From positions 1 through 19,350 of the forward strand of contig JAWALG010000023.1 in NCBI GenBank assembly GCA_038886995.1: a stretch of DNA of 19,350 bases, read 5' to 3'. Source of the stretch: Candidatus Iainarchaeum sp. (GTDB taxonomy: Archaea; Iainarchaeota; Iainarchaeia; Iainarchaeales; DTGL01). Of this stretch, positions 1-19,350 are shown piece after piece; position 1 is the first letter of the stretch, and every line of letters starts with the position of its first letter. Position numbers and translations under genes: made by a program. The notes below the pieces were generated by a model. That model was not told where the DNA came from. It did not search any database and saw only the letters and a list, made by a program, of their open reading frames with translations.

Positions 1-1
1 A

Positions 2-670
2 GTCATAACAAGGTTTAAGTTAACAAATCTGGACAATTACCCAATTAAAATAAATTCAATTGAGCTTAGAGAACCAAGGGGTCAAATAAGTGTCGTGCAG
101 GGCAAAGGCGTGGTATTGAAGCCAAATCAGTCAACAGATATAATTATTGAATCAATAGTCTTTACAACAAAGCCAAAGATTGATTTGATTTATTCTTATG
201 ATGGATACACTGTTTCTTGCAAAAAGAATGAGGGCGTTAAAAGCATATTCTTAGAGCTTTTCCCAAATGAAGTTTATTCAATAAAGTCAATAGAAGCCAA
301 AAATGTGATGGTGGATGAACCTATTGAAGTTAGTGTTAAATGTACCGCAGACCTAAACCTGAAGGTTAGCTTGTGGCCCACTGACGGTACCATCAAAGGT
401 TCACAACCAATTGTACAAAACATAAAAGGCACATGTAACAAGGGGCCTATTTTAGTTGGTTCTATTAGTACAGCAGGGGTTTATTATATAGAGGCGGAGT
501 TAGATGTGCCTGGTTATAGCATATGCAAGACATCAGACTGCAGGCAGGGAAAGTACATTTCAGTAGCAGGTCAGACGAAAGAAACAGAAGCACCAGAGTT
601 AAACAGTTATCTTGTAATATTAATAGCCGCTTTGGCCTTGTTTATAGTTAAAGTAAAAACAAAAAAATGA
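2..670 (+). CDS. 5'-truncated cell-surface protein with C-terminal PEF-CTERM-like sorting tail
   Basis: The frame is open from base 2 (VITRFKLTNLDNYP...), so GTG 95 is probably internal. The body is beta-rich and the protein ends in APEL + hydrophobic helix + KVKTKK. Confidence 0.75.
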   Translation, partial: VITRFKLTNLDNYPIKINSIELREPRGQISVVQGKGVVLKPNQSTDIIIESIVFTTKPKIDLIYSYDGYTVSCKKNEGVKSIFLELFPNEVYSIKSIEAKNVMVDEPIEVSVKCTADLNLKVSLWPTDGTIKGSQPIVQNIKGTCNKGPILVGSISTAGVYYIEAELDVPGYSICKTSDCRQGKYISVAGQTKETEAPELNSYLVILIAALALFIVKVKTKK

Positions 671-677
671 ATAATGA

Positions 678-2228
678 TTATCTCCTAAAAAGCCCAAAGA
701 AAGATCTCTTGGGTTTTTCTGTCTGAATTACTGGCTGAACCGGTGGTATTTGTTCCTTAGGTGTTGGTGTTTGCTGTGTCAACTGAGGCACTTGTTGTTG
801 CTGCTCTACAGGCTTAGCTTCTTTCGCTTTCTTTTGAAGCTCTGTTTTAACCTTAGCAGCTTTCTTAGCTGTCTTTGCCTTCTTTTTTGCCTTTGGTGCT
901 TTAACTTCTTTTTTGGGTATTTTCTTAACAACTTTTTTCTTTTCCTCGACAGGTGTAATATAAAGTTTACCGAAGAGCCAATTAGTATGTCCTTTAAACC
1001 ATTTGGCTGCTACGCTGCCGTCCTTAGCAAAAAATACAACGGTTGAGTTCCTTTCCGTTATAGAATAGTCCTTTGACTCATATGTGCAAGGAAAATCAGC
1101 ACTCGGAAGAGGCAGCTCTACTTTTGCTGGCAAAAGGTTTACCAAGGATTCAAAAGCAAAAGCATTCCATGCTGGGCAAGGCAAAACATCCTGCCAAAGC
1201 GGTTGCTTTGGCTTTTCGCCAATTTCATAAAGAACATTGCAAAAGCCAACATAGGATGGCAATGCGCCGTTAGAGTATTGCCTTGACAAAACGCTTTCAA
1301 TTACACTGTCAGCTAAATTGCTCTTAACGCCAAGGGGCGCTAACTGCTTGATTGTAGAAGCAATTAAAGCGCTGTTTGCAACATAGAGGGGGTACTTTAA
1401 GAATGTGTTTCCTCTGTATCCGTAATAATAAAGCTTTTCCGTGGGATGTATGCTTTTATCCAAAAAGGAGACAGCATCTTTAAGGCGTTCCACTACTTTT
1501 TCATCTTGCTTAATTTCACACATCTCTGTTAACCCTTTGAGGGTAAAAGCACATTTGAAAAGTGGGGAAATTTCATCTTTTTCATCCATTGCAAAGCAAC
1601 CATCCTTATATTGGAATCTCAGCAGTTGTATTGCGGTCGGGATACAATAATCTGTAATCATGGATGGCTCGTTGACTAAGAGCGAATAGCGAATCACAGC
1701 ACGAATCGTTGTAGCAGCAGCTGGCAAGTTAAACAGCATAGTATTGTGGCTAAACTCAAGAAATGACTTTTTGTAATCCCAACACTTTGCTATTATAAAG
1801 CGCTCAATGTTGTTTTTAGCAACATTAAAAAATCTGTTATAATTCATATTTTGTTTCTTTAATACGCTGCATAACCTAGTAAGTGCGAGTGTTGCATAAG
1901 CATTTCCAAAAAGCGAAGCATATGTTTCTTCGCTTCCTGGCTTGTGCTCCAAGCAGGAATTATAAAATATATTTGCCTCCCAGATGTAATTTGAAACAAG
2001 CCACTCACCACATTTCAACGCATTGTCTAAATATTCTTGTGAGCCTGTTTTCTCGTAAAGCTTTAAGTAACCAAGCAAAAGCGCACCCTGGGATGCGCTG
2101 TCGGGTTCGATGAAAGCAAGTTGGCTTCTAACCGGGTCAACAATGTAGCTATGCAGGCCATGCGAGAGATCAAGCCAAGAGCTTAGGTAAAAGCCCAAAT
2201 TGCTTATGCTCTGACGCAAATCTGGCAT
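678..2228 (-). CDS. Alpha/alpha-toroid (six-hairpin glycosidase / prenyltransferase-repeat-like) protein with Lys/Gln-rich tail
   Basis: 519-aa ORF, probable start ATG 2228 (track start 2237). Helical repeats such as YLKLYEKTGSQEYLDNALKCGEWL and QxxDG-like motifs (QYKDGCF, QYSNGAL). Last gene of the sugar cluster; function unclear. Confidence 0.6.
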   Translation of the reverse strand: MPDLRQSISNLGFYLSSWLDLSHGLHSYIVDPVRSQLAFIEPDSASQGALLLGYLKLYEKTGSQEYLDNALKCGEWLVSNYIWEANIFYNSCLEHKPGSEETYASLFGNAYATLALTRLCSVLKKQNMNYNRFFNVAKNNIERFIIAKCWDYKKSFLEFSHNTMLFNLPAAATTIRAVIRYSLLVNEPSMITDYCIPTAIQLLRFQYKDGCFAMDEKDEISPLFKCAFTLKGLTEMCEIKQDEKVVERLKDAVSFLDKSIHPTEKLYYYGYRGNTFLKYPLYVANSALIASTIKQLAPLGVKSNLADSVIESVLSRQYSNGALPSYVGFCNVLYEIGEKPKQPLWQDVLPCPAWNAFAFESLVNLLPAKVELPLPSADFPCTYESKDYSITERNSTVVFFAKDGSVAAKWFKGHTNWLFGKLYITPVEEKKKVVKKIPKKEVKAPKAKKKAKTAKKAAKVKTELQKKAKEAKPVEQQQQVPQLTQQTPTPKEQIPPVQPVIQTEKPKRSFFGLFRR

Positions 2229-2266
2229 AACTACCAAACATAAGAAAAATTAAACTCTTTTTAATA

Positions 2267-3211
2267 TTAACGTTTTGGTTGCTTTTTAATAAACTGCTTA
2301 AACCAAGGGATTGTTTTGGAAAGCCCTTCTTCAAGTCCGACAGTTGGCTCCCACGAAAGGAGCTTCTTGGCTAAAGAAATGTCTGGTTTTCTCCTTTCAG
2401 GATCGTCTTTAGGCATTTCTTTGTAAACTATTTCAGAGCGTGATCCAGTGAGCTTTATTATGATTTTTGCAAGATCGATAATCTTATTTTCAGTTGGATT
2501 GCCAATGTTAATAGGCATGGAATAATCACAATGCATTAGCTGGTATAGCCCCTCTATGGTGTCGCTCACATAGCAAAAAGATCTTGTTTGTTCACCTTTG
2601 CCATAAACTGTTATTGGCTCATTATTGAGGGCTTGCATGATAAAATTTGGCATAACCCTCCCATCATTAATTGTCATCCTTGGGCCATATGTATTAAATA
2701 TCCTTGCAATTCTTGTCTTCAATCCGTACTTCCAGTAGTAATTCATGATAAGAGCTTCTGCAAATCTCTTTGATTCATCATAGCATGCTCTTGGGCCTAT
2801 TGGGTTAACATTGCCAAAATAGCTTTCAACCTGTGGGTGCACAAGAGGATTCCCATATACCTCTGAAGTGGATGTATGTAAAAAGCTTGCGTTCTTTTTC
2901 ATTGCTAACTCTAGCAGGTTTTTTACACCAACCGAATTAGCAAGCATTGTTTCTATCGGCATTCGTTGGTAGTGTATTGGGGAAGCAGGAGATGCTAGGT
3001 TATAGATTTCATCAATTTTGCCGGTAACATTAAGTTTTTTTGTTGTGTCGCCCTTTAAAAACTTAAACTTCTTTTTTGGCAGATGTATTATGTTCTGGGT
3101 TGTGCCCGTGCATAAATTATCTATGCCTATCACATAGTAGCCTTTGGATACAAGATACTCGGAAAGATGTGAGCCAAGAAAGCCGGCACAGCCGGTAACT
3201 AAGGCGCGCAT
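2267..3211 (-). CDS. uxs: UDP-glucuronate decarboxylase (UDP-xylose synthase) family SDR epimerase/dehydratase
   Basis: TGCAGFLG Rossmann motif, NLASPASPIHY, STSEVYG, NPIGPRACYDESKR (YxxxK), RIFNTYGPRM and DDPERRKPDI are all typical of this family. Confidence 0.9.
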   Translation of the reverse strand: MRALVTGCAGFLGSHLSEYLVSKGYYVIGIDNLCTGTTQNIIHLPKKKFKFLKGDTTKKLNVTGKIDEIYNLASPASPIHYQRMPIETMLANSVGVKNLLELAMKKNASFLHTSTSEVYGNPLVHPQVESYFGNVNPIGPRACYDESKRFAEALIMNYYWKYGLKTRIARIFNTYGPRMTINDGRVMPNFIMQALNNEPITVYGKGEQTRSFCYVSDTIEGLYQLMHCDYSMPINIGNPTENKIIDLAKIIIKLTGSRSEIVYKEMPKDDPERRKPDISLAKKLLSWEPTVGLEEGLSKTIPWFKQFIKKQPKR

Positions 3212-3951
3212 TTTATCTCCTTCCTAGCCATTTCTAGTGATTCCATTGAGCCAATGTCGAACCATTTGCCTTTGCAGCTATAAGCGTACGTATCCTCCTT
3301 CTTATGCAGCCATTGTATGAAAGTGCCAGCGGCATCAAGACCATGGCCAGCATTAGCATATTCTTCAAATAGTTTAACTACTTTCTTTGTGTAGAAATAT
3401 ATGCCTGTGCTCGCAAGTGTTGATTTTGGCTCAGGCGGCTTTTCCTGGAAGTCAATTATCTTCCAGTTTTTGTCAACAGCTAAAACACCATATTTCTTTG
3501 CTAACTCTATTGACCCAACATCATATGCGCCCAAAACGCATCTTTTCTTTTCCTTGTAGAGCTTATATATTGGCAGTAGTGAAAAATCAAATATGTTATC
3601 GCTGCTTATGTCAAGAAGCTCACCTTCAAGCCCTTTCTGTTTTATAGCTAACATCTTGTCGCCTATTGCCCCCAATCGTTCTTGCTCGTTGTTGGTGCCA
3701 TCGTTGATTATTTCGATTTCAAATTTGTAAGTGCTGCACGTACTTATGCCTTTTAGCCACTTTTCAAAAGAGTCATAGTAATAATTATTTGATATTATGT
3801 AAACTGAGTCAACACAGCCAAGTTCTTCTATTTTGTCAAGTATGTGTTCAATCACTGGCTTCCTTGCTACGTCTATTAATGCTTTGGGTATGTAATAAGT
3901 TAAAGGCCGCAGCCTTGTGCCATAACCGGCTGCGGGTATTATTGCCTTCAT
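3199..3951 (-). CDS. Sugar-1-phosphate nucleotidyltransferase (NTP_transferase family)
   Basis: PAAGYGTRLRPLT...PK, SSDNIFD, FQEKP and WFDIG motifs. Overlaps the uxs start. Context suggests a glucose-1-P uridylyl/thymidylyltransferase. Confidence 0.88.
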   Translation of the reverse strand: MKAIIPAAGYGTRLRPLTYYIPKALIDVARKPVIEHILDKIEELGCVDSVYIISNNYYYDSFEKWLKGISTCSTYKFEIEIINDGTNNEQERLGAIGDKMLAIKQKGLEGELLDISSDNIFDFSLLPIYKLYKEKKRCVLGAYDVGSIELAKKYGVLAVDKNWKIIDFQEKPPEPKSTLASTGIYFYTKKVVKLFEEYANAGHGLDAAGTFIQWLHKKEDTYAYSCKGKWFDIGSMESLEMARKEIKCAP

Positions 3952-3956
3952 AAGTT

Positions 3957-5072
3957 TTATTCCTCTGTCGGCTTAAACCTTTGCTCAAGTTTCTTTAGGA
4001 CATCTGGCAGCGTAGTGTATTCAAGTTCCTTTTCGCTAACTCTGTGTGGCTCAAATGGGCCATGCATACGCATGTAATCTGCAATTTCATTGCATCTTGC
4101 CCTTACATGGTCAAAGCTGACATCATCAAACAAGTCCTTCGGACCTATTAGCTCGCCATCACAGACCTGGAAGCCGAGACCAACAACCCTTGGGGGCCCA
4201 TCAAAGCGTGTTGGCGTGGCATACTTAAGCGAAACTGGCATCAAAGGCCCTTTGTGTGAACCCCTCATCCAGCCGCTTACAAGATGCCCAAGCGTAAAAC
4301 CTTCAATTACTTCACCAACCGAAGGAAATCCGCTTTGTGCCCTTACAATGCAAACTGGGTCGTCTTTTCCAACATACTGACCTGCCAGAACATTGAGCTT
4401 TTCTGTGCAAACCTCTGCTGCTATGCGCTCCTCAGGCGCTTCATTGCCTTTTTTATATACGCGCTTAATCGCATAAGTGCTTGTAGTACCTATAAGAGCT
4501 AACAAAGCGTACATCTCCTCAGGGCAATGGAGCGTTGCTTTCAAGTGCTTATAAACATCCATTATTTCAAAAGAAAACCCAGCTGTTGCTTTTGGGTCTA
4601 TAACAAGACCTGCTGTGTTGAAAGGATCAGCAAATACCTTGAAAAGTGGCAGGTTGAAAGCAGCTGGCTCTGTTTTGTCACATGCAAATATAAGCACCGG
4701 GTCTGATTTCCTTTCCATGAAAGTCATTTCTGCAATGCCTGGACCTTGGCCCCTTACATTTCCTGAGAATGAGTCGCTAAGCAGGTCTTGGCCTGCAGCG
4801 TAAAGCTTCTTGCTTCTGGCATATTGTGCGACCTTCATGAAGCCATCCCAAGCAAGCTTATGAACCTCTGTGTTGTCGCGACCTTTTCTGTGTGTCATCA
4901 CGGTTTCAAGGTCATCTCCGCAGTTGAAAACATGGTAATCTATTATTGTGCCTGCCTTTTTAGCTGCTTCAAGATGGTCTTCCATCAACTTAATCATTTC
5001 AGGCAGCACTGTTATATGCCCAGAAAGGCTTCCAACATCTGCCTTTATGCAGGATACAGTAATTAACCCCAT
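3957..5072 (-). CDS. fbp: Bifunctional fructose-1,6-bisphosphate aldolase/phosphatase (class V FBPase)
   Basis: KADVGS..GH, CGDD, GQDLL, DKTEP, YVGKDDP (Schiff-base Lys), GWMRGSH, RFDGPP and GPFEPHR motifs; strong SD upstream. Confidence 0.96.
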   Translation of the reverse strand: MGLITVSCIKADVGSLSGHITVLPEMIKLMEDHLEAAKKAGTIIDYHVFNCGDDLETVMTHRKGRDNTEVHKLAWDGFMKVAQYARSKKLYAAGQDLLSDSFSGNVRGQGPGIAEMTFMERKSDPVLIFACDKTEPAAFNLPLFKVFADPFNTAGLVIDPKATAGFSFEIMDVYKHLKATLHCPEEMYALLALIGTTSTYAIKRVYKKGNEAPEERIAAEVCTEKLNVLAGQYVGKDDPVCIVRAQSGFPSVGEVIEGFTLGHLVSGWMRGSHKGPLMPVSLKYATPTRFDGPPRVVGLGFQVCDGELIGPKDLFDDVSFDHVRARCNEIADYMRMHGPFEPHRVSEKELEYTTLPDVLKKLEQRFKPTEE

Positions 5073-5077
5073 TTATA

Positions 5078-5086
5078 CACCTCCTT
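5078..5086 (-). promoter_or_regulatory. Shine-Dalgarno site of fbp
   Basis: Minus strand reads AAGGAGGTG-tataa-ATG. Confidence 0.8.
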
Positions 5087-5096
5087 AATATGAACA

Positions 5097-6380
5097 TTAT
5101 GTTCCAATCCCCTCATAAACAAAGCCAATATCACTAATGTTTTTCTTATTTAAAAGGTTTCTGCCATCTATTATCAGCGGGTTTTTCATGTTCTTGCGGA
5201 TTCTTCTGTAGTCAAGATTCGCAAATTCTTTCCATTCGGTTACAATAACAATAGCATCTGCACCTCTTGCTGCATCATAGGCATTTTTGTAGTAGCGGAT
5301 ATCTGGAAATTCGCGCTTTGCATTGCCCATTGCTGCTGGATCATAAGCGCAAACAATAGCACCTTCTTTTTTGAGGGATTTAATTATTGTAAGGCTGCTT
5401 GCAAACCTAATGTCATCAGTGTTGGGTTTAAATGAAAGCCCAAGCAAAGCAATTCGCTTGCCTTTTAGACTTCCAAGGTGCTTCTTAAGCTTAAGCACCG
5501 GTTGAAGCTTTGCTTTTTCGTTTGAAAGGTAAGCAGCTAATGCAATGCTTTGTTGCGCCCCATCTTTTTTACCCATGTAAACAAGGGCACTAACATCTTT
5601 TGGGAAACATGAACCGCCCCAACCGCAGCCAGCGTTCAGGAAATAAGGGCCTATGCGCTTATCCATGCCAACGCCCTTTGAAACTGAGACAACATTTGCG
5701 CCAACTTTATCACAAAGCATTGCAATTTCATTTATGAAAGAAATCTTTATTGCAAGTAGAGCATTTGAAGCATACTTTATTAGCTCCGCTGTGCGCAAAT
5801 CAGTATAAAACCTCTTGCCTTTTATTGGCTTATAAAGCTCTTTCATGGCCTTCTTTGCTTCTTTGCTTTCGTACCCAACAACAATCCTGTCTGGCTTCAT
5901 AAAATCATTTACTGCGCTGCCTTCACGCAGAAACTCTGGATTTGATACAACATGGAATTTGCCATCATATTTAGAACTAACTATCTCCTTCAAAAGGTCT
6001 GCGGTTCCAACTGGCACTGTGCTCTTATTTACAATTATCTTTTCATCGCTTATTGAGCTGGCAATATCAAGCGCTGCTTTTTTCCAGTAGCTAAGGTTTG
6101 CCTCACCACTCTTTTTTTGTGGGGTGCAAACCGCAATCATAACTACATAAGAGTTGCGCACCGCTTCCTGGGTTTTTGTTGTAAAGCTTAGCCTACCTTG
6201 CTTAATGTTCTTCTTGATTAGTGCTTCTAAGCCGGGCTCATATATTGGACACAACCCTTTTTTCAGCATGCTTATTTTTTTCTTATCTATATCTGCACAT
6301 ACAACATTGTGTCCAATCTCAGCAAGGCAAGCCCCAGTGACAAGGCCTACATAGCCAGTACCTATGACTGCAACACGCAT
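5097..6380 (-). CDS. ugd: UDP-glucose 6-dehydrogenase (UDP-glucose/GDP-mannose dehydrogenase family)
   Basis: IGTGYVG, PIYEPGL, KSTVPVGT, SNPEFLREG, AELIKY, GGSCFPKD (catalytic Cys), FKPNTDDIR and DGRN motifs. Confidence 0.95.
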   Translation of the reverse strand: MRVAVIGTGYVGLVTGACLAEIGHNVVCADIDKKKISMLKKGLCPIYEPGLEALIKKNIKQGRLSFTTKTQEAVRNSYVVMIAVCTPQKKSGEANLSYWKKAALDIASSISDEKIIVNKSTVPVGTADLLKEIVSSKYDGKFHVVSNPEFLREGSAVNDFMKPDRIVVGYESKEAKKAMKELYKPIKGKRFYTDLRTAELIKYASNALLAIKISFINEIAMLCDKVGANVVSVSKGVGMDKRIGPYFLNAGCGWGGSCFPKDVSALVYMGKKDGAQQSIALAAYLSNEKAKLQPVLKLKKHLGSLKGKRIALLGLSFKPNTDDIRFASSLTIIKSLKKEGAIVCAYDPAAMGNAKREFPDIRYYKNAYDAARGADAIVIVTEWKEFANLDYRRIRKNMKNPLIIDGRNLLNKKNISDIGFVYEGIGT

Positions 6381-6450
6381 AAAAATCAGAAAAATTTAAC
6401 AGCACAAAATTTAATAAATGAATCTTTCATAACTTGTATGAACTGTTATG
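6381..6450. promoter_or_regulatory. Divergent promoter region between ugd and the RHH fusion gene, with repeats
   Basis: AAAATTTAA twice (6391, 6406); inverted repeat TTCATA-N5-TATGAA (6426-6442); near-direct repeats AACTTGTATG/AACTGTTATG (6431-6450). Confidence 0.55.
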
Positions 6451-7275
6451 AGGACAACTACTCCAAAAAGAGCTCGTGTGACCATCTCTATACGCAACGA
6501 CCTGATTTCTAAGGTTGACTCTTTGGTGGATGGCTTATCGTTAAGGAGCAGGAGCCAAGCTGTTGAATATATTTTAAGTAAGGCGCTTGGTGAAAAACTA
6601 ATTACTGCGCTGGTGCTTGCTGGCGGAAAGCCGAATGATATAAGCATAGATGGCAAAATAAAGTTTATGTCGCGCATTGGCGATAGGGTACTTCTCGAAC
6701 ACACACTTAACCATCTGCATGGCTTAGGGATAAACAGGTTTATAGTTTATGTTGACTACAAAAAAGAGGAAATTGTCAGGCATTTCAACAACTTAAGCTT
6801 GCCATACAATGTAAATTTTATATATGGTGAAAAAGCTTTTGGCACGATAGGGCCTTTAATGATGGCAAAGTCACATCTAAAGGAAACATTCCTTCTAGCA
6901 TATGGCGATACAATTTGCAGAATAAACCTAAGCAGCATGTACGATTTTCACAAAGAGCACTCAAGTAAAGCTACGATTGCACTCACAAGTGTTGATGAAC
7001 CAAAAAATTATGGGGTTGCTGTTATGGAAGGTGCAAAGATAAAGGATTTCATTGAAAAGCCCAAAAAAATGGTTGAAAGCTATCTTGTTAGCGCTGGCTA
7101 CTTTATAATGGAGCCGGCTGTTTTTTCGTACATAGCACCCACAGACAAGAGCATTGAAAAAGACCTATTCCCAAGAATGGCAAAGCAGGACCTTCTTTAT
7201 GGTTATCCCTTTCAAGGTCTTTACCTCAACATAAATAAAAGAGCCGACATTGAAAAAGCAAAGCTTTTCCTTTAA
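6448..7275 (+). CDS. Ribbon-helix-helix (CopG/NikR-like) domain fused to a degenerate sugar-phosphate nucleotidyltransferase domain
   Basis: The N-terminus RARVTISIRNDLISKVDSLV...SRSQAVEYIL fits the RHH pattern. The rest has LAGG, GT.GP, YGD and FIEKP, but the GxGT/SRL loop and the WxD motif are altered. Confidence 0.85.
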   Translation: MRTTTPKRARVTISIRNDLISKVDSLVDGLSLRSRSQAVEYILSKALGEKLITALVLAGGKPNDISIDGKIKFMSRIGDRVLLEHTLNHLHGLGINRFIVYVDYKKEEIVRHFNNLSLPYNVNFIYGEKAFGTIGPLMMAKSHLKETFLLAYGDTICRINLSSMYDFHKEHSSKATIALTSVDEPKNYGVAVMEGAKIKDFIEKPKKMVESYLVSAGYFIMEPAVFSYIAPTDKSIEKDLFPRMAKQDLLYGYPFQGLYLNINKRADIEKAKLFL

Positions 7276-7317
7276 GTTAAAATTCAAATTATAAACATAT
7301 CGTATCCATAAACGCAT

Positions 7318-8085
7318 ATGAAAAAAGCAGGGAAGACCCCAATAAAAAATAAAGTGACTGATGCATTTGTGCTGGCTGGTGGCTTAGGTTCGCGCCTTAG
7401 GCCTTTCACCCTTGAAATACCAAAGCCAATGCTTCCTGTGAAAGGCAAGCCAATAGTTGAGTATAACATAAGGAACCTTATTGAACACGGCGTAAAGCAT
7501 ATTGTGCTCGGAGTTGGCTACAAAAGTGAAGCAATAAAGGCCTACTTTGGCAATCGCTTCTGTGGTGCAAAAATTACCTACTGCGTTGAGGATAAGCCAC
7601 TTGGCACTGCTGGTGCAATCAAGAATGCGGAAAGTCATATTAGAGGCAAAAGCTTTTTTGTTTGCAACGGCGATGAGATAAAAGATGTAAATTATACCAA
7701 GATGGCTATCTTACTTGAGAATAAAAAAGCGCTTGGCGTTATTGCACTCAAGCAACTCCAGAATATTGAAAACCTCGGTGTTGTTGAACTTAAAGGCAAT
7801 AAGATACTCAGATTCATAGAAAAGCCAAGGCCTTGGGAGACAGAAAGCAGAACAGTAAATGCTGGCGCATATGTTTTCTCCAAAAAGGTTTTGCACATGA
7901 TACCCAAGAAAAAGCGGTATAGCCTTGAGAGGGACGTTTTCCCTGTGTTATCATTTGAGCAAAAGCTTTATGGGTGCAAATGCGTTGGCCAATGGTTTCC
8001 AACAGATACCCCAGAAAGATATGAGAGGGCAATAAAAAAAGCAAATTTTTTTAGAAGGTGGTTTGATGCACAAGATAGTAAATAA
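7318..8085 (+). CDS. Sugar-phosphate nucleotidyltransferase (mannose-1-P guanylyltransferase-like)
   Basis: LAGGLGSRLRPFT..PKPM, PLGTAGAI, NGDE, FIEKP and NAGAYVF motifs. TTATAAA lies about 23 nt upstream of the ATG, suggesting a leaderless transcript. Confidence 0.88.
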   Translation: MKKAGKTPIKNKVTDAFVLAGGLGSRLRPFTLEIPKPMLPVKGKPIVEYNIRNLIEHGVKHIVLGVGYKSEAIKAYFGNRFCGAKITYCVEDKPLGTAGAIKNAESHIRGKSFFVCNGDEIKDVNYTKMAILLENKKALGVIALKQLQNIENLGVVELKGNKILRFIEKPRPWETESRTVNAGAYVFSKKVLHMIPKKKRYSLERDVFPVLSFEQKLYGCKCVGQWFPTDTPERYERAIKKANFFRRWFDAQDSK

Positions 8086-8701
8086 TTTTTCGAAGAAAGT
8101 AATTGTTCCGGAAGAAGGCGTAAAGCTAAAAAATGAGCCAGAGCCGGTAGTTAGGAAGAAGTATGAGCACGAAATTGAGCGCATACTAATAACGAAAGGT
8201 TGCCTTGAAGCCAGGATAACCGCTCTAGCAAGGGAGATAAGTGCTGCCTTTGAAGGTGTCAAAGAACTTGATTGCTATGTGATTCTTAAAGGCGGCATGT
8301 TTTTTGCTGCAGACCTTATAAGGGCGCTAGACGAGCAAAGCGACCTTAGAACAAAACTTGATTTCATAAAATGCTCAAGTTATGGAGACAGATCAACCTC
8401 AAGTGGAAAAGTGGAACTTTATAAAATAGACGAACTCCAGGGAGAAAATGTGCTGCTGATAGAGGATATTGTTGACACAGGCAAAACGCTTAGCATTCTT
8501 CAAGATATGATATGCAAAAAGGCAAAAAGGTTCAAAACGTGTGTGCTGCTTGATAAAGGAATAGCCCAAGATGTGAAAGTTGACTTTGTGGGATTCCAGA
8601 TACCGAGAGTATTTGTAGGCGGTTATGGCTTAGATTATGCAGGGCATTACCGTGGACTGCCTGAAATTGTTGTTATAAAAAAAGAGCTTTTAAAGAAATA
8701 A
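8066..8701 (+). CDS. hpt: Hypoxanthine(-guanine) phosphoribosyltransferase, bacterial type
   Basis: ILKGG.FFAADL, SSYG, VLLIEDIVDTGKTL (PRPP loop), LLDK and GYGLDY...YR.LP. ATG 8066 follows AAGGTGG. Confidence 0.92.
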   Translation: MHKIVNNFSKKVIVPEEGVKLKNEPEPVVRKKYEHEIERILITKGCLEARITALAREISAAFEGVKELDCYVILKGGMFFAADLIRALDEQSDLRTKLDFIKCSSYGDRSTSSGKVELYKIDELQGENVLLIEDIVDTGKTLSILQDMICKKAKRFKTCVLLDKGIAQDVKVDFVGFQIPRVFVGGYGLDYAGHYRGLPEIVVIKKELLKK

Positions 8702-8733
8702 AAAATAAAAATAAAGGAAAATAAATGGAAAAA
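8693..8733 (-). terminator. U-rich archaeal-type terminator for the minus-strand purine salvage transcript
   Basis: Repeated T4-T6 runs on the minus strand, just downstream of the small ORF. Confidence 0.45.
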
Positions 8734-8751
8734 CCAAACTTTACAGACATC

Positions 8752-8793
8752 TTATTTGCCTTTCTTGGTCTTTGCTCCGCAGCAACCTGCCAC
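8752..8793 (-). CDS. Candidate 13-aa microprotein MAGCCGAKTKKGK
   Basis: Minus strand reads GAGGTGA-tttt-GTG GCA GGT TGC TGC GGA GCA AAG ACC AAG AAA GGC AAA TAA. The SD is at 8798-8804 and T-tracts follow. Confidence 0.55.
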   Translation of the reverse strand: MAGCCGAKTKKGK

Positions 8794-8828
8794 AAAATCA
8801 CCTCTTAATTTATACTTGAGCATATGCC

Positions 8829-10061
8829 CTAAATCTTTGCAAGCCTCAATGCGTACTTAGACGCCTTTTTCTTTACTTCATTTTCCCAGGGAATCACCCT
8901 TGAGTCCATCAATATTTCGCCATCGCATATTACTGTGTGAACAGCGCTAGCGTCAGCAGAATAAACAATGTTAGATATTAGGTTATGACAAGGAACCATG
9001 GTGATATGATTTAAGTCAATCAAAGTTATATCAGCAAGGCAACCGGCTTCCAATATACCACAGTTCATATTTAGTGCTTTTGCAGCACTAATATTTGAAA
9101 GCTCAAATACATGTTCTGCTTTAAGTGCAGAAGCATCTCTTTGCGTGTGCTTTTGTAGCAAAGAGGCCAACTTAATTGTTTCAAACATGCTAAGAGAATT
9201 ATTGCTTGCTGAACCATCAGTGCCAAGCATTACTTGAACCTTGTGCTCTAAAAGTGCCTTTAGCGGCGCAATTCCACTAGCCAGTTTTAAGTTTGATGTA
9301 GGGCAACTAACAACCTTAGCATTACTCCTTGCCAATAAGCCAATTTCCTTCCTATTTAACCAAACGCAGTGTGCATTGAAAAGATTTTTGCCTAAAAAAC
9401 CAATCTTGGCAAGGTATTCTGCGGGCCTCATCCCTTTTCCTTTTAGGCAGTCGGATACTTCTTTTTGTGTCTCACTTAAATGGAAATGTATTGGCACTGA
9501 TAGTTCCTCTGAAAGAACTTTAACACCTCGCAAAACATCCTCTGTGGTGGTATAAATTGCATGGGGTCCAAGCGCCGGTGTGACGTTTTTATATCTTTTA
9601 AGTGACTTTAAGGAGCTTCTCACATCGCTCTCATTTAGCTTATTGGTTATTACTTTGCTTATGATCGCTCTCATTCCCGCCTTTCTTGCGGCTTTAGCTG
9701 CCTCTTCTTCAAAGAAATACATGTCATTGAAGCATGTAGTGCCTGAGCGTATCATTTCTGCACATGCAAGCATTGTACCATAATAAACATGCTTTGGCTT
9801 CATCTTTGCTTCAACCGGAAAGATATATTTGGTTAGCCAAGTATGCAGCTCAAAATCATCAGCAAAGCCCTTAAGCAGGGACATTGCGGCATGCGTATGC
9901 ATGTTGAAAAAGCTAGGCACAGCAGCTAGTCCATTACCGTCAATAACCACATCACCCTTGTCAACCGCTTTCTTACCAACCGAAGAGATCTTGTTGCCTT
10001 CGATAATTATGTTGTAGCGTTTTCTGTCTGGAAGCATAGCGCCTCTTATAAAAATAGTCAT
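8829..10061 (-). CDS. mtaD: 5'-methylthioadenosine/S-adenosylhomocysteine deaminase (amidohydrolase family)
   Basis: NMHTHAAM (HxH), EMIRSGTTCFNDMY, GPHAIYT, HFHLSET, AHCVW, CPTSNLKLASG and GTDGSASNN. ATGA overlap with the upstream phosphorylase gene. Confidence 0.85.
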   Translation of the reverse strand: MTIFIRGAMLPDRKRYNIIIEGNKISSVGKKAVDKGDVVIDGNGLAAVPSFFNMHTHAAMSLLKGFADDFELHTWLTKYIFPVEAKMKPKHVYYGTMLACAEMIRSGTTCFNDMYFFEEEAAKAARKAGMRAIISKVITNKLNESDVRSSLKSLKRYKNVTPALGPHAIYTTTEDVLRGVKVLSEELSVPIHFHLSETQKEVSDCLKGKGMRPAEYLAKIGFLGKNLFNAHCVWLNRKEIGLLARSNAKVVSCPTSNLKLASGIAPLKALLEHKVQVMLGTDGSASNNSLSMFETIKLASLLQKHTQRDASALKAEHVFELSNISAAKALNMNCGILEAGCLADITLIDLNHITMVPCHNLISNIVYSADASAVHTVICDGEILMDSRVIPWENEVKKKASKYALRLAKI

Positions 10062-10741
10062 TGCGCTTTCACCAGTGTATAGATAATGTGTGCTATTTTT
10101 TCAGCATTCTTTGACGCGTTGCTAACAATTTCTTCATATGTAAGCGACTTTGAAATCCCATGGGCATAATTATCAACAGTGCATAGGCTAGCATAGCATA
10201 GACCTTGCTCCTGCGCCAGGGTTGCTTCGTCAGCCATAGTCATACCAACAATATCTGCAAAGCGTCTTATGAACTTAACCTCAGAAACAGTTTCAAGCCT
10301 CGGCCCTATCGTCTGAAAATACACTGCTTTGCTAATTACGGGATAACCCAAAAAGTCACAGGCCCTCAAAACCTTGTCTCGAAGATCTTCGCAAAGCCTT
10401 GGCGTTATGCATTGCATTTGCTCTTCAAAATATGTTTTTGGAAAGAATTGCATGTAGTCATGCGGCGCTGCAAGTGAGCCTGGCTTTATCCTGCGTTTAA
10501 GGCTACCTACAGAGTTAACCGCAATAACTTCCTTTATGCCCAATTTCTTAAAGGCAAAAACGTTTGCATGATGATTTATTCTGTGAGGCGGCAAATTCTC
10601 CTTCCCATGCCGCTGGATGAAAACAAAACCATCACCTATATTTGCAATTGTTACGCCATACGGTGTCCTTACTTTTTTCTCTGCTTTTATCTTAAGAAGG
10701 TTTTTTTTCAGAAAAACTGTTCCCCCCAGGACACCAAGCAT
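10058..10741 (-). CDS. MTAP-family purine nucleoside phosphorylase, probably 5'-methylthioinosine phosphorylase
   Basis: TPYG, RHG...PPH.IN..AN, SVGSL, GPRLET..E and DIVGMT motifs. VDNYAHG replaces the MTAP D-x-D, suggesting 6-oxopurine preference. Confidence 0.85.
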   Translation of the reverse strand: MLGVLGGTVFLKKNLLKIKAEKKVRTPYGVTIANIGDGFVFIQRHGKENLPPHRINHHANVFAFKKLGIKEVIAVNSVGSLKRRIKPGSLAAPHDYMQFFPKTYFEEQMQCITPRLCEDLRDKVLRACDFLGYPVISKAVYFQTIGPRLETVSEVKFIRRFADIVGMTMADEATLAQEQGLCYASLCTVDNYAHGISKSLTYEEIVSNASKNAEKIAHIIYTLVKAQ

Positions 10742-10848
10742 GTTACCAATAATAACACACTTTAAAAAGTATTAAAAACATTTTTAGAGGAGATTTTAGT
10801 ATAAGAATGATTTATATTTAACAAATTCACTGGGTGAGGGTGATAATT

Positions 10849-13800
10849 TTGGTTGAAAAAAAGCCTACATTTTTTTTAAAAAATACTCTTTCTTTGCTAA
10901 TCCTTCTTTCCATTTTTGCGTCTTCTGCTCTTGGCGCAGAGCCCATAATAACACTGATTACGCCGACCGAAGGTGCATATCTTAAAAGTGGCCTGCAAAG
11001 AATTGAATTCAATGCAATGGACTCTGATATAAACGGCGATCCAAACAAAGAGCTATGGGTTGATTTCTATTATAGCGCTTCACCAGGCCAATTTCAAAAT
11101 TTCATAAGCACTCAAAATCTTTCTGATCCTGGCTCTAGCTTTTGCCAGAGCACTAACTTTGTAACACCTGTGAGATGCTATGTTGACATAACCTTGCCCT
11201 CACTTCCTGACGGCAACTATTTCCTTGATATGAACTTTTATGAAAAGCAAAACGAAGCAGTCAATGACTTTAACAAGATATCATCAAAGGTTTTCTATAT
11301 TGATAATACGCCACCAACAATAAACTTAACCTCGCCTGAAGCAAATTGTGGTGGAGATGTAAACATAACAAGCAATAACATAAAGTTTAATCTTAGCGAT
11401 ACTTCAAGCGGAATTTCTACTGCCACTATTTCAGTTACGGGGGCGCAGAGAGACGGCAACTTTAACTTTTCAAGTTTCTGTTCGACTTCAGATGGCGGCA
11501 AAAATTATGTGTGTGATTATAATGAGGTCGCTGTAGACCGAACTGGAACTTACGTTTTAAGAATCGTGGCTTATGACCTGGCAATAACTGCTTCAGAAGC
11601 AAGAAACTCTGCGGACTGCAACTTAACGATTAGATATACTGACAACAATCCACCAAACAGCCCTGTAAGGTTGCTGGCGTACGCAGGACCTGGGTCAATT
11701 ACACTTACATGGGTTGCAAACACAGAGTATGACATAAATGGCTACAAAATATATTATAGAACAAACGATTGCAATTTTACGAAGGAAACAGCAACGCTTG
11801 CTGGTTTTACAAAACAAACAAACTATGTTTTACAGGACCTTAACAGCGACCTTAACTATCACATAAGGATTTCTGCTATTGACTTGAGCGGCAATGAAAG
11901 TGAACTTTCTGACTGCAACAAAATAAAGCCAAACAGGCGCATATTGCCCTCAATGCCTGAGTTCTATTCAAGCACGCATGAAAATGGTGAATGGAGCAAA
12001 GACAGAAATGTTTTAATTACCTGGAGTGCTGTTGCCGGCGCTATCGGTTATTCTTGCACATGGGATACGGCAGCAACAAAAGAGCCAGACCAGATAATTG
12101 ACTCTAACAATTATTGTGCAAACAGGCGACTAGACATAAACAATCTAAATGAAGGAATATACTATTTGAAGGTTCGTGCTTGTGACTCAAATAGTGTCTG
12201 TAGCAATGTTGCAACTTTCACTGTAAAGATTGATTTCACAAAACCAAGCAAACCGAGCAATCTTGAAGCCACACTGGACAACGAAAATGTAAAGCTTACA
12301 TGGGCTGTTTCAACTGATGCTAGAAGCGGCATAAAGGAATATCGTGTTTATAGGGGCACAGAAAGCGATTTCAACATAGATGATAACAATAGGAGAGCTA
12401 TCCTCGTAGATAACACATGGACCGACACAAAGGCAAGCTCCGGTACTAAATACTATTACAAAGTAGTGGCAATTGACAATGCTGGGAACGTTAGTGATGC
12501 TGCAAGCGTGAGCATCACTACAGCAGCAGCAAAAGTAGTAATAGATGTACCACAGTATGCCAACGCTGGAAGCAAAACCATCCGGATTAGGTCTACCGAT
12601 GAGCTTGTGGATGCATATGTTTACATAAAGAAAGCAACAGATGCTAGCTGGGTTAAAATTAGGGGGCCTGTTACGGATGATGATTTCACAGCAACTTTCA
12701 CTGTTGCGAGTGGAGATGATGGTGTTGCTAAAGTAAAAGTTGTTGCTGACAATCTAAGCGAAACAATAAAAACATTTGAGATAGATACAAAGAAGCCAGA
12801 AGTTACATGGATTTCGCCAGAGCAAGGTGCATTAATTGAGGGTACTTTTACACTCAAAGTTAGAACTGATGAACCACAGACAAAAATGGAAAGCGTTACC
12901 TTTTATATTGACAACAACAAAATAGCAACGCTCACAGCGGCCTCTGAGGAAGGTATTTACTGGACATATAACTGGAATTCTTCAAGTTTGCCAAAGGGCA
13001 GCTACACTCTCAAAGCGGTTGCAATTGACAAAGCAGGCAATGAAGGCTCAGCAGCGGTAAACATAGGCATCGGTGGCGTAATAGCGCAGCCATCAAAGAA
13101 AACCGAGGCAGAGAAAAAAATAGCAGAGCTTATATTAAAAAGGACTGAAGCTGCAAACATGCTCCAGAGCATAAAGAGCTATGGTCTTGAGATAAACAAG
13201 GAGGCAAGCAATCTCTACAATGCTATGGTACAAGCAATATTCGATGCAAACACAAATTATAACAAAGGGGACTATGATTTTGCCATTGAGAAGGCAAATG
13301 ACGCATATGCAAAATTCAACTCCTTGTTTGCAAACTATGGCTTTTCTGAAGCCGAGACAAAGGTATTAGAAATGAGCAAAGACGCAGCTAAAGCATTTCT
13401 TTTAGCCAATGGCTTTTCAGAGGCCTCAGCAGAAGATGCTGCAAGCAAAACAGCTGGATCAGCTGCCAAAAAAATTGTAAAAGTATTAATGGTAAAGGAC
13501 AATAATGTAGTGAGCTATTATGTGAAAGTATTTTTGCAGTTCAAAATGTTGGACGAAAAAATGCTTGTCCTTGAGAGTGTCCCAAAAGAGCTCACAAAAA
13601 GCGCTTCTGAATTAAAATCAGATGTTGCATTTGAAGTCATAAAAGACGATCCGCTGCTATTGTTCAAGCCACAAAAAAAGGATTCGGAGGATGTAATAAT
13701 TGAGTATTCTCTTAAGGCGCCGCTAAATGCAGCAGAATACCAAGCACTGAAAGCAAAAAATGCCTTTGAGCCAAGCGCCTTTGCTTTGGTAATTGACCAA

Positions 13801-13974
13801 CAGATGCCTAAAAGCGATATTTTGGAAGCGTTTTTGTATGCGGTCGCAATACTTTTTATACTGCTAATAGTGGGGTTGACACTTTTATACATACTAAAGA
13901 AAAAGAACAGTGGCTTCAGAGGTGGCAAATCAGAGCCACAGAGAAGAGGCCCAAGATGGGCATATAGGGGATGA
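10849..13974 (+). CDS. Large membrane-anchored cell-surface protein with fibronectin type III / Ig-like domains
   Basis: Signal peptide (...IFASSALGA), FN3 motifs (ITLTW...GYKIYY; YYYKVVAIDNAGN.S), Ig-like D.AGN repeats, a helical stalk, a C-terminal TM helix and a basic tail. TTG 10849 follows GAGGGTGA; GTG 10834 is the alternative start. Confidence 0.85.
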   Translation: MVEKKPTFFLKNTLSLLILLSIFASSALGAEPIITLITPTEGAYLKSGLQRIEFNAMDSDINGDPNKELWVDFYYSASPGQFQNFISTQNLSDPGSSFCQSTNFVTPVRCYVDITLPSLPDGNYFLDMNFYEKQNEAVNDFNKISSKVFYIDNTPPTINLTSPEANCGGDVNITSNNIKFNLSDTSSGISTATISVTGAQRDGNFNFSSFCSTSDGGKNYVCDYNEVAVDRTGTYVLRIVAYDLAITASEARNSADCNLTIRYTDNNPPNSPVRLLAYAGPGSITLTWVANTEYDINGYKIYYRTNDCNFTKETATLAGFTKQTNYVLQDLNSDLNYHIRISAIDLSGNESELSDCNKIKPNRRILPSMPEFYSSTHENGEWSKDRNVLITWSAVAGAIGYSCTWDTAATKEPDQIIDSNNYCANRRLDINNLNEGIYYLKVRACDSNSVCSNVATFTVKIDFTKPSKPSNLEATLDNENVKLTWAVSTDARSGIKEYRVYRGTESDFNIDDNNRRAILVDNTWTDTKASSGTKYYYKVVAIDNAGNVSDAASVSITTAAAKVVIDVPQYANAGSKTIRIRSTDELVDAYVYIKKATDASWVKIRGPVTDDDFTATFTVASGDDGVAKVKVVADNLSETIKTFEIDTKKPEVTWISPEQGALIEGTFTLKVRTDEPQTKMESVTFYIDNNKIATLTAASEEGIYWTYNWNSSSLPKGSYTLKAVAIDKAGNEGSAAVNIGIGGVIAQPSKKTEAEKKIAELILKRTEAANMLQSIKSYGLEINKEASNLYNAMVQAIFDANTNYNKGDYDFAIEKANDAYAKFNSLFANYGFSEAETKVLEMSKDAAKAFLLANGFSEASAEDAASKTAGSAAKKIVKVLMVKDNNVVSYYVKVFLQFKMLDEKMLVLESVPKELTKSASELKSDVAFEVIKDDPLLLFKPQKKDSEDVIIEYSLKAPLNAAEYQALKAKNAFEPSAFALVIDQQMPKSDILEAFLYAVAILFILLIVGLTLLYILKKKNSGFRGGKSEPQRRGPRWAYRG

Positions 13975-14030
13975 AAACCAAAAATTTGGTCGGCGGCACA
14001 CATTTAATTTTTTTCTTCTCCAATAGATAT

Positions 14031-15167
14031 ATGTGTGCTGTCCTCGTGGTGGGTGGTGGCCCAGCTGGCATCATGACTGCTTCTGAGCTCTCTAAGAATG
14101 GCTGGGATGTGACACTCATTGAGGAGCATCCAAAGGTTGGCGTGCCTGAAAACTGTTCTGGGTTGCTGTCATTTACTGGACTCAATGAGCTAGGTATTGA
14201 CGCAGAGTCGTGCATCGTCAATAAAGTATATGGCGCAGAAGTATTTTCACCTTCAGGCCACAGGATTTTAATTGAAAGAACTAATCCTGTTGCGGCTGTT
14301 GTTTCGAGGAAATCATTTGATGAGATGCTATTAAAAGAAGCTTTAAAAAACGGCACCAAGGTTGAATTTGAATCAAAGCTCATAGATGTGCGCAACGAGA
14401 ATATCTTTATTCAGAAAAAAAGCAGAGGTGAGCTTAGAAAGGCAAAGGTTATTGTCGGCGCTGATGGCGTACATTCCCGCACAAGGGAAATTATTGGCAT
14501 AAAGCCAGAGAGAAGCCATTACGTTAACTCATACCAGGTGCGTGCAAATGGCTCTTTTGAGAGCAAAAAAGTAAAACTCTATTTGGGTTCATTTGCTAAT
14601 GGTCTTTTTGCTTGGGTCATACCTGAAAACAGCTCAATTGCAAGGATTGGAATTGCGACTGCTCACGGTATTAACCCAAAAGAGGCATTTGATGAGTTTA
14701 AGAAGAAATACTTCCTTGAGTTTGAAAAAATAGAAGAATCATCTTTCACGATACCTTGTGGGCCGCCAATCCCTGAACCGCTTAAACAAAATATTTTGCT
14801 TGTGGGAGATGCAGCCTTCCAAGTAAAGGCAACTACTGGTGGGGGCATAATTATGGGTTTAAATGCTGCCAAGATGTGTGCCAAAGCAATAGACAGCATG
14901 TTTAGAAATGGCACTTCTTTAGATAATTACAGCGTATTGATAAAACCGATAACAAAGGAGCTTAACACACACTGGAAGATACGCTCATATATAAACAAAT
15001 TAAATGACACTACTTTGGACAAACTTTTCATAAAAGCACAAAAAGCAAAGCTTGGGGAGTTTCTTTCTGAGCATGGTGACATGGATTGGCCGAGCAGATT
15101 CTTGCCAAAGATGCTTTCAAAGCCAAGTTTTTGGGGCTTTTTACCAATTTTGCTGAGGTTTAGATAG
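14031..15167 (+). CDS. Geranylgeranyl reductase family FAD-dependent oxidoreductase
   Basis: VVGGGPAG, ENCSG, RKSFD, VGADG..S, FAWVIP and VGDAA.QVK.TTGGGI. ATG 14031 sits directly before the FAD-binding strand and is preferred over 13971. Confidence 0.88.
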   Translation: MCAVLVVGGGPAGIMTASELSKNGWDVTLIEEHPKVGVPENCSGLLSFTGLNELGIDAESCIVNKVYGAEVFSPSGHRILIERTNPVAAVVSRKSFDEMLLKEALKNGTKVEFESKLIDVRNENIFIQKKSRGELRKAKVIVGADGVHSRTREIIGIKPERSHYVNSYQVRANGSFESKKVKLYLGSFANGLFAWVIPENSSIARIGIATAHGINPKEAFDEFKKKYFLEFEKIEESSFTIPCGPPIPEPLKQNILLVGDAAFQVKATTGGGIIMGLNAAKMCAKAIDSMFRNGTSLDNYSVLIKPITKELNTHWKIRSYINKLNDTTLDKLFIKAQKAKLGEFLSEHGDMDWPSRFLPKMLSKPSFWGFLPILLRFR

Positions 15168-15170
15168 TTC

Positions 15171-15620
15171 ATGAAAGCAATCATAATATGTGTTTCGAAG
15201 CACCATGGAAATACAAAAAGGGTAGCTGAAGCAATGGCAAAAGTGCTAAAAGCAGGTCTTGTAGAGCCAAAAGATGTCGAATTAGGAAAACTCAAGGAAT
15301 ATGGGCTGATAGGCCTAGGTTCAGGAATATATGCTTTGAGGCATGACAGAGATATTCTGGAACTTGCAAACAAGATCCCGAAGCTAAAAGCCAGCTTTTT
15401 TATTTTTTCTACATCTGGCACGGGTGGAACAAACTACCATAAAACCCTGAAAAAAATTCTTGAATCAAAAGGCAACAAAGTAATTGGAGAATTTGCATGC
15501 CCTGGCTACGATACTTTCTCTATTTTGAAGTTTTTTGGTGGGATCAACAAGGGCAGACCGAATAGAGAAGACCTAGAAAAAGCTGAAAATTTTGCAAAAA
15601 AATTATTGAAAAAAGAGTAG
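15171..15620 (+). CDS. Flavodoxin family protein
   Basis: S.HHGNTKRVAEAMA FMN-phosphate loop, GLGSGIY, FSTSG, F.C.GYDT and GRPN.EDL..A..FA. Confidence 0.9.
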   Translation: MKAIIICVSKHHGNTKRVAEAMAKVLKAGLVEPKDVELGKLKEYGLIGLGSGIYALRHDRDILELANKIPKLKASFFIFSTSGTGGTNYHKTLKKILESKGNKVIGEFACPGYDTFSILKFFGGINKGRPNREDLEKAENFAKKLLKKE

Positions 15621-15690
15621 CCCCGGAGAGATTTGAACTCCCGTCCCTGGCTCCAAAGGCCAGGATGCTTGGCCGCTACACCACGGGGCT
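15618..15690 (-). tRNA. tRNA-Gln (anticodon TTG), intronless, CCA not encoded
   Basis: Minus strand AGCCCCG TGGTGTAGCGGCCAAGCATC CTGGC-CTTTGGA-GCCAG GGAC GGGAG-TTCAAAT-CTCTC CGGGGCT A folds as a full cloverleaf with the archaeal Gln A1-U72 pair. Confidence 0.97.
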
Positions 15691-15748
15691 ATGAGAACTT
15701 GGTAATAGATATTAATATTCCACAAATTTTAAAAATTGCTGCACATTC

Positions 15749-16444
15749 TTATTTCCCAAAGCGCCTTTCCCTTCTATTGTAATCCTCTATTGCTCTTTGC
15801 AGGTCCTGCTTTTCAAAATCAGGCCAGTATTTTGGGCAAAAGTACAGTTCCGAGTATGCGGACAGATATGTCAAAAAGCCGCTCAACCTTTGTTCACCGC
15901 TTGTCCTTATTATTAAGTCGGGTTCAGTGAAATTACCATAAAGATAACGAGAGAAAACATTTTCATCAATTTCATCAGCGCTTAGTTTGCCCTCACTTAC
16001 ATCCTTTGCAATGCCAACCGCAGCATCGATAATTTCCTGTCGACCATCATATCCAATAGCTATGTTTATGAGCCGATTGTTAAGGTCTGCAGTTTTACTC
16101 TCAATGTCTGCGATATGCTTCTTAATTCGTTCGCTGAGGAGCTCCAAACGACCTATGAATTTTATCCTAATCCCATTATCTCTTAAGTAATTTTTTTTCC
16201 TTAAGGTTAAGAATTCCCTATCAAATATTTTAAAGAGTAGATTAAGTTCCCTCTTGCTTCTCTCTAGATTCTTCAAGGAAAGGGCGTAAAAACTGCCAAC
16301 TCGAATTGATGGGTAATCCTCTAACCATTCAAGCGTTTGCCATGCTTTCTTCACACCTAAGCTATATGCCTTTGCTAAAGGCATGTTTTTTTCTTTGGCA
16401 AAACGCCTATTTCCATCAGGAATAATAGCAACGGATCTTAGCAT
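15749..16444 (-). CDS. uppS: cis-prenyltransferase (polyprenyl diphosphate synthase)
   Basis: IIPDGNRR, S..N..R, YDGRQEI, PDLIIRTSGEQRLSGFL, YSELYF..YWPDF and C-terminal RRFG. Confidence 0.95.
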   Translation of the reverse strand: MLRSVAIIPDGNRRFAKEKNMPLAKAYSLGVKKAWQTLEWLEDYPSIRVGSFYALSLKNLERSKRELNLLFKIFDREFLTLRKKNYLRDNGIRIKFIGRLELLSERIKKHIADIESKTADLNNRLINIAIGYDGRQEIIDAAVGIAKDVSEGKLSADEIDENVFSRYLYGNFTEPDLIIRTSGEQRLSGFLTYLSAYSELYFCPKYWPDFEKQDLQRAIEDYNRRERRFGK

Positions 16445-16549
16445 CTAAAATAATCTTCCAAAGATGGATTTTAAAATATTGTTTTTTACTTCTTGCACCA
16501 ACTTGCAGAAATATTCTAAATTAAAAAGCTTTCTGTGGTAGTAAAAGAT

Positions 16550-16819
16550 ATGGGTGACACAAAAATAAACTATGTAATTGATATTTTGCTGATTATTCTT
16601 TTTTTAGTAGTAGCTATATCTGGCATAATTCTGTTCTTGTTCTTGCCAAGAGGCGCTGGAAGGCAGGGCATTAACAATTTTTTTGGCATCGAGAGACACG
16701 TGTTAGCTGACTTGCATAACTGGGTGGGTTTAATCTTCACGTTAATAATGCTTGTTCACATAGTTCTGCACCTAAGATGGCTTTGCGAAATGAGTAAGTG
16801 TTACCTAAAGCTAAAATGA
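16550..16819 (+). CDS. DUF4405-like small membrane protein (two TM helices, conserved His)
   Basis: NY.IDILL...ISGI, DLHNWVG...HIVLHLRW. Probable start ATG 16550; GTG 16535 is the alternative. Confidence 0.75.
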   Translation: MGDTKINYVIDILLIILFLVVAISGIILFLFLPRGAGRQGINNFFGIERHVLADLHNWVGLIFTLIMLVHIVLHLRWLCEMSKCYLKLK

Positions 16820-16845
16820 TCCCATACCGGCAGGAGAATTAATAA

Positions 16846-17400
16846 ATGATTTGTAGAGAAGAAGCTATTAAGTTAATAAAAAAGAATATAAGCGATGACA
16901 AGCTGATAAAACACATGTTAGCAGTAGAAGCAATAATGAGGGCGCTGGCAATAGAAATTAAAGAAAGTGAAGAGGTTTTTGCACTTACTGGTTTGATTCA
17001 TGACCTTGATTTTGAAAAAACTAAAGATATGCGAGAAGCGCATGGCAAACTTGCTGTTGAGATTTTGGGAGATAATATAAGTGAAGAAATAAGGCACGCT
17101 ATCCTAGCGCATAATTTTGAAAGAACAAAAGTCGAGCCAAAGAGCAAATTAGATTATGCTCTGATAGCTAGTGATGCAATATCTGGCCTAATCATAGCAT
17201 GTGCACTTATTTTACCATCTAAAAGATTGGATGATGTTACGCCTGAATTCGTTTCCAATAGATTCAAGCAAAAAGATTTTGCAAGAAACTGCAGAAGAGA
17301 AAGGATGCTATTTTGCAGAGAGGTCGGTGTATCTGAAGAACGCTTCTTCATGATCTCCTTGAAAGCAATGCAAAGTATTTCAAAAGAACTTGGATTGTGA
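16846..17400 (+). CDS. HD/HDIG-domain metal-dependent phosphohydrolase
   Basis: KHMLAVEAIM, GLIHDLDFE, HG, AILAHN, DAISGLI.A.ALI.PSK and F.QKDFA. SD GGAG upstream. Confidence 0.88.
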   Translation: MICREEAIKLIKKNISDDKLIKHMLAVEAIMRALAIEIKESEEVFALTGLIHDLDFEKTKDMREAHGKLAVEILGDNISEEIRHAILAHNFERTKVEPKSKLDYALIASDAISGLIIACALILPSKRLDDVTPEFVSNRFKQKDFARNCRRERMLFCREVGVSEERFFMISLKAMQSISKELGL

Positions 17401-17417
17401 ACAGCGTAGGCATAACC

Positions 17418-17425
17418 TTTAAATA
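17418..17425 (+). promoter_or_regulatory. TATA box for the 17449 gene (leaderless)
   Basis: TTTAAATA ends about 23 nt upstream of ATG 17449. Confidence 0.5.
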
Positions 17426-17448
17426 CAGGTAACTATTATTATCTATTG

Positions 17449-17682
17449 ATGCCAGAAGAGTTGCTTTTGCCAAAAAAACAGCAGGAGAAAATTATAAAGA
17501 GGATTGAAGAAAAGCACGATGAGCTAAAGGGTCTTCTCGAAAGCTTAAACAAAGAGATGGAGATACTGAATAAGGCAAGAGCCAAAGCTAAAATTGAAAA
17601 GCAATCCTTCTTTTCAAATAAGAATGAGCCATTTTTAGAGCTTATAGATGTGCCTCCGCTCAAGATACTGAAAGAAAAGTAA
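17449..17682 (+). CDS. Small hypothetical coiled-coil protein
   Basis: 77-aa K/E/L-rich helical ORF that fills the gap, has a promoter upstream and lies 12 nt before the next gene. Confidence 0.65.
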   Translation: MPEELLLPKKQQEKIIKRIEEKHDELKGLLESLNKEMEILNKARAKAKIEKQSFFSNKNEPFLELIDVPPLKILKEK

Positions 17683-17694
17683 AGAGCTGATTGA

Positions 17695-18051
17695 ATGCTC
17701 AAAAACCTCAGCAAAAAGAGCACTATAATAGCGAAGGTGCACCTTGCAGAGAGCTACTTTTCCAAGATGCGCGGACTGATGTTTGAGCGCAAAAAGAACT
17801 TTGACTATGCTCTTGTGCTCTGCTTAGACGAAGAATCAAGGCTTAAAGCAAGCATACACATGTTATTTGTGTTTTTTCCAATTGCAGTTTTTTTTCTTGA
17901 TAGCCATAAGAAGGTTGTTGACAAAAAATTGATGAAACCTTTTTCACTAAATTACACCCCAAAAAAAGCAAGCAAGTACATCGTTGAGTTGCCTTCCGAA
18001 AAGATAAATGGTGCTGAGGTTGGTGACGTATTGTCTTGGAGCCAAGATTAA
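17695..18051 (+). CDS. DUF192 family protein
   Basis: AESYFSKMRGLMF, IHMLFVFFPIAVFFLD, YIVELP and VGD motifs. Confidence 0.88.
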   Translation: MLKNLSKKSTIIAKVHLAESYFSKMRGLMFERKKNFDYALVLCLDEESRLKASIHMLFVFFPIAVFFLDSHKKVVDKKLMKPFSLNYTPKKASKYIVELPSEKINGAEVGDVLSWSQD

Positions 18052-18073
18052 ACAGATGGCATTAAGCGCAGGT

Positions 18074-18158
18074 AAAAATTAGAGGAGGAGCAGAGCCCCT
18101 CCTTTGCCTTTTGCCTCCTCCTTTGGGAAAGAAGTCGGATTGCTTCCCACCACCCAAT
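18074..18158 (-). ncRNA. Candidate structured small RNA of unknown family
   Basis: GC-rich intergenic island with two hairpins. A TTTTATATA box lies about 25 nt upstream and a T5 run lies downstream on the minus strand. Confidence 0.4.
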
Positions 18159-18178
18159 AATAATTATATTAGCCAACC

Positions 18179-18210
18179 TTATATATAAAACATGTAGTTT
18201 TGCAAAACTA
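18179..18210 (-). promoter_or_regulatory. TATA box plus 16-bp perfect palindrome
   Basis: TTTTATATATAA on the minus strand (18190-18179) and TAGTTTTGCAAAACTA (18195-18210). Confidence 0.5.
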
Positions 18211-18234
18211 ACTTTTGCCCAATCTGTCTTTTAG

Positions 18235-19116
18235 TTAAATTAACTCGTTGGTCCCAATATTGACGCATTCAAAGCAAGAGATTTTTCCAAAAACTACCTT
18301 AATTCCTTCATTTCTAAGCTTTTTTGCCTTTCCTTTAGAACCAAACTTATAGCCGCCCAAGGAACCGTCACTTTTGACTATGCGATGGCATGGAACACTT
18401 TCAAATGGGTTCTTTTTCAACGCAATGCCCACGGCCCTATATGCTTTTGATCCAATCGTAGATGCTATTCCCTTGTAGGTTGCGACGCGCCCTTTTGGCA
18501 CTTTCTTAACTATGCTGTATACTTTCTCAGAAAACTCGCTAACATAAAGCAAATTGCTTTCTATGTATTCCCACACACTTGGCTCAAGAAATTTCTTTGC
18601 ACTGTTGCCTTTTCTTATCTCTTCCCTTATGCGTTTCGAAGAAATAAAATCAATTGCGCTTTCGAGCACTTTTGCTTTTATTTTTCTTAGGACATCTTTC
18701 CTTAACTTGATGCCTTTTATTGGCACAACGACAAAACTTGTTTCTTGTGCAAGATCATTAAATTTATACCAGCGCGGAAGTTCGGGAAGCAAGTCCGAGC
18801 CAATTACCCAACAAAATTCCTTTTCTGGATTCCTTCTCTTAAGCTCTCTAATGGTTTCTATAGTTGTGTTTGGCTTTTTCATGTTTGCTGCAAGCTCTTT
18901 TTCAATGAGACAAAGTTTGAACCTTTTTTCACCTTTTATGCAAAGCTTTATCATCTCAACCCTGTGATCAAAGCTTATCAGTTCTGGCTTAAAAAAATGC
19001 CTGTAGCAGGGTACAAACCAAACTCCACTGCAAAGCCCACTGCTAAGCACTAACCTTGCAGCACGCAAATGGCCTTTATGTATTGGGTTGAAACTCCCGC
19101 CAAAAACAGCAATCAT
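18235..19116 (-). CDS. nadD: Nicotinate-nucleotide adenylyltransferase fused to an O6-alkylguanine-DNA alkyltransferase (MGMT) C-terminal domain
   Basis: FGGSFNPIHKGH, WFVP, R.EM, T.ET, IGSD...L..W, ISS..IR and YI..N.LY, then in frame VPKGRVATY...RAVG...VPCHRIV..DG.LGGY...EG. Confidence 0.9.
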   Translation of the reverse strand: MIAVFGGSFNPIHKGHLRAARLVLSSGLCSGVWFVPCYRHFFKPELISFDHRVEMIKLCIKGEKRFKLCLIEKELAANMKKPNTTIETIRELKRRNPEKEFCWVIGSDLLPELPRWYKFNDLAQETSFVVVPIKGIKLRKDVLRKIKAKVLESAIDFISSKRIREEIRKGNSAKKFLEPSVWEYIESNLLYVSEFSEKVYSIVKKVPKGRVATYKGIASTIGSKAYRAVGIALKKNPFESVPCHRIVKSDGSLGGYKFGSKGKAKKLRNEGIKVVFGKISCFECVNIGTNELI

Positions 19117-19349
19117 CTTATCACAACAGGCCTTTTCTTTTTATGTTCGTTCTTTTTTATAAGCAGACAAATCTTCCTTGCATAAGCAGGCAATTTTTTT
19201 CTGCCTTCTATTACTTTTCGATTTTTGCTCTCAAGTTGTATTAGTAGTTTGTCTATTTGCCCATAGCTTGCTCCGAGCTCCCCTTCGTCTGTTTGACCTT
19301 TCCAGAAGCCAGCACTTGGCTTTTTTTTCAAAATTCGCTTGGGAACTGA
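19113..19349 (-). CDS. nadE: NAD+ synthetase, C-terminal part (gene starts beyond the window)
   Basis: KKPSAGFWKGQTDEGELGASY..ID and the terminal EHK. The frame is open to the window end and overlaps the nadD start (ATGA). Confidence 0.9.
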   Translation of the reverse strand, partial: SVPKRILKKKPSAGFWKGQTDEGELGASYGQIDKLLIQLESKNRKVIEGRKKLPAYARKICLLIKKNEHKKKRPVVIR

Positions 19350-19350
19350 A

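Follow-up and report, generated by a model that had tools for sequence, protein, structure and literature searches.

Conservation of a predicted operator points to an archaeal RHH–nucleotidyltransferase fusion protein as a possible autoregulated switch of genes for cell-surface sugars

NikR, the nickel-responsive repressor of E. coli, combines an N-terminal RHH domain, a ligand-binding C-terminal domain and repression of transcription in one chain, and makes its base contacts through Arg3, Thr5 and Thr7. Its operator is given in PMC7055735 as GTATGA/TCATAC hexamers. In NikR the GTATGA half-site comes first and TCATAC follows at a distance of 16 bp. Trifunctional PutA, the enzyme domains of which are active flavoenzymes, is switched in a redox- and membrane-dependent manner. 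It also has an N-terminal RHH domain, in its case fused to a metabolic enzyme, and is described in PMC5293562 as an autogenous repressor. GMPPA, according to PMC11228364, is a paralogue of GMPP without catalytic activity; it binds GDP-mannose and acts as a regulator of GMPPB. GMPPA, plant KJC1/2 and bacterial GalF, all of them sugar-1-P nucleotidyltransferase paralogues that do not catalyse, act by protein–protein allostery on an active enzyme and carry a left-handed beta-helix domain but no DNA-binding domain. The genomes of DPANN archaea and Patescibacteria are tiny; to our knowledge, few of their genes can be recognised as regulators and genetic tools for them are lacking.

The window analysed here is a 19,350-nt stretch of a Candidatus Iainarchaeum sp. 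genome (contig JAWALG010000023.1), and its features are collected in Table 1. An RHH domain fused to an apparently dead nucleotidyltransferase had been noticed in the gene that we call P0001 by the initial annotation of this DNA, and both the RHH domain and the NTP_transferase fold are indeed found in the protein. Our reading, to which we assign a probability of about 0.6, is that P0001 represses its own gene as a one-component regulator, in which a pseudoenzyme domain serves as NDP-sugar sensor. The domain identities, motif losses, operator conservation and synteny on which this reading draws are computed results.

Table 1. Coordinates of P0001, its domains and motifs, the predicted operator and the neighbouring genes in the window
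Feature	Position	Strand	Basis or remark
RHH–nucleotidyltransferase fusion protein CDS (P0001, 275 aa)	6448..7275	+	ORF call, domain searches
RHH DNA-binding domain, residues 8–48	6469..6591	+	profile and model matches
GMPP-like NTP_transferase (Rossmann-like) domain, residues 54–275, without left-handed beta-helix tail	6607..7272	+	
Degenerate signature loop, residues 59–72 (GGKPNDISIDGKIK)	6622..6663	+	
YLNIN, residues 259–263, in place of WxDxG (WFDTG in intact form)	7222..7236	+	
TATA-like box TTTAATAA (putative promoter element)	6410..6417	.	9 nt upstream of first half-site
Predicted operator TCATAA-N3-GTATGA-N4-TTATGA	6427..6451	.	conservation across genomes; ~10-bp spacing of half-sites
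Half-site TCATAA	6427..6432		
Half-site GTATGA	6436..6441		
Half-site TTATGA	6446..6451		
ugd (UDP-glucose 6-dehydrogenase), divergent from P0001, first in minus-strand operon	5097..6380	-	
fbp, class V fructose-1,6-bisphosphatase (FBPase_3)	3957..5072	-	
Intact NTP_transferase (GYGTRLRP), AglF/GalU-like	3199..3951	-	
uxs, UDP-glucuronate decarboxylase-like SDR	2267..3211	-	
P0002, intact GMPP-like NTP_transferase, 42 nt downstream of P0001	7318..8085	+	

Taken alone, P0001 matches NikR weakly (residues 10–49; NCBIfam E 0.0016, PDB 1q5v E 0.032) and by itself has no match to Pfam RHH_1 at E<=0.01. RHH_1 is, however, matched by 37 of 83 relatives (best E 2.4e-6), and a profile of the N-terminus made from 22 sequences finds E. 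coli NikR at E 5.3e-7, P. horikoshii NikR at 0.0022 and CopG at 0.19. The beta-strand of P0001, R10-V-T12-I-S14-I (RVTISI), lines up with R-V-T-I-T-L (RVTITL) of NikR, the pattern R-x-T-x-T/S being present in both, and at the putative DNA-reading positions R10 is conserved in 99% and T12 in 100% of 83 clade members. AF2 models of the full-length protein and of the RHH region alone have the beta-alpha-alpha topology of the class, with an extended N-terminal segment followed by helices 17–26 and 35–47 (region pLDDT 83–92), although the strand is unassigned in the monomer. When the RHH-only model was submitted to Foldseek the best match was NikR (3od2_B, probability 0.96, E 0.22) and the remaining matches were mostly RHH-type proteins, every E being at least 0.2. 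A homodimer prediction with two copies gave scores of 0.18 and 0.03, values that have no bearing on dimerisation either way. Judged from sequence matches that hold at the family level, the N-terminal domain is an RHH domain of NikR-like type, with NikR as its closest solved relative; the RHH that the initial annotation had placed at about residues 7–47 thus stands both in the family profile and in the models. P0001 resembles NikR in DNA-binding domain and half-sites only, as the C-terminus of NikR is a tetrameric metal-binding domain whereas that of P0001 is an NTP_transferase fold. A toxin–antitoxin reading of the RHH domain was dropped because a toxin partner is missing and the rest of the protein has a metabolic fold.

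The predicted operator at the P0001 promoter, which is newly described here, is made up of the NikR half-site hexamers GTATGA/TCATAC, and the third half-site overlaps the P0001 ATG. The half-sites differ from those of NikR in being 3–4 bp apart, in their order, TCATA(C)...GTATGA, and in the presence of a third direct copy. Arc, MetJ and CopG have tandem sites of a similar layout. Repeated short half-sites near a promoter, typical of the RHH class, are found here in silico. Within the window by itself the palindrome does not reach significance (one match against 0.65 expected with one mismatch allowed); the operator draws its weight only from conservation across genomes. TCATA-N5-TATGA, or a one-mismatch variant of it, is present in all 11 promoters of a set consisting of the window and ten orthologous loci (L001–L010), in an alignment of which the position of the TATA-like box is also kept. 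Exact pentamer pairs are found in 10 of these 11; of 17 further orthologue promoters that could be tested, 16 have them, which brings the total to 26 of 28. In an unbiased hexamer count on the close orthologues GTATGA ranks first (10/11, p 8e-14), and it is again the top hexamer in an independent count on distant fused genes, including those of Patescibacteria (6/12, p 2.5e-6). Among fused genes, pentamer pairs lie upstream in 18 of 23 cases, and among unfused homologues in 0 of 59. The top PWM match in the 866-kb genome is the site at P0001's own promoter; other matches lie in coding regions or are unconvincing, and searches of this genome with the exact palindrome, the PWM and pentamer pairs found no second promoter site. 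Two candidate regulon sites, at C9:7453 and a triple GTATGA at C31:9504, were rejected as they lie inside ORFs of 573 and 414 aa, respectively. No separate operator was found on the ugd side, and no convincing one upstream of P0002 or its unfused orthologues. The conserved predicted operator, with its NikR-type half-sites at the protein's own promoter, lends support to the earlier proposal that P0001 is a regulator and suggests a self-controlled switch for cell-surface sugar genes.

The C-terminal domain has the Rossmann-like NTP_transferase fold by Pfam (residues 54–246, E 1.2e-22), AF2 (pLDDT 91) and Foldseek (best match GMPPB, E 3e-20). GMPPB/VTC1 are the best match in both sequence and structure (residues 77–268; sequence E 6e-28), and the GMPP-type fold is shared with GMPPA (Foldseek match 7d72_A; PDB profile match E 4.5e-21). 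With GMPPB/VTC1 the protein has the Asp (GD), EKP, YG and S-I-E-K motifs in common. All NCBIfam enzyme models remain far under their cut-offs (e.g. Arch_glmU, 94 bits vs 292). Where intact relatives read GGKGTRLRPITxEIPK, residues 59–72 of P0001 read GGKPNDISIDGKIK; in place of G-x-G-[TS]-R stands GGKPNDI, the Thr-Arg of GxGTR is gone and the loop is two residues shorter, with Lys72 kept. The phmmer alignment to GMPPB/VTC1 starts only at residues 77–79, and the signature loop therefore no longer aligns to these enzymes. Thr12 and Arg13 of VTC1 are reported in PMC9168903 to contact PPi, and the same source calls catalytically critical the VTC1 Asp that corresponds to Asn261 of P0001. Asn261 is fixed in 83/83 clade members; of the two acidic metal/phosphate residues (Asp111 and Asp219 in VTC1) P0001 has kept the first, as Asp154. 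Where GMPP enzymes have an acidic residue for reading guanine, P0001 has Gly127. YGD (152–154), EKP (Glu203-Lys204-Pro205) and Glu237-Lys238 of S-I-E-K are kept, together with the PK-motif Lys72, and P0001 differs further from GMPPB/VTC1 in its added RHH domain and in having no beta-helix domain, because the protein ends at residue 275. Column conservation of loop residues 61–71 is 0.37 in 83 clade members vs 0.94 in 34 intact fused relatives; the corresponding clade values are 0.79 for the RHH domain and 0.65 for the remainder of the NTP_transferase domain. Within these 83 members Asn261, Lys204, Pro205, Gly132, Gly189 and Gly217 are conserved at 100%, Asp154 and Glu237 at 99% and Asn263 at 98%. 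All of the motifs quoted in the initial annotation are thus present where it had read them, the degeneration of its catalytic loop is borne out, and by this pattern the putative sensor domain is remodelled, not decayed. We infer that P0001 most likely no longer catalyses, its enzyme fold looking inactive where those of PutA are active; residual catalysis is possible because the degenerate loop is Lys/Arg-rich in many members and because Lys72, Asp154 and Glu237-Lys238 persist.

The divergent arrangement of P0001 and ugd-fbp-uxs described previously was confirmed, except that the operon also holds the NTP-transferase gene at 3199–3951, which had been omitted and which encodes a probable UDP-sugar pyrophosphorylase. 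Among 27 genomes with a P0001 orthologue at >=46% identity, ugd is the divergent neighbour, at a gap of <310 nt, in 25, and ugd is followed by uxs and the NTP-transferase gene in 10/10 loci. As fbp is in the divergent operon at only 4 of 11 loci, the proposed control of gluconeogenesis is not borne out. On the other side P0002, which may be co-transcribed with P0001, adjoins it in the window, L001 and L002 only (3/11 loci), and in L005 and L010 the P0002 orthologues have their own RHH domain and their own operator. The genome has three PF00483 genes, all within 5 kb of each other.

In the mechanism that we infer, NikR-type RHH dimers of P0001 would bind the array of GTATGA-type hexamers, which begins shortly after the TATA-like box and extends over the predicted transcription start and the translation start of P0001. 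Since the array covers this start region, its occupancy should block recruitment of RNA polymerase and so cause autorepression of P0001, and the downstream GMPP-like gene P0002 would also be repressed if it is co-transcribed. The 67-bp intergenic region also serves the divergent ugd-(fbp)-NTP-transferase-uxs operon and thus, judged by synteny alone, the complex probably modulates the promoter of that operon too. In several relatives the distance from the array to the ugd start ranges from 65 to 276 nt, so that any control of ugd does not go with a fixed position of the array. The GMPP-type domain, in which the NTP/PPi-binding loop and one of the metal-binding Asp residues are gone but most of the sugar-nucleotide pocket is kept, would bind an NDP-sugar instead of catalysing. 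The ligand would probably be one of the UDP-sugars on the path UDP-Glc -> UDP-GlcA -> UDP-Xyl, and its binding would alter how the RHH dimers assemble cooperatively on the array or how they are oriented there. With GMPPA, KJC1/2 and GalF, P0001 would share, in principle only, the role of an inactive paralogue as sensor of the NDP-sugar product, and with NikR the proposed coupling of a ligand-binding C-terminal domain to repression.

One alternative is that P0001 is a bifunctional ‘trigger enzyme’, still active as a nucleotidyltransferase and also an autorepressor, for which PutA as described in PMC5293562 would be the precedent. Fused relatives with an intact GxGTR loop do exist (34 of 120 close fused matches, among the matches listed; the loop is degenerate in most and intact in a minority), the intact-loop paralogues in L005 and L010 have operators of their own, and P0001 has kept Lys72, Asp154, EKP and Glu237-Lys238. 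A loop that is shortened, has lost Thr-Arg, cannot be aligned to GMPPB and evolves freely in the clade, together with Asn in every clade member at the position of VTC1's critical Asp, makes this quite improbable in our view. It is unlikely, too, that the nucleotidyltransferase fold serves a repressor as a mere oligomerisation scaffold with no small-molecule input: although the operator evidence requires no ligand and the base-reading acidic residue has been replaced by Gly127, a scaffold would not need the pocket residues that are under such strong constraint (the invariant Gly132, Gly189, Lys204, Pro205 and Gly217, and Glu237), and Asn261 and Asn263 are newly fixed.

An alternative in which the RHH domain serves only for dimerisation is that P0001 is a regulatory subunit like GalF or GMPPA, exerting protein–protein control on P0002 or on the product of the gene at 3199–3951. 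Besides the precedent of GMPPA (PMC11228364), the active paralogues all lie within 5 kb, and P0002 adjoins P0001 in the window, L001 and L002. Such adjacency is, however, limited to these 3 of the 11 loci, the beta-helix through which GMPPA and GMPPB make contact according to PMC9168903 is absent, and both the near-invariance of the putative DNA-reading R10 and T12 and the GTATGA arrays, which fused genes keep at their promoters and unfused ones lack (0/59), speak against a subunit of this kind, which we consider very improbable. The autoregulated, NDP-sugar-sensing repressor is the reading that we prefer. It would make the locus a directly testable triad of a regulator, a precise predicted operator, the half-sites of which are already understood from NikR, and a short list of candidate ligands, and could supply a natural NDP-sugar-responsive DNA-binding module for biosensor use.

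The initial annotation knew of no characterised regulator with this architecture, and our literature search likewise found no published description of an RHH–sugar-nucleotidyltransferase fusion. The rarity that this implied is not borne out, as the fusion is present in 120/120 relatives among the matches listed and in 122 of 148 distant cluster representatives, a large family from DPANN archaea and Patescibacteria. Tentatively, and with rather less than even confidence, these fusions may together make up a single extensive family, as yet undescribed, of transcription factors that respond to sugar nucleotides and all read NikR-type GTATGA hexamers; the family would have begun as self-repressing intact-loop ‘trigger enzymes’ (as the L005 and L010 paralogues) and then radiated into pseudoenzyme sensors, the one in Iainarchaeia binding a UDP-sugar of the Ugd/Uxs branch and switching both divergent promoters. 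If so, it would be a principal regulator of glycan precursors in organisms where hardly any regulators are known. The locus would also record how an enzyme became a pseudoenzyme sensor, in a family where intact forms still exist beside degenerate ones. In databases the fusion family is annotated as nucleotidyltransferase only.

The N-terminus of P0001 (the RHH–NTP_transferase fusion protein under study) is only marginally recognizable as an RHH domain when searched alone (E 0.032 against PDB NikR 1q5v; no Pfam RHH_1 match at 0.01) but at the level of the sequence family the assignment can be regarded as settled. RHH_1 is matched by 37 of 83 relatives (best E 2.4e-6) and a profile of 22 N-termini, from the window and the fetched loci, matches NikR of E. 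coli (E 5.3e-7) and of P. horikoshii (0.0022) as well as CopG (0.19), bearing out the RHH domain proposed in the initial annotation. The sole non-enzyme NCBIfam matches are to NikR, over the N-terminal 40 residues (E 0.0016), and P0001 falls far under the cut-off of every NCBIfam enzyme model (for example 94 bits versus 292 for Arch_glmU); Pfam places the NTP_transferase domain at residues 54–246 (E 1.2e-22). AlphaFold2, supplied with 83 relatives, yields a confident model (mean pLDDT 91, pTM 0.82) that consists of an extended N-terminal segment, helices at 17–26 and 35–47, a five-residue linker and a Rossmann-like fold. Its top structural matches in Foldseek are human GMPPB and Arabidopsis VTC1 (E ~3e-20), and a chain of the non-catalytic GMPPA is likewise among the matches. 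Modelled alone (pLDDT 86), the RHH domain has NikR 3od2_B as its best Foldseek match (probability 0.96, TM 0.62, 36% identity) and the remaining matches are mostly RHH-type proteins, E being at least 0.2 throughout as expected with 46 residues. The P0001 beta-strand RVTISI aligns with RVTITL of NikR, in which these positions contact bases.

The active site was mapped by alignment to intact relatives and to GMPPB/VTC1, against the VTC1 active-site residues described in PMC9168903. VTC1 Gly9, Lys23, Gly85, Asp111, Tyr145-Gly146, E-K-P and Glu195-Lys196 correspond to Gly60, Lys72, Gly132, Asp154, Tyr188-Gly189, Glu203-Lys204-Pro205 and Glu237-Lys238 of P0001. Thr12/Arg13 are absent (GGKPNDI, the loop being shorter by two residues); Asn109, Asn173, Trp217 and Asp219 have become Tyr152, Ser215, Tyr259 and Asn261, and the acidic residue that reads guanine, located five residues ahead of the LGT glycine in VTC1, is Gly127. 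The phmmer alignment with GMPPB/VTC1 begins only at residues 77–79. The earlier description of a nucleotidyltransferase with a lost loop arginine, an Asp to Asn change and a retained YGD and EKP is therefore accurate.

When the window's clade (n = 83) was compared with intact fused relatives (n = 34), mean column conservation of loop 61–71 was 0.37 versus 0.94, that of the RHH domain 0.79 versus 0.63 and that of the rest of the transferase domain 0.65 versus 0.72. The substituted positions are themselves conserved in the clade: Asn261 is present in 100% (Asp in 79% of intact relatives), Asn263 in 98% (Gly in intact relatives), Tyr259 in 93% (Trp) and Tyr152 in 83% (Asn); no variation is seen at Gly132, Gly189, Lys204, Pro205 or Gly217, while Asp154 and Glu237 stand at 99%. 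On these alignments the putative sensor domain is remodelled, not decaying. We consider it unlikely that the transferase fold is a ligand-less scaffold and quite improbable that P0001 is an active bifunctional enzyme. A GalF-like subunit seems very unlikely indeed. The best-supported reading is that P0001 is an autoregulated one-component repressor, and its C-terminal pseudoenzyme domain most likely senses an NDP-sugar; GMPPA, which is non-catalytic and binds GDP-mannose (PMC11228364), is a precedent for such a sensor.

Judged by sequence searches, the fusion is a large family and not a one-off. A 90%-cluster search gave 342 matches at E ≤ 0.001 among 1829 candidates; each of the 120 matches listed spans 92% or more of the query and aligns over the RHH domain, and 34 were intact and 86 not by a strict loop test (G-x-[GA]-[ST]-R) that under-calls variants such as GxGxR. 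Among the best 150 of 13,704 representatives at 50% identity (E ≤ 0.001; two shorter than 200 aa left out), 122 of 148 are fused, of which the same strict test scored six as intact and 116 as degenerate. Source names and contig titles place the relatives, named ‘nucleotidyltransferase family protein’ or similar in databases, in Diapherotrites/Iainarchaeum, Aenigmatarchaeota, Woesearchaeota, Micrarchaeota and several Patescibacteria. Matches at E ≤ 1e-30 are patchily distributed within the window's phylum, occurring in 32/151 sampled genomes (own genus 5/5, some families 0/15 to 0/26). In a FastTree phylogeny of the transferase domain (197 sequences, rooted arbitrarily on the 3199–3951 paralogue), the window's clade of 31 leaves is fused and degenerate throughout (support 0.98) and nested in a 141-leaf clade without an intact member (support 0.94), 18 of 19 fused-intact sequences lying outside the latter. 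Orthologues of P0002, the intact GMPP-like protein, form a clade (support 0.98) of three RHH-fused and six unfused members. Two, at L005:8325–9170 and L010:6896–7741 (Iainarchaeal loci), each have an RHH domain and an intact GGKGTRLRP loop, with a TCATA-N5-TATGA-N4/5-(G)TATGA array of their own directly at the start codon. In a Heimdallarchaeota MAG (L042:5884–6735), a nucleotidyltransferase homologue shows partial loop degeneration (GGRGTSFRP) and has ~50 additional N-terminal residues, possibly a divergent RHH domain.

Features of the window, with predicted operator half-sites
Feature	Position	Strand	Description
P0001	6448–7275	+	open frame, 275 aa
Half-site TCATAA	6427–6432
Half-site GTATGA	6436–6441
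Half-site TTATGA	6446–6451		contains the ATG of the P0001 gene
Operon starting with ugd	5097–6380 (ugd)	−	ugd, class V FBPase, intact AglF/GalU-like transferase, UXS-type decarboxylase, 519-aa protein
519-aa protein	678–2237	−	last gene of the operon; C-terminal tail Lys/Pro/Gln-rich
P0002	7318–8085	+	intact GMPP-like
1046-aa protein	10834–13974	+	N-terminal signal-like segment, repeated fibronectin/Ig-like stretches, C-terminal membrane anchor
293-aa protein	18235–19116	−	cytidylyltransferase-like (NMN adenylyltransferase-type) domain, residues 4–165; DNA-binding domain of 6-O-methylguanine DNA methyltransferase, residues 194–272

The predicted operator is newly recognized in this analysis. 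A TATA-like box, then TCATA-N5-TATGA and in most cases another TATGA after five more bases, is found upstream of the P0001 gene and of its orthologues at ten Iainarchaeal loci (consensus TTTAAATATAnGAATGnnTCATAnATAGTATGAnAAAGTATGA). Within the window by itself, the palindrome falls short of significance (1 match versus 0.65 expected, one mismatch allowed); the weight of the prediction comes from comparison across genomes. All but one of the 11 promoters have exact pentamer pairs with 3–6 nt spacing, L010 having a one-mismatch version. Such pairs also occur in 16 of 18 further orthologue genomes fetched, the exceptions being a stretch of just 43 nt at a contig end and L100 (same genus as L010), with a degenerate version. 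The pair lies within −150 to +12 of 18/23 fused genes examined, those of Patescibacteria, Micrarchaeota and intact-loop paralogues included, and within −300 to +12 of 0/59 unfused homologues (one stretch being just 16 nt), against a background of 0.008 per window searched. An unbiased count of 2080 hexamers put GTATGA/TCATAC first in the close set (10/11, p 8e-14) and again, independently, in the distant set (6/12, p 2.5e-6). Across the 866-kb genome the exact pattern is found twice (the second time within a 573-aa ORF) and its reverse, used as a control, is absent; the site at the P0001 promoter is the best PWM match. Elsewhere in this genome (C31:9504) three GTATGA-type hexamers with ~10-bp spacing lie within a repetitive 414-aa ORF, probably by chance or as coding repeats. 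In Patescibacteria-type loci L013:2300–2392, L014:5900–5998 and L016:900–988, GTATGA-N4-GTATGA straight after TTGAC precedes the fused gene; two of these contigs are titled Gammaproteobacteria, apparently a matter of binning labels. At L004:4963–5263, the 300 nt between ugd and the regulator gene have long AT-rich direct repeats upstream of the operator, including two copies of a ~21-nt unit ending in TTTAAATAT.

A repressor bound to the predicted operator would cover the start of its own gene, downstream of the TATA box, the classical position in archaea to block polymerase recruitment. The hexamers are identical to those of the E. coli NikR operator, GTATGA-N16-TCATAC in PMC7055735 (the enterobacterial consensus is also in PMC545781), and the RHH domain of NikR is the closest solved relative of that of P0001. 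Whereas NikR half-sites are N16 apart, those predicted here are adjacent, spaced ~10 bp apart and with the order reversed in the first pair, which suggests neighbouring dimers on one DNA face rather than two distant dimers. The concept is already well known (NikR, GMPPA and PutA, the last from PMC5293562). In agreement with the initial annotation, which knew of no characterized regulator with this architecture, no description of an RHH–sugar-nucleotidyltransferase fusion was found in the full-text literature, most subscription journals lying outside the search. Its appeal is a precise, testable operator–ligand hypothesis in lineages with almost no characterized regulators.

The divergent neighbour is ugd in 10/10 fetched loci, with a transferase gene and uxs after it every time; three of the ten, and the window, also have fbp. 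In 25 of the 27 genomes with an orthologue at ≥46% identity, ugd is divergent and no more than 310 nt away, the exceptions being one split over contigs and one in which a 705-nt gap contains an inserted gene bearing the operator; Ugd is also found in 51/119 sampled genomes without the regulator. The genome (88.6% complete) has three PF00483 genes only, all less than 5 kb apart around the regulator (window 3199–8085). The invariant ugd-uxs partnership and the loss of the guanine-reading residue suggest that the putative ligand would be a UDP-sugar of the ugd-uxs branch rather than GDP-mannose. Control of the ugd promoter by P0001 in the window is plausible, the ugd start codon lying 46 nt from the operator, but such control is not linked to a fixed position in relatives, in which the distance is 47–276 nt. 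No separate operator was found for P0002 or on the ugd side. Only in the window, L001 and L002 does P0002 follow P0001, 42 nt downstream. Distant fused genes neighbour GAPDH and phosphoglycerate mutase, UDP-GlcNAc 2-epimerase or a GT2 glycosyltransferase, or have GlmS nearby; the following gene is GAPDH in L013 and L014 (phosphoglycerate mutase too in L014), and TrmB-family regulators lie near the fused gene in L014 and L016. The 519-aa protein, without a Pfam match, is kept in L001 (89% identity) and L002 (58%), and the 1046-aa protein, probably a surface protein, in L001 (74%). The 293-aa protein is another enzyme plus DNA-related fusion.
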